A DNA stretch of 63,159 nt, the filler included. It is 9 parts of 9 records of this genome, joined end to end, with 100 filler letters (N's around TTAATTAATTAA, not from the genome) between each part and the next. Parts side by side here need not be neighbours in the genome. Positions count along the whole stretch, not along the records: positions 18,781 to 28,054 come from SRR31147125_37636; 8 more parts are not named here. One strand, written 5' to 3'. Below the pieces are notes generated by a model, which worked only from the letters and a program-made list of their open reading frames with translations, was not told where the DNA came from and did no database searches. The translations under genes and the position numbers were made by a program. Below, in pieces: positions 1 to 63,159 of the stretch (positions are counted from its first letter, which is position 1; the number at the start of each line of letters is the position of its first letter).

Positions 1-34
1 AGGCCGATGCTCTATCCAGCTGAGCTATGGGTGC
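1..34 (-). tRNA. 5' part of a tRNA, probably tRNA-Arg, cut by the window edge
   Basis: Reverse complement reads GCACCCATAGCTCAGCTGGATAGAGCATCGGCCT: acceptor 5' strand, D-arm and start of anticodon stem typical of tRNA-Arg. The anticodon is outside the window. Confidence 0.8.
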
Positions 35-135
35 ATCCGCCCGGGAATCCGGGCAGGAGCTATCATAGCGAAGTATGGCCCGGTTGTTAAGACCGGGCCG
101 GAAAATGCATCGCACCCTGGTTGTGGCAGGTTTTC

Positions 136-849
136 TTACCTTCTCTGCACTGATCCGAAGCCGTCGATGTCCACGTAGGTGGTCGGGTCGCCCTGGTAGT
201 AGATAGTGCCGACCCCGTCGATATAGGCTTGGAGGTAGTCGTTCGCTGTCACTTCCATATTCCCGGACCCTGTAATGACAGTCTCCACGATATTGGATTC
301 GAGGTTGTAGGCTTCTATGTCGCCGTAGCCGGTGATGCTGTGTTCCGCTGTAGGAGCTGATCCTGCGAGCCTGATGTCTCCGGCACCGGAGATCACCGTG
401 ACCACCTTGTCGGCTACCAGGTCCATGCTGATGTCGCCGGCGCCATCGATGATCACCCGGATCGTTTTGGAACTGTAAATGGTACCGTCGCTTTCGATAC
501 AGCCGGCTCCGGTGATGTGGACCCGTTCCAGCCAGGGGGTTTTCACCAGGATGATCGGCTCTTCTGTAGGATTCAGGTTCACGCCGTAGTCCTGGCTGAT
601 CACCAGGGTGTCACCTTCGTCGTCGATGTCCATCCTATCGAGGATGTTGTCCTCGGCGATAACGACAACTTCGTCCTCGTCAGCCTGGGTGATGATCACC
701 TTACCGATACTCGCCAGTTCCACTTCGTCGAAACTTCCGACACGAATCTCTCTGACAACGATGTTGCCGTTGCCTTCCACATATTCTCCGAAGAAGCAGC
801 AGGAACCGAGGGTTAGTACCGCTGCGCCAGCCAGAATAATGTTTCTCAT
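136..849 (-). CDS. GIN-domain (DUF2807-like) beta-helix lipoprotein
   Basis: Lipobox-like LGSC, 'VEGNGNIV' start and repeated I(S/T)G(A/S)GDI turns. Confidence 0.8.
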   Translation of the reverse strand: MRNIILAGAAVLTLGSCCFFGEYVEGNGNIVVREIRVGSFDEVELASIGKVIITQADEDEVVVIAEDNILDRMDIDDEGDTLVISQDYGVNLNPTEEPIILVKTPWLERVHITGAGCIESDGTIYSSKTIRVIIDGAGDISMDLVADKVVTVISGAGDIRLAGSAPTAEHSITGYGDIEAYNLESNIVETVITGSGNMEVTANDYLQAYIDGVGTIYYQGDPTTYVDIDGFGSVQRR

Positions 850-917
850 GGTTGTTTTCCTCCGTGATCGGGGGATAAAACACCATCGGGTCGGGAATAT
901 GTCACTTCACGGAGTAC

Positions 918-946
918 TTTTCCTGTGATACGTTCAGATCCAGATT
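918..946. repeat. 29-bp exact direct repeat, copy 1 (TTTTCCTGTGATACGTTCAGATCCAGATT)
   Basis: Identical to 3603-3631. Confidence 0.9.
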
Positions 947-968
947 CTGCCTGTGAGGTGCGGCTTTC

Positions 969-1583
969 ATGAACCTGGAAACATGGTCGTCTGCGTTTCT
1001 TACTTTCTTCGCCATCGTCAATCCCGTCGGCCTGATACCCGTGATCATGGAATTCGTCGATGGACTGGATCGCCGGGATCGCTTCAACGTCCTCAACGGC
1101 GCGGTCCTGACCGGCTTCGTCACCATGGTGCTGATGACCATCACCGGAAAATGGCTCCTCACGAATGTGTTCCATGTAGGTCTCGTGGAGTTCCGCATCG
1201 CCGGCGGGCTCATCCTCACCATCATATCCATTCGCTATATCGTCATGGGCAAGAAGGACGTTCCGGAAAACAAATCGGCCGAAGACTACCGCGACCGAAT
1301 CATGGAGATGAGTGTCGTTCCCCTGGGAGTTCCCATCCTGGTTGGTCCTGGCTCCATCGTCACCGGTATTCTGGTGATGGACTCCAACGGACTGTTGGTG
1401 ACCCTCTCTTCCCTGATCGCCGTATTCATTGTCTGCTGGATACTGTTCCAGCTTTCCCACCTGATCGGCAAGGTGATGGGGAAGGTAGGACGTCTGGTTA
1501 TCGGACGTGTGCTGTGGATCTTCATCGCCGCCATCGGTGTGAAACTGGTGCTTTCGGGGATTGAGGTCAAGTTCGGAATTTAG
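969..1583 (+). CDS. MarC family membrane protein
   Basis: FAIVNPVG, FRIAGG, PLGVPILVGPGSI motifs; about 6 TM segments. Confidence 0.9.
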   Translation: MNLETWSSAFLTFFAIVNPVGLIPVIMEFVDGLDRRDRFNVLNGAVLTGFVTMVLMTITGKWLLTNVFHVGLVEFRIAGGLILTIISIRYIVMGKKDVPENKSAEDYRDRIMEMSVVPLGVPILVGPGSIVTGILVMDSNGLLVTLSSLIAVFIVCWILFQLSHLIGKVMGKVGRLVIGRVLWIFIAAIGVKLVLSGIEVKFGI

Positions 1584-1698
1584 TGACAGGAGAGGCGATC
1601 GTACGACTATCCTCGGCCTTCTCGGATCGTTCCCTGATCGACCACGACTCTTTTCCTATGTTTACGGGTTCCGTGTTGGTGATCGTCGTCCAACCCCG

Positions 1699-2310
1699 TC
1701 AGGCTTCCGGTTCGATGAAGGCCATGGCGGCTTCGAGCCAGTCATCCGGTCTGAAATCGATATCTTCGGGTATGAGGCCGTCGGTCAGCATGCCGGCCCA
1801 GCCGTGACCGAAACTCCAGAAGGAGAGGACCAGGGCCCTGGGATCGACGGTGCTGCGCCAGCCGGCGGCCCGGGCCTGCTCTACACAGCTGATCATGGTT
1901 GACATGGCTCTATTAGCATTCTCCCGGCAGCGGGTGGAATGCAGCGAATATCCGATCGGGGAGAACATCAGCTTGTAGAGCTGGGGGTTTTCCCGGGCGA
2001 ATGAAACGTACCGATTCAGTATCCGGCGCATGGCCGCAGTCTCCGGTGAAAGATCATCTTTTTCTGATGACCGTGAAGCTTCGTTCTGCATCCGGTCTGC
2101 CAGAAGGGCGAAGCCTTCCGCGGCGACGTCCCTCAACAATGCCTCTTTATCGGTAAAGTGGCGGTAGGGGGCATTCTTGGAGACCCCGGCTTCCTGGGCC
2201 AGGGCCCTCAGACTCAATTGTTCCAGGCCGGTTCGTTCCAGCACGTCAAGTGCCAGATTCAGGAGGGTCTGCTTGAGGTCGCCGTGGTGGTAGGGTTTCG
2301 ACTCATCCAT
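1699..2310 (-). CDS. TetR/AcrR family regulator
   Basis: YHHGDLK...LSLRALAQEAGVSKNAPYRHF helix-turn-helix. Start placed at MDESK; the ORF-track extension overlaps the divergent gene. Confidence 0.9.
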   Translation of the reverse strand: MDESKPYHHGDLKQTLLNLALDVLERTGLEQLSLRALAQEAGVSKNAPYRHFTDKEALLRDVAAEGFALLADRMQNEASRSSEKDDLSPETAAMRRILNRYVSFARENPQLYKLMFSPIGYSLHSTRCRENANRAMSTMISCVEQARAAGWRSTVDPRALVLSFWSFGHGWAGMLTDGLIPEDIDFRPDDWLEAAMAFIEPEA

Positions 2311-2350
2311 CGGGCAGATCATAGCATATACATGTAGTCGGCGCCAACAA

Positions 2351-2405
2351 TGTTGACAATGCCCACATTTGATGTTATGTTCTGATCGTGGTGGGCAGTG
2401 CCCAC
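2351..2405 (+). promoter_or_regulatory. Sigma70 promoter with two probable TetR operators
   Basis: TTGACA (2353-2358)-17 bp-TATGTT (2376-2381). Perfect palindrome GTGGGCA-G-TGCCCAC at 2391-2405, with variant GTTGACA-A-TGCCCAC overlapping the -35. Confidence 0.7.
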
Positions 2406-2418
2406 ATAGGAGGAACAA

Positions 2419-3378
2419 ATGAAAAACATCGTACTTGGTACCGGGCCTGTCGGAATCTCTGTCGCGAAAGAACTGGTTTGCCGGGGAGAGACAGTGAAGC
2501 TGGTGAATCGCAGCGGTCGAACTCCGGCGGCCTTCAGTCAGGAGGAGGTGACCACTATCGCTTGTGACATGATGGATTCCACTGCATTGCTGGAAGCCAC
2601 CCGGGGCGCTGGATATATCTTCCACTGCGCCAATCCGCTCTACCACCAATGGGGGGACATTCTGCCGGTTCTGCAGGAGAATGCGATCGCGGCCGCTCTG
2701 GAGCATGACGCGGTCCTGGCTCTATCGGAGAACCTGTATATGTACAGCTGTGATGCCCAGGAGCTGACAGAAGACACACCGGAGGATCCGCCGACGAAGA
2801 AGGGTAGGATCCGGAAAAATCTCTCGGACAGACTCGAAGATGCTGCTCGGATGAACAGTCTTCGTTGGACGGCCATTCGGGGATCAGACTATTTCGGCCC
2901 TTGGAGCACTTCCCAGAGCATGTTCGGTACCGAGCGTTTCCTGGATGTCATCTCCACAGGCAGGAATCCTGCATTGATCGGACATCTCCATATTCCTCAT
3001 TCCTATACCTACATTGATGATTTTGGTCGGGCGCTGGTCACAGCAGCTTATGATGAGCAAGCGTATGGACGGGCCTGGATCTGCCCGAATGATGATGCAA
3101 GGAGCACCGCTGAGGTGGCGGAGCTGTTCATCGCCGAGCTGACCGACAGAAAGACCGACGGTATCCGGGTCAGAACACTGCCGGACCTTCTCTTGAGGCT
3201 GATCGGTATCTTCGATCCGGTGATTCGCGAAATACCGGAAATGCTTTACCAGAAGAAGCAGAATTACGTTGCTGACGGGCGTCTGTTCTCCGATACATTC
3301 GGATTCAAGGCGACACCCCTTCCCGAGGCGGTCCAGCGGACTGTCTATTGGTATAGGACAGCCGGCGCAGAAGCCTGA
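2419..3378 (+). CDS. NAD-dependent epimerase/dehydratase (atypical SDR)
   Basis: N-terminal VLGTGPVG Rossmann motif, NLYMY, DYFGP; RBS AGGAGG. Confidence 0.85.
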   Translation: MKNIVLGTGPVGISVAKELVCRGETVKLVNRSGRTPAAFSQEEVTTIACDMMDSTALLEATRGAGYIFHCANPLYHQWGDILPVLQENAIAAALEHDAVLALSENLYMYSCDAQELTEDTPEDPPTKKGRIRKNLSDRLEDAARMNSLRWTAIRGSDYFGPWSTSQSMFGTERFLDVISTGRNPALIGHLHIPHSYTYIDDFGRALVTAAYDEQAYGRAWICPNDDARSTAEVAELFIAELTDRKTDGIRVRTLPDLLLRLIGIFDPVIREIPEMLYQKKQNYVADGRLFSDTFGFKATPLPEAVQRTVYWYRTAGAEA

Positions 3379-3495
3379 GGAATCCACTGCAGCGGTTACC
3401 GGAACACTTCCGGCGACCGTCTGTCGGCTTGTGAGTAGACTACAGTCCAGTTGGACTGAAACCTCATGGAAGGTATTGTTCTACTATTCCTGATA

Positions 3496-3598
3496 TCGGA
3501 ATGGGAGGACTCGAACCTCCGATCTCCTGCTCCCCGTGCAGGTGCCCTAGTCCCAGTGCTTCGAACCTTGGACAAAGTCCTGCCACTATTTGATTCCG
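3496..3598 (-). pseudogene. tRNA-Pro-like element with enlarged D-arm region
   Basis: Acceptor CGGAAT/ATTCCG-A, anticodon stem CCTGC/GCAGG, perfect T-arm GGAGG-TTCGAGT-CCTCC; non-canonical D region and no U33. Confidence 0.6.
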
Positions 3599-3602
3599 CC
3601 CT

Positions 3603-3631
3603 TTTTCCTGTGATACGTTCAGATCCAGATT
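3603..3631. repeat. 29-bp exact direct repeat, copy 2
   Basis: Identical to 918-946. Confidence 0.9.
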
Positions 3632-3672
3632 AAGCCTGTCTGGTTGCTGAAGTTCATGAGAAACGAAAATTC

Positions 3673-4101
3673 CTATGGTTGAGTCCGCTCTTCACTGAGA
3701 CACTTTCGATCTTCATTCGAATACATTTCTTTATATAGTTGTTCGATCAAGTCCAGCACTCCCTGGGCAATATGCCGCCCTGGATTTGTCAGGCGATATT
3801 CCACTCTAGGCGGAGTCTCCTTGAAATCTCTACGGACAACCAGCTTTTCCTGCTCCAGTATCTTGAGGCTTTTAGACAGCATCCTTTCGCTGATGCCGTC
3901 TATGTCCCGGCGGAGTTCTCCGAAACGCGCGGTTCCCTGATGCAGACGCGCGAGAATTAACAGACTCCAGCGGCTGAAAATATGTTCAAACACGGTTCGA
4001 GACGGACATGCCGCTGCAAATACGTTAAAGGGCAGATTGTTGTTCATATCGTTTCTCATAGTATGCCAAAAAATATTTGAAGAAAACTTGTCGATATACA
4101 A
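3673..4101 (-). CDS. HxlR-family winged-helix regulator (YtfH/QorR-like); true start probably near 4047-4059
   Basis: FAAACPSR...RWSLLIL...RFGELRR...ISERML...PPRVEYRLT; divergent from a QorB-like gene. Confidence 0.85.
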   Translation of the reverse strand: MYIDKFSSNIFWHTMRNDMNNNLPFNVFAAACPSRTVFEHIFSRWSLLILARLHQGTARFGELRRDIDGISERMLSKSLKILEQEKLVVRRDFKETPPRVEYRLTNPGRHIAQGVLDLIEQLYKEMYSNEDRKCLSEERTQP

Positions 4102-4151
4102 AGTATAGCACTATACTAAAGGAAGCACTAACATAAAGTAAGGATGTATAT

Positions 4152-5003
4152 ATGCAATTTGCTGTAACCGGTTCTACCGGGGGATTTGGAGCTCTGGCTA
4201 TTTCTCATATGATGATGTCAGGAGTGGACCCCTCATCTATTGTTGCACTGGCGCGGAGTGAGGAAAAGGCTTCCGACCTGAAGAAAAAGGGTGTAAACGT
4301 TCGCATCGGAAACTACGAAGATCAAGCTTCTTTGGACGCGGCCTTTGTCGGAGTGGACCGTATATTGCTCGTGTCCAGTTCCGAGGTGGGTAAACGTCTC
4401 TCTCAGCATCAGAATGTCATTGAGGCGGCCCAAAAGGCAGGAGTCTCCCAGATCGTCTACACCAGCATTACTCAGGCGACGACATCGACAATCCCTCTTG
4501 CTCCGGAACATAAAGGGACGGAAGAGATCCTGAAAGACTCCGGGGTGGGGTATGTGATTCTTCGGAACAACTGGTACACGGAAAACTATATGGGCGATTT
4601 ACAGTATGCCAGGCAATCCGGAGTCATTGCCGCAGCTGCCGGACAGGGGAAGGTCGCTTCAGCTTCAAAGACCGATTATGCCGAGGCTGCAGCCAGAGTC
4701 CTTACAGGGGGAGTGCCGAGTGGAACCGTTTACGAACTCTCCGGTCCGCTCTGGGATTATAACGAACTGGCCCGTGCTTCGGGCAGGGTCCTGGGAAGAG
4801 ATGTTCAGTATCAGCCTATCGAAGGCGCAGAACGGAAACAGGCTCTTCTAGCTGCGGGTTTGGATGAGGGAACTGCGGGATTCTACAGTCTTTTGGAAGA
4901 ATCGATCGCTGAAGGCACTCTAGAAATAGAGAGTCGTGATTTGAAGCAGATCCTGGGGCGCGACCCCCTGTCCTTGGAAGAGGGACTGAAGAATCTTCTC
5001 TAG
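4152..5003 (+). CDS. NAD(P)H:quinone oxidoreductase, NmrA-like SDR (QorB/YtfG-like)
   Basis: VTGSTGGFG, SSSEVGKR..QH.NVI, LRNNWYTEN motifs. Confidence 0.85.
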   Translation: MQFAVTGSTGGFGALAISHMMMSGVDPSSIVALARSEEKASDLKKKGVNVRIGNYEDQASLDAAFVGVDRILLVSSSEVGKRLSQHQNVIEAAQKAGVSQIVYTSITQATTSTIPLAPEHKGTEEILKDSGVGYVILRNNWYTENYMGDLQYARQSGVIAAAAGQGKVASASKTDYAEAAARVLTGGVPSGTVYELSGPLWDYNELARASGRVLGRDVQYQPIEGAERKQALLAAGLDEGTAGFYSLLEESIAEGTLEIESRDLKQILGRDPLSLEEGLKNLL

Positions 5004-5303
5004 TACTTTTTAAACTGTTCTGGATCGGATATTCGTGGATGCCGGCGGCCTCTAAGAAAAAGAACGCCGTCGGCATTTTCCATGGACTCAGGAGAGGACG
5101 GGAAGCAAAGCGTGGGGAGTTTCGCTTCCCCCCGATGAAGAAGCTCTGCAACGGAAAGTCTTTTGCACTCCAAAAGAGCACAATCATCCTTCCAATAATG
5201 GAATTCACAATGCGATTCACGAGTTCAAGGATTCTGCCGGCATTGTCTCAATTCCCATAGTATTCACCGATTGATGTGCGAAAGGGGCTCTCAGTCCGAA
5301 GGT

Positions 5304-6203
5304 CTATTTGTTCGAGGTCAGAGCATATCCCTTCATGAACGCTCTATAGAGAACCGTGAAAACAATCAACGGCGGAATCATCGCCAGTACGGCCGCTGCC
5401 ATTACTTCTCCCCAATATACCGCATCTCCTGTGGCGATGATTTTCAGCAAACCCACTTGGACCACCTGATTGGCATCATAGCGAACGACAACCCGAGGCC
5501 ATAGGTATTGATTCCAGACATAGACGAATTGAATAAGGGCCAGAGCCCCGATGGTGTTGGAGCTCATGGGAATCAATACACGATATGCGAACGATATCGG
5601 ACCAGCCCCGTCGATTCGGGAGGAATCAACCATGGAACGCGGGATGGAGTTGAAATGCTGTCGAAACAGGAAGACTCCTGTCGCCGAAGCGAGGAACGGA
5701 GCGATGATACCCCAGTATGATGTCGACCAGCCGAAACCGTATTTGATAGGTTGAAATAGCAGTCTTATAGGGTTTGCAAACCACGAAAAGAACTCTCCCA
5801 GAGTTCCCGCTGGTTTCTGGGATACCAGATCGAACAGTCCCAGTATCAGCATTTCCGTCGGCATCATCAGCGTAACGAGGATAAATCCGAAGAGGAACTT
5901 CTTGCCGGGGAACTGGAAATACACCAGGGCGAATGCGGCCATGAAGGAAAAAAATATTTTACCGACAGTAACCGCGATGGCGATAACCAGGGAGTTCTTC
6001 ATATACATGCCGAGCTTATAGGCTGACAAAGCCATTTTCATATTATAGAAAAAGCTCTTGCCGATACCCATCATAGGAGACAGGGCTTCAGATCTGTTCT
6101 GGGTGGATTTCAGAAGTGCAAAGAGAACTGGAAAACAAACGACAACGACGGCGACAACCAGAATAGTATGAACCCAAACAGGGTCTTTCTTTCTCTCGAG
6201 CAT
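5304..6203 (-). CDS. Carbohydrate ABC transporter permease (UgpE/MalG-like)
   Basis: FLFRQHF...DSSRIDGAG EAA loop; WNQYLWP. Confidence 0.85.
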   Translation of the reverse strand: MLERKKDPVWVHTILVVAVVVVCFPVLFALLKSTQNRSEALSPMMGIGKSFFYNMKMALSAYKLGMYMKNSLVIAIAVTVGKIFFSFMAAFALVYFQFPGKKFLFGFILVTLMMPTEMLILGLFDLVSQKPAGTLGEFFSWFANPIRLLFQPIKYGFGWSTSYWGIIAPFLASATGVFLFRQHFNSIPRSMVDSSRIDGAGPISFAYRVLIPMSSNTIGALALIQFVYVWNQYLWPRVVVRYDANQVVQVGLLKIIATGDAVYWGEVMAAAVLAMIPPLIVFTVLYRAFMKGYALTSNK

Positions 6204-6208
6204 ACATT

Positions 6209-7025
6209 TTACCCTTGATAATGAATGCGCCTGGACAGCGCGGAGAATTGATAGAACGTGATGAGGCCTACGAGGATCATTAAGATGACGCCTTCGGCGG
6301 CGGCAAATCCCATGTTGCTGCTTCCTCCGAATCCGTCTTGAAATACCTTGTACATGATGGTCGTTGTAATTCCGGCGTTATCCAGAATGCCCGGAGGGCC
6401 GATGGGCCCCCCGGATGTAAGAATGTCGATCAGGCCGAAGATTTCGAAAAAACCGTAACTCAGATTCGTGAAAATCAAGAAGAATGTCGTCGGTCCGAGG
6501 AGCGGAAACAGAATAAACCAAAACTTGCGCCATCCGTTGGCCCCGTCGATATCGGCGGCTTCCAGAGGCTCCGGCGCTACATTCTGCAACGCCGCCAGAT
6601 AGAAGACGATGTTGTATCCCAGATTCTTCCAAACGGCGGCGAAGATTACCAGCATGGCCGCCAGTATCGGTGAGTCCAGCCATCGGGGCTTCACCGAGAA
6701 AAGAAAGTCCAAAAGGGTGTTCAGAATCCCGACTTCCGGATTGAAAATGAATAAGAAAATGGTTCCCGCCACTGCGGGAGAGAGAGCGAAGGGCCAAATA
6801 AGCAGAAGACGATAGACTCTTGCTCCGCGGATCGGTTTGTTGGCCTGTATCGCCAGAAATATCGACGAACTGATACCCAAGACGACGATTAGAAGGCTCA
6901 ACACCAATGTTTGAAACAAACTCTGTATAAAGGCCGGTGCCAAAGGTCCAGTGAAGAGGTTTTTAAAATTCTCCAAGCCTATGAATTTCCGGGTTCCCAG
7001 AAACAGGTTGTTCCGGGAAAAACTC
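6209..7025 (-). CDS. Carbohydrate ABC transporter permease (UgpA/MalF-like), 5' truncated
   Basis: WKNLGYN..FYLAALQ...EAADIDGA; runs to the contig end. Confidence 0.85.
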
Positions 7026-7125
7026 NNNNNNNNNNNNNNNNNNNNNNNNNNNNNNNNNNNNNNNNNNNNTTAATTAATTAANNNNNNNNNNNNNNNNNNN
7101 NNNNNNNNNNNNNNNNNNNNNNNNN
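7026..7125. other. Artificial contig spacer
   Basis: N-run/TTAATTAATTAA/N-run. The same spacer occurs at 12963-13062, 18681-18780, 28055-28154, 37911-38010, 46506-46605, 52525-52624 and 57681-57780, often with abrupt GC shifts. Confidence 0.98.
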
Positions 7126-10100
7126 CCCCCCGAGCGCACCGGTGTCATCATTGCCACTTGTCTCAGTAACGAGCTCGGGAACGAGCTGTTGTTCAAGTAC
7201 CACTACCCCGAAGTGATCTCCATGCTTCGACAGACGGAAAGCTTCCAATCGCTTTCCGAGGATGAGAAAAAAGCGCTCATGGAAGATCTGCAGGTCGGTA
7301 TGGAGGGCAAAAATAGCGGATACGATCCGGTTCACGGCATGCTTCTCAACATCGAGGCATCCCGTGTGGCCAGACATCTCGGGATCCGTGGTGTCAACTA
7401 TGTCGTGGATGCGGCATGTGCCTCATCCTTCAGCGCCCTGGATGCCGGTATTCAAGAGCTGCTCTCAGGCGATCACGATCAGATGATCATCGGTGGGGTC
7501 AACACCCATTTGGCACCGGAATCCTTCATCGGATTCTGCAAAATGGGCGCGCTGTCCGATACAGGATCTTTCCCGTTTGACAAACGGGCGGACGGCTTCA
7601 TTTTGGGCGAAGGTGCCGGCGTCTTTGTGATCAAAAGGATGAAAGACGCCATCCGGGATAACGACAACATCATCGGCGTCATCAAAGGCATCGGCGGAAG
7701 CTCCGACGGTAGAGGAAAAGCCATTGCCGCGCCCAACGTGGACGGTCAGGTGCTGGCATTGAAACGCTGCTACGACAACATGAAGGCAGATAACGTTTCA
7801 CCGGAAGATATCGATTTCATCGAAGCCCACGGCACCTCCACCATCATGGGGGATCAGGCCGAACTTCAGACATTGAAGCAGGTCTATGCCCGATCCAGGA
7901 CCGGTATCAGCTCCATCAAATCCCAGATCGGCCACCTCTTGGGCGGTGCCGGTGCCGCCGGACTGGTAAAAGCGTTGCTGGCGGTACAAAAGGGCGTTCT
8001 GCCCCCCACGGCCAATTTCGAGACCCTATCCCCCAACCATGATCTGGCCAAATCACTGCTTTACATCATCACAGAGGTGGAAAAATGGCAGCCGGAAGCG
8101 GGGAAAACGAGAAAAGCGGCCATCAGCTCCTACGGATTCGGTGGTATCAACTACCATGTGGTGGTGGAAGAGTTCCGCTCCGATTATTCGCCGCTGCCGC
8201 GAACCATCTTCAAAGATCCCTCTTACGACTTCAACAACGACCGAATTGTCATCGCCGGAATGGGCGTCCGCCTTCCCGGTGCAAAGGATTGTGACGCGTT
8301 CTGGGAAAAACTTCAATCCGGAGAAAAACAACTCTCGGACATTCCCACAGAGCACTTCGACAACCACGCCTATGCCGAACAAGACCCCAAATCCATCTAC
8401 CACATTCCCATGGTCCGAGGCGGTGTGATCAAGGACTTCAAGTTCAACAACATCAAATACCGTATGCCCCCCACCATTGTCCGATCTCTGGAAAAAGGTC
8501 AACTTTTGGGTCTGGATGCGGCAGAGGAAGCCATCAACACCTCCGGTCTCGATAAATTCCTGGATAAGGGAAATCGGATCGGTGTCATCCTGGCTACCAT
8601 GCCGGGAGAACGACAGAATAAAAACATCCTCCGGGTGAGAAAAAGCGAGCTGGCCGAAATCATCGAAAACAGCCGACTGAGCGACAAGAATGCGGCAAAG
8701 AAAATCAGTGCGGAGATTGTCGAGAGCATCCGAAAACGAATTCCCGAAAACAACGAGGACACCACTCCGGGTCTTCTCTCCAACATCATCTCCGGTCGCA
8801 TTGCCAACCATTTCGGCCTCAACGGATTCAATTACGTCATCGATGCCTCCTGCGCCTCGGCGTTTATCGCCATCGACAACGCAATCAAGAGCATTGCCTT
8901 GGGTAATCTCGACTTTGCCCTTGCCGGCGGCGTGGATGCCAACCTCTATCCGGCAGCCCTCATGGCCTTCAAACGCATCGGACTTCTCTCCCCGACAGAG
9001 CCGAGATTCATGGACGACCGGGCCGACGGCTATGCCATGGCCGAAGGGTCGGCCATACACGTCATTACGACCTACGGCAGGGCCAAGGCAGCGGGCATGG
9101 AAATTCTAGCGGAAGTCAACCAAACGGCCATCCGCTCCAGCGTTCCCGATCATCTGCTGGCCCCTTCCGAGCAGACCTTTGTATCCACCATTGACAGCTG
9201 CTACAAAGAGAGCGGTATCCGAAAGAATGAAATCAAGCACCTGGATCTATTTGCCTTCTCCAACATTCTGGGGGATATGGTGGAAAAACAGGTGGTGGAA
9301 AAATGCTTCAAACACGACCTCTACTGCGGCAATGTGAAACCGCAGTTCGGCTACTTCAAGTCTGCCAACCCGGCCGTGGCCATGGCCAAAATGGTGTTGA
9401 TGAACAAAGCCCGAACACTGCTGCCCAACTTCACCTATGATGAAGCGCATACCACCCTGAAGAACGGCACCATCCTAAAGGCAGCCAAAGAGATGATTCC
9501 CGTATCCGATCGGGAACCCCTCAGATTCGGACTCAACGTCAACGGCATCGGCGGCAACCATTGTCATCTGATTTTGAGTCCGCTTCCGGCGGCATTGATG
9601 CGAACCTCCGTCTCCAAGGCGGTGGAAAAACCGGACCAGGCTGCCGTAGGTGCCATGGCCGTCAATCAGATGCAAAAATCAGAGCCTCCCATGGCGGCAT
9701 CCCCAGCAATCCAAGCCGATCAGACAGCGCCATCCATTCCGACGCAGGTGAAGGCCTCCTCTCCACCGGAGCCCATGGTGGAGCCGGCGGCGCAATCCCA
9801 ACCGCTCCCGCAGCACGAACAGCCGGACCGTCCACGCCGGTTCCGGGGGACGCAGGCGGAATCGCCACTCCCGGCGGCGGTAGCGTCACCACCGGCGGGA
9901 AACGTCAGAAGATGGTGGCACTACTCTCCGGACAGGGGGCCCAACGTGCCGGCATGATGAAAGCTCTCTTTGACAGCGATCCCGAAATCCGGGACATCAT
10001 GGAGCGGGGAGAAGAGATCTTCATGGCCAAACGAGGCTACTCCCTTCTCCAGATCATGTTCAACGAGGACAGCCGCCTCAACCTGACCGAAAATACCCAA

Positions 10101-12962
10101 CCTGCGGTGTTCCTATCCTCTGCGGCCCTGTTCGAGTGCCTTAGAAACCGCGGCTTCAATCCGGACTGCTTCATCGGTCACAGTGTCGGCGAGTACACGG
10201 CCCTCTTCTGCAGCGGCATGCTCGATTTTGATGACGCCATGGGCCTCATCATCAAGCGCTCCGATCTCATGAAGGAAGCCGCCGCCAAGTATCCCGGCAA
10301 AATCATGGTGGTATTCCGAAACGAAAAAGAGACGGCCCAATCCATTCGGGAATCGGGCCTCTCCGATATTTATATCACCAATAAAAACAGTGAAAACCAG
10401 ACCGCAGTATCGGGGAATGCCGACGCCATCGAGGCCTACTGCAATTTCTTGAACGGCAAAAACATTGTTTTCAGGAAACTGAACCTCTCCGGTGCATTCC
10501 ATACCCCGCTCTTCAGGGAAGCCGCCGAGCAATTAAGAGAGTACCTGGCGAAACTCACTTTCAACGATGTGCCCTTTTCCCGGGTCATCTCCAATGTGAC
10601 GGCACGGCCCTATCCGGAAAACCGCATGGATGTGAAGGATCTCTTAGCCAAGCAAATCACCTCACCGGTGGAGTTTATCAAATCCGTCGAGTACGTGTAC
10701 GAATCCGGCCGTACCCACTACATCGAGATCGGACCGGGACGTCTTCTCTCCAACCTTCTGAAGAAGATCAACATTGCCGAGTACCGGAGTGTGGTGACGG
10801 TGGATGTGAAAAAAGGCGAAGAGGCGTCCTTTGCCGAGTGTCGGGAATATCTAAAATCCTACAGCAGCATCTTTACCCGTCATCTGCCCCCGCGAGAGAC
10901 GATCCTGCCTGCACGGAAAAAATCGGCACTGATGGCGGCAGAACAACGGCGTCAACCGGGTTTACCCGCCGTTACACTGGAAGACGATTTCGACAGCTTC
11001 AAACGGGAAAACGCCGAACTGGCCGAAAAACTGCTCCATGAAGAGTTTCTGCGCCGAAAACGGGAAGCGGCCATGGAAGCGGTGGAGCGATTCAGCTTCA
11101 CCACTGACCCCATCGTTATCTCCGGTGTTTCCGTAGGACTTCCGGGAAAGGCCAACCGGGTCTTTGCATCGGACAATTTCGATCGGATTCTCGAAGGGAA
11201 CAATTTCATCGAACCCCTCACCATCGAAGAGCAGCGGAAGATCACCGACAAGAACATCACACGGCTGTTCAAACAGCCCGACGGCAATGCGCGGTTTGTG
11301 GAGATCACCCGGACGGAAGATGTCATCCATCTGGCCGGACAGCTCGGTTACTTCAGCCTCACCGACGAGTACGGCATCAAAGCGCAGTACGACGTGAGCA
11401 TGGGCCTGGCTGTGGCAGCCGGTATCGAAGCGCTGAAGGATGCCGGAATCCCCTTGGTGATGCAGTACAAAAAATCCACCTCCGGCGACAAGATGATTCC
11501 CGACGGGTTTGCCCTGCCCAAAGAGATGCAGGACGACACCGGTGTCATCATCACGTCCCTCTTTGCCACCCATGAAACCCTGATTCAGGAGATGGAGAAG
11601 TATCTCTACGACAAGCTCTTTCTGAAGTCCTATGAAGAGTTCGAGACCATCTACTACTATCTCATGGAGAACGTCAAAGACGGGGCAGTGAAAGCGTCCC
11701 TCACCGACTGGTTTTTCAAGATCCGAAATCGCAAAAAAGAAGACTTCACCACCTACAAGTTCGATCGAAATTTCCTGATGAACGCATGCCCCTTGGGAGC
11801 GGCTCACCTGGCCCAGATCATCCGGGCAAAGGGTCCCAATACCCTTCTCAGCTGCGCCTGCGCATCCACTACCCAGGCCATTGGTGTGGCTGAAGACTGG
11901 ATCCGTGTGGGACGCTGTAAACGGGTCATCGTCATCGGTGGTGAGAACGCCACCTCCGAGGCTCAGAATCAGTGGATCGGCACCGGCTTTCTGGCGCTGG
12001 GTGCGGCTACGGTGAAAAAACGGGTTTCCGAAGCGGCCAAACCGTTCGACAGCGACCGAAACGGCACCATCCTCGGCAGCGGTGCCGTAGGACTTGTGGT
12101 GGAAAAACAAAATGAGGTGCTGGATCGCGGAATGAAGGGACAGGTCGAAGTTCTCGGCACCCACATGGCCAACAGCGCCTACCACACCTTCAACATCGAT
12201 GTGCCTCACATGGCCGCCGAGATGAAGCGCTTCATCACCAAGATAGAAGAGCAGCACCATTTGAAACCAAAAGAGTATGCCGGTAAATTGCTCTTCATGT
12301 CCCATGAGACCTACACGCCTGCCAGGGGCGGCAGTGCCGACGCCGAAGTGACCGCGCTGAAAAGCGCCTTCAGCGACCATCTCAACGAGATCTGTATCTC
12401 CAATACCAAAGGCTTTACCGGACATACCCTGGGTGCGGCCATCGAGGATGTGGTGATGGTCAAAGCGTTGCAACGCCGTCAGGCACCGCCCATTGCCAAC
12501 CTGAGCAAGATTCCGGATCATTTCAAAGAACTCAACTTCAGCGGCAGAGGAAAGATGGCGTGCGAGTACGGTCTCCATCTGGCGGCCGGTTTCGGATCTC
12601 ATTTTGCGTTTCTGTTTGTGAAGCGCATCCAGGAAAACAGCTTTGAGAACAACCGGGAATATGCATTGTGGTTGGAGAAGATCACGGGAAGTTACAACCC
12701 CGAGCTGAAGATCATCGACAACACCCTGTGCGTCGTACCCGGTGACAAACCCAAAGCAGCGGTGGACACGGCTCAACCGACACGAGCGATTCCATCCCCC
12801 TCGGCAACAAGTGCGTCGTCGGCTCTCCAGGCTTCAGCCACTCCGGTTGCAGCACCGACAGCGGCTCCGGTATCGCCATCGACACCGACACCTGCCGCAG
12901 CAGCGTCGTCACCGGCGACGGCCCCTTCCGCACCCGCAGCTCCGGCAGCTTCAACGGCACCG
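7126..12962 (+). CDS. Fragment of a large type I polyketide/Pfa-like fatty acid synthase (KS-KS*-AT-KS), frameshift near 9800
   Basis: KS1 DAACASS/EAHGTST/KSQIGH; KS2 DASCASA without the His residues; AT GQGAQ/GHSVG/GAFH; KS3 SCACAST/SHETYT/GHTLG. ORFs 7189-9957 and 9561-13010 overlap in a Pro/Ala linker. Confidence 0.85.
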
Positions 12963-13086
12963 NNNNNNNNNNNNNNNNNNNNNNNNNNNNNNNNNNNNNN
13001 NNNNNNTTAATTAATTAANNNNNNNNNNNNNNNNNNNNNNNNNNNNNNNNNNNNNNNNNNNNGGATGTCACGCAGTGACAGGGGGA

Positions 13087-13158
13087 TTACTCAAGCATAT
13101 CCGTAAATAGCTCTACTATTGCGCTTTCATATTTTTCTTCGGTGAAGTTTGGGTGCAT
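13087..13158 (-). pseudogene. hsdR: Probable hsdR 5' stub (MHPNFTEEKYESAIVELFTDMLE*)
   Basis: RBS AAAGGA, resemblance to HsdR N-termini (FTE..YE.A..ELF), expected position downstream of hsdM/hsdS; stops next to a palindromic element. Confidence 0.5.
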
Positions 13159-13432
13159 TAAGATTCCTTTATTATATATTTAACTCTTCTTCCATCATAC
13201 AAATATTTTCTATTATTATTTGGTATTTTTCAATTATTCAATGAAATAACCACACCAACCGTCGATCCTATTAGTGCATAACAGAAACAAAACCTTCAAT
13301 ACCAAACTCAACATTAAAGCTTATTCTGCTACTCCTAATCATAAAACAAAAATCCAACCACTAATTTACTTCAACAAAGACATCTTTGCTTATTGAAATT
13401 CTATCTTATGTATTTATTGAAATTTTTTTATA

Positions 13433-14032
13433 TTATACATCTAGTCTTATTTCTTCACTCATTTGTTCACATAACTTTTGCAACAAAGGCATCATTTTTT
13501 TCACTTCAGGTTCACTTATCAAATCTGCCTGTAATAGCATATCTTGTGCTCCCTTATACAGCATAACTATATATTTATTGACAAACTCTTCAATTCCTGA
13601 AAAGTATTTGGTGATTTCAGAACTATAAAGAAGTTCTATCCTTTCAAAATATGTGGCGTAAGTGAATATCTGAAGTGGGTTAACATCAGCCACTTTCTTT
13701 TTATCCAACTTTCCAATCAGTGTAATAATCAACTTTTCAACTTTTTCGACACTTGATTTGTATTGTTGGGTACTTCCTAATATCAATGAAACCACTCGAT
13801 ATACTTCATATCTTTTTTCAAATAAAGCAATATCATTTTGTTGTTTCAAAAACTCTTCTTGTCTTTTAGAAGTCCTCCAGCTAAACCAAATAGCAGCACC
13901 GCCTACAAATAAGCTTGCAATTATTCCACACATAGTTAGCCAGTCAAACCTATTTGCTGATATAAAATATATTTCTAATTCACCGAGTATTCTGACAATC
14001 TGTTCTTGCACTTCGGGTTTAATCGTCTCCAT
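13433..14032 (-). CDS. Hypothetical membrane-anchored protein
   Basis: 199 aa, RBS GAGGT, one TM segment then 'QQNDIALFEKRYEVY' helix. Confidence 0.7.
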   Translation of the reverse strand: METIKPEVQEQIVRILGELEIYFISANRFDWLTMCGIIASLFVGGAAIWFSWRTSKRQEEFLKQQNDIALFEKRYEVYRVVSLILGSTQQYKSSVEKVEKLIITLIGKLDKKKVADVNPLQIFTYATYFERIELLYSSEITKYFSGIEEFVNKYIVMLYKGAQDMLLQADLISEPEVKKMMPLLQKLCEQMSEEIRLDV

Positions 14033-14045
14033 ACTTACACCTCAT

Positions 14046-14435
14046 TTATTTGATGCTATGCCAATATGATGTATTCTTTCTTATCTTTCTTTGTTCAAAA
14101 AGTCTATTCAAGATTGCTTCAGCATCTTCTATCGACATATTTAGATTGTTTGCTATACCTTTTGCTTTTACGTCACCTTTAGAGTTTATGTATTCAAGAA
14201 CTTGCTCATCATATGGGTGCTCTTCTTTATATCTTCTTTCTTTATTTTCATTTTGATAATACTCTGCTGCTTCACTATAGTAAGTTTCAATTTTATAGAG
14301 ATACTTTTTTGCTTGTTCTTCACTCTCTTTTGCTTTAGATGCCTTAATCCATGCAACAATTGCACCACCAGCTGCTAAAATAACTGTTATCACGTCACTG
14401 AAATTCACTTTGAACGTTTCTGAAAAATCAAACAT
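14046..14435 (-). CDS. Hypothetical protein: N-terminal TM plus C-terminal winged-helix-like domain
   Basis: VITVILAAGGAIVAWI; VLEYI...AKGIANNLNMS...ILNRL. Confidence 0.7.
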   Translation of the reverse strand: MFDFSETFKVNFSDVITVILAAGGAIVAWIKASKAKESEEQAKKYLYKIETYYSEAAEYYQNENKERRYKEEHPYDEQVLEYINSKGDVKAKGIANNLNMSIEDAEAILNRLFEQRKIRKNTSYWHSIK

Positions 14436-14437
14436 AT

Positions 14438-15658
14438 CTACACCTCCATCCCTTCAACATTCAACTCACCACTCATTAACTTAGGCAATAAAGCATCACG
14501 AGTCTGCTGTAAACAAATAATTTCATCATCCAATGTATTTATTTGTTTAAAAATTGTTTCAAAAAAAACAAAATATTTTTCTCTAATAGTTATAGGTGGT
14601 AGTTGTACTTCAACTTCCGCGAGCCCCTTTTTATTCAAAGAATCAAAAACCGAACCACCAGATGCTCTATTTTTTATAGTTTCAATGCTATATTTAATCA
14701 AATAATATAAAACACTTGTTGGGATTTCTTCACCTCTTATCGATGCCAAACCCCGACCAATACAGCACTCATTAACTGCAATATTCATATCTCCAACAGG
14801 TGCTCGAACACTTATTAGAATATCATCTTTTTGAGCTATCCGTTTTGGTTCACTACACCATTTCTCAATTTTGGGTTTTCTTAATCCAAATTCCTTACTA
14901 CCTTGAAAAAATGGCAATCCATTCCCATCATAATTATAAGTTGTTGATGGCGGTGATTGCCCCATTGTGATTGTTGCAACATCTTCAAGATGCTTCTTTA
15001 TCCAGTTTTCTTCTGCTTCATCCACAAACCAGTTCTTAAAAATCGTCTGTGCAATTTCTTCCAGCTTTTCGCAAGTCTTACGGTTATTCTCTATTTTATT
15101 ATCCAGCGAGGATAAAATATTAACAATTATTTTTTGTGTATCTATATTTGGATATGCTATATCTAATTTTCTAACATTATCTTTTGTTATCGTCTTTGTT
15201 ACACTACCAGTTGCTTTAGTTTTAATATAGCGTTCATAATTTTCCATGAACAAATATGCATATTTTTGAAGAATCACCTCTTCGTTAACTCTTATCAAAA
15301 ATAAATTCATTGCTAAAGAAACTGGTTTCTCCATATTAGGCATTAAATATACACTACCTGCATTTGCAATTTTATTCATAAGTATATCTCCAGAGTATAC
15401 TTTAGATTTCTCTAAAAAATGATACGCACTCTCAGAAATATACTTAAAATCATTTTTACTAAATGCGTTCTTTTCAAAGTTAGTAGTACGTATCATTACC
15501 GCATAGTCTTCTTCATCTAGTAGTTCAACGTTTTTTTTAAGAATTTTGTATGAACCATTAGCATGATAATCTGTAAGCAAAAGAATAAGATTGCCAAGTT
15601 TATCTATCTCCCACGAACTTGGTACTTTACCGAATTCTGCAAATTTATTATTATCCAT
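14438..15658 (-). CDS. hsdS: Type I R-M specificity subunit
   Basis: Two TRDs, ILSSLDNKIENN spacer, C-terminal RDALLPKLMSGE. Confidence 0.95.
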   Translation of the reverse strand: MDNNKFAEFGKVPSSWEIDKLGNLILLLTDYHANGSYKILKKNVELLDEEDYAVMIRTTNFEKNAFSKNDFKYISESAYHFLEKSKVYSGDILMNKIANAGSVYLMPNMEKPVSLAMNLFLIRVNEEVILQKYAYLFMENYERYIKTKATGSVTKTITKDNVRKLDIAYPNIDTQKIIVNILSSLDNKIENNRKTCEKLEEIAQTIFKNWFVDEAEENWIKKHLEDVATITMGQSPPSTTYNYDGNGLPFFQGSKEFGLRKPKIEKWCSEPKRIAQKDDILISVRAPVGDMNIAVNECCIGRGLASIRGEEIPTSVLYYLIKYSIETIKNRASGGSVFDSLNKKGLAEVEVQLPPITIREKYFVFFETIFKQINTLDDEIICLQQTRDALLPKLMSGELNVEGMEV

Positions 15659-16718
15659 CTACTTCACCATCTTCCTGGGTATCAAGTACAATTTCATATT
15701 GACTTTCAATTATTTCACCATCTTCTAAGTCTTTATCATAAATTACGTTAGTGTACTCGATTTCTTTATCTGGCAAAGCACAGTCTAAATGAACGGTTAT
15801 TCTCCTATATTTATTATTCTTTATGTCCTTATAATAAACATCAATTGAGGTTTCTAAAGATATTCCATCAAAGAAGACATTTTCTCCATCATCATCTTCA
15901 GAGTACTTAGCTCTATATAGTCTTAACTCCTCATTTAAAATTCGTATAGTCTTCAACTCAAACTCTGGTCTGCTTGCAAATAATAAACCATTAACTTCAT
16001 CCTTTAGACTATCTAAAAAATAACCACTTCCAATATAATCCTCATATTCAAGAAATTCTTCATCAATCTTATATTCATACTTCAAATGTTCCAATACTTG
16101 CTCTACAGACCTAAATATTTTAAAATTACATTTTAAATCATTCTTTAGCACTTTTTCATCAAAATCATTATCTTTTGTAAAAAATATAATTTCATCATCA
16201 TAATTATATGAATAATTTACGATAGTTTCCCATATAACTGCATCTTTGAAACCTGCGTCTTTATATTGCTTATTATTTTGCTTTAAAGTTTTAAAAGGTT
16301 GTTTCTTTTCAATTGCACGACCAATAATTGAATTGAAGGCATCTGGATACTCGCATATTTCTGCACCACAACTATCAATATACTTGTCACGAGAGTTTGC
16401 AATATGATTTTTATACTCCCTATTCGTAAATTTTATCTCCATACATAGTGGTTGTTCAATTATTGAAGATAAATCATTATTAATTTTTTCAATCTCAGAG
16501 TATGCTGATTTAGTCCTGCTACTATACCCATATCGATAATGCTCAAATATTTCGTTAACAGCTATTCTTGAAACTACCAATTTCACTTTTTTTGTGATTC
16601 TGTACTTACTTATTGCTTCAACGATTCTGTTGTAGTTTGAAGAGAACTCATATTTGAAATAATTCTTTTTTGTAGGTATTTCTAATACATTTGTATCAAA
16701 GAATAAATAAGAATTCAT
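15651..16718 (-). CDS. PIN-domain protein (DUF4935/PIN_12-like)
   Basis: YLFFDTNVL, AVNEI, GFKDAVIWETI, FFTKDNDF give the PIN acidic tetrad. Confidence 0.8.
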   Translation of the reverse strand: MNSYLFFDTNVLEIPTKKNYFKYEFSSNYNRIVEAISKYRITKKVKLVVSRIAVNEIFEHYRYGYSSRTKSAYSEIEKINNDLSSIIEQPLCMEIKFTNREYKNHIANSRDKYIDSCGAEICEYPDAFNSIIGRAIEKKQPFKTLKQNNKQYKDAGFKDAVIWETIVNYSYNYDDEIIFFTKDNDFDEKVLKNDLKCNFKIFRSVEQVLEHLKYEYKIDEEFLEYEDYIGSGYFLDSLKDEVNGLLFASRPEFELKTIRILNEELRLYRAKYSEDDDGENVFFDGISLETSIDVYYKDIKNNKYRRITVHLDCALPDKEIEYTNVIYDKDLEDGEIIESQYEIVLDTQEDGEVDG

Positions 16719-16719
16719 T

Positions 16720-18234
16720 TTAAATCTCCCAACCAATCCCCTTTAACTGCTTCTTAACTTCTACCGTTAACTTATCCCCTTCTTTAAAAAGCTCCGAAAG
16801 TTCAGATGTCAAACGCTCCATCTTCTCATCAAATGGCTCGCCGTCTTCCTCTTCTGCTTCAAGACCAACATAACGCCCAGGGGTTAGAATGTAATCGTTT
16901 TTCTTAATATCATCAAGGGTTGCAGACTTACAGAACCCTGCTATATCTTCATAGCCTTCTGATTTCTGCCAGTTTTCAGCGGTTTGCGCAATCTTTTGAA
17001 TATCTCCTAAGTTGTTTTCATCTGTATTGAAAGTCAGCTCTCTCAGCTTACGTGATATCATTGTGCCCATATTTCTGGCATCAATAAAAAGTGTTTCACC
17101 TTTGCGCTGTTTATTTTTTGTGATAAACCAAAGGCAGACTGGAATCTGTGTCGTATAAAAAAGCTGTGATGGCATCGCAACAATCACTTCTACCATATCA
17201 TCTTCCAAAATCTTTTGGCGGATATCGCCTTCACCACTCGCTTGAGATGAAAGAGAACCGTTAGCAAGAATCAATCCCATTTTGCCATTTGGTGCAAGGT
17301 GATGGATCATATGTTGCATCCATGCATAGTTAGCATTGGCAGCAGGCGGCAAACCGTATTTCCACCGCACATCATCTTTTACTTGAGATTGTGGCCAGTC
17401 CATATTGAATGGCGGATTTGCCAATACATAATCCGCTTTTAGTGTTTTATGTTGATCATTGGTAAAACTATCGGCATTAAATGACCCAAGATTAGCTTCA
17501 ATCCCACGGATCGCAAGGTTCATCATGCACATTTTCCATGTGGTTGGGTTGCTCTCTTGACCATAAACCGATATGTTGTTGATATTGCCTTGATGCGCTT
17601 TGATAAATTTAGCTGATTGAACAAACATACCTCCGCTTCCACAAGCAGGGTCATACACGCGCCCTTGATATGGTCTTAAAACTTCAACCATAGTTTGAAC
17701 AACGCATGCTGGCGTATAGAATTCTCCGCCACGCTTGCCTTCGGCTTCTGCAAACATAGAAAGGCAATACTCATACACTCTTCCAAGAGTATCTTGTTCC
17801 TCTTGTCCATGTAAAGCAAGGTTAGAGAAAAGGTCGACAACTTCTCCAAGTCTTCTTTTATCAAGCTCTGGTCTTGCATAGTTTTTAGGCAAAACACCCT
17901 TAAGCTGTTTATTTTGGCTCTCAATAGAACTCATAGCATCATCAATCATCTTGCCGATTTCTGGTGATTTAGAGTGGCTTTTTATATAGTTCCACCTAGC
18001 TTCTTGTGGCACAAAAAAGATACCATCCATCATATATTCATCTCTATCCTCTTCAAAACCATCGCCTTCAGAAAGCAACTCATTGTATCTATCTTCGAAC
18101 TTATCCGAAATATACTTCAAAAAAATAAGCCCCAAAACAACATGCTTATACTCAGAAGCATCCATACTGCCTCTTAGTTTATCCGCTGCTGCCCAAAGGT
18201 CTTTCTCAAACTTTAGTGTACTATTGTCTGCCAT
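16720..18234 (-). CDS. hsdM: Type I R-M N6-adenine methyltransferase
   Basis: LWAAADKLRG, GEFYTP, YDPACGSGGM, ANPPFN. Confidence 0.97.
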   Translation of the reverse strand: MADNSTLKFEKDLWAAADKLRGSMDASEYKHVVLGLIFLKYISDKFEDRYNELLSEGDGFEEDRDEYMMDGIFFVPQEARWNYIKSHSKSPEIGKMIDDAMSSIESQNKQLKGVLPKNYARPELDKRRLGEVVDLFSNLALHGQEEQDTLGRVYEYCLSMFAEAEGKRGGEFYTPACVVQTMVEVLRPYQGRVYDPACGSGGMFVQSAKFIKAHQGNINNISVYGQESNPTTWKMCMMNLAIRGIEANLGSFNADSFTNDQHKTLKADYVLANPPFNMDWPQSQVKDDVRWKYGLPPAANANYAWMQHMIHHLAPNGKMGLILANGSLSSQASGEGDIRQKILEDDMVEVIVAMPSQLFYTTQIPVCLWFITKNKQRKGETLFIDARNMGTMISRKLRELTFNTDENNLGDIQKIAQTAENWQKSEGYEDIAGFCKSATLDDIKKNDYILTPGRYVGLEAEEEDGEPFDEKMERLTSELSELFKEGDKLTVEVKKQLKGIGWEI

Positions 18235-18336
18235 TACATAATCCTTTAGTATTCGATATTTTCAAAAACAATTATAACACTTTCGTGCATTTTTTTCCAT
18301 ATAACGCTTCATTTTTTTATTGATAACTACATTTAT

Positions 18337-18680
18337 CTACTCAGCATACACCAAACACTTCCTCGACGCACTCCCAGTATAATAAAAAGGATAACATGTA
18401 ACCAAAACCAAGCTACTATTACTATCAGCCTCAAAGGCTATTGGCTCATCGCTATCTATAATCTGGATTTTCGAAACCCTGTAGTTGTACACTTTGTTGT
18501 TGTACGAAATCGATATCTTATCTCCTACCTCAGCATATTTTAGTATCTTAAACTCTGTATCTCTGTGCGCCATCAATACGCACAATCCCTCTTGCCCTGG
18601 TAGAGATGATGACGGAAGCCAGCCTATGTCTTTCTTAAGCGTTTTCTCATCTACGCCTTGCATTACATCGTATGTTTTTT
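18337..18680 (-). CDS. Sortase (class D-like), 5' truncated
   Basis: AHRDT, LVLVTCYPF and downstream Arg. Confidence 0.85.
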
Positions 18681-18937
18681 NNNNNNNNNNNNNNNNNNNN
18701 NNNNNNNNNNNNNNNNNNNNNNNNTTAATTAATTAANNNNNNNNNNNNNNNNNNNNNNNNNNNNNNNNNNNNNNNNNNNNTTCCCCCTTATAGGTGAGAG
18801 ATTGGAATTGCCTGCCGTCTCTGGGTAGGCACGGGGAGCGAGCGGCGATCGCCCTACTTTAACACGCATCGTCACTTTGGCAACATGCCGCCTGATTAAA
18901 ATACGGTTCTCTCGAGTAAAACTTGTTTCGGAAGATC

Positions 18938-19057
18938 TCCCCCTTTGCCAAAGGGGGGCCGGTGGGGATTTTTCCGGGTTCGCAAAGCCCAAAATTTATC
19001 GGTGCTTTTTCTAACGCCTTAAAATCCCGCTGAATCCTCCTTTTTCAAAGGGGGACT
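18938..19057. repeat. REP-like pair of inverted GC-rich palindromes
   Basis: CCCCCTTTGCCAAAGGGGG...GGGGATTT facing AAATCCC...CCTCCTTTTTCAAAGGGGG. Confidence 0.6.
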
Positions 19058-19138
19058 TATCCACTGCAGTATCAATGTTCCGATCTAAGTCAATCTTACC
19101 TTCATTCTGGAAGCTTGGGCCTTTCAGAGCACCGGATC

Positions 19139-19170
19139 AAAAAAATGCCTCACCAATATTTGGTGAGGCA
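19139..19170 (-). terminator. Rho-independent terminator after the candidate selenoprotein gene
   Basis: TGCCTCACCA-N5-TGGTGAGGCA stem followed by 7 T on the minus strand. Confidence 0.85.
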
Positions 19171-19202
19171 ACGTCAGGGTTGAAAATGAGTCGACGCCCT
19201 CA

Positions 19203-19496
19203 TCACTCCTTTATGGTGCCCCGATAGGTTCCCGCATCGCGCAGATGCTGCTCCATCTGCTCGATGGTGATCTTTGCCGGGTCGTATACCACCCGGTTGA
19301 CCTCTTTGAACTTACGCCAGCCTTTTTCTACTGAGATGACACCCGGCCGCCCTTCCAGGGCAGCGTCGCCTACGTCGTATCAGGCGACCTCGAAAGTAAC
19401 CTGGGATGTTTGCGCCAGGGCAGGCACTGCCGATATTGCGCTGAAAAGAACAAAGCACCCCATAAACAACAAGAACCATTTCATGATCCATTTCAT
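19203..19496 (-). CDS. Candidate exported selenoprotein, 97 aa, Sec39, MsrA-core/HMA-like; not in the ORF track
   Basis: AGGAGG RBS (19504-19509), signal peptide ending ALA|Q, in-frame TGA at 19380-19382, 58 further codons to a TGATGA double stop, SECIS-like hairpin, terminator. Confidence 0.8.
19346..19364 (-). promoter_or_regulatory. Bacterial SECIS-like hairpin
   Basis: GCTGCCC-TGGAA-GGGCGGC; apical loop begins 22 nt after the UGA and has G at position 2. Confidence 0.7.
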
Positions 19497-19615
19497 ATTC
19501 CGGCCTCCTGTTCGTTTGGCGGCAAAGCCAGGGGTCGATTCCATGCGGGGGGGGGAGGGAAAACAAGATAGCCCCGGCTTTGCCGTTTAGCGGTGATCGC
19601 GATCACCGGAGATGG

Positions 19616-20206
19616 TTACATCTTCTTTGCAAGGGGTGCGTGACCGATCTCCACGTTGAACTTTTCACAGTAGATAATCACGCTGTCATACATTGCGGGG
19701 TCTGCATTAGCCGGCAGGGCGAATTTAACCGTGCCTGTAAACTGTTTGAGCATGCCAAGGTGAATGCCCGCCTTACGGTCTCCGCCTTTGCTGAGGTACA
19801 CTTGACCGTCCGGCACCTTATCCACTTTGATGTCGGCCAGGGTGAGCACATAGTGACCCATCTCCTCGGCGAGTGTCACCTTGCCGGCCGCATGATGACC
19901 GTCCGATCCGGAAAGCATCGACATCATAGGAGCTGCCATGGTGTCCTTGTGCATCTTCTCCTTCATCATTTTGTCGTCCGCCATGCCGGAATCTTTCATC
20001 TCCTTGTCCATCATTTTGTCGGTGTCCATCTTTTTGGGGGCCATCTTGTCGTCCATCATCTTATCTGACTGCATTTGGTCCGACTTCATTTGGTCCGATT
20101 TCATATGGCTCTCTTCCATCTTCCCGCTGCCGGCGCAGGCGGTTACCGCATACAACGTTGCCATTGCCATCACGGCCATCACGATTCGAATCGTTCTTTT
20201 CATCAT
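19616..20206 (-). CDS. Met-rich (MxxDx pentapeptide repeat) DM13-domain lipoprotein
   Basis: Lipobox-like VTAC; about 19 Met in about 68 aa; C-terminal PDGQVYL...LGMLK...G...YDSVIIYCEKFNV (DM13). Confidence 0.85.
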   Translation of the reverse strand: MMKRTIRIVMAVMAMATLYAVTACAGSGKMEESHMKSDQMKSDQMQSDKMMDDKMAPKKMDTDKMMDKEMKDSGMADDKMMKEKMHKDTMAAPMMSMLSGSDGHHAAGKVTLAEEMGHYVLTLADIKVDKVPDGQVYLSKGGDRKAGIHLGMLKQFTGTVKFALPANADPAMYDSVIIYCEKFNVEIGHAPLAKKM

Positions 20207-20310
20207 ATTCGCTCCATTTCCTGGTAAGGGTTTGCCCGGTGGGGGTAAGCCACCGGTGCTGCATCATCCTGGCCTCGGCCATCCTATCTTTCCGACCATC
20301 ACTGTTGAGA

Positions 20311-20377
20311 ATAGTAGGCATCGGCCTTAAAGCAGGGTTAAAGGGAATATAAAGTTCTGGTAAAGATTGAATTAAAA
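20311..20377 (-). promoter_or_regulatory. OmpR/PhoB-type tandem binding boxes plus -10 element
   Basis: TAAAG at 20328, 20339, 20350 and 20361 (exact 11-bp period); minus-strand TACTAT at 20316-20311, about 10 bp from the last box. Confidence 0.7.
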
Positions 20378-20391
20378 CGTGGCGGGATAGT

Positions 20392-21468
20392 TCAGCCGGA
20401 TACTACGGGAAGAGAGAACCACATACAGGTTTTACCGGGCTCGCTTTCGGCCCCGACCTCCCCTCCGTGGGCTTCGATGAGGGTTTTGACGATGGACAGG
20501 CCGATACCCGCGCCGCCGCCCTCACGCGAGCGTGACGGGTCGGCCCGATAGAATCGTTCGAAGACAAAGGGCAGATCTTCGGCGGAGATGCCGGGGCCGC
20601 TGTTGATGAAGCTGACCTGCACATTTCCGTCCTGTTGCTCGGCCGCAATGGTGACGCTGCCGTTGGCGGGAGTGTACTTGCAGGCATTTTCGATCAGATT
20701 CCGCAGTGCTTGAAGCAGCTTGTCGGGATCGGCCGTTACCGAATCCGCACCGGGTGCGAAACGGGTCTTCACTGTGATCGTTTTCTGTTCGAACTGGGGT
20801 TTGTAAAGCACAAGCAGCTGCTTTACCAGATCTTCCAGGGAGAGCGGTTTGCGGGTCAGATAGGCCTCGGCCGCCTCGGCTTTGGCCAGTTGCTGCAGAT
20901 CTTCGACCAGATGAACCAGGCGCAGTACTTCCTGCTGCAACATATTGAATGTCCCCGCAGACGGCGGCACCACGGCGTCGCTCAACCCCTCCAGATAGCC
21001 GCGCAGATTGGTTAAGGGCGTACGCAATTCGTGGGCCACGTCGGACACCATCCTTTTTCGCAGCCGCTCCAGCTTCTCCAGGCTTTCGGCCATGCGGTTG
21101 AAAGCGAGACCGAGCTGGCCGATCTCATCGCGGGAGGTGACCGCTACGCGTTCTGAAAAATTGCCGGCGGAGACTTTTCGGGTGATGGTGGCCATCTGGG
21201 AAAGCGGCCGCAGCACGCGTCGGGTCAGCAGAAAGCTGAGCAGCAGGGCCAGGGCCAGGGCTGACAGCGTGGCCCAGAGCATGTAGCGATGGATGGCCGC
21301 CAGAAACATCTGGTGGGTTTCGGTGGGAGAGACATCGTACTTGTCCATGAGGGTCATGAAGTAATCGGCGGCCAACTGGTCGATGGCCACCCAGATCACC
21401 AGAATAATCACCGCGATCACCGGCACGACATTGATCAGAAGCAGTTTCCAGAGCAGATATCGTTTCAT
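20392..21468 (-). CDS. Sensor histidine kinase (BaeS-like; 2 TM, HAMP, HisKA, HATPase)
   Basis: [35 protein letters not shown]. Confidence 0.95.
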   Translation of the reverse strand: MKRYLLWKLLLINVVPVIAVIILVIWVAIDQLAADYFMTLMDKYDVSPTETHQMFLAAIHRYMLWATLSALALALLLSFLLTRRVLRPLSQMATITRKVSAGNFSERVAVTSRDEIGQLGLAFNRMAESLEKLERLRKRMVSDVAHELRTPLTNLRGYLEGLSDAVVPPSAGTFNMLQQEVLRLVHLVEDLQQLAKAEAAEAYLTRKPLSLEDLVKQLLVLYKPQFEQKTITVKTRFAPGADSVTADPDKLLQALRNLIENACKYTPANGSVTIAAEQQDGNVQVSFINSGPGISAEDLPFVFERFYRADPSRSREGGGAGIGLSIVKTLIEAHGGEVGAESEPGKTCMWFSLPVVSG

Positions 21469-21483
21469 GGCGGTCTATTTCTC

Positions 21484-22194
21484 CTACTCGTCAGCCAGGC
21501 GATAGCCAAACCCTCGAACGGTGATGATGCGGCAAGGCTTGGCCGGATCGGATTCGATCTTCTGCCTCAACTTGCCGATGTGCACATCGACCACACGATC
21601 GACAACCGCATCCTCATGGTCGTAGAGCCGCCTCAGCAGCTCCTCCCGGGAGAAGAGTCGCCCGGGTGCTTTCAGCAGTGCCTGCAACAGCTTGTACTCG
21701 GTTGCCGTCAACGGTACATTCTGTCCCGCCAGGGTCACCGTGTGCTTCTCCTCATCCATTACCAGGTCGCCATGGGTCAACAGATGGCCGTGCTGCTGCA
21801 ACTGGGGTCGCGATCGCCGCAGTATCGCCTTGACCCGTTCGACCAGCTCACGCGGGCTGAACGGTTTGACGACGTAGTCATCCGCTCCCAGAGAGAGCCC
21901 CAATACCCTGTCGATCTCCTCCTCTCTTGCCGTCAGCATCAGAATGGGGACGTCCGAGGTTTTGCGCAGCCGACGGCAGATCTCCCAGCCGTCTATCTTG
22001 GGCAGCATCACATCGAGGATCACCAGCAGAGGTTGTCTCGCCTGGGCCAGCTTGAGCGCCATCAGCCCGTCATGGGCGATCGAGGTGGAAAAACCCTCTC
22101 GCTGCAGGTAGGTCTCCACCAGTTGGGCCGTATTGGGATCGTCTTCGACGATCAGAATCGGATCCGATGCTTCGGTCTCATGCATAAGCTGCAT
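21484..22194 (-). CDS. OmpR-family response regulator
   Basis: ILIVEDD, LDVMLP, KPFSPREL, ITVRGFGY; start at 22194 or 22185. Confidence 0.95.
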   Translation of the reverse strand: MQLMHETEASDPILIVEDDPNTAQLVETYLQREGFSTSIAHDGLMALKLAQARQPLLVILDVMLPKIDGWEICRRLRKTSDVPILMLTAREEEIDRVLGLSLGADDYVVKPFSPRELVERVKAILRRSRPQLQQHGHLLTHGDLVMDEEKHTVTLAGQNVPLTATEYKLLQALLKAPGRLFSREELLRRLYDHEDAVVDRVVDVHIGKLRQKIESDPAKPCRIITVRGFGYRLADE

Positions 22195-22385
22195 CCTTGG
22201 TGGAAGTGTCGATTGCCAATTCGGGCATCGATTCGGGTGGTAATTTTCTGAATCGGTATGATGGAGAGGATACCCGAAACCGTTCGCGTCGCGCAAGGGT
22301 GATCGAGTGCCGTGTGGTTCAATCAGCAATAAAACCGGACAGGGACGCGGCCCTGCCCGGCGAATGTTTCAGTGCAGTCGAGTGA

Positions 22386-22991
22386 TCACGCCACTGCAGC
22401 CGAATAGTTCTCGTTCACCTGATCCCAGTTGATCACGTTGAAGAAGGCGGCAATGTAATCCGGCCGCCTGTTCTGATACTTCAGGTAGTAGGCGTGCTCC
22501 CACACATCGAGGCCGATAACGGGAACTTTGCCCTGGCTCAACGGGCTGTCCTGGTTGGCTGTGGTGACGATCTCCAACTGCCCGTTGTCTGCGACGAGCC
22601 AGGTCCAACCACTGCCGAAGAGCAGGGCTGCCGAGTTGGAGAATTTGTCCCGGAATGCGTCCAGGCTGCCGAAACGCTTTTCAATGGCTGCCACTGCGGG
22701 TCCTTCGGCCTTGACACTCTTTTTCAAAAGGGGCCAGAAGAAGCTGTGGTTGGCATGCCCGCCGCCATGGTTGCGCACGGCGGTGCGGATGCTTTCAGGC
22801 ACTTCGTTGAGATTGCGCACCAACTGCTCGATACTCAGCGCCTGCAACCGATCGTGGCCGTCGAGCGCGGCATTGAGTTTGTCCACGTAGGTTTGATGAT
22901 GTTTGGTATGATGAATCTCCATGGTACGGGCATCGATAAACGGCTCCAATGCATCGTAACCATAAGAGAGTTCAGGCAATGTATGTTTCAT
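22386..22991 (-). CDS. Fe/Mn superoxide dismutase
   Basis: [27 protein letters not shown]. Confidence 0.97.
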
Positions 22992-23306
22992 GATTACCCC
23001 CTATATCACTACCCCCGTTCGCATCACCGCCTCCTATCAGCATAGTGGATAACAGACGGATTATGCTTGGGGGAGCATCTCAGATGTTGGTTATAAATCG
23101 TTCGTCATCGGGTGTTTTGGCCGGATGGCAAGTTCTTGCATGGTATTGCCGGTCAGTTAACCCGATGCGAACCTCGTACAAGAACAAGCTTTTAATGACT
23201 GGAGGTTTTGTCAAGCCGGGGGTGATGCAATCGCAACGGCCCTATCGAACTAATTAGGAATTATATTTCCGCTGCCAATATCAACCATGCAGCATGGTCT
23301 TGCCAA

Positions 23307-23375
23307 TCGTACTCGCACTTGTACTTGGTTTCCAATTCGATAGTGTCTCTTTTTCGAGTACGAGTACGAGTACGA
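23307..23375. repeat. Inverted repeat built from CGAGTA hexamers
   Basis: TCGTACTCGCACTTGTACTTG (23307) is complementary, with mismatches, to CGAGTACGAGTACGAGTACGA (23355). Confidence 0.6.
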
Positions 23376-23420
23376 AAAACGTAATCCCTTATTCTGGCAG
23401 ATAGGCCTATTGGTTTTGGT

Positions 23421-25598
23421 TCATCGGCCGGTTGGTTCGAATGTACCGGGAAACGGTGCGTAGATATGCCCATCCTTTCCGGATTTTAAATCGGCCGCCA
23501 TGCGGTTGAAATGCACGAAGCGATGCTTCAATTCATAAAAACCGTGCCACCAGGCGTAATCCGGCGCCATCATGGCCGATCCCATGCGGGCTCTCCGGCC
23601 CTCGTGGTGCCAGAGCTCGTAGTACTGCCATTCGATCGGCTCGTCGAAATACTTCTCTTTTGAAATCAGGCCCTCGGCGTAAAGCTCATCCATGACGGCT
23701 TTCACCGGATCGAAGTACGCTTCATTGTAATGCTGGACCACCCGGTCGAAATTATCGAAATGGCTTTGGGTCCAGGTGGTGGAGTGGCACTGCAGGCAGA
23801 CGGCGGTCATCTTGCCGCGTTCGATCTTATGGTCGGTCCGGGCTGGAAAAGGCTTGAAATCCTGCGGCCGGACGGTTCGCGGGGACTGGGTCTCCCAACT
23901 GAGCCGTTCGGTCACATCATGCGACACATCGTACTGTCCGGTTACGGCGGACATATGGCATGTGGCACAGGTGGGCGCCCGGTAGTGCTTGGCGGCCTCC
24001 CACTGCCGGCTGGCCGGGTCCCATGTCCAGTTGCTGCCTTCTGCGTGGTAGATGGTACCGTGCTTGGATTCGTTGTAAATCTCGATCTGGGGATGATCGG
24101 GCCCGAGGTGGCACTGATCGCATGCCTCGGGCTTGCGCGCTTCGGCGATGGAGAAGCGATGCCGGGTGTGGCAGCTGCTGCAGCTGCCTTTGCTGCCGTC
24201 CGGATTGATCCGACCGACGCCGACGTTGGGCCAGGTTGCCGGCAGCGGTTTCCCATTTTCCACAGTCACCACGGTGCCGTGGCACGCCATGCAGCCGGTG
24301 GCCCTTTCGATCTCGTTGTTCATCCCGTCGTTGAGCCAGTGGTCTATCTTCCACATGATCTCATGGGTATTGGCATGTTTGCTGCGGGCATACTGCTCGG
24401 CCTGCTTGGGATGGCATCCCTGGCAATTCTTGGGTGAGACGACAACGGAGATGGGTTTGGGTGAGTGCTCCTTGTGGGAGGCCAATACCACCTGCTCGTC
24501 TGTGGCCCGATGGCACTTGTCGCAGTGGACGTCCACCCGAGCATGCACCCCGGCTTGCCAATCCTGAAAGATGCCCGGTGTCTTGACACGATGACAATCG
24601 ATGCAGGTTTGGCCTACGATGGCGGCCGCCCTCGTTTCGGGCAGCAGCCGCAGCGGGAAATCCCAGCGCCACACACCGATGCAGGCCAATATCAGGAAAA
24701 TCAGCACTAAATTGGTGTAGGCCATCACCACAAAAACTTTGCGGGCGGCCGGCGGAGTATCCGGTTTGCCCCCGCCGGACGCGAGCTCGGCAACGAGGCG
24801 CACCTTTTCCAGCACTTCAGTGCCGTGGGGAGCGCCTTTGATCGCCTCGGTCAGATCGGTTCCGGCACTGTGCTTGCCGAAATGGCGCCCATCTTTCCAT
24901 TTGCCGCTCGCACTGACATCATAGACGCGGTTGTCATATGCGAAGTAAGCGGGGCGGCCCCCGGCCCCGTCAAAATTGCCCAGATTGCCTCTGGTCACAT
25001 CCCCTGCCCCTCCATCCGGTCGGATCGCATGCTTCATTTTGCGATGCACCACCGTTACGGCCGCCAGTCCAATGGATACCATCAGGGCAAAAAGAGCTAC
25101 TTTAATCGACAGCATCAGGCCGAACGTATTGTCGAAGAATTGAGACCATCGATCCATGCGTGCCCATGTCAAATAGATCCCGGTCAGCGTGAGCAAGGCC
25201 ATGCACGATAGCCCGAGGATCCGTTCGGGCTTTGGGATACCGCCGGTCAGGCGAGTGGGGCGAATAAAAATGTGGATGTAAAAAATCGCTCCGAAAAAGA
25301 TTACGGCCGCCAGCAGATGAAGATATCCGATGATAAAACGAAGCGTCTTGTGCATCGGATGCTGCAGCTGTTCGGCTTTATCGAGCACCGCGGCTGAGAT
25401 TGGATAGCGATAGCCATTGCGGATATAGGCGAAACCGACTGTTTTGAGCTGTCCGCCAGTGCTCTCCTGGTGGCAGAAGATGCAGCCTCGACCGGTTTCG
25501 CGCGCATACTCGTCTTTGGCCCAGGATGAAGGGCCGGACATAAGGCATAGCAGGACAAGGACCAGAAAGTACGAGACCACGGTGCAGCACTTCGACAT
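23421..25598 (-). CDS. Membrane multiheme cytochrome c: monoheme c + TM bundle + cytochrome b5-like domain + HAO-family octaheme domain
   Basis: 9 CxxCH (1+8); b5-like VYDVS...WKDGRHFGKHSAGTDLT...APHG; HAO-family CHTRHRFS, CHLGPDHPQ, WHHEGRRAR. Confidence 0.85.
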   Translation of the reverse strand: MSKCCTVVSYFLVLVLLCLMSGPSSWAKDEYARETGRGCIFCHQESTGGQLKTVGFAYIRNGYRYPISAAVLDKAEQLQHPMHKTLRFIIGYLHLLAAVIFFGAIFYIHIFIRPTRLTGGIPKPERILGLSCMALLTLTGIYLTWARMDRWSQFFDNTFGLMLSIKVALFALMVSIGLAAVTVVHRKMKHAIRPDGGAGDVTRGNLGNFDGAGGRPAYFAYDNRVYDVSASGKWKDGRHFGKHSAGTDLTEAIKGAPHGTEVLEKVRLVAELASGGGKPDTPPAARKVFVVMAYTNLVLIFLILACIGVWRWDFPLRLLPETRAAAIVGQTCIDCHRVKTPGIFQDWQAGVHARVDVHCDKCHRATDEQVVLASHKEHSPKPISVVVSPKNCQGCHPKQAEQYARSKHANTHEIMWKIDHWLNDGMNNEIERATGCMACHGTVVTVENGKPLPATWPNVGVGRINPDGSKGSCSSCHTRHRFSIAEARKPEACDQCHLGPDHPQIEIYNESKHGTIYHAEGSNWTWDPASRQWEAAKHYRAPTCATCHMSAVTGQYDVSHDVTERLSWETQSPRTVRPQDFKPFPARTDHKIERGKMTAVCLQCHSTTWTQSHFDNFDRVVQHYNEAYFDPVKAVMDELYAEGLISKEKYFDEPIEWQYYELWHHEGRRARMGSAMMAPDYAWWHGFYELKHRFVHFNRMAADLKSGKDGHIYAPFPGTFEPTGR

Positions 25599-25933
25599 AG
25601 CCGACCAACCTATCGTTGCAGATGATACCCGCCAATCGATTCGGGCTCTTTTGGGGGCCCGTTATAGGTCCTGCCAGGCAGGCAATTGGCAGAACGGTGC
25701 TCCTTTTATACCACGGATGGCCCAATACGCCAATGTATTGAACACCGGCTTCCGTTGGATAAGCCAAGGTTGTATGCTGTGCACACAGTGGAACTTCATG
25801 TGCGCATTAGCATACACCTATATAACCGGATATGCCTGGGTATGGCCTGTAAAGCCGGCATGCCAAGGATTCATATGAGGCCCAATGCGCACCATATGGA
25901 CTTTTTTCAACCGAACACAAAAGGGTTTCACTG

Positions 25934-25949
25934 TGGCACACCCTTTGCT
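25934..25949 (+). promoter_or_regulatory. Sigma54 -24/-12 promoter
   Basis: TGGCAC-ACCCT-TTGCT with exact GG-N10-GC spacing, upstream of the gene at 26017. Confidence 0.8.
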
Positions 25950-26016
25950 GAGATATCCGCCGTGAGAGGCCGGACTTGTATCGGTCAGCACTTGAAATCC
26001 GTCCAGGAGGAGCTAA

Positions 26017-26930
26017 ATGAGCACTGCCCAAGCTGTCAGCAACGACACCCTGAAAAGCCAGAATATTTTCGGACAGCCGTTGACCATCTTCGGTGTTCCC
26101 GTGGATCGTGAAAAGATCTTTACCAATCACAAAGGGGTGTACAAAAGCCGCGTGGAAAAGCGGCAGCGCAAACTGATCGTAAAGAGCACCTTCATCAAGT
26201 TCTTCCTGCACCATGATGAAACGATTCAGTGCCTGACCACCGGATACTCGCCGGTGAGCGCCAAAGAGCAGATGATCACCGGTCTCGCATTTCTCTACTT
26301 CAAAAGAGCGCTCTTTATCTTTACCGAAAAACGCATATTGCATATCCCGACCCGGTTCAACCGGTCACCGCGCAGCGCCATCTCCCAAATTCTGTTCGAG
26401 GATTGCGCCCGGATCCAGATCAAAGGGCGCGCCCTGCACATTCAGTACAAAAACGGTCGACAGGAAGTGTTTCCCTACCTTGGACGCAAGGAGAAGAAAA
26501 AGGTTCGCGCCCTGATCGCCAAATTGTCGCTGTCGCCCAAAGAGGCCGGCCAACTGAAAGGCCGTGTCTATCTTTGCCCGAGCTGCACCCATATCCTTCC
26601 TGCCGACAGCAAGTCCTGCGGCACATGCAGCCTTGTGTTCAAGTCGACATTCAAAACCAGACTCTTCTCACTGCTGATTCCCGGGGGGGATACTTTTACG
26701 GACGCTACCCATTCGTGGGGGCCGGCACCGCACTTTTCGAACTTGCATTGATCGGGATTCTCGCCATAAAAGGCATGGAGATTCAGATAGGAATTCCAAT
26801 CACCCTGGACATGATGATCGTTGCCGCCCTGGCATTGCTCCTCGAAAAATTCATCATGGTATTTCATACCCAGCAACTGCTCGAGGACTTCGTTCCTGAA
26901 AAAAAAGATTATGCCATGCGCAAAATATAG
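26017..26930 (+). CDS. Hypothetical protein (possible PH-like domain, Zn ribbon, 2 C-terminal TM); frameshift at a G-run near 26685
   Basis: RBS AGGAGG; CPSC...CGTC; LIPGG continues as GGYFY in the 26229-26930 frame. Confidence 0.65.
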
Positions 26931-27197
26931 ACCTCCTGGTTGGCTATCACCTGATTGGCTATCAATAGATCCTTTGCAACCCATACCATATTCCCAAGAC
27001 GAAGCTCACAGGCGGACATTAAGTCCGCCTTTTCATTTCCGATCGCTAAAGAGACAAGCCGGTTTCCCACCGACAATTAAGGAATGCTTTCTATTGCGAA
27101 ACCAGAAGTCAGCATATAGAGTAACAGGATTGTCAACAGCTGCAATCTGAGGGCCAAACCGCCTCAGTACGGTAGATTTCAAAATGACGGAGCCGGT

Positions 27198-28054
27198 ATG
27201 AAGAAAACAATTGCCATCGCCATCGACGGCTCGGTTAACTGTACCCACGCCGTACAGTATGCCGTAGCCATGTATAAATCACTGCCGGAGTTGAGTTATG
27301 TGCTGGTCCATGTTCAGGCGGGCTTATCCCGGTACCTCACCGAGGAGGCGGAAAGGAACCTGAAGGCACAACGGGCATTGAACAAACTCATCAAGGCCAA
27401 CCGGGAGACCTCCAACCAGGTCATCGATAAGGTTCGCAAGCAGATGATTCGTCAGGGCATCGACCCGGATCGAATCGAGACATGCTCCCGCATCCAAACG
27501 ACCGGCATTGCCGAAGACCTCATGGATGAGTGTGAAGGCAAATCCTACGATGCCATCGTTTTGGGCCGCCGCGGTATCGGCCAACTGCAGGAACTGGTGA
27601 CGGGCAGTGTCACGTCCAGTCTGATCGAACTTGCCAAAGTAATCCCGCTATGGACGGTGGATGGAGAGGTGACCGACAACGGCGTGGTACTTGCTGCTGA
27701 CGGCTCCCAAAATTCGTTGCGAGCCCTGGATCACCTCGCGTTTATGTTAAGCGGGCAGGAGGAGGCTGCGATTCACATCCTTCATGTCAGGCCTCGTTTC
27801 AGGGAAGTCTGTGAAATTAAATGTGATGATGAGACATTAGCAGCCGCCAGGGAGATTCTTCTGGATGGCGACCGCCACTGTATTGATGGATTCTATGCAC
27901 AAGCAGTTGAGATTGTTCGCAGGAACGGATTAGACCCGGATCAAATGGAGATCCAAACTGTCAACAGCCAGATCTCCATCGCAAGGGCGCTTATAGACAC
28001 GGCCCGCAAGCGCCGTTTCGGTACCATCGTTGTGGGCCGCCGCGGGTTAAAAAA
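27198..28054 (+). CDS. Tandem universal stress protein, 3' truncated
   Basis: IAIDGS...IVLGRRG...GSV and AADGS...IVVGRRG. Confidence 0.9.
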
Positions 28055-28154
28055 NNNNNNNNNNNNNNNNNNNNNNNNNNNNNNNNNNNNNNNNNNNNTT
28101 AATTAATTAANNNNNNNNNNNNNNNNNNNNNNNNNNNNNNNNNNNNNNNNNNNN

Positions 28155-28271
28155 TTTTTTCGTAACAAACTCATCTTCAATCAAGGATATCATTGCGTAT
28201 CCGCCACCAAATGTAAATGCACCTATTTTAAGCATCGTTAAAAACAGCGTTATATTCTTACTTTTTTTCAT
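28155..28271 (-). CDS. Chromate transporter (ChrA family) N-terminus, truncated
   Basis: MKKSKNITLFLTMLKIGAFTFGGGYAMI; not in the ORF track. Confidence 0.85.
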
Positions 28272-28409
28272 ATTTCCTCTCATGTTCTACAAAAAATTAT
28301 ATTACGATTTAAAATTATACCATAATTTTTTGCTATATTCTAATCTATACTATCAATTTTTATCATTTGCTATATAATAATATTATATTAATAATATGGA
28401 GATAAACTA

Positions 28410-29103
28410 ATGAATTTAACTTTGATAGCCCTAGCAGTTCTTCCAACTGTTATTTTAATTTGCTTTTTATTATTTTTTGATAGATACGAACGCGAACCAG
28501 CTTACTTGCTTATAAAGATTTTTTCTTTGGATGTATTTGTACAATTCCTACTATCATTGTTGAAGAAATTGGAGACATGTTAAACTTCTTTACTGGTATA
28601 TTTGGTACAGCTTTTAGGGCATTTATTGTTGTAGCTTTGTCAGAGGAATTTTTTAAAAGAAAAGTTGTTTTAAAAAGAGCATATAACGACCCAAATTTTA
28701 ATGAGAGGTTGGATGGCATAATTTATTGCAGTTTTGCATCATTAGGTTTTGCAACTGTCGAAAACATAAGCTATGTACTGAGTTATTATTCTGAAAGCAA
28801 CTCTATATGGGTTACAAGAGCATTGCTTAGCGTCCCTGCTCATATGCTTCTTGGTATAACCATGGGGTACTTCTTATCCATGGCAAAATTCAGCATCAAT
28901 GATCAAGAATCAAATAAATATATGAGAAAATCACTTTTAATACCTCTAATACTTCATGGTATTTTGACTTTATTTTAATGTCTCAAATGCCATTATTGCT
29001 TATATTATTTATTCCGTTTGTTATATATCTATGGATATCCTCTATGAAAAAACTAAGAATGTACTATAATGAATCTAAAACAATTAACACAAATAATTTA
29101 TAG
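28410..29103 (+). CDS. PrsW-family intramembrane protease (frameshifted)
   Basis: DRYEREP, ALSEEFFK, DGIIY, LGFATVEN, VPAH, LHG. Confidence 0.85.
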
Positions 29104-29112
29104 GAGTAGTAT

Positions 29113-29556
29113 ATGAAATTTGCACATGTAAATATAATAACAAAAGACTATGAAAAGCTTTCCAAGTTTTATATGGATGTTTTTGGATGTGAGCCAACAG
29201 GAACAAAAAGAAATTTGAGTGGAAAGTCGATTGATAATCTTACAAAAATTGAAGGTGCAGTCATTAAAGGACAACACCTTAAACTTCCAGGATATAAAGA
29301 TGGTCCAACAATAGAAATTTTTGAGTATTCACCAGAATCTAGCGAGCAGTTTTCGTCTAGCATCAATTCATTTGGCTTTGGGCATATTGCTTTTTTGGTA
29401 GACGATGTTAAGGTTGTTTTTGATAAATTAATTAAAAATGGCGGTAGTGCTCTTGGCGATATTGTGGAATTGAATACCAGCGATCATAAAATAATGACTG
29501 TGGTATATGCAAAAGACCCTGATGGTAATTACATAGAGATACAAAGCATTAAGTAA
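29113..29556 (+). CDS. VOC/glyoxalase family protein
   Basis: HVNI...FY..VFG, GHIAF.VDD, KDPDGNYIE. Confidence 0.9.
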   Translation: MKFAHVNIITKDYEKLSKFYMDVFGCEPTGTKRNLSGKSIDNLTKIEGAVIKGQHLKLPGYKDGPTIEIFEYSPESSEQFSSSINSFGFGHIAFLVDDVKVVFDKLIKNGGSALGDIVELNTSDHKIMTVVYAKDPDGNYIEIQSIK

Positions 29557-29597
29557 AATTAAAGGGGACTATAAACATCCCCTTTTTTGTATAAAAT

Positions 29598-30758
29598 CTA
29601 TTCAGATAACAATTTTTGAATTTGTTCTTCGGAAACATCGTAATGATAAAATAGCTTATAAAAATCTTCGATATCCTTATTCTCAAGTGAATAGCTTTCT
29701 GGATAAACAACACTAGATAACCATTTAACACCCAATAATCTATTACAGCTTCTTGGTCTATCTATCCATGAAAATGGAGCTTTTGGAACAGTAATAACGT
29801 TTTCTTGCACAACCGCTTCTAAACTCTTATATTTTTCATCTGCATATATATCACTTGAAGCATCACTAGCCGAAAAGCCTTCAGTCGGTTCACCATTAAC
29901 AAATATAAAGTCAGGATTCCATTCGATTATGTGTTCAGCACTAACCTCTACCCTATCCTGAACTTCACCGTCAACTTCACAAACATTAACTGCACCAATC
30001 ATATCAAACACTTCCGAAGGAGGAGACCCTATTGCACTTGTATTAAGTGAATTTATTCCATTGCCATAATATATTGTCTTTGGAGTATCTACTTCTTTAA
30101 TTCCCTCAAGAGTAGCTTTTGCATAATCAGAAAGTTCCTTTGCCCTATCCTGTTCATTCAAAATTTCTCCTAAAAACTCGTATACCTCGCTTGTAGCAGA
30201 TAATGATTCATCAACCATAATAATTGGAATCCCAAGTTTTTCTTGAAAATCGTCCATCTTCTTCTGCATATTTTCTGAAAGACTAGCTGCTGAAATAATA
30301 AAGTCGATTTCATTAGCAATTAAACTTTCAGCATTAGCAGTTTTAATTGTGCCTAAAACTGGCAAACCTTTATATTCTTCTAATATAAATTCACTTTCAT
30401 AATCTGTAAACTCATAATTCCAACCAGCAAGCTTTTGTGGGCTAAGGGTATAAATTAAAACAGTTCCAACAGGATTTGTAGCAAATACCTTTTTTGGTTG
30501 CGTAGAAATCACATGTTTTCTGTTTGCCATATCAGTAATTTCTATAGTATCATTCTTCACTTCCTCAGATACTGGCTCTTGTACTACTTCTTCTTCGACT
30601 TCTTGAGTAATTTCTGTTTGAGTTGTATCTTGCTCCACAGCATTATTCAAATCATCACTGTTACCGCACGATACAAATAACATAAGTATCATCAATACAA
30701 GAGACAATATAGTAAAACTTTTTTTCATATACATTTTTCCTTTCATATTTAATCGCAA
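29598..30758 (-). CDS. Class III (helical-backbone) ABC substrate-binding lipoprotein
   Basis: Lipobox VSC, ITDMANR, VSAEHIIEWNPDFI, PFSWIDRP. Confidence 0.85.
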   Translation of the reverse strand: MRLNMKGKMYMKKSFTILSLVLMILMLFVSCGNSDDLNNAVEQDTTQTEITQEVEEEVVQEPVSEEVKNDTIEITDMANRKHVISTQPKKVFATNPVGTVLIYTLSPQKLAGWNYEFTDYESEFILEEYKGLPVLGTIKTANAESLIANEIDFIISAASLSENMQKKMDDFQEKLGIPIIMVDESLSATSEVYEFLGEILNEQDRAKELSDYAKATLEGIKEVDTPKTIYYGNGINSLNTSAIGSPPSEVFDMIGAVNVCEVDGEVQDRVEVSAEHIIEWNPDFIFVNGEPTEGFSASDASSDIYADEKYKSLEAVVQENVITVPKAPFSWIDRPRSCNRLLGVKWLSSVVYPESYSLENKDIEDFYKLFYHYDVSEEQIQKLLSE

Positions 30759-30794
30759 TAAATAAACCTTAATCTTGATTTATTACGACATAAT

Positions 30795-30818
30795 CGTTAT
30801 ACTATTAAAAGTATAACG
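30795..30818. promoter_or_regulatory. ModE-like palindromic operator
   Basis: Perfect CGTTATACT-N6-AGTATAACG between divergent ABC genes. Confidence 0.7.
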
Positions 30819-30844
30819 CAAATAATTTAAAGGGTCAATATATA

Positions 30845-31831
30845 ATGCAAAAATCATTTAAGGTTGGATTTATAATACTATCAGTATCAAGTTTGTTCTT
30901 CATACTTTTGTCTCTATGTTTTGGATACTATAAAGTTTCCATTAGCGAAGTGATGAAGTTTTTATTTATTGATAATTCAAATCAAACCTTGCAAAATGTA
31001 CTGGTTAATATTCGTTTACCAAGAGTTATTGCTGCCTTCGTAATTGGAGTTAGTCTTTGCGTTAGCGGAGCTACATACCAGGGAGTTTTTAAAAACCCCT
31101 TGGTTTCACCAGATATCCTTGGTGTTTCGTCTGGCTGCGGTGTTGGGGCTGCTTTAGGGATATTATATAATCTCCCCTATATTTATATCCAGCTACTTGC
31201 GTTCTTTTTTGGTCTTTTAGCAGTAGCTATAACTTATATACTAAGTAACTCCCTAAAATCGCAGAGTAAAGTCAACATGCTTTTGTGCGGAATAATGGTC
31301 AGCGCTCTTTGCGAATCTTTTTTATCGTTAATCAAGCTTTTTGCAGACGCAACAGAACAGCTTCCTGATATCACTTTTTGGCTATTAGGTTCGATTTCTA
31401 ATGTAAGCAACAAATCATTACTTTTATCACTGCCATTCATATTTGTAGGTTTTATAGTCTTGATGCTGATGTCGAATCAGCTTAATCTTCTTACTCTAAG
31501 TTTTGATGAAGCAAGAAGCCTTGGTGTAAATACTAAGCTTAGTATGAGTATAGTAATAATAGCATCTACACTTATGTGCAGTGGAGCCGTCTGTTTAGGG
31601 GGAAAAATACCGTGGGTAGGTCTTATGATACCTCATATTGCAAGAGGCGTATTTACCAGTAATTATAAAAAACTCATTGTAGGCTGTGCCTTTTTAGGCG
31701 GTGCTTTTTTGCTTTTTGTAGATGATATCATAAGAGCATTGTTTGTTATCGAAGTTCCTCTTGGTCTTTTAATATCCTTTGTTGGTGCTCCATTCTTTTA
31801 TTATATTGTTAAAAAAGGTAGGGTTTCATAA
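30845..31831 (+). CDS. FecCD/BtuC-family ABC permease
   Basis: IRLPRV, FKNPLVSPDILGVSSG, WVGLMIPHIAR. Confidence 0.92.
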   Translation: MQKSFKVGFIILSVSSLFFILLSLCFGYYKVSISEVMKFLFIDNSNQTLQNVLVNIRLPRVIAAFVIGVSLCVSGATYQGVFKNPLVSPDILGVSSGCGVGAALGILYNLPYIYIQLLAFFFGLLAVAITYILSNSLKSQSKVNMLLCGIMVSALCESFLSLIKLFADATEQLPDITFWLLGSISNVSNKSLLLSLPFIFVGFIVLMLMSNQLNLLTLSFDEARSLGVNTKLSMSIVIIASTLMCSGAVCLGGKIPWVGLMIPHIARGVFTSNYKKLIVGCAFLGGAFLLFVDDIIRALFVIEVPLGLLISFVGAPFFYYIVKKGRVS

Positions 31832-32589
31832 TGATAAAAGTTATTAATGCATCTGGAGGATACAATCATAAACCCATAGTTTCTGATATTAATTTTTCTG
31901 CGCAACAAGGAGAAAATATATATATTATAGGTTCTAATGGGAGTGGTAAGACAACGATACTTAAACTTATTCTAAACCTATTAGATTTTTCTTATGGTGA
32001 AATTATTTTAAACAATCAAAGAGTTGGTTCTAGCGTTGAATCATCTAAACATATATCTTATATACCACAATCTCATGAGCAACCTTTTAACTTTACTGTT
32101 TTTGAGATGGTTATGATGGGTCGTATTGGTCAGGCAGGTATATTTTATAAAGCAAGTTCTATTGACGAGAAAAAAGTTATTGACGCTTTAAATGTTCTTG
32201 GTATTAATTATTTAAAGGATAGTGTTTTTAATACCTTGTCTCAAGGTCAGAAAAAAATGGTATTGATTGCTAGAGCAATTTGTAGCGATAATAAAATTCT
32301 AGCAATGGATGAACCATTTTCTAATCTAGATTATAAAAATCAGGCTTTACTTAAAAACACTATATTAGAATTAAACAATAACGGATATAGTTTTATTATT
32401 TCAACTCATAGCATAGATTTAATTCAAGATACATCAAAAGTGCTACTATTAAAAAACGGAAAGCAATTATATTTTGATAAAGCATATGATATACTGAATG
32501 ATGATATCATTAGCGATTTATATGATGTTGATATCAAAATAAAAACGTTAGAAGACAAACAACAAAAACAAAGGTTTATCACTTTTTAA
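31831..32589 (+). CDS. ABC transporter ATPase (FecE-like)
   Basis: GSNGSGKT, LSQGQ, MDEP. Confidence 0.92.
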   Translation: MIKVINASGGYNHKPIVSDINFSAQQGENIYIIGSNGSGKTTILKLILNLLDFSYGEIILNNQRVGSSVESSKHISYIPQSHEQPFNFTVFEMVMMGRIGQAGIFYKASSIDEKKVIDALNVLGINYLKDSVFNTLSQGQKKMVLIARAICSDNKILAMDEPFSNLDYKNQALLKNTILELNNNGYSFIISTHSIDLIQDTSKVLLLKNGKQLYFDKAYDILNDDIISDLYDVDIKIKTLEDKQQKQRFITF

Positions 32590-32590
32590 T

Positions 32591-33106
32591 ATGAATATAT
32601 TTTTAACTGGAGAAGTTCAAGTAGGAAAATCTACAATCATTCAAAAGTATCTAGAGTCCTATACTGGTCATACTCATGGTTTTATTACAAAAAAAATGAA
32701 TGATAATGGTCAAGATAAAATCTATATCTTTGACATCAATGACCCTGATAAATCGCCTAAGCAAAGTAACTTTGCTGCTCTTTGTGGAAATAGCAAGATC
32801 ATTTATAAAATAAATAAACCCTTCGAAACAATTGGCATAAAATCTTTGCAAAACTCAAATTGTGATCTCATTGTTATGGACGAGCTTGGCATAATAGAAA
32901 AAGATGCTCTTCAGTTTCAAAAACAAGTTTTTCTAGCGTTAGATTCCAACACTCCTGTTATTGGCGTTATTAAGCCAAAACATAGCGAATTTTTGGATGC
33001 AATTAGGAACAGACCCGATGTTACAACTTTAAAAATCACTCAAGAAAATAGAGATACTATAGTAAATGAATTTATAGAACTAATGAAAAAAAACATGGGT
33101 ATATAG
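32591..33106 (+). CDS. Nucleoside triphosphatase (NTPase_1/THEP1-like)
   Basis: IFLTGEVQVGKST, GFIT, IVMDELG, ENRD. Confidence 0.85.
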   Translation: MNIFLTGEVQVGKSTIIQKYLESYTGHTHGFITKKMNDNGQDKIYIFDINDPDKSPKQSNFAALCGNSKIIYKINKPFETIGIKSLQNSNCDLIVMDELGIIEKDALQFQKQVFLALDSNTPVIGVIKPKHSEFLDAIRNRPDVTTLKITQENRDTIVNEFIELMKKNMGI

Positions 33107-33147
33107 TTTTATATACCCTAATAAAGACATCATACTTACTAAAATTT

Positions 33148-33717
33148 TTAAAATAAACTATAACTCTCTTTATTCAAAAAATCTTCGTGCTCTAATAGCC
33201 CATCTACAATTACTTTTACATGAGTAGCTAAATCTTCGTCCAATGTTTCCATTGTTTCATTGAGTCTTTCTCTATCAACAGCTTTAGCAAAAGCCTTGTC
33301 TTTCATCTTCTTTTTAACTGATTTTAATGCTAATCCTTCTAGTTTTGTAGGACGCATAAGTGCTACTGCAATAATAAAACTCGACATTTGGTCTACTGCG
33401 CAAAGCACCTTTTTAGCTGTATCATCCCTTAAATCATTACCGTTTTTATCAAATACCGCGTGAGACTCAATGCATTCAATAATGTATTCGTCTACTTCAA
33501 ATGCTGTAAGCATTTCGCGCGCTTTATTTGGATGCTCACTTGGATATTTTTCAAAATCTATATCATGTAGCAACCCAATGTTCCCCCATAAGTTTTCATC
33601 TTCACCATATTTTTTAGCATATGCAATCATAGAAGCCTCTACTGCAAAGCAATGTCTCATTAAACTTTTTTCACTTACATGTTCTTTTAAAATTTCTAAT
33701 GCTTTTGCTCTTTCCAT
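33148..33717 (-). CDS. HD-domain hydrolase
   Basis: RH...GLLHDIDFE; KKMKDKAFAKAVDR. Confidence 0.85.
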   Translation of the reverse strand: MERAKALEILKEHVSEKSLMRHCFAVEASMIAYAKKYGEDENLWGNIGLLHDIDFEKYPSEHPNKAREMLTAFEVDEYIIECIESHAVFDKNGNDLRDDTAKKVLCAVDQMSSFIIAVALMRPTKLEGLALKSVKKKMKDKAFAKAVDRERLNETMETLDEDLATHVKVIVDGLLEHEDFLNKESYSLF

Positions 33718-33911
33718 TTTTATACCTCTTATATATCATAAATAATTGTATTAAATAATATTATATTACTATTAATACCATTAAACAATAATTATCTTTA
33801 TAATTTTGTAAAATGCAAATTAATATTTTAAGAATATTATATAAATAACACACTTTCTATGTTAATATAATTTATATAGAAAGTTCTAATTCCAAAACAT
33901 GCGGAGAAATT

Positions 33912-34691
33912 ATGCAATCAAAGCCAAATACTATATATAGACTATTTACTAGCCTTTTAAGGTTTTTTTCTTTTGTTTTTTAGATGTAAAAGTTGAAGGA
34001 CTTGAAAATATAAAAAAGCAAAGCTATTTATATCTATCAAATCATAGCAGCTGGATTGACCCTGTTTTGCTGTTTGCATATATCCCAAGACATCACAAAA
34101 TAACATTGTTTGCCGAGCAAAACTCTGGACATAAAAAAATTCATATCGAAACTAATCCACTATGCTAAAATCGATTTTATAGATGTAGATAGAACAGATA
34201 AAAAATCTAGACTTATTTCAATTAGAAAAGCAATTAAAGCTATATCCCAAGGTAATTCAATGCTTATTTTCCCTGAAGGTAGACTCAACAATGTAGATAA
34301 CTGTTTTTATCCTTTTTATAAAGGCAGCTTTTTTATAGCAAAACACAGTGAATCTACTATAATGCCTATTTACATTAGAGGTTCTGAGCAAATATATTTT
34401 AGAAGACAGATAATTATAGCGTTTGGAATGCCTGTTAAAACCACTAGAAAGCAACATATTGAAGAGCTTGGTACAAAAACATATTACTATATGAAAGACG
34501 AGCTTTGCCCTAAAAAACCCAAAAATAACCATACGAAAAAAATACTTGATATAACCAACCTCTTTTTAGGTGCACCACTAAACACACCATCAATTAGCGA
34601 AACCAATATTCCGCTTATAGATGGCAACAGTAATCTAGAGCACTTTAAAAAAGCAAAACAAGACAGCATTATAAAATATAACTTGGAGTAA
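33912..34691 (+). CDS. Lysophospholipid acyltransferase (PlsC family), frameshifted near the 5' end
   Basis: SNHSSWIDP (H-x4-D) near 34037 and FPEGR in the 34110 ORF. Confidence 0.8.
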
Positions 34692-34695
34692 CATA

Positions 34696-36132
34696 ATGGA
34701 TAACAAATTGAGTATCAAACAGAAATTACTTTACGCATTTGGCGATATATTTGGCGGTGGCGGATTTACGATTATCGGATTTTTATTTGCGTTCTACGCT
34801 ACTAATGTAGTTGGATTAAGAATCGTATACTTAGCTCCAATAACATTTATTGGAAGCCTTTGGGATGCGATAAGCGACCCCCTAATGGGTCATATTACTG
34901 ATCAAACAAAGTCTAAGCTTGGACGAAGAAGACCATATTTTCTGTTTGGTTCAATCTTGGTATTTGTATCCTTTATTATAATCTGGCTTCCTGTAGATTT
35001 AGACACTCAAATGGCAAAGTTTATATATGTTTTAGCTTCGTATTTGCTATATTGCACTGTATTTACAATTGTTATGGTTCCTTATTTTGCTTATGGCGCA
35101 GAACTAACAAGTGACTATGTTGAACGCACTAAACTTGGAACTATACGTCTTGTAGTTTCAAGCATTTCTTCACTAATGGTTGCTGTGTTACCGCTTACTA
35201 TTGTTGGATTATTTGATGATTTAAGATTAGGCTATCTTGCTATGAGTATAGTTTTTGGCTTGGTATTCGCTTTTGGCATTTTTTCAGTTTTTTTTGTTGG
35301 CAAAGAGCAAAAAATTGAACAGGAAAGAGTTAAGCATAAACTAAATTTTTTCAAATCATTTAAGGAATCTTTAAGCATAAAGGCTTTTAGACAACAAATA
35401 ATTGTTTATCTTTGTGGTACAATGGGGATAGATATAATAGTTACAATGATGCTCTATTATGTTGTATATTATGTTGGCATATCCGAATCTAACGGGCAGA
35501 TTTTTCTTGGACTTGCTATGATTGTACAAATTATATTTATTCCAATATGGACAAAATATATAATAAAAACCTCAAAAAGCAAAGCTTACTTCATTGGTGC
35601 AATGATAGCTTCTACTTTTTTAGGCGTCATGCTGTTAATACCTCAAGGGGCAAAGATGATATATTACCTTATTGTGATTGCTTTAGCCTGCACTGGAATA
35701 AGCGCAGTTATGTTTATACCACACGTAATGTTCCCTGACTGTACTGATGTAGCAGAGCTCGCTTACGGAAAACGTATGGAAGGAAGATTAAGTGGTGTTA
35801 TGACATTTTGTAGAAAATGTGGACGTGCTCTTTCAACATCTTCAATAACAATAGTACTGGGTCTACTTGGATATATCGAAAGTAATAATAGCTCTTATAT
35901 AGGACAATCTCAAATAGTTGTTGTTGGTATAAAAGCGATCACTAGTGTTTTGCCAATACTGCTTTTTATTACAGCAGCTTTAGTCGTTAGAGGTTATAAA
36001 TTAGATTGTAAAACACACGACAGGCTAATAAAACACCTGAATTATACAAACAATAAGCCAAACGGATATAAAATGTCACCTTCAGAACTTAAGGAAACAT
36101 GGGAAAATCTTATTGGTAAATGGCGAGATTAA
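34696..36132 (+). CDS. GPH-family (MelB-like) MFS symporter
   Basis: WDAISDPLMG..TD...GRRRPY; ELTSDY.ERT. Confidence 0.9.
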   Translation: MDNKLSIKQKLLYAFGDIFGGGGFTIIGFLFAFYATNVVGLRIVYLAPITFIGSLWDAISDPLMGHITDQTKSKLGRRRPYFLFGSILVFVSFIIIWLPVDLDTQMAKFIYVLASYLLYCTVFTIVMVPYFAYGAELTSDYVERTKLGTIRLVVSSISSLMVAVLPLTIVGLFDDLRLGYLAMSIVFGLVFAFGIFSVFFVGKEQKIEQERVKHKLNFFKSFKESLSIKAFRQQIIVYLCGTMGIDIIVTMMLYYVVYYVGISESNGQIFLGLAMIVQIIFIPIWTKYIIKTSKSKAYFIGAMIASTFLGVMLLIPQGAKMIYYLIVIALACTGISAVMFIPHVMFPDCTDVAELAYGKRMEGRLSGVMTFCRKCGRALSTSSITIVLGLLGYIESNNSSYIGQSQIVVVGIKAITSVLPILLFITAALVVRGYKLDCKTHDRLIKHLNYTNNKPNGYKMSPSELKETWENLIGKWRD

Positions 36133-36133
36133 A

Positions 36134-36913
36134 TTATGCGCTGGTAATTATATTCTGATTATCATCTATCATCGTTTTATAACCAAATGTTAGTGCTAAA
36201 AAAGTTGCAACAAGTGATGATATGGTAATCGCAATCATTATTGCTAATTGATAAAGAACTGCTGTACTTGGTATAGTTCCAGATAATATCTGACCAGTCA
36301 TCATTCCTGGAAGAAAAACAATACCCATTCCGGCCATACTATTAAAAGTTGGTACAATTGCAGTTTTAATAGAATCTGATACCATTGGCTTTAATATTTC
36401 CTTTGGTTTAACTCCAATATTTATCAGCGATTCTATCTTGTTTTTTTGTGCCTTTGTAGTATTTAAAAATGTATTAATGCCCAAAACTTGAGCCGTCATA
36501 GAATTCCCTACTAGCATACCTGATATCGGTATAGCGTATCTTGGGTTGAATATGCTTTTATCAATCAAAACGACTACAAAAAAAACAAGTATTAATGTAT
36601 TAACAATGATTACAGCACCTATAGTATAAGCTCTAAACTTTTTATTTAATCCACTACACTTATTAATTATTCTAAATGCAGAAAAAACTATCATAACAAA
36701 TACATATGCAATAACAAAAATAGCCCTTGGTTTATTTAAAATATAAATTAAAACTAATCCAGCTATAACAAGCTGAACACACATTCTTACACTAGAAACA
36801 GCAAGTTCTGCGAAAATATCAACATTTGCGTATCTAATTAAAAATCCTATAACTAAGAGTATCGCATAAAAAATCAAAAAACTCTTTATCTCTATAATTG
36901 CAATGTCCTGCAT
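36134..36913 (-). CDS. FetB/YbbM-like ABC permease
   Basis: RMCVQL, IPISGMLVGNSM, LPGMMTGQILSG. Confidence 0.9.
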   Translation of the reverse strand: MQDIAIIEIKSFLIFYAILLVIGFLIRYANVDIFAELAVSSVRMCVQLVIAGLVLIYILNKPRAIFVIAYVFVMIVFSAFRIINKCSGLNKKFRAYTIGAVIIVNTLILVFFVVVLIDKSIFNPRYAIPISGMLVGNSMTAQVLGINTFLNTTKAQKNKIESLINIGVKPKEILKPMVSDSIKTAIVPTFNSMAGMGIVFLPGMMTGQILSGTIPSTAVLYQLAIMIAITISSLVATFLALTFGYKTMIDDNQNIITSA

Positions 36914-36971
36914 TGTTATAACCGTCCTTTATCTGATATAAGCATCAAGCTTGGTAAATTTATTTAACAAC

Positions 36972-37585
36972 CTACATCTTTATCCATTCATCCGAAAACT
37001 GTTTTGCCAGTTTTTCATTATGAGTAATCATAACTGTTGTTATACTGCTTTTATTACAGTACTCTTTTATATTCTTAATGACTTGATATGCAATCTTATC
37101 ATCTAGTGCACTGGATGGTTCATCTAGTAAAAGCACTTTAGGCTTCATAGATAGATGAACTGCTAAAAAAGCCTTTGCTTTTCTCCACCAGAAAAGTTAG
37201 AACAATCATCCGTTAATGCTTTATCTAGGCAGCAGAGCTTGATGTAATATTCCATGAGTTCTTTTGTAGGTGCATTTAAACCTAAATATTTATAATACTC
37301 ATTAAAGTTGTTTTCAATATCACCATCAAAAACAAAGCTAGATTGTCCAATTAAAAGTATATCTTTTCTTAAATCTATAGCATCGATATCCTTAATGCTT
37401 ATATTATTATAAAGTACATCACCGCTTGACATCCTTGCAGTTTTATTAAAAAGTTTAAATAGCGTGCTTTTCCCGCAACCTGATGCCCCTGTTATAACGG
37501 TCATTTTACAACTTTGTATAGTGATATCTTTGTAAAATAAAAAGTCCTCAAAGACCAAATCTTTTATGCTAAGTATAGTATTCAT
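36972..37585 (-). CDS. FetA/YbbL-like ABC ATPase, frameshifted near 37165; 3' end approximate
   Basis: GASGCGKST, FSGGEKQR; LLLDEPSSALD continues in another frame. Confidence 0.8.
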
Positions 37586-37695
37586 AATAATATAATATCA
37601 TAACCATTTTTAAAATAATAGGTAATATTTTAATCTGATTGACTAATGAGTTTATAGATGGGATAATTAACATATAAACTTTGCGAGGTGATTAT

Positions 37696-37910
37696 TTGAG
37701 TGTAAAAAGCATCATAAAAAGGCTACTATTTATTTTGTTATTTCCTTTTTCATTGTTAATAGTATACCTTGCAAAATCAAATCCTGAAATTGTTGAGCGC
37801 TTATATTCTAACGGTATATACCCAATACTATCTAAGTTTATTTCTTCGATATTTTCTTTTTCAAAGTATTCTATATTTGAAATTTTTGTGTATGCCTTCA
37901 TTACTTTTTT
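37696..37910 (+). CDS. N-terminus of a membrane protein (DUF3810-like), truncated
   Basis: P.IVERLYSNGIYP...FS..E pattern. Confidence 0.5.
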
Positions 37911-38200
37911 NNNNNNNNNNNNNNNNNNNNNNNNNNNNNNNNNNNNNNNNNNNNTTAATTAATTAANNNNNNNNNNNNNNNNNNNNNNNNNNNNNNNNNN
38001 NNNNNNNNNNTTTTAAATCAAGCAGCAATCAAAGACTTTATTGCCACCAAGGTTCTAAGAACACCAAGACAAGCACTGAGAAGAACCAAGAGGGCCTCAG
38101 AGGAGCAAAAGACCTTACATAACCATAACCACAATCGCCAAACAAATTTCATAGATCCTGCATTGGCAAAGCGTGGCGAAGCTGACGCCCATCTCACGAT

Positions 38201-41200
38201 CTACCAGATCGATTCCCTCATATAGATCAAGCGTGGGTTGCTTTTATAAATTCCAAAGGTTGCAGTCGCCGTCGGATCATTTCCACTGACTTGCAACCAT
38301 TCCATCCCGGCACCGGTTGCATCTGAAAGGTCCAGAGTCAAAACAACACTGCCATCATTCCCCACTCCTGGGGCACTCAGGCTCAAAGAATGTCCTATTC
38401 CAGCAATCAAGGAACCACTTCCAGAGGGCGTCGTTTCCCCACTAGACAGATCCCCCTGAAAGGATCCAAGTTGAAAATGGACAGCATCATATGCTGTACA
38501 GCTGTCAAGTGAGTTCAAGGTAAAGACTGAACCATCATAGTATTCAGTCAGAACAGGCACGGTTAGAGGCTGTGTTTCAGGGCCGTAAACATTTTGCACC
38601 ACAAGTTGGCCATAGCGTTGTTCACCACCCAGAACCGATGCCATTGTATAAGCGTCACAGGCCCCATCAGCATCCGGGTCATAACAAACCCCGTCATCAT
38701 CTGTCAGGTCAGACACCGCAAAAGTCAGATCAATGTCCACATTAAACGGAGCCTCAGGTGCAACAGGTTTTGCATGTACCAGAAATTCACCCGATAGCGT
38801 CGCGGTTCCCTGGCCATCGTAATCGGCCTGCCCCCCCAAGTGAGGCTTCCCAACGTTGAAATCCCCAGCGTCGAGGCTGTCACCGCGTTATTGGAATAGG
38901 ATCGTCCGCTCATGGATGACGTCAGAGACCAATAGGCCCCGCCATAATTCTGCGTTACGTTCCCGGCACGATTTAACGCTGTCAGCGTCAAAACAGGATC
39001 GACCAGATAAGAAAAAGGTTGACCAACGTAAGTAAAAGCTGCGCTGCAAGCATTGGCAAAGACAGGTGTATTGGCGCTGACACTGAAGCGAGCCGGCACG
39101 AAACGCCCGAATCCGCTACTGCCTGGAGTGACCGGGATTTGCGGATTACCGAAGAAACAGCCGTATTGTCCGCCGACCAAAGCGTTGGAAAAATCGGCCG
39201 TGCAATCATTTGGATGATCGACCGCGGTAAAGCTATCATCGTAAACCGTATTTTGTGACAGACCGAACTGGCCAACTTCTGAATAACTGAATGTCCCGCT
39301 GGCAACCCCCGTACTGCCCGATGCCGCAGAGAAAGCCCCGACAAGTGTTCCAGCATTAGGAGAACCGACAATTAAAGAAGGATCGAGCTGTGGAGTACCA
39401 TCATATCCCACGGCGGCTTCAGCACTAAGAGCAAAGGAATCTCCCGCCACAATGATCGGAGTTCCGCTGGCTGCAGTATTATTGGCATCACTGGACGTCA
39501 CAATAAATGATTGCGGACGAATCGAAAAATTATCGCTGGAACAAGCCGGAGCCGATGCCCCTGCCTGAACACGCACTTTCACATTACGCGCTGCATTCGG
39601 GTAGTTAAAGGAGACCGGCTTACGGCCCGCATCAGCCAGCGCTATGGAAAGAGTCGCAGGCGTCGTTAAACCACTCCCGTTCGGGCAGGATGAACTGCTC
39701 GCATCAACGAGATCGACACTGACCGTGTTGACATAATTCGTATTGATAGTCGTCGCATCCAACAAAGCAAGAACATCGATGTCAAACGCAACCCCAGATA
39801 ATTTAGTGTAAATAGGAGTCTGTGGCGAAGCGCCACTCTCTACGGCATCAAAAGCGCACGATTCATTGGCAAAAGTCATCGTGCAGGTTTGACTGGCTCC
39901 ATTGTAACATTGCGTTGCTGCTGCGGGGTTCGGAGAGATATTGTTCGTACCGAGGGTCACGTCTCCGGGAACTCCCCACGACAACTGCCGAGACGCAATG
40001 CCGCCGGAGAATGTAAACGTGTCACCACCGACCCAACCTGTCGGACTCATATTGACCGTTACAGATCCCGGATACAACGCTGTACACCCGGCATCCATAC
40101 ATGCTTTAACCGTTACCCATTCCGGTGAGCAGATCGAAGCGGTCCCGTCATGTTCAATGCGGATATGGTCAAACGAGCCGCTACAAGAACGTCCCAGCGT
40201 CATATCCGCCTGCACCTGTTGTTGAGTCATTTCAAAGCCATAGAGTTTGACTTCGTCGATCATCCCTCGAAAGTTTCGATCTGGAATGACAGCACAATCA
40301 CCAGTCCCGACGTCCCCACCGATATGAACCAGGCAATCGTTCGTCGCCAGAGTTCCCGACCAGTTATTGGTATTTCCATCCAGAACCCCGTTAATGTAGA
40401 TCCGCTGCCTTCTGACTCCTGACGAGGAATCCAGAGTGATGGCAACATGGGTCCACTGATTCAGAGGGATTGTACTGGCCGATGTCAGCGTCGACGCCTG
40501 CCACCACCAGAACAGACGACCGGAACTGTTCAAATGAAATTCGTAGTTAACATCATTTGACAGGATTGAATACAACCCGCTTGATGGATAGGCGGTCGGA
40601 TAAATCCAGGCCGTAGCGGATAGCTCCGTCGTATAATCAAATAATGGGCTGTCAGCAACCTCGAGAACAGTGTTCCCATCAAAAACCGCCGAGTTGCAAA
40701 AACTCCCTATCACAGATGCGTGCTGGTCTGCAATCGCAGGGGCTGGATCCACGGGAGCCGAAATACCACTGGTACTGTTCATCCGGCCATGTAGAACCGT
40801 CCCTCCACTGTCAATGACCTCGCCCGACACACCCGACCACGAACCAACAAGTTCATCCATACGAAACTGGGTCACGGCACTTCCCAGAACCAGAACCGTT
40901 GCACTTGAAGGCGTTGCCCCGGCCGAGCTCACCGTGTTGATCAAGGTTCCCTGCTGTGTCAGCGAGACCGCTAATGTCAGATAGGCGGTTGAGCTTCCGG
41001 GGAGGTCATCAATCACCCAAGACACGTCCTGCCCTGACACTGTAACAGCACCATCAGAGACCACGTGCGTAATGTATGTCATCCCAACAGGAAGAGGGTC
41101 TAACACAGTCACTGCTGTGAAAGGATCAGCTGAAGGATTGCTGACCGATATGGAAAAAGTCACCGTGTCACCGACCGCCGCAGCCGTCGTACTTGCCACT

Positions 41201-42299
41201 TTGCTTAGGACCGGAACTGGAGACATAAGAGTGTAAGCCGGTCCGACATAATTTCCGTTGCCGGAACCGGCCCCTCCTAAAGGAACGGACGAGGAGTTCA
41301 CAATGGAATCATCATCTACCAAGTTCAAACCCAGAGTACCGGCAGCAGAGGTTCCGGTGTTCGCCGTCACCGTCCATGTAGTACCACTTCCGCTGACATC
41401 AGAGATACTGGAACCCGTTACACCACCGGTTTCAACGAGGATAAAATCTGAGGCATCTACGTCTGAAACCGACTCACTAAAAGTTACAGTCCATTCAACA
41501 GCCATATTCTGAGTTGTCGGATCGGGGCTTGCGATGTCTATTGAATTGACAACGGGAGGAACCTCATAAGTCAGGAGGATCTGACCAGCCCCCCATTTCC
41601 ACCGCTTTGATTCGTGTTGCCGATAGCGTTTCCACCACCACCCCCACCGCCGGCAGCATTTCCAGAATAACCGCCAGCATTATTAGTCGTCTGCCCTTGA
41701 GCTCCCGAACCACCGCCTACGGATGTTCCTATCCCTGCAGCTGAACCGCTGGCATCGCCTCCAGGTCCCGTGCTACCCGCACCGCCGCCACCAGCTCCTC
41801 CGTAACTTCTTGAGACTCCATTGGCACCATCGCCACCAGGATGGACGACATCTCCAAATCCACCGCTGATAGAGCCATTTCCGCCTGCTCCCCCACTACG
41901 ATTCCTCGATGGACCAACCCCTCCTTCACCTCCCTTGGCAACAACAATTGTAGATTCAAATGTAGAGTCACCACCGTCGGGTCCATTTCCTACTCGACCC
42001 GTACCACCAGCACCTACAGTTAAAGAATAATTGCTCCCCGGCACAACATTGACAACGCTCCGTACATATTGTCCCCCCGCACCGCCGCCACCGCTAGCCT
42101 GTCGACCGCTCGGGCCACCACCGGCACCACCCCCGCCCCAGACCTCAATAGTCACGGAAGTTACACCACTTGGAGCGGTCCACGTGTAGCTACCAGGTGC
42201 TGTGTAAGAAACTGTGTCAGCATATAAGCTATCAGAAGCAATAAAAAAGCAGACAAAAAACAACAACGCCAGACATTTCGATGAAGATTTAAACATCAT
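38201..42299 (-). CDS. mshQ: MshQ-like pilus adhesin (Gly-rich, DUF11-like, LamG, DUF6701-like), split by two frameshifts near 41570 and 38830
   Basis: Last gene of the msh cluster; C-terminal FGIYK...LIYMRE; LamG WTHVAIT...IDEVKLY. Confidence 0.8.
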
Positions 42300-42693
42300 G
42301 GGAACCCTACTTTCATTTGTGCTCTACGTGAGACATAAGAAGCAGACCCATAGCTGCCGAACTCCGCCTTGGCTTGAATGCTATAAATGTCGTATGGCCC
42401 AATCGGCCCTCTCTGAACTGATCACTGGTACAAGTCACTTCGACAGTGAAGTTCTCAACCGTCAACGTATCGCTGCAGGGATTTCCAGCCGCCGCCCGTG
42501 CCGCCCCCCATTCGAGTCCACTACGAGCTGCTTGATAAGCCCTTGCCCCCTGCAAGGCAAACACACTGGTCGAGCTTTGCACTCCGATCAGGCGCATCAT
42601 CGTCACGCCCAGCAAAGCCAGAACAACCAGAATGAACACCGCCTGCACCAAGGTAAAACCGGCGTTATCTTTAAGTCGATCGAACATTCTCAT
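42296..42693 (-). CDS. mshP: MSHA biogenesis protein MshP (frameshift near 42400)
   Basis: GARAYQAARSGLEWG; alternative frame supplies YVSRR C-terminus. Confidence 0.8.
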
Positions 42694-43456
42694 GGAGCAT
42701 TCACCACATGAACTTGATGTAACAGAGTGATTGTCTCACCTGCTTCCGACAAAGAAATCTCCAACGTCACCAAACCTGCGCGCTGACTGGCTCCAGGATC
42801 ATAATTGAATTTACAATCACTGACGTTGCGAGCAACCAGAACTCCATTCCGCGTCAGAAGGCTACCATCCCAATTGTAAACAACAGTGGAATCATTCCGT
42901 TCAAGAATATAAAAACGTTGCTGCGGAGAAGCTTGAGGAAATTGCCAGGGGGCAACCAGGGTCACGATATATGGCGCCGTTGACGAGATGGTGGAAATTC
43001 CTGCCGATTGCCAACTGAAGACGGAGACGTGTTATACACCACCATATCCAGAGCCGTCCCAGCAGTCAGCCTTTCTAAAGTCCCACTATTTGGTGCTCCC
43101 AGCATTTCAAAGCTAGCATCCGTCGTATTGAATTTAAGTGTATCGTTAAAACCGGGGCCAGGATACCTTCGGTAACGCCCTCCATCGATTGAAACTTCCA
43201 GAATCAATGAAGATGAGTCAACAACAGCAGGAATGCTGTTCGGGAGGGCATGACGAATATCGCGTTGCATGCGCCGCAGAGCTATTTCCGCCTGATCAAC
43301 AAGTCTTATCCGCCGGGAAAGATCAACATATCCTGTGACGGGAGCCGCAATAAACTGTCCGCCAAGAGCTGCAAGAATGCCAACAATCACAATCACCACA
43401 ACCATTTCGATCAAGGTAAAGCCTAACTGTGATTTGACCTGAGAAACTCGCATCAT
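42690..43456 (-). CDS. mshO: MSHA minor pilin MshO (frameshifted near 42970-43010)
   Basis: GFTLIEMV, ALRRMQRDIRHALPNS, C-terminal QVHVVNAP. Confidence 0.8.
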
Positions 43457-43463
43457 AAATGCC

Positions 43464-43922
43464 TCAATAATTTGACCTGAACGCTGACAGGACAAAGCTC
43501 TCTCCTGCAGGATCAGTGACCGTGACATCTATTTTCAAGCCTACGACTTCTTCCCCAGTAGGACCGTAATTCTGAGATAAAACACTCACATTGACGGAGT
43601 AATTTTCCAATCCGCTTATCGCATTCCCATTTTGGTCATGTGCACCGCTGTCGGAAAGACCGTCATAATCATCAATATCATCATAAAGGGCACGGCTCCC
43701 TTCCCCGTCAGCATCAGGATCGGAATAACTCTTCAGAGTGATTTCTTCCATATAGGCTTCAGCGATAGCAATCGCTTGATGTTGTAGAACCGGATCAGCG
43801 GAGTGCAGTGTTGTATAGTTGATCACCATCAAGACACCTGACACGGCAACAGAGACCACAACCATTGCCACAATCAACTCAATCAGGGTCATCCCCTTTT
43901 GATCACGAATAAAACAGGTCAT
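43464..43922 (-). CDS. mshD: MSHA minor pilin MshD
   Basis: GMTLIEL, SADP, YMEEI, DDIDDYDG, RSNY. Confidence 0.88.
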   Translation of the reverse strand: MTCFIRDQKGMTLIELIVAMVVVSVAVSGVLMVINYTTLHSADPVLQHQAIAIAEAYMEEITLKSYSDPDADGEGSRALYDDIDDYDGLSDSGAHDQNGNAISGLENYSVNVSVLSQNYGPTGEEVVGLKIDVTVTDPAGESFVLSAFRSNY

Positions 43923-44350
43923 GGCGCATCCACCGCCCCGGTCTCAGCAATCACATTGAAAGACAGGGAACCAACCATGACAACCGCGGAATTGGAAGAA
44001 CGTCCCATGGCATCAAAGATAAAACTACTTGGAGACGACGACAGAAAAACATCGGTGAATGTATTTGAGGAAACAGGGTGGCCGTTGATCGGGGTGAAAG
44101 AACCGGTCGCACAACCTGTTGCATGTTGTTCCAAGGAATAAGCGTTGCCCGACAGGTCGACCTGAACATCACACCCGCTGGCTACCGCTAGTTTCTGCGC
44201 GTAGCGGACCGCCCCGGCGACTTCATCATAGGCTGCCCGTTCCTGGTAGTCGCTAACGTTAAAGAATTTAGGGAGGGCAAAGGCCACAAGAATTCCCAGA
44301 AGAAGGATGATCACAACCAATTCAACCACTGTGAACCCTTTGGACAGCAT
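43919..44350 (-). CDS. mshC: MSHA minor pilin MshC
   Basis: GFTVVELV, RYAQKLA, FDAMGR, ETG; position in cluster. Confidence 0.82.
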   Translation of the reverse strand: MLSKGFTVVELVVIILLLGILVAFALPKFFNVSDYQERAAYDEVAGAVRYAQKLAVASGCDVQVDLSGNAYSLEQHATGCATGSFTPINGHPVSSNTFTDVFLSSSPSSFIFDAMGRSSNSAVVMVGSLSFNVIAETGAVDAP

Positions 44351-44370
44351 GGTAGTCGCCTTTAAAGACA

Positions 44371-44395
44371 AAGCGGAGTCAAAATGACTCCGCTT
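44371..44395. terminator. Stem-loop downstream of mshA
   Basis: AAGCGGAGTCA-AAA-TGACTCCGCTT. Confidence 0.7.
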
Positions 44396-44423
44396 CTTTT
44401 GATGTTCAGATGATACCGTAAAA

Positions 44424-44888
44424 CTAATAAGTATATGTCGTGCCGGTAACAACACTGGAAACAGCAGCAGGAGCTGTAGACGTTGCCGCTCTATAGCCAA
44501 AACTGTAGATGTTTGCCCCCGCAGTTTCACCATCCCTGGTAATCGCCGCCCCCCCGGTGATAGCTGTCAAATCATAGTCGTTTCCTAAATTTGCCGCAGC
44601 TCCGATACCAGCAGCATCAGCGGTCGGATAACCATAATCCATTGTGATCGCGACTCCATCCATAGTGACGCTTGTACCGGTCGCACTCTGATCATCACCT
44701 TCAACTAAAGACTTGGCATGGGCGAGAGCCATTGCTGATGCAACAGCGCCTCTGGCACCTTGAACTGAAGACTCCTTGGCATCCTCTTGGATATCAATGA
44801 ACTTCGGAACAGCCACAGCCGCCAGGATTCCCAAAATAACAATAACAACAACCAGTTCAATTAAAGTAAAACCATTTTGATTTTTCAT
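44424..44888 (-). CDS. mshA: MSHA major pilin MshA-like
   Basis: [25 protein letters not shown]...GYP. Confidence 0.88.
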
Positions 44889-44944
44889 TCTTTCAGACTC
44901 CTTTATTAGTTTGCGTATGGATTGTCAAAAAATAACTTTTATTT

Positions 44945-45493
44945 TCATCCCCACGGCCTGAGCCAGCGGTACGGCTCCAATGCCTGTAAGGTTAAACCGG
45001 AAATATATTCTGTCTTTCTATCTCCCTTGCCCCTATCGGAATAAATCGCTTGAATCTTAAAGCGTGCTCGCGCCGGTTCCAAAAGCGATGATTCAAAATA
45101 GAGCTGATTTCTCACTAAATAGATTAAGACTCCCTCTTTGGCGTCATAAAACCAACTTCCTTTTTCAATTGTTCCAAGCTGGTGGTAAGCAATCGCTCCT
45201 AAATAATTACTCGGTTTCTCTGCTAGCAAGTCCATCGGGTTACTGCCAGCAAGGTGTATAAGTCCAGCCATGTCACCAGCAACAAAATGTCCTGCTACCT
45301 GCATGCTGATCGCGCTACGCATAACACCGAGATCATGTTCCATCGACGTTCGTTCCACATCGACCAGCAGCTTGTAATAACGGTTTAATGCAACAACACC
45401 CAGACCACTAATAATGGTGATAACAACAACCAGTTCTAAAAATGTGAACCCGCGCTGTAAAAAACATTTTCTCTCGCCAAAATTAACAATCAC
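44945..45493 (-). CDS. MshF-like prepilin-type protein
   Basis: GFTFLEL; NPMDLL...NYLG...GSWFYD; located between mshG and mshA. Confidence 0.65.
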   Translation of the reverse strand: MIVNFGERKCFLQRGFTFLELVVVITIISGLGVVALNRYYKLLVDVERTSMEHDLGVMRSAISMQVAGHFVAGDMAGLIHLAGSNPMDLLAEKPSNYLGAIAYHQLGTIEKGSWFYDAKEGVLIYLVRNQLYFESSLLEPARARFKIQAIYSDRGKGDRKTEYISGLTLQALEPYRWLRPWG

Positions 45494-45556
45494 TTATAAA
45501 GTATTCCCCATTTTTATTCATTAATCAAGTATTGCAGCGTATTTTTTTAGATTTTT

Positions 45557-46505
45557 TTATCTAGCAATGCCAGCCAGGTTCCACATCGGCAAAAACACAC
45601 CCAAAGCCAGCACCAGAACCATCGCCCCGATAACAACAATCATAATCGGTTCAATGGCACTGGATAGGTTTTTCAAGTCATAATCAACTTCGCGCTCATA
45701 GAACTCGGCGACGTCCTCAAGCATGGTATCAACCGATCCGGATTCCTCTCCCACAGCAAGCATCTGCAACACCAGGGGGGTAAACATTCCCGTTTGAGTC
45801 GCGCTGCGTGTCAAGGTATCTCCCCGTTCAATCCCGTTACGTATCGATTCTATCTTTTGACCAACGTAACTGTTATTAACCGCCCGAGCGGTAAATCCTA
45901 AAGCTTGTGACAACGGAATCCCAGCAGTATAGCTCATGTTAAAGCCACGTGAAAAACGCACCAACGTTGAGCGCAGAATAATATCCCCCACCAATGGGAT
46001 TTTGAGTTTGTAGCGATCCCACACGTAACGACCCTGATCCGTTTTCAGCGCTTGACGAATCGCTAAAACCAGCAGGATCAAGAGGCCGAAAAGAACATAC
46101 CAGTAGTTCTGCATGAATGATGAAACCGCCATCAGAATTCGCGTCGGCAATGGCAGGTCCGCGCCTGCTGCTGAAAAAACTTTTTCGAAGGCCGGAATAA
46201 CAAACAGGCTGATGACCAGAATGGCAATCGCAATTGCGATCAGCACAAAAGTCGGGTAGCGCAACGCTGACTTAACCCTGTTGATCGTCTCCTTTTCACG
46301 CTCAAAATAAACTGCCAGCTGCATGAATACTTCATCGAGCTTTCCAGTGACCTCACCGACCTGGACCATCCGGCACAACAACGGTGGAAACACCCCTGTG
46401 TGACGGCTGAAAGCACCCGACAACTCCATCCCGGACTCGAGGTCTTCGACAACTTTTGCCAGAGCTTCACCAAGAGTTGGATTCCTCGACGTCTCAACCA
46501 ACCCC
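45557..46505 (-). CDS. mshG: MshG/PilC/GspF inner-membrane platform protein, 5' truncated
   Basis: GEVTGKLD, ALRYP, GEESG, IEPIMIV. Confidence 0.88.
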
Positions 46506-46605
46506 NNNNNNNNNNNNNNNNNNNNNNNNNNNNNNNNNNNNNNNNNNNNTTAATTAATTAANNNNNNNNNNNNNNNNNNNNNNNNNNNNNNNNNNNNNNN
46601 NNNNN

Positions 46606-46979
46606 GATCAGGGCCAACGCCTGATCAAAAGGGATTTTTTCCAGCCGCCCTTCTCCTTGAGCAACGGTTCGTGAATACGATCCGGATGATAGAGCCCCTG
46701 CAGGGCCGCATGGCCACGGGCACAGAGCTTCCCCTGGTTGATCGGGTGCAGCGGGTTGCCCTCCAGCTTCACCACACGTCCTTCGCGGTTCTTGGCCAAA
46801 ACGCCGCAGCCGGATGGGCACTCGCGACAGGTGGAGGCGTACCATGCGGCTTCTCCGGTCACCATATCTTCAGGAGCCCGCACCAGTGAGAACAAATTTC
46901 TTTCAGGGTGGGAATTGCAACCGGCGGCAAAGGCCACACTGCCCATTCCGGTCCATTTTAGAAAAGCTCTTCGGTCCAT
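46606..46979 (-). CDS. Tat-exported molybdopterin-oxidoreductase-family subunit (ActB/QrcB-like), 3' truncated
   Basis: MDRRAFLK; STCRECPSGCG...EGNPLHP.N.GKLCARG. Confidence 0.8.
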
Positions 46980-47169
46980 GCACCGTGCCCGTCGGTTTGC
47001 CGCGTACCTGCGGCGTGGTTATCAGCCCCTACCGCCTATATGCTATACATACAATCTGTATCAGGCGCAGTAGTAGGTGCAATATGGTTTAATGGTGTAT
47101 TTTGTAGAAGCGATCTGGAACTGTAACTATAGAATTTGATAACAGAAACTGTGCCGGATTGTCAATCGG

Positions 47170-48015
47170 TTATAACGCCAAGCCTGCTTGTCGCATCAAT
47201 GGTAGGAGATGTTCGAGGCTCTCCCGGCCCGCCTCTTCGGGCCGATCCACATAGGGATAAAGCTCAAGGCTGATATCGCGAGCATAGCCAAGGGAATGCA
47301 TCGCCTTGAATACCGACGGAAAATCGATAGCGCCCAATCCTGCAATCAGATGGTTGTGACTGCGGTTGGCGGCAATATCTTCGATATGCATATGCCCCAC
47401 CCACTCAAACAACTCTTCAAGTGCACCAGCCGGATCTTCTCCGGCACAGAAGAAGTGGCCGATGTCAAAATTGATGCCCACCGCATCGCAGCTGATCTCA
47501 CGGACAAACGGTTTGATCTCCGATGCACGTTCCATGAGCAGGTCGGGTTCGGGCTCTATCAGTAGCTGTACGCCCAGCTCTTCAGCCCTGGGAATTACGA
47601 TGTCCAAGCCCTTATGAAACAGGGCCAGCGCCTCCTTGCGGCTCATCCCTTTGACAAGAGGACCTCCCGGAGGAACAGAGATGTTGGCGCATCCGACGGC
47701 CACTGCAATATCGAGACAGGCCAATGTGTGGTCCACCCGAATTTGGCGACGCTCTGCCTCAGGCTCGATCCAGGAAGGGAGATAGGTGTCTCCCACTGCA
47801 AAGAGCGTAAAGCTGTTCAAGTTGGTCGGTTTCAATTGGCTGGACTCAAGGCGGTCCTTTACCTCCTCCAACTTAGCGGCACCATACTCAGGCGGATAGA
47901 GATGAGGCTGGTCGCACATGATCTCCACACCCTTGAAACCAAGATCGGCAATTTTATCCAAAGCGTCCAGCAGCGAATAGTTCACAAAGGCATTGGTACT
48001 GTAACCGAAGACCAT
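47170..48015 (-). CDS. Sugar phosphate isomerase/epimerase (xylose-isomerase-like TIM barrel)
   Basis: IEPEP, FDIGH, HMHIED, H...G.GAIDF, LELY. Confidence 0.88.
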   Translation of the reverse strand: MVFGYSTNAFVNYSLLDALDKIADLGFKGVEIMCDQPHLYPPEYGAAKLEEVKDRLESSQLKPTNLNSFTLFAVGDTYLPSWIEPEAERRQIRVDHTLACLDIAVAVGCANISVPPGGPLVKGMSRKEALALFHKGLDIVIPRAEELGVQLLIEPEPDLLMERASEIKPFVREISCDAVGINFDIGHFFCAGEDPAGALEELFEWVGHMHIEDIAANRSHNHLIAGLGAIDFPSVFKAMHSLGYARDISLELYPYVDRPEEAGRESLEHLLPLMRQAGLAL

Positions 48016-48076
48016 CTTTTATCTCATCCTTTCCAGCATAAATATCGTCGCAAGCGGTCACCCTGCCGCAGGTGCA

Positions 48077-49261
48077 TCAATCCTGAGGGCCAATAATTTT
48101 CTCAGCGATCCTCTGCTCCAGTCGGTCCAGGGCCGATAGCTGCTCCTGAAACGTGAGCGGTGGGCTGTCGCCCACCGCCTTCTTAAAGTAAAATCCCAAT
48201 TCGGGACATGTACCGCCGATATGGGCAATTCGCAAAGCCGCGGCCCAGCGCGCCAGATCGATCACCATGGGAGCGGCCAATATGCTGTCACGCCCCTGCA
48301 AATTGAGGCGCAGGCTCATGGGCAGCCCGAATATACCTTTAAAATCGATCACATCCCACGCCTCTTTGGCATCTCCCCGCGGTGGGTAGTAATCAATGTG
48401 AACTTTGTGGCTGGATTCGCCATACGCTTCACCGACGCCATATCCGAGAATCTCGTCCAGCAGGTTGGTTTTGTTCTGCAACTTGCCACATGCGCGATCC
48501 GGATCCATCAAATTTTTGCCATCGGCATTGCCCAGGATATTCAAGCTGTACCAACCATCCACATTCAGCGAACGCGCTTTGAGGGCAGAGGCCAGCACGA
48601 CTTTTAGATAGGTTTGACCGGTTTTGCCATCCCTTCCCGCCACCGGTATGTCCCTGAGTTCAGCCTCTCTGCAGACGAGCGGTAATTCGATGGTATTGGG
48701 TGTAAAATTGACGATGGGGATACCCTCCGACAATGCGGCCAAAGCATAACCCAAATCGGGAGTCGCGGGCGAATCCAACCGGGACAGATCTTCAAGGGAT
48801 TCCAGTCGGTGGGCCTGCCCGAAATCGCAAGCAGCCGGCAGTAAATTGACCAGCACGGGCATTGCCCCTGGATGCAGACTCAAAAAGTCGCTCATATCTT
48901 TCCGTATCGCTTCCACCTGTGCCGCTAAAGTGACATTCTGGCTCGGCGCCGGCTTCACCTCAAAACGATCAAACGCCTCAACCCGGGATTGCCAATGCGC
49001 CTCCGGCACAACGCCATGGTGGCGAACCGCCTCTATCAGAGGAACCGGATTACTGTCCCAACCTGCCATATCGATGGTTTCAGGCACACCGAAACCGCCA
49101 AAGCGGGCAGTGGTGGTCAGTCCGGTCAATACAGATTCTGGATCCCGGACCATTTCGACGAGCGCCAGGGCCACCGTGGTACCGATGGCGCCCTTGGCAC
49201 CTGCCACCATCAGCAAAAGCTTAGAGCGTGAATTCGGGTCTGGTTGTATCATTGTATACAT
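48077..49261 (-). CDS. myo-Inositol-1-phosphate synthase family protein
   Basis: GRDGKTGQT, NILGNADG, GDAKEAWD, DSILAAP..DL, FKK. Confidence 0.9.
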   Translation of the reverse strand: MYTMIQPDPNSRSKLLLMVAGAKGAIGTTVALALVEMVRDPESVLTGLTTTARFGGFGVPETIDMAGWDSNPVPLIEAVRHHGVVPEAHWQSRVEAFDRFEVKPAPSQNVTLAAQVEAIRKDMSDFLSLHPGAMPVLVNLLPAACDFGQAHRLESLEDLSRLDSPATPDLGYALAALSEGIPIVNFTPNTIELPLVCREAELRDIPVAGRDGKTGQTYLKVVLASALKARSLNVDGWYSLNILGNADGKNLMDPDRACGKLQNKTNLLDEILGYGVGEAYGESSHKVHIDYYPPRGDAKEAWDVIDFKGIFGLPMSLRLNLQGRDSILAAPMVIDLARWAAALRIAHIGGTCPELGFYFKKAVGDSPPLTFQEQLSALDRLEQRIAEKIIGPQD

Positions 49262-49375
49262 TTCCGTCTTAAACAGGTCAGGTTGTGGAAATCCTTACAT
49301 CCCGACAGGGGCTCGTTACGGTAGAAAGGATCCGCTCTCGACATACAGGAAAATTTACAATCAGCTTTTCTACTG

Positions 49376-49912
49376 CTACTCAGCCTCGCCGATGACGAAC
49401 CCTTTGGTGGTTCCTCCGGTTGAAGAGGAAGTTCCCGCGATGCGAGCCAGATAGGCAGCACCGAGCTTCTCGATATGATCGCCGATGCTGTCGAAATAGT
49501 TGAAGTGCTCCTGCTCTTCATCGATGACGGCCTCAAAGAGCTTCATGCTCGTGCTGTCTCCGTTTTCACGGCAAGCCAGAAGGAATTCATTATAGACATC
49601 GATGGTGTTATCTTCCAGGCCGGCGTCAAACGGATAGATCGCTTCTACCTTTTGCCCCTTCTTGGTCTTAGCGGCAGGATCGGTTACCGGTTCACCGCCC
49701 AGCTCCTTGATCCGCTCGGCAAACATCTCGGCGTGACGCATTTCGTCAATGGCGATAAGTTTGATATTGGCTGCCAGTTCCCCGTAATCCATATCATCCA
49801 GGTTGTAGTGCTGGTTCATGTACTGGCTGATGGCGTGCAGTTCCATGGCCCTGGCTTTGTTCAAAACGTCGATAACTTTGGCCTTCCGACTATTTTTGGT
49901 GGATTTTGGCAT
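49376..49912 (-). CDS. bfr: Bacterioferritin
   Basis: ELHAISQY, DEMRHAE, DEEQEH ferroxidase ligands. Confidence 0.88.
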   Translation of the reverse strand: MPKSTKNSRKAKVIDVLNKARAMELHAISQYMNQHYNLDDMDYGELAANIKLIAIDEMRHAEMFAERIKELGGEPVTDPAAKTKKGQKVEAIYPFDAGLEDNTIDVYNEFLLACRENGDSTSMKLFEAVIDEEQEHFNYFDSIGDHIEKLGAAYLARIAGTSSSTGGTTKGFVIGEAE

Positions 49913-50029
49913 GGCGAATATCCTCCTCGCTATTTAATGATGTTAATAATGGCGCTGCTTTCACTGATACAGCGTCGATCCTCGCCAGTATAAATCAAAC
50001 CCATTGGGCAGCATAATGGGGACAAAGGC

Positions 50030-50536
50030 TCACATGTCTCTTTTCAGGTTGCCGTCAGGATCGAACTTAAGATCATTGACGTCGATATTCTTGGCCGCTG
50101 CCTCAAGCTCTTCCCATGCAATTTCTGGCAACGAGAGACGATCAGGCCGCAAGCTTTTGGCATCCCTCAAATAGACATGGATGATCTCTTTACTGCTTTT
50201 TGGGGTATTCCAATGAACCAACACGCGTATGCAGCGGGCAAGCCCGTTGGGAACTTGCATCTCATGGCCGCACAGCAGAGCCGCATCGTACCATCCCAAT
50301 TGGCGGGCCGCCAAGGCCGGATAGGTGGCCGTCAGATCGACCGTCGTGGTAAAATAGACACTGGCAATGTCCTCCGGGTCAATCTCGTTGGCGTGGATCA
50401 TGATAAACAGCATCTCACGCGTCGCTTCAAGAATGGCCTCGCTTGTATTCTCAGTTACTGTGGTGGCGCCGCGGATACCGCGGCAGCGGATGGGTTGCCC
50501 TTCGCCCGGTTCGCGCTGGATCATACCGGCCATCAA
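50030..50536 (-). CDS. aroH: AroH-type chorismate mutase
   Basis: RGIRGATT, YPALAAR, CIRVLVH, HVYL..A.SLRPD. Confidence 0.92.
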   Translation of the reverse strand: MMAGMIQREPGEGQPIRCRGIRGATTVTENTSEAILEATREMLFIMIHANEIDPEDIASVYFTTTVDLTATYPALAARQLGWYDAALLCGHEMQVPNGLARCIRVLVHWNTPKSSKEIIHVYLRDAKSLRPDRLSLPEIAWEELEAAAKNIDVNDLKFDPDGNLKRDM

Positions 50537-50671
50537 ATTTGTCTCCGTTTATAAACGCTCGATTATCAGATCATGACCTATTGCAACAAAACCTTTGGGT
50601 TCATATCACATATGACGGCAGCGAATAAAGCCCATCTATTTTCAGCTCTGTCTCCGCATTGGGCATCAAAT

Positions 50672-51376
50672 TCAAAGGTGCATCGCATGACGCTGCCCAT
50701 CAATCTCGATGGTGGTCTTTGAATAGGTCAATTTGTGCAGGATTTTACCCTCTTCAAAATGCATCACATCCACGCCTCTGCGCCGCTCCAGTTTGCCTTC
50801 GAAGCCCTTTTCACGACACGGCCATTCAAGCAGCCACCTGAAGAGCACTTTCTGATCTGCTTCATCGATAAAGAGATCTTCATCGATAAATCGGAAACCA
50901 CCGCCGGCAAACCACGGCTGCCAAGCTTTGCGCAGCGCCTCCTTGCCCTTCGCCCTTCCGCCGGTCCAGTTGTCGAACACGACATCTTCATGCATCAGCG
51001 ACAGAACACCTTCCAGATCGAAACGTTCCCAAGCCAGGTTCCACTGCTCGATGGCGCTGCGGATCTCTTCTCTTGAAAGCGTCATGGCTCTCTCCTTTCG
51101 CATCAGGGATAGAATGTGGTTGATAAATGCCTTGGCATCATCGGGGGAGGTGATCACCCAAACCGGCATCTGTTCGAACGGTGACAGACCGGCACAAGCG
51201 GTAGGACAACCCTGAACAGCCAGGACAAGATCAATCCCTCCACTATCCGGTCTCACAAAAAGCGCAGCTGCACCAAGTTGTGCCTTGATACTTTCTACCA
51301 GTTCGACCCGATCAAAATCAGGTTTACATCCGCCGCAATACTTCAACCCGATGACCACGGGGACAATATCACTCAT
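50672..51376 (-). CDS. CGGC-motif small domain in frame with a SnoaL/NTF2-like domain (internal start at 51085)
   Basis: KYCGGC...GCPTAC, then RBS AAGGAG and MTLSRE...FDLEGVLSLMHEDVVF...GVDVMHF. Confidence 0.7.
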   Translation of the reverse strand: MSDIVPVVIGLKYCGGCKPDFDRVELVESIKAQLGAAALFVRPDSGGIDLVLAVQGCPTACAGLSPFEQMPVWVITSPDDAKAFINHILSLMRKERAMTLSREEIRSAIEQWNLAWERFDLEGVLSLMHEDVVFDNWTGGRAKGKEALRKAWQPWFAGGGFRFIDEDLFIDEADQKVLFRWLLEWPCREKGFEGKLERRRGVDVMHFEEGKILHKLTYSKTTIEIDGQRHAMHL

Positions 51377-52524
51377 CTTCAATGCCGGAGAGCTTTTTGG
51401 CCGCCTTTTTCTTCTCGGCCAGATTGGCCAACCTCGAGATCATGATGCGCTGGGCCTGGGGAGACCCGGCGCCGTGCATCGATTCGGTCAGGTACCCCAC
51501 CGCCGCCGTTCCCAGGGTCAGATTCTCGATCAGACGCAGAATCCGCATACGGTTCATGGTCGGCACGTTGCAGTCGCCGGCATAGTACTTCTCCAGCCAC
51601 TTCCCGGTCGTAGGAGATGCGAAATCGTCTTCGGCCGGCATAGTGACCATCAGACCGCCGGCAAGATCCTGGGCCAGGCGGGCAATCTCATAGGGAAACC
51701 GGGTCACGTTCTGCTTGTGGACGTTGGCCAGCAGCTTGTCGACCACATAGGTGCCGCTCGGCTCCTTATGGCCTTCACTGGCGCATGAAATGCAGCCACA
51801 GTAGAGGGTCTCATTGAGGTGGTTCATCTCGATGATCTTGTCTTTGACGTGAGAAGCCCGTTCCGCCCCGTTGTATTCGGCAGCCGTCTGGGCCGCTCCG
51901 ATCAGCACGTCACCGACCCCCACCTTGCAGGCGTAGCTCTGGCGGTGATAGGAGGCGAAGTTCTCCACCAGGCTCCCGGCAAACTCATACTCTTTGTACA
52001 TGAAGATGCGGTCCCATGGCACAAAGACGTTGTCGAAAACCACCAGTGCCTCGTGCCCGCCGAAGAACGGATTGCCGCGGTCCAGCTTTCCGGCTTCGAG
52101 TTTGCGTGTGTCGCACGACTGGCGCCCCATAATATAGATGGCACCTTCGGCATCGCTGGGCAACGCAAATGATACCGCATAGTCCTTGTCCTCTTCACGC
52201 ATGGCGATGGTAGGCATGACAATGATCTCGTGGGAGTTGACCGCGCCAGTCTGATGGGCCTTTGCACCGCGCACCAAGATCCCGTCATCGCGCTCTTCGA
52301 CCACGTGAAGAAAAAGGTCCGGATCGGCCTGCTTGTGGGGCGGCAGTCCGCGATTACCTTTGGGGTCAGTCATGGCCCCATCGCAGGTGAGGTCATTCTC
52401 CTGCACAAACGTAAGATATTCGATGAACCGCTTGTTATATTGGGTGCCGTGCGCCTTGTCGATGTCGTAGGTTACGATGGAGAGGGCATTCAATGCATCC
52501 ATACCCACACAGCGCTGGAAACAG
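51369..52524 (-). CDS. abfD: 4-hydroxybutyryl-CoA dehydratase family protein, 5' truncated
   Basis: CFQRCVGMDA at the contig end, GAMTDPKG, GAKAHQTG, TESMHGAGSPQAQR. Confidence 0.88.
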
Positions 52525-52624
52525 NNNNNNNNNNNNNNNNNNNNNNNNNNNNNNNNNNNNNNNNNNNNTTAATTAATTAANNNNNNNNNNNNNNNNNNNN
52601 NNNNNNNNNNNNNNNNNNNNNNNN

Positions 52625-54594
52625 TTTTTGAGTAGAATACAGTTATCTCTGTTATCATCAACTACTAAAACCTTTGGAATTTTTTGCCCTGATTTTAAGT
52701 GAGCTACGGCTCTTTCTTCGTCTTTTATGGTTAAATCACTTTCATCTCCTAATTTTACTTTTAACTCAACTATAAATGAAGTACCCTCATTTATAGAGGT
52801 TTTAAAGGAGATATCTCCTCCTAATAGTCGAGCATATTCTCTACTTATAGCAAGCCCTAAACCACTACCAATACCTGATTTAATTCCACTTTGGCTTTGC
52901 TCAAAATATCCAAAGATTTTATGCTTCTCTTCGTCGTTTATTCCACTTCCAGTATCAGAGATATTAATAATTAAAGTAAAAGTTTCACTATGAATTTCAC
53001 GTTTGGAATCTAAGACAATTTTTATTCCTCCTCTTGAAGTGAATTTAACTGCATTACTAGCAATATTAAGAAGGATTTGCCTTATTTTTCCTTCGTCAGA
53101 AATGATAAAATTAGGTATATTCTCAAGCCCTGATACTACGAAGAATAAGTTTTTAGCTTCTGCTTTTGGTTTAAACATTAAGTAAATATCATTTATCAAA
53201 GTATGGGAGTCAAATGTATTGTAGTTAATTTTAGTACGCTTAGCCTCGATTTTAGAAATCTCTAAAATATCGTTTATTAACTCTAGTAGATGTCTACCAC
53301 TTTTATTGATTATACCAAGATTTTCTGATTGCTCAAGATCCAACGGAGTATCTCGTAGAAGGTTTGAATAACCTAATATTGCATTTAAGGGAGTTCGTAA
53401 CTCATGACTCATATTTGCAATAAAGACACTCTTAGCTTTGTTGGCTTTTTCAGCATTCTCCTTTGCAATGGCCAGTTCAAGAGTTCTCTCCTTAACTTTC
53501 TTTTCCAGTTTATCACGTGCCTCAACTAGAGCAGTTTCACGCATATATAGTTGCTTACCCATATCGTTAAAGTTTTTAGTTAATTTGTATAGTTCCTGAA
53601 ACTGGGAAGAGTCGGGGTGTAGGGAATTTGCAGTTTCATAATCTCCTAATGTAATTTTGTTGGCTTTATTGCTTAGATTTTTCAATGGACTAATGATCAA
53701 TCTATTCATATTTTTACGCAAATTTTTACCTAAAATTACCCAAACAATAAAAGAAATTATTGAGATAAGTGCTATGGCAAAAATTTCTGTAGAAAAATAG
53801 TTGTAAAATGGAACCTGTTCAATCAGTGTCCAGTTGAGATCTTTTATTTTTACAGAGCTTCCAACATATATGGTGTCAGAAAGTCTATAAATTATTGAGT
53901 TTCTATTATTATGAAGTATTTTTAAATTATTTAAATTTACTTGTTCGTTTACTAGTTTTTTATTTGGATGCATTAGTAGTTTTCCATGCTGATCTGTCAT
54001 AAAGATAATATGGTCTTTTTCTTGAAAATTATGATTAGAAACTTTTTCTTGAAAAAGACTAAGGTTAAGTTCTCCCACAATATACCCCGAATTACTTATT
54101 GGTAAAATGATAAAAATTGTAGGTTCTCCGGTTCTTATTGAGATAAAAGGACGAGAGATTCGGCTTTCAAAATTTTCTGAATCTTTTAACTCAGGAAAAT
54201 AAGACATATCAAAATTTTCATATGACTTATCAAATGGAACTGATAAGTCTACTTTTTTATCTTTTTTTAATACATAAATTCTATCAAAAAAACTATATGA
54301 ATTTTGTAGATTATTTATTAACTCATGGGCGATATTTTTATCTTTGTTGGGAATAGTTTTTCCAACAGAATCAAGAACCATAATACTATGATTGATATAA
54401 TTACTAACAGAATGAGATATCTCCAATAACACCTCTTTGTGATGTTCTTCGACATTTCTTTTCTCATAAAAGAGTGTTACTGAGACAATTAATATCCAAA
54501 GAATTAACATAGGGATGAAAAAGTTATATAAAACGATATTTAGTATTAATTTACTAAGTGAAGAGTTTGAGTAATCTTCAGACATCTGTCTCAC
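52625..54594 (-). CDS. Hybrid sensor kinase (Cache, HAMP, HisKA, HATPase, partial REC), 3' truncated
   Basis: [36 protein letters not shown]. Confidence 0.92.
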
Positions 54595-54612
54595 ACCTCC
54601 TAATTACAAAAT

Positions 54613-55743
54613 TTAGTTAGTTTTTACCAACATATATTTTCCATTTTTAACAATAGCAAAGTGGAAAGGTCTCTTAACATCTCCGTATTTATCTATTGAA
54701 AATTTATCCGTTAATCCTTCAAAGTTATTTATTTTAGTTAGGGCTTTTTTTAAACCTTCCTCTTTTCCACCTGTTTTCTTCAGTGCTTCACTTAGAACCA
54801 TGGTTGTTTCATAACCTAATATCGCACCAAAGTTAGGCTCTTCGCCAAATCTCCTTATATAGCTATTTTTAAACTCAGTTAGTTTAGAAGAATTATGTGC
54901 AAAAGATTCTGTTCTTGATATTTTTAATCCTTCAATATACTTTCCACCTTTTCTGATTAAATTTTTTGTATTAGCCCAACCAGAAGAATAAACAGAAGCT
55001 GTGTGCCCAACTTTCCTCATATTTTGAATGATCATAGCTGTATCTATATCTGAGCAAATAATCAATAAACTTTCCGGTTTATTTTCCATCGAATCAGCCA
55101 CTAATGAAGAAAAATCATTGATAGAAGACGATGAAAAACCGACCACTGAAACTATACGACCACCTAAACGTGTATAGTTTTCTGAAAAAGCTTTTAAATA
55201 TGGGAGAGAGTATTCTTTATTATCAAAGTCATATATTATAGTCATAGTTTTAGCTTCATCTGTTTTAGTGATCTCCTCAGCAAAAGAGTAAGCTTTCTCC
55301 CTTAAATCAGTAGATATTCTGAAGAAATAATCATCAATACCACTTAATTTTGGAGTTGATGTAGTGGGGCTAATCATAATTTTTTTTGCTCGATTGATAA
55401 GCTCAAGTCCGGCTAATGTTTGTCCGCTAGTGGGATGTCCTATGATTGCGACCGTATTTGCTTCAATAAGTTTTTGTTTTGCTTCCACTGCTTTTTCAGG
55501 TATGCCAAAATCATTTTCTATAATAAGTTCAACAGTTTTGCCTTTAATTCCTCCAGATTTATTAATTTTTTCAACGGCTAAAATAACGCCGTTCCTCTCT
55601 TGTACTCCTAGTTCGGCTTGCTTACCAGTTAACTGACCGGTGAAGCCGATTAGTATCCTTTTGTTAGAATAATTTATTAATAGAAACAATATAAGTATAA
55701 AGGCTAATGCAGCTATACCAGTAATAGCTCTTTTTTGCTTCAT
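54613..55743 (-). CDS. LivJ/LivK-like substrate-binding protein
   Basis: IGFTGQLTG..AELG...GV.LAVE.IN..GGI.G. Confidence 0.88.
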   Translation of the reverse strand: MKQKRAITGIAALAFILILFLLINYSNKRILIGFTGQLTGKQAELGVQERNGVILAVEKINKSGGIKGKTVELIIENDFGIPEKAVEAKQKLIEANTVAIIGHPTSGQTLAGLELINRAKKIMISPTTSTPKLSGIDDYFFRISTDLREKAYSFAEEITKTDEAKTMTIIYDFDNKEYSLPYLKAFSENYTRLGGRIVSVVGFSSSSINDFSSLVADSMENKPESLLIICSDIDTAMIIQNMRKVGHTASVYSSGWANTKNLIRKGGKYIEGLKISRTESFAHNSSKLTEFKNSYIRRFGEEPNFGAILGYETTMVLSEALKKTGGKEEGLKKALTKINNFEGLTDKFSIDKYGDVKRPFHFAIVKNGKYMLVKTN

Positions 55744-55846
55744 GCTGTTTCCTCCAAATATTATTTTTTATCAAAAACATTTATACTATAATCAAAGTAT
55801 AAATGATGATACAAAAGCTTGTGAGTTTATAAATTTATTCTAAAAT

Positions 55847-57680
55847 TTAACTATTTGAGCTAATAGTTTTAGTGATTTCTTTTATTAGCTCTAGTCCTAA
55901 ATCAAAATCATAACTTTCAATATGTGATCCTAGTTCATCATATTTTTCATCTAGATTATACTTTGAGATATTTACTTTTAGTTCGTGATATGCTTCTAAA
56001 GCACTTGTGTCATAGTTTTCTATATATGATTGTAGTTCTGTTAGTTTTGCCATTAACTCTTCTAAATTTAAATTTTCTGTATTTTTTAATTGATTAGCAT
56101 CTGTTTTTTCCACTTCAAGTAGAAGTTTCTTTATTTGAAGTAAAACAAGTTGAAGCCCATCCTCAATTTCATTAATTTCAATTTTAAACCCTTTTTCTAC
56201 TTGATTTAAAACACTACTATTAATTTCATTTTCATTACTACTCTCATTTGTAATAAAGTGCTTTAGTTTTATTTCAAAGTGTTGAATGAGATGGTTCAAT
56301 GTGATAGCGCCAATATTACCAGAAGTTCCCTTGAGTGTATGTACAAAGCGGAGAACCTCTTCAACTCTATTTTCATTAACTAGCTTAAGAAAGTCTACTT
56401 TGAAATTATCAATAGACTTATGGAATTTTTTTAATATATTGGTGTATAGATTTATATTTCCTGATACTCTTTTTAACGCATCATCAACATCAAATGATCC
56501 TAAGATACCCTCTAGGATCTCTTGTGATAAATAAGTCTCTTCATCTATGTTAACTACATTGCATTTTCTTTTTTTAGGTTTTATCCATTTAACAAGTGTT
56601 TTAAAAAGGGTGTATCTATTGATTGGCTTTGTAATATAGTCATTCATACCGGCTTTTAGAACTTGTTCTTTCGTACCAGAGATAGCATCAGCACTTAGGG
56701 CTACTATTGGTAGCGCGTCAATATGATGGTTTTTTCTCAAATCTTCTGTGGCTTTATAACCGTCCAAAACGGGCATCTGCAAATCCATTAGCACTAAGTC
56801 ATACTCATTGTTTAGTATTTTTGCAATTGCTCTTTTTCCATTTTCAGCGATTTCTACCCAGAATCCCTCATATTCTAATATATCCTTTGCAATCTCTCTA
56901 TTGATTTCATTATCCTCAACTAATAGTATCTGAGCTCCTCTAATATTATTAAAACCATCTGGAAATGTTTTATGTTCAGATTTATACGCATTCTCAGCAA
57001 GTGCTGTATCCTTAGCTATTCCAAACACAACTGTGAAGTTAAACTCACTACCTTTACCATGGATGCTAGTAACGGTAATATCACCTTTCATCATATTTAC
57101 CAGATGTTTTGAGATACTAAGTCCTAAACCTGTACCTCCATATTTTCTAGTAGTTGACGTATCAGCTTGCGTAAAAACGTTAAAGAGTTTTTCAATTTGC
57201 TTTTCGGTCATTCCAATCCCAGTATCAGTAACCGAAAAAGCAATGGAAATTTTGTCCCCCATTGTTTTTTCGCTTACTATTTTTAATTCAATTTTACCTT
57301 TATTAGTAAATTTAATGGCGTTATTGAGTAAGTTAATTAAAACTTGCCCAAGTCTTAAAGGATCCCCTATTAAAGCTTTTGGAATCTCAGAATCTTTTGT
57401 AATATTAAACTCTAAATTTCTATTAGTGATTTTTAATTCAATTACGTTAGAGATATTATTAATCACATCTTCTAAGTGAAAAGGGATCTCCTCTAGAGAT
57501 AATTTTCCAGCTTCTATTTTAGTAAAGTCTAGGATGTCATCAATGAGACCCAACAGGTGTTTAGCTGCCTTATCGATTTTCCCTAGATAGTTTTGCTGTT
57601 TCTCATTTAACTCCGTAAGTTCAAGTAGATAATTAAAGCCAATAATAGAGTTCATTGGCGTTCTTATCTCATGGCTCATA
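55847..57680 (-). CDS. Hybrid sensor kinase (HisKA, HATPase, REC, HPt), 5' truncated
   Basis: [36 protein letters not shown]. Confidence 0.93.
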
Positions 57681-57809
57681 NNNNNNNNNNNNNNNNNNNN
57701 NNNNNNNNNNNNNNNNNNNNNNNNTTAATTAATTAANNNNNNNNNNNNNNNNNNNNNNNNNNNNNNNNNNNNNNNNNNNNTTTTAGTAGAAATTGATTTT
57801 GCAATTATA

Positions 57810-58721
57810 CTAATCGCTTATCATCCCAATCTCTTTCAACCAGGCTTCGCACAAATGAGTCCATAGGTTGGTTGATCCCGGGTTATTTCTCAAGGCTATA
57901 GCATGTTTCCCATGAGGGAAAATATGCAAACAGGCATCAACATTGTGTTCCCTTAAAGCTTGATAATAAAGCAAACTATTCATGGGATCAACAACAGGAT
58001 CGTCTGATGCATGAACAATAAAAGCCTTGGGGCTAGAATCAGTTACATTCAGCTCATTCGAAAACTTTTGTATCATTTCCTTTTCAGGATTTTCACCCAA
58101 CATTGCATTTCGACTTCCCTTGTGTCCATACTCTCCAAAACTTAAGGCTGATGAAACTAAAACCTGAAAATTGGGCAGTGTATTTACATGATCCAATGAA
58201 TCACCAATTGCAGAATAATCGTAGGTAAACGTACAAATACTTCCAGCCAAATGTCCTCCGGCAGAACATCCCATTACACCAACGTTATTTCGATCAATTC
58301 CCCATTCATCTGCTCGGCTACGAACTATTTTCATCGCCCGCTGAGCATCTTGCAAAGGACCAAAATGTTTTTCTTCCAAATCAGGGGAAGTAGGTAAACG
58401 ATACATGACCACAAAAGCATTAACCCCAATCGTGTTATACCATTTTGCCAGTTGAAATCCTGCAATATTATACGTCAACTTCTGATAACCTCCGGGAGGA
58501 AATATCAATACAGCACTTCCTTTATTTTCTTCTTTTGAAGTAATAAAGGGATATATTCCAGGTGTTTTAACTTGCGTTACCCGTTGCCTTGACTCGATAT
58601 GCTCTAAGTCCATTCCTTTTGAGTTTGGCATTTTCCCCTCAGGCCATAGCGGAATATATTCCTGGGCAAATAAGTTTAACACCAAACAAAGTTGAAGGAG
58701 TAAAAGTGAGATAAGCTTCAT
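57810..58721 (-). CDS. Secreted alpha/beta-hydrolase esterase (probable carbohydrate esterase)
   Basis: PGGGY, GCSAGGH, DDPVV, H; pectin-locus context. Confidence 0.85.
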   Translation of the reverse strand: MKLISLLLLQLCLVLNLFAQEYIPLWPEGKMPNSKGMDLEHIESRQRVTQVKTPGIYPFITSKEENKGSAVLIFPPGGYQKLTYNIAGFQLAKWYNTIGVNAFVVMYRLPTSPDLEEKHFGPLQDAQRAMKIVRSRADEWGIDRNNVGVMGCSAGGHLAGSICTFTYDYSAIGDSLDHVNTLPNFQVLVSSALSFGEYGHKGSRNAMLGENPEKEMIQKFSNELNVTDSSPKAFIVHASDDPVVDPMNSLLYYQALREHNVDACLHIFPHGKHAIALRNNPGSTNLWTHLCEAWLKEIGMISD

Positions 58722-58754
58722 ACGATAGAACGATTATTGTTTAAAAAGACTGAC

Positions 58755-60017
58755 CTATTTATCGCCAAATAAATCAGGATTATTTTCAACCAACAATGCA
58801 GCCATGATGAATGGCCCAATTGCTTTTCCATCATTCGAACGTTTAGCTTCTTCAATGTAGTACTCATAAGTACCATCGCGAACCGGATTATCAGCAGGAC
58901 CTAGACCGGCACCTGCACAACAAGAAGTAATTTCCAGGTTCTGGTTTTCATCCGTTATAATAAAGGTATTAATAACACCATTGTATGCTTTCATTGCAGT
59001 GTCAACATATTTCGTATCAAGCAAACCCATTGCAATTCCTTTAACCATTCCATAAGCAAACATGCATGAACTGGTAGCTTCCAAATAATTGCCTTCACGA
59101 TCAGGGAAATTGGTAACCTGATACCATGCACCTGAATCTTTGTCCTGAAAGTTGATGAGTGCATCGGTTAACTCCTGAAACATATCTACAAGCTTCGCAT
59201 GATCCGGATGATCCTTTGGCAAGAAGTCAAGCACATCAATAATTGCCATGTAAAACCAGCCGACACCACGTCCCCAAAAGTTTTTGGAAAGCCCGGTTTC
59301 TGGATCAGCCCAGTAAACACTTTTGCTTGAATCCCATCCGTGGAAATAAAGCCCGGTTTTTTCATCTTTTAAATGCTCCTCTACAAGCAATAATTGCTTG
59401 GTTACATCGCTAAAATTTGCTGAATCTCCAAAAGTGGCTACATATTCAGCATAAAAAGGTGCACCCATATAAAGGCCATCCAGCCACATTTGGTTGGTGT
59501 AAACTTTTTTGTGCCAAAAACCACCCTCCGGAACTCTTGGATGATCATTTAGCTGATCGCGAAGAGTTTCAATCGCTTTACGGTATCTCTCATCTCCGGT
59601 TTCTTCATAGATGCTAAAAAGATTTTTTCCGGAGTTAATGTTATCAATATTGAAACTCTCTTTTTTATATCCGTCAATAGTTCCTGTTGAATCAATCAAC
59701 AAATCAACATAGGTGTTTTTCACATAGTCGAAATATTTTTGATCACCAGTTTCTTTCCAAACTTCCAAAATCCCGTCACACACCAAACCTTGTACGTAAC
59801 CCCATCTGGGTTTCGATTGAAAATCTGTTGTCCAGGCTTCCGGGTTGTTGTTCATTACTGATTCAGCCAATAAAACAGAAAATGCTTTTTGCGTTTCATT
59901 TTGCTGATCCTTTGCTTGTTTTTTGCTGCTGCATTGCACCATAACAAATGCCAGCACCATAACAATTACAATTTTACTCATGTGTTTAAATTTTTGTTTT
60001 ATATCAATAGTTCTCAT
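58755..60017 (-). CDS. GH105 unsaturated rhamnogalacturonyl hydrolase lipoprotein (start may be 59981)
   Basis: GGFWHK, QMWLDGLYM, FWGRG.GW, NYLEATSS. Confidence 0.92.
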   Translation of the reverse strand: MRTIDIKQKFKHMSKIVIVMVLAFVMVQCSSKKQAKDQQNETQKAFSVLLAESVMNNNPEAWTTDFQSKPRWGYVQGLVCDGILEVWKETGDQKYFDYVKNTYVDLLIDSTGTIDGYKKESFNIDNINSGKNLFSIYEETGDERYRKAIETLRDQLNDHPRVPEGGFWHKKVYTNQMWLDGLYMGAPFYAEYVATFGDSANFSDVTKQLLLVEEHLKDEKTGLYFHGWDSSKSVYWADPETGLSKNFWGRGVGWFYMAIIDVLDFLPKDHPDHAKLVDMFQELTDALINFQDKDSGAWYQVTNFPDREGNYLEATSSCMFAYGMVKGIAMGLLDTKYVDTAMKAYNGVINTFIITDENQNLEITSCCAGAGLGPADNPVRDGTYEYYIEEAKRSNDGKAIGPFIMAALLVENNPDLFGDK

Positions 60018-60119
60018 CTAACTTTCCAACAATAATACCTTTGCAAAATAACTACCTCAAATTTAAATATTTACAAAGCAATCCCCTCAAAAAAAACAGA
60101 TCACTTTTCACCTACAAGT

Positions 60120-61673
60120 TTATTCATTTGCAACCTTCTGTTTTACCAGATTCAAATAATTTTCGCCCCAAAGCACTTCACTATTCGTTACCTTTGAGAA
60201 AATGTCAGTCTCTACCATCTGGAAACAATTATTGATTAACACCTTTTTAGACGAATCAATCTCAACAATAGCCTGTGAGTCTATTGGTTTTCCTGTTCTT
60301 ATATCATTCAGGATAATATTTTCGCAGTTAGCAAACGACATGGTCGGCCCCTCTTCAACATCAATTTTAATATTTGAAAAATGAAGATTTTTAGCAGTCT
60401 TGGCAATAAACCCTTTTTTAGCTTCAACATCAATATTACTGAATGAAACTTCATTGACAGGCATCTCTTCAATCCCCGTCATTTCTGCAACCGTACTCAC
60501 ATTTTTTCCTGTAACATTACTAATATGAATATTTCTGAATATCGGGGTACGCTCAGTTACGGGTTCAACTTTTGATCCTTTATCGTAGAACAAATTAAAG
60601 ATAAAGCCAGTCCTTTTGATGTTGCGCATGACGATGTTGCTCACTTGAATATTTTCAACAACCCCACCACGACCTCGAGCTGACTTCAAGCGAATACCAT
60701 TATCCGTGCCATCGAAAACACAATTGGAGATGGTAACGTTTTTCACTCCACCAGACATTTCGCTACCAATTACCACACCTCCATGACCAGCCAACATTAC
60801 GCAGTTGGTTACGGTAATATTTTCACAAGGTTTTCCATAATCGCGACCATATTTATCGCGACCGGATTTAATGGTAACGCAATCATCTCCAACACTAATG
60901 AAGCAATCTGATATTCGCACATTGCTACACGATGAAGGATTTATTCCATCAGTATTATACCCTCCATCAGGGTTTAATATAGTTACACCGTGTACTAAAA
61001 CATCATCACAACCAACAGGGTTAACTGTCCAGAATGGAGAGTCTTTAATGGTTATACCTTCAATATTGATATTCTGACATTCGATAAACTGAATGAAAGG
61101 AGGACGAAAAAATTGATTTTTACCGTATTTACTTTCAACAAGTTCAGGGTTTTTCTCTACCCATAAATCCTGATAACGATTGGGCTTGGTAACTTTACCA
61201 TTAGCTCTAACATCAGTAATGATATCCCATATTTCAGTCCACCATACTGGCCCATTTCCATCAATTTCACCTTCACCTTTTATGGTAATATTCTTTTCTT
61301 CAACAGCATAAATTAGCGGAGAAAACGACTTCATAAAAATCCCCTCATAACGAACCCTTACGTAAGGAAGGTAGTCTTCAAAATCTCCGGAAAATTTCAC
61401 AACTGCACCAGCCTCCAAATCAAGGGTTATATTACTCTTCATGAAAATTGTTCCTGTCAGGTATTTTCCTGTAGGAAAGAAAATAGTTCCACCCCCATCT
61501 TCAGATGCCTTTTCAATGGCTTGGTTGATAATATTTGTGCATTTTTCTACCCCTTGGCTATCAGCCCCAAGCTTCTTCACATCATACACTTTTGCACTTG
61601 CTGTAATTACCATAGCCAAAAGTGAAATAATAACAATTATTCTTTTCATATTAAATATTAAACCTTTACTCAA
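60120..61673 (-). CDS. GH28 polygalacturonase
   Basis: NTDG, GDD, GHGG, RLKS motifs. Confidence 0.93.
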   Translation of the reverse strand: MSKGLIFNMKRIIVIISLLAMVITASAKVYDVKKLGADSQGVEKCTNIINQAIEKASEDGGGTIFFPTGKYLTGTIFMKSNITLDLEAGAVVKFSGDFEDYLPYVRVRYEGIFMKSFSPLIYAVEEKNITIKGEGEIDGNGPVWWTEIWDIITDVRANGKVTKPNRYQDLWVEKNPELVESKYGKNQFFRPPFIQFIECQNINIEGITIKDSPFWTVNPVGCDDVLVHGVTILNPDGGYNTDGINPSSCSNVRISDCFISVGDDCVTIKSGRDKYGRDYGKPCENITVTNCVMLAGHGGVVIGSEMSGGVKNVTISNCVFDGTDNGIRLKSARGRGGVVENIQVSNIVMRNIKRTGFIFNLFYDKGSKVEPVTERTPIFRNIHISNVTGKNVSTVAEMTGIEEMPVNEVSFSNIDVEAKKGFIAKTAKNLHFSNIKIDVEEGPTMSFANCENIILNDIRTGKPIDSQAIVEIDSSKKVLINNCFQMVETDIFSKVTNSEVLWGENYLNLVKQKVANE

Positions 61674-61698
61674 AATTGAAAGAAAGGAACATTACCAT

Positions 61699-62658
61699 TT
61701 ATTGAATGTCCCATTCTGTACAAAAACTAAATATATTTTCAAATGTATATTCTCTTAGTTCGCCAGCAGTAAGTTGCTTAGACCAACTTACACGTTTAGC
61801 TGAATTTGCACCAATACCAATACTCTGATATTCTGCATAGAAAATTGTTTTTTCACATTCTGGTCTTCCCCAATTGTGCCAACCTTCAGAAAGAATATGT
61901 TTTCCCATTTTACATGAAATGAAAACTACCTTTGCAAAATTACGCCAAGGCCTTCCCAAATAAACTTTATCAACTCCGGGATCAGCAGTCAATTGACAAT
62001 TTCTAAAAACATACCCAAATTTATTTCCCTCAGCTGTACTTGCAGCAGTAATGTAAGAATTACGTTTACTATGGATTGTACAATCATCAAATACGGCAGT
62101 GGCAGCACCAAAAATAAAATCGGTAGTTCCATCAATATAACAGTTCCTATAATATTGACGGCTCTTTTGCCCGGCTGCATATAAGGTATCCTGGTTGCCT
62201 AGAATACGGCAATTATTCACTGTAACGCAATCTCCCTCTACATGCAAAGCAACCGCTTGCCCAAGTTCACCGGATGAATTTTCAATCGTCAGGTTTTCAA
62301 TTATGGTGTTATCCCCAAAAACCTTTACGGTATAACTGGTAAAAGTTCCAACATCTCCCCTGCCATAGTGATCATCAAATGTGATAATGGTGCTGTCTTT
62401 ACTTTCACCTATTAAATGCAAATGGGTGTAAAAAGAATCAATTAACACCTTCTCTTTATACACACCGTTTTTGATGAAGATAACCTTGTCATAAGTCTGA
62501 AACGGACGACAAGAGTTAACAGCTTCCTGTATGGTTTTGTAATCTCCACTACCATCTTTTGCAACAATTATTTTTGCCGATTCGTCTCTATTTGCCTTGA
62601 CAATATTGGGAGAAAAGTTGAGAATTATTCCCAGTACAACTAAAATACATGTTCTCAT
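61699..62658 (-). CDS. CE8 pectin methylesterase
   Basis: QAVAL, QDTLY, DFIFG, LGRPW. Confidence 0.95.
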   Translation of the reverse strand: MRTCILVVLGIILNFSPNIVKANRDESAKIIVAKDGSGDYKTIQEAVNSCRPFQTYDKVIFIKNGVYKEKVLIDSFYTHLHLIGESKDSTIITFDDHYGRGDVGTFTSYTVKVFGDNTIIENLTIENSSGELGQAVALHVEGDCVTVNNCRILGNQDTLYAAGQKSRQYYRNCYIDGTTDFIFGAATAVFDDCTIHSKRNSYITAASTAEGNKFGYVFRNCQLTADPGVDKVYLGRPWRNFAKVVFISCKMGKHILSEGWHNWGRPECEKTIFYAEYQSIGIGANSAKRVSWSKQLTAGELREYTFENIFSFCTEWDIQ

Positions 62659-62672
62659 TGATATCCTTTTTA

Positions 62673-63159
62673 TTATTTGCTTAGCCTAAACCAATCAATA
62701 TCGGCATAGCCTGTATTTTTTGCACCTTTTGGTGCAATCGAAAACAACCCTACTTTAGCCCCTACCCATTGTCCTGCATTTGCGATAAAAGGCTCTCCTA
62801 ACTTCTGAAAGTTTTTCCCATCAGTACTGTAGCTAAAATTGCAAACAACAACCGGGATTACTTCATCTGGATTTTCTGACTCGATTTCTACCCTTAAGAA
62901 AACCTCATTGCATTGAAGTTTCTTTTGGCTCAACACTTTTTCGCCTTTTCCATTATTTGCCTGCATGCAAACAACCTGCGATACTGTGTAAGAACTATTA
63001 TTTTTCTCAATTCCCACGTAAGAATAATCCCGTCCAAACACCAACAGGCCAGCTTTCTCTCCAACTTCATTTGAATTTAATGTCAGTTTCGTTGTAACAG
63101 TAAATTCTTCTGCAGGTGTTTTCTGTAGCAAAAGCCGACTGATATCCCACAAGTTTTTT
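62673..63159 (-). CDS. GH43 glycoside hydrolase C-terminal beta-sandwich, truncated
   Basis: LLLQK.PAEEF, FSYSTDG, GQWVGAKVGLF, ADIDWFR. Confidence 0.85.
   Translation of the reverse strand, partial: KNLWDISRLLLQKTPAEEFTVTTKLTLNSNEVGEKAGLLVFGRDYSYVGIEKNNSSYTVSQVVCMQANNGKGEKVLSQKKLQCNEVFLRVEIESENPDEVIPVVVCNFSYSTDGKNFQKLGEPFIANAGQWVGAKVGLFSIAPKGAKNTGYADIDWFRLSK

Follow-up and report, generated by a model that had tools for sequence, protein, structure and literature searches.

The locus described here probably encodes the regulatory hub, along with two accessory effectors, of a dispersed regulon that relatives of Desulfatitalea would use for methionine-sulfoxide defence in the periplasm. Comparative genomics showed one kinase/regulator family, one fourfold CTTTAH box (4x CTTTAH) and a set of box-bearing targets, which are predicted to be exported MsrAB as the core, a Met-rich DM13 lipoprotein and a small selenoprotein, with an exported Sec-MsrA added in one genome. 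The reading of the locus as an oxidant defence, which like the regulon is deduced from sequence, is well supported. It agrees with the first-pass annotation, which had proposed a two-component-controlled periplasmic defence against Met oxidation with a Met-rich scavenger and a true selenoprotein; the conserved TGA and the linkage to box and Msr genes detailed below bear this out.

Results

The window, i.e. the whole stretch of 63,159 nucleotides that was analysed, consists of nine N-joined contigs with 31-55% GC. All parts of the locus were found in one contig (18781-28054) and on the minus strand. Genes for an Fe/Mn superoxide dismutase (sod, 22386-22991; PF00081/PF02777), an OmpR-family response regulator (21484-22185; PF00072 and PF00486), whose start is probably the ATG at 22185 as judged by the RBS, and a 358-aa histidine kinase with HAMP domain and short loop (20392-21468; PF00672/PF00512/PF02518) are followed by four direct repeats of CTTTA[C/T/A] with an 11-nt period (20327-20365), a predicted regulator binding site, and by the -10-like hexamer TACTAT just after the repeats (20311-20316). 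The gene for the Met-rich DM13 lipoprotein (196 aa, 19616-20206) and the exported selenoprotein ORF (97 aa, 19203-19496) are separated by a long hairpin without a U-tract (19520-19585; z -1.6, and -4.2 in locus L001), possibly an mRNA-stabilising element. The DM13-selenoprotein unit ends at an intrinsic terminator (19139-19170, hairpin 19146-19170; fold z -4.4).

The adjacent sod gene had been listed next to the other parts in the first-pass annotation and was rejected as a member. A superoxide dismutase gene was near only 2 of 43 selenoprotein loci and was missing from the same locus of G156, one of the two nearest relatives; in the window, no CTTTAH box lies upstream of sod and a terminator-like hairpin (22334-22361) follows it. 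A multiheme cytochrome upstream of the locus, with a CopD-like segment in the Pfam domain search, was also rejected, being seen in just 3/43 selenoprotein loci.

The selenoprotein ORF carries an in-frame UGA (19380-19382, residue U39) within the motif F-x-V-x-U-Y-D-V-G, and a SECIS core, GCCC-UGGAA-GGGC, at 19349-19361 (element 19349-19382). Exactly one TGA was present in 43 of the 44 matches to this protein, which came from 38 of 301 genomes, and an in-frame UGA with homology on both sides was found in 12/17 matches in a phylum sample. The core, GCCC-UGGAN-GGGC across the family, was paired at 98%, and U-A covariation was seen in 4 of the 42 distinct rows. The Leu codon inside the SECIS loop was CTG in 43/43 loci, and the next Leu was encoded by a mixture of CTG, CTC, CTT and TTG. 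The published bSECIS model has a G among the first two loop positions and a spacing of 16-37 nt after the UGA (PMC13188914), and the element found here fits it in both loop G and distance. When the SECIS of this locus was taken alone, it folded no more stably than shuffled sequences (z -0.4 to -1.4), so the evidence for it is comparative. The residue at the Sec position in the 116 top matches was C in 44, W in 25 and T in one, with 46 matches lacking the full motif; the W residues presumably represent TGA translated as Trp, and the Cys codon of a homolog was confirmed as TGT in L115. The selA gene was present in 5/5 selenoprotein carrier genomes. Longer proteins searched with the post-UGA stretch gave no match, which is weak evidence, and matches to the selenoprotein were found neither in plasmids nor in viral contigs. 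Judged from its conservation, the in-frame UGA is a selenocysteine codon, chance being far exceeded; the candidate selenoprotein of the first-pass annotation is upheld by the retained TGA, the SECIS hairpin and the Cys homologs.

The N-terminus of the selenoprotein is signal-peptide-like and ends in ALA, as judged by eye, and the mature protein has 69 aa. The structural model (pLDDT 88) showed a ferredoxin/HMA-type beta-alpha-beta-beta-alpha-beta fold. Its top structural matches were HMA domains (Z 10.0 for an ATP7B domain), with MsrA second (Z 8.5), and the TM-score against MerP was 0.81; the lowest rmsd was obtained with MsrA cores (1.3-1.4 A over 67-68 residues). The 97-aa selenoprotein passed none of the NCBIfam and Pfam cut-offs, and Pfam HMA and Pfam PMSR gave no match in the Pfam domain search. 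The best library match was region 143-204 of NF041383, found for 43/43 members (best E 8e-11) at 41 bits against a cut-off of 275. NF041115 (UxxU) was matched at about 20 bits against a cut-off of 95, and the CopZ and MerP matches were also weak. A single-sequence PDB search was empty, and an Atlas structure search with a natural Cys homolog returned only leads below 0.9 (unnamed 55-aa clusters and one HMA cluster). The family appears to be missing from the selenoprotein inventories checked: its motif was absent from the 119 families in Table 1 of PMC13188914, and four selenoprotein motifs gave 0 matches in the deep-Sep supplements, subscription journals lying outside the search.

In the alignment, U39 falls on the catalytic Cys/Sec in the MsrA motif GCFWG, where helix 1 begins; Glu94 of MsrA is invariant in the selenoprotein family, and the Phe52 position is kept as Tyr. 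These features, together with the low rmsd to MsrA cores, a 94.6% match of the selenoprotein profile to an MsrA-only alignment, a signal-selenoprotein-Sec-MsrA fusion in L111 of the phylum sample and the co-orientation with the Met-rich lipoprotein gene, would suit a minimal reductase of methionine sulfoxide, with the lipoprotein as its substrate for repair and the reactivity of Sec offsetting a lost pocket. The first-pass annotation had taken this view, with a Sec mini-MsrA in place of MsrP. The pocket residues, however, as defined in the available text of PMC8417374 (Trp53, Tyr82, Tyr134), are all missing. The Trp53 position is Asp in this protein and Asp, Gly, Ser, Asn or Ala in the family, with Trp in 0/43 (UYDV against GCFW); the 13-aa Tyr82 loop is deleted; and the Tyr134-bearing C-terminal half is absent, the structural match reaching only as far as residue 97 in a chain of 205 aa. 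Lacking these elements, the selenoprotein is probably not the enzyme that does the repair, and its reading as a catalytic mini-MsrA is not supported. Moreover, an intact MsrAB usually adjoins it, which would make it redundant in repair, and intact MsrAB lies under the same box in relatives. A minimal reductase is therefore improbable. An accessory redox partner is a likelier role for the selenoprotein than a sulfoxide reductase, and this is the least certain part of our model.

Two overlapping matches to the 4x CTTTAH box were found in the window, compared to 0.00 expected from 100 shuffles. A sigma-70 scan of the locus gave nothing above chance, so the promoter call rests on the CTTTAH repeats. 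The box was present in 17/20 loci with the short kinase compared to 0/23 other selenoprotein loci. G001 and G156, the two nearest relatives, had perfect boxes only before the DM13-selenoprotein genes and before an exported msrAB located about 2.2 Mb from them; msrAB under the box is known from relatives only, not from this locus's own genome. A box with one mismatch precedes the exported Sec-MsrA in G001, and two one-mismatch sites, one each in G001 and G207, seem to be chance matches. Unlinked DM13 genes with the box were found in G287, G030 and G220, and one box in G287 lies before an unrelated secreted protein. An exported Met-rich protein and a periplasmic Met-sulfoxide reductase share the box in all five of G001, G156, G287, G030 and G220, and are predicted to be co-regulated.

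The kinase family was found in 40/301 genomes, and a homolog of the response regulator in 27/43 selenoprotein loci by clustering. When the kinase was picked alone, MsrAB adjoined it in 17/20 loci and the CTTTAH box was present in 14/20. This linkage, and the shared box at distant genes, point to a dispersed methionine-sulfoxide-repair regulon. The neighbourhood and promoter box that the first-pass annotation had pointed to thus checked out on both counts, with MsrAB beside the kinase and the box at DM13 and msrAB genes. The 33-aa periplasmic loop of the kinase (21283-21381), a candidate Met-redox or Cu(I) sensor, contains Met41, His52 and Met54, each invariant in 20/20 short kinases, as were nine other positions. 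The kinase scored highest with WalK/BaeS models, below cut-off, and reached 215.6 bits with TIGR01386 (HprSR/CusSR heavy-metal subfamily; cut-off 292.55). With its regulator, it is a candidate for a two-component family of anaerobes that senses oxidants and is devoted to exported MsrAB. Of the 40 kinase-bearing genomes, 20 gave no match to the selenoprotein; five of these, re-tested by profile, carried selA and still gave none. With no selenoprotein found in half of the kinase genomes, MsrAB recycling does not depend on it.

Exported MsrA or MsrAB was encoded within two genes of the selenoprotein in 21/43 loci and a sulfite-oxidase-family Mo protein was near it in 7/43, with one or the other in 26/43. 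The Mo-domain neighbours, tentatively 'MsrP-like', scored below every cut-off and best with SorA. In the phylum sample, which is independent, 9 of 11 further Sec loci had an Msr, Mo-oxidoreductase or kinase neighbour; 11/43 selenoprotein loci had no Msr-type or kinase neighbour. The N-tails of the adjoining Msr proteins contained 10% Met (45/450), and the catalytic Cys of the MsrB domain was its sole Cys in 20/20 fusions. A loose cluster, with a generic envelope-stress kinase, unrelated neighbours and a UGA that is merely a stop, would be in keeping with sod and the multiheme cytochrome as purely local neighbours and with a small protein claimed by no library family, but the UGA, the SECIS, the Cys homologs, the box and the Msr linkage are all conserved, which makes this explanation very hard to credit.

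In a copper/silver stress module, Met41, His52 and Met54 of the kinase would bind Cu(I), the Met tract and the selenoprotein would chelate metal, and Msr would keep the Met ligands reduced. The HMA fold with Sec at the position of the second Cys of CxxC, the weak CopZ, MerP and UxxU matches, the kinase loop rich in Met/His and the CopD-like segment of the upstream cytochrome are consistent with such a module, as is E. coli MsrPQ, which is copper-induced through CusSR according to the available part of PMC9302797. However, no GMxCxxC/UxxU metal site was found in the selenoprotein, which has a single Sec in 43/43 family members and neither CxxC nor a second ligand, and its scores with metal families were far under cut-off. 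In a crude motif scan of the ORFs of 82 loci, GMxCxxC, multicopper-oxidase and CusA motifs were all absent, and a single P-type ATPase was seen (L114). The box targets are Msr enzymes rather than efflux pumps. Of the Cu/Ag rival named in the first-pass annotation, the HMA fold stood and the expected metal genes did not turn up, so it is weakened; copper handling is disfavoured and quite improbable.

The DM13 lipoprotein has a lipobox, VTAC, at Cys24, a 69-aa Met tract (19916-20122) with 19 Met and 30 charged residues (28% Met, 43% charged), and a DM13 domain (19631-19906; PF10517, E 2e-14, 54.4 bits against a gathering cut-off of 25) in which Cys180 was invariant in 32 sequences. The DM13 domain is predicted to be redox-related. 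With TIGR02953 MxKDx the lipoprotein is alike in composition and scored 20 bits, below the cut-off of 41. The selenoprotein was present in 5/6 DM13 genomes compared to 38/301 overall (nominal p 1.4e-4, kinship ignored). DM13 adjoined it in only 3/43 loci, all close kin, and a search for small Met-rich ORFs next to other members of the family gave one further convincing case, L052. A literature search on bacterial DM13 function found no paper.

Discussion

In the model that we favour, oxidants (reactive chlorine/halogen species, or peroxide on oxygen exposure) would oxidise Met41 and Met54 in the kinase loop, the response regulator would bind the CTTTAH boxes, and the membrane-anchored Met tract of the DM13 lipoprotein would absorb oxidant and be recycled by MsrAB. 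The exposed selenol of the selenoprotein may resolve the oxidised catalytic Cys/Sec of Msr enzymes, a partner role suggested by MsrB domains that have no second Cys; within the model we give this somewhat less than an even chance, and direct scavenging of oxidant by the selenoprotein a lower one. A more far-reaching scenario, which we consider doubtful as a whole, is that a stripped MsrA core evolved into a periplasmic Msr recycler, its single selenol resolving both one-Cys MsrB and Sec-MsrA in trans. It would take the place of a thioredoxin/DsbD relay and be controlled by a Met-redox-sensing two-component family not described before.

About one sampled genome in eight from the order carries the selenoprotein family, which has been overlooked by annotation. 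The candidate oxidant-sensing two-component family gains an exact predicted operator sequence, bacterial DM13 proteins gain a testable context, and three small proteins would suffice for a direct test of how exported MsrAB with a one-Cys MsrB is re-reduced where no thioredoxin/DsbD is adjacent. If the more far-reaching scenario is true, relatives of sulfate reducers have a complete sense-scavenge-repair loop, and DM13 has its first bacterial regulon.

The selenoprotein shares its core fold, catalytic position and Glu94 with MsrA (PF01625, Sec-MsrA of Clostridium oremlandii), and differs in its 69-aa mature length and in the absence of Trp53, of the Tyr82 loop and of the C-terminal half. In CoMsrA, resolution proceeds via a second catalytic residue, as given in the available part of PMC4479559. 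The selenoprotein resembles NF041383 (VPGUxxT thioredoxin-like selenoprotein type 2) in region 143-204, but stands alone, without thioredoxin domain or VPGU, and resembles HMA/CopZ/MerP and NF041115 in size and fold, but has a single Sec, no CxxC/UxxU and no metal-transport context. Going by the available text of PMC6210582, PilB N-terminal domain/DsbD shares with the present system the need to re-reduce exported MsrAB in the periplasm, and PilB, like L111, has a partner domain fused N-terminally to Msr; the PilB partner is a CxxC thioredoxin fold, whereas the fused or adjacent partner here is a one-Sec MsrA-core protein.

Precedents for a sensor-driven Met-rich protein with a periplasmic Met-sulfoxide reductase are MrpX/YedY (SigF/NrsF-MrpX-YedYZ) of Azospira suillum, in the part of PMC4436054 that is available, and OrhKR-C3566/7/8 of UPEC, likewise for PMC8550376. 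As far as these sources go, the likeness lies in a dedicated sensor, an exported Met-rich charged protein and a periplasmic Met-sulfoxide reductase, with MrpX at 20% Met and 44% charged residues (PMC4436054) compared to 28% and 43% in the DM13 tract. Unlike those systems, repair here would be by thiol MsrAB (plus Sec-MsrA) and not MsrPQ, a lipoprotein with a fused DM13 domain would serve as scavenger, and there are an extra selenoprotein, a dispersed regulon and an anaerobe-lineage host. The HprSR (YedVW/HypVW)-hiuH-msrPQ system of E. coli, in which HypV/HprS has a Met switch, is also OmpR-type, with conserved periplasmic Mets and periplasmic Met repair, according to the available text of bioRxiv 2021.09.09.459708. 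In contrast, the kinase described here has a 33-aa loop, best scores with WalK/BaeS and a different box and targets, and its Met switch is a candidate only.

The locus and its contig

The nine contigs of the window differ in GC content (31-55%), are joined by N-runs with a TTAATTAA spacer inside them and probably derive from different organisms, so adjacency across the gaps is meaningless. The selenoprotein locus sits wholly inside one contig (18781-28054), where every element listed in the first-pass annotation was found, all on the minus strand: an Fe/Mn superoxide dismutase (SOD, 22386-22991), an OmpR-type regulator (21484-22185), a HAMP kinase (20392-21468), a promoter box (20327-20365) in which CTTTAH is repeated four times, once every 11 nt, a Met-rich DM13 lipoprotein (19616-20206), the selenoprotein ORF (19203-19496), whose 97 codons include a single TGA in frame, and, beyond it, a terminator. 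The same strand encodes a 725-aa multiheme membrane cytochrome (23421-25598), which is syntenic only in the window, L001 (the locus of a close relative) and L036; it unites a CopD-like segment with two domains, one like cytochrome b5 and one HAO-like with hemes. Past the terminator, at 18938-19055, lie palindromic repeats of the CCCCCTTTGCCAAAGGGGG type, which may be a small REP-like or mobile element. The contig at 13063-18680 carries what we take to be the M and S genes of a type I restriction-modification system.

The in-frame UGA

By comparative sequence criteria, the in-frame UGA is a genuine selenocysteine codon. The nearest relative of the selenoprotein (74%) was found in an uncultured Desulfatitalea sp. 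genome, where the genes of the locus stand in an identical order. In the 301 sampled genomes of the order, presumably Desulfobacterales, 44 matches occurred in 38 genomes; 43 matches contain exactly one TGA, and its position (F-x-V-x-U-[YF]-x-V) is constant across all 43 aligned loci. A 4-bp hairpin with the loop UGGAN lies at a constant distance 3' of the UGA, with 98% pairing (U-A for C-G in 4 of 42 distinct rows) that was equalled in none of 500 shuffles. Synonymous sites in the hairpin region are frozen (CTG in 43/43 loci), and selA was found in all five carrier genomes tested. The hairpin agrees with the bSECIS model as outlined in PMC13188914.

A profile search with the family gave 372 matches at E<=0.001. 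Among the best 116 of these, the Sec position is occupied by Cys in 44, Trp in 25 and Thr in one, and the full motif is missing in 46; the Trp homologs would reflect TGA translated as Trp. The Cys codon was confirmed in DNA in one case (L115), where the hairpin is gone. A homolog with Ser at this position (L116:2431-2727, minus strand) has the same neighbour genes as the L115 homolog and no methionine-sulfoxide reductase (Msr) context.

Family and fold of the selenoprotein

No Pfam family matches the selenoprotein, and it scores far below the cut-off of the NCBIfam models. The AlphaFold model is a confident beta-alpha-beta-beta-alpha-beta domain (pLDDT 88). It resembles HMA domains, at Z 10.0 and rmsd 1.9, as well as the core of MsrA, at Z 8.5 and rmsd 1.4 over residues 6-97 of a 205-residue chain. 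In the sequence alignment, U39 corresponds to the MsrA catalytic residue and also to the second Cys of HMA. With pocket residues as defined in the portion of PMC8417374 consulted, Glu94 is retained and Phe52 is retained as Tyr; Trp53 is gone, and so are the Tyr82 loop, through a deletion, and the half of the enzyme that carries Tyr134. These losses, together with the HMA/MsrA comparison, place the selenoprotein in neither family. The earlier proposal of a Sec mini-MsrA holds for the catalytic position, Phe52 (as Tyr), Glu94 and core fold but not for Trp53, Tyr82 or Tyr134, and the protein is an uncatalogued one with several candidate functions. In genome G493, a single frame (L111:5254-6250, minus strand) joins a signal peptide, the selenoprotein domain and a full Sec-MsrA, with two Sec.

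Gene neighbourhoods

Neighbours were mapped in 43 loci, of which 40 came from further matches and the others were the window, L001 and a metagenome contig; three weak matches were left out. A kinase is a neighbour in 27/43, an exported MsrA or MsrA-MsrB fusion (MsrAB) lies within two genes in 21/43, and DM13 is a neighbour in 3/43. A sulfite-oxidase-family Mo protein is among the neighbours in 7/43, and either this or MsrA/MsrAB in 26/43; Msr-type and kinase neighbours were both missing in 11/43. In the phylum sample, the selenoprotein matched in 17/401 genomes, and 9 of 11 further loci with the TGA form had an Msr, Mo-oxidoreductase or kinase neighbour. SOD was judged not to belong to the system: it is a neighbour in 2/43 loci, lacks the box upstream and is absent from the same locus of G156, a close relative.

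An approximately 216-aa Mo-domain protein of the sulfite-oxidase family with a twin-Arg-like N-terminus adjoins the selenoprotein in L038, L044, L051-L053, L064, L069, L106, L110 and L113, and scores under the MsrP and SorA cut-offs. In L052 (4959-5928, minus strand), the selenoprotein is followed directly by an ECF sigma factor and a secreted protein of 113 aa, 14% of them Met, which resembles the SigF/MrpX pair.

Promoter box and kinase

The box was found upstream in 17/20 selenoprotein loci with the short kinase and in 0/23 others. In G156 and G001, the two closest relatives, the perfect pattern occurs at just two sites, one preceding DM13 and the other an exported msrAB approximately 2.2 Mb away; the exported Sec-MsrA of G001 has a box with one mismatch. 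Reversed-pattern controls gave 0-3 matches per genome. The Met-rich DM13 family was present in 6/301 genomes, five of which also carry the selenoprotein (nominal p 1.4e-4, uncorrected for kinship). Unlinked copies in G287, G030 and G220 bear the box, and by visual inspection that of G207 bears a degenerate version. One box in G287 precedes an unrelated secreted protein. In G464 of the phylum sample, a Met-poor DM13 lies directly before msrAB.

The kinase sensor region was also used as query, to avoid selection through the selenoprotein. It was present in 40/301 genomes, 20 of them also carrying the selenoprotein. Another 20 kinase loci were taken from G113 and from 19 of the 20 genomes with no selenoprotein match; exported MsrAB adjoins the kinase in 17 of them, one stops at a contig edge, and in two MsrAB is not adjacent. 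Met41, His52 and Met54 of the kinase loop are invariant in 20/20 short kinases but not uniquely so, since nine more positions are equally fixed. Half of the kinase genomes gave no selenoprotein match, which counts against a required role; profile re-testing of five selA-positive drafts among them gave no match. The shared box, a predicted regulator binding site, connects dispersed parts of one system, and the locus is quite likely part of a real, predicted periplasmic methionine-repair regulon.

A second, longer kinase family (approximately 495 aa), which has conserved periplasmic Mets (MYQQE, MLMV) and an upstream motif of its own, occurs with the selenoprotein, with Msr or with a spondin-domain protein in L039, L040, L043, L044, L052, L069, L108 and L109; in several of these loci it is followed by another motif than the box, TTCGTGATGA-N3-CGTGAA.

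Proposed mechanism

Templates are MrpX with YedY (as described in PMC4436054), OrhKR together with a Met-rich peptide and a protein pair resembling MsrPQ (as presented in PMC8550376) and HypV, which senses HOCl Met-dependently (as summarized in bioRxiv 2021.09.09.459708). The kinase Met residues would be the sensing element, the lipoprotein tract (19 Met among 69 residues) would be oxidised sacrificially, and exported MsrAB would carry out the repair. A copper function of the module is a live minority reading: E. coli MsrPQ is also induced by copper, as noted in PMC9302797, whereas a motif scan found no copper-transport motifs in these loci.

For methionine repair, the neighbouring MsrAB have N-tails with 10% Met and a single Cys in the MsrB domain (20/20). 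Neisseria periplasmic MsrAB requires a fused thioredoxin domain and DsbD, according to the account in PMC6210582, whereas thioredoxin-like motifs occurred in only 4/82 loci here by a crude motif scan. The MsrA of C. oremlandii is resolved through a second copy of its own catalytic residue, as outlined in PMC4479559. By analogy, a bare MsrA core that carries a selenol could resolve the one-Cys MsrB or other neighbouring Msr enzymes. The predicted regulon would work like HprSR/OrhKR-MsrPQ-MrpX, but it would rely on another kinase family, carry out repair by thiol/selenol Msr enzymes, anchor its scavenger through DM13 and include a selenoprotein that is uncatalogued.
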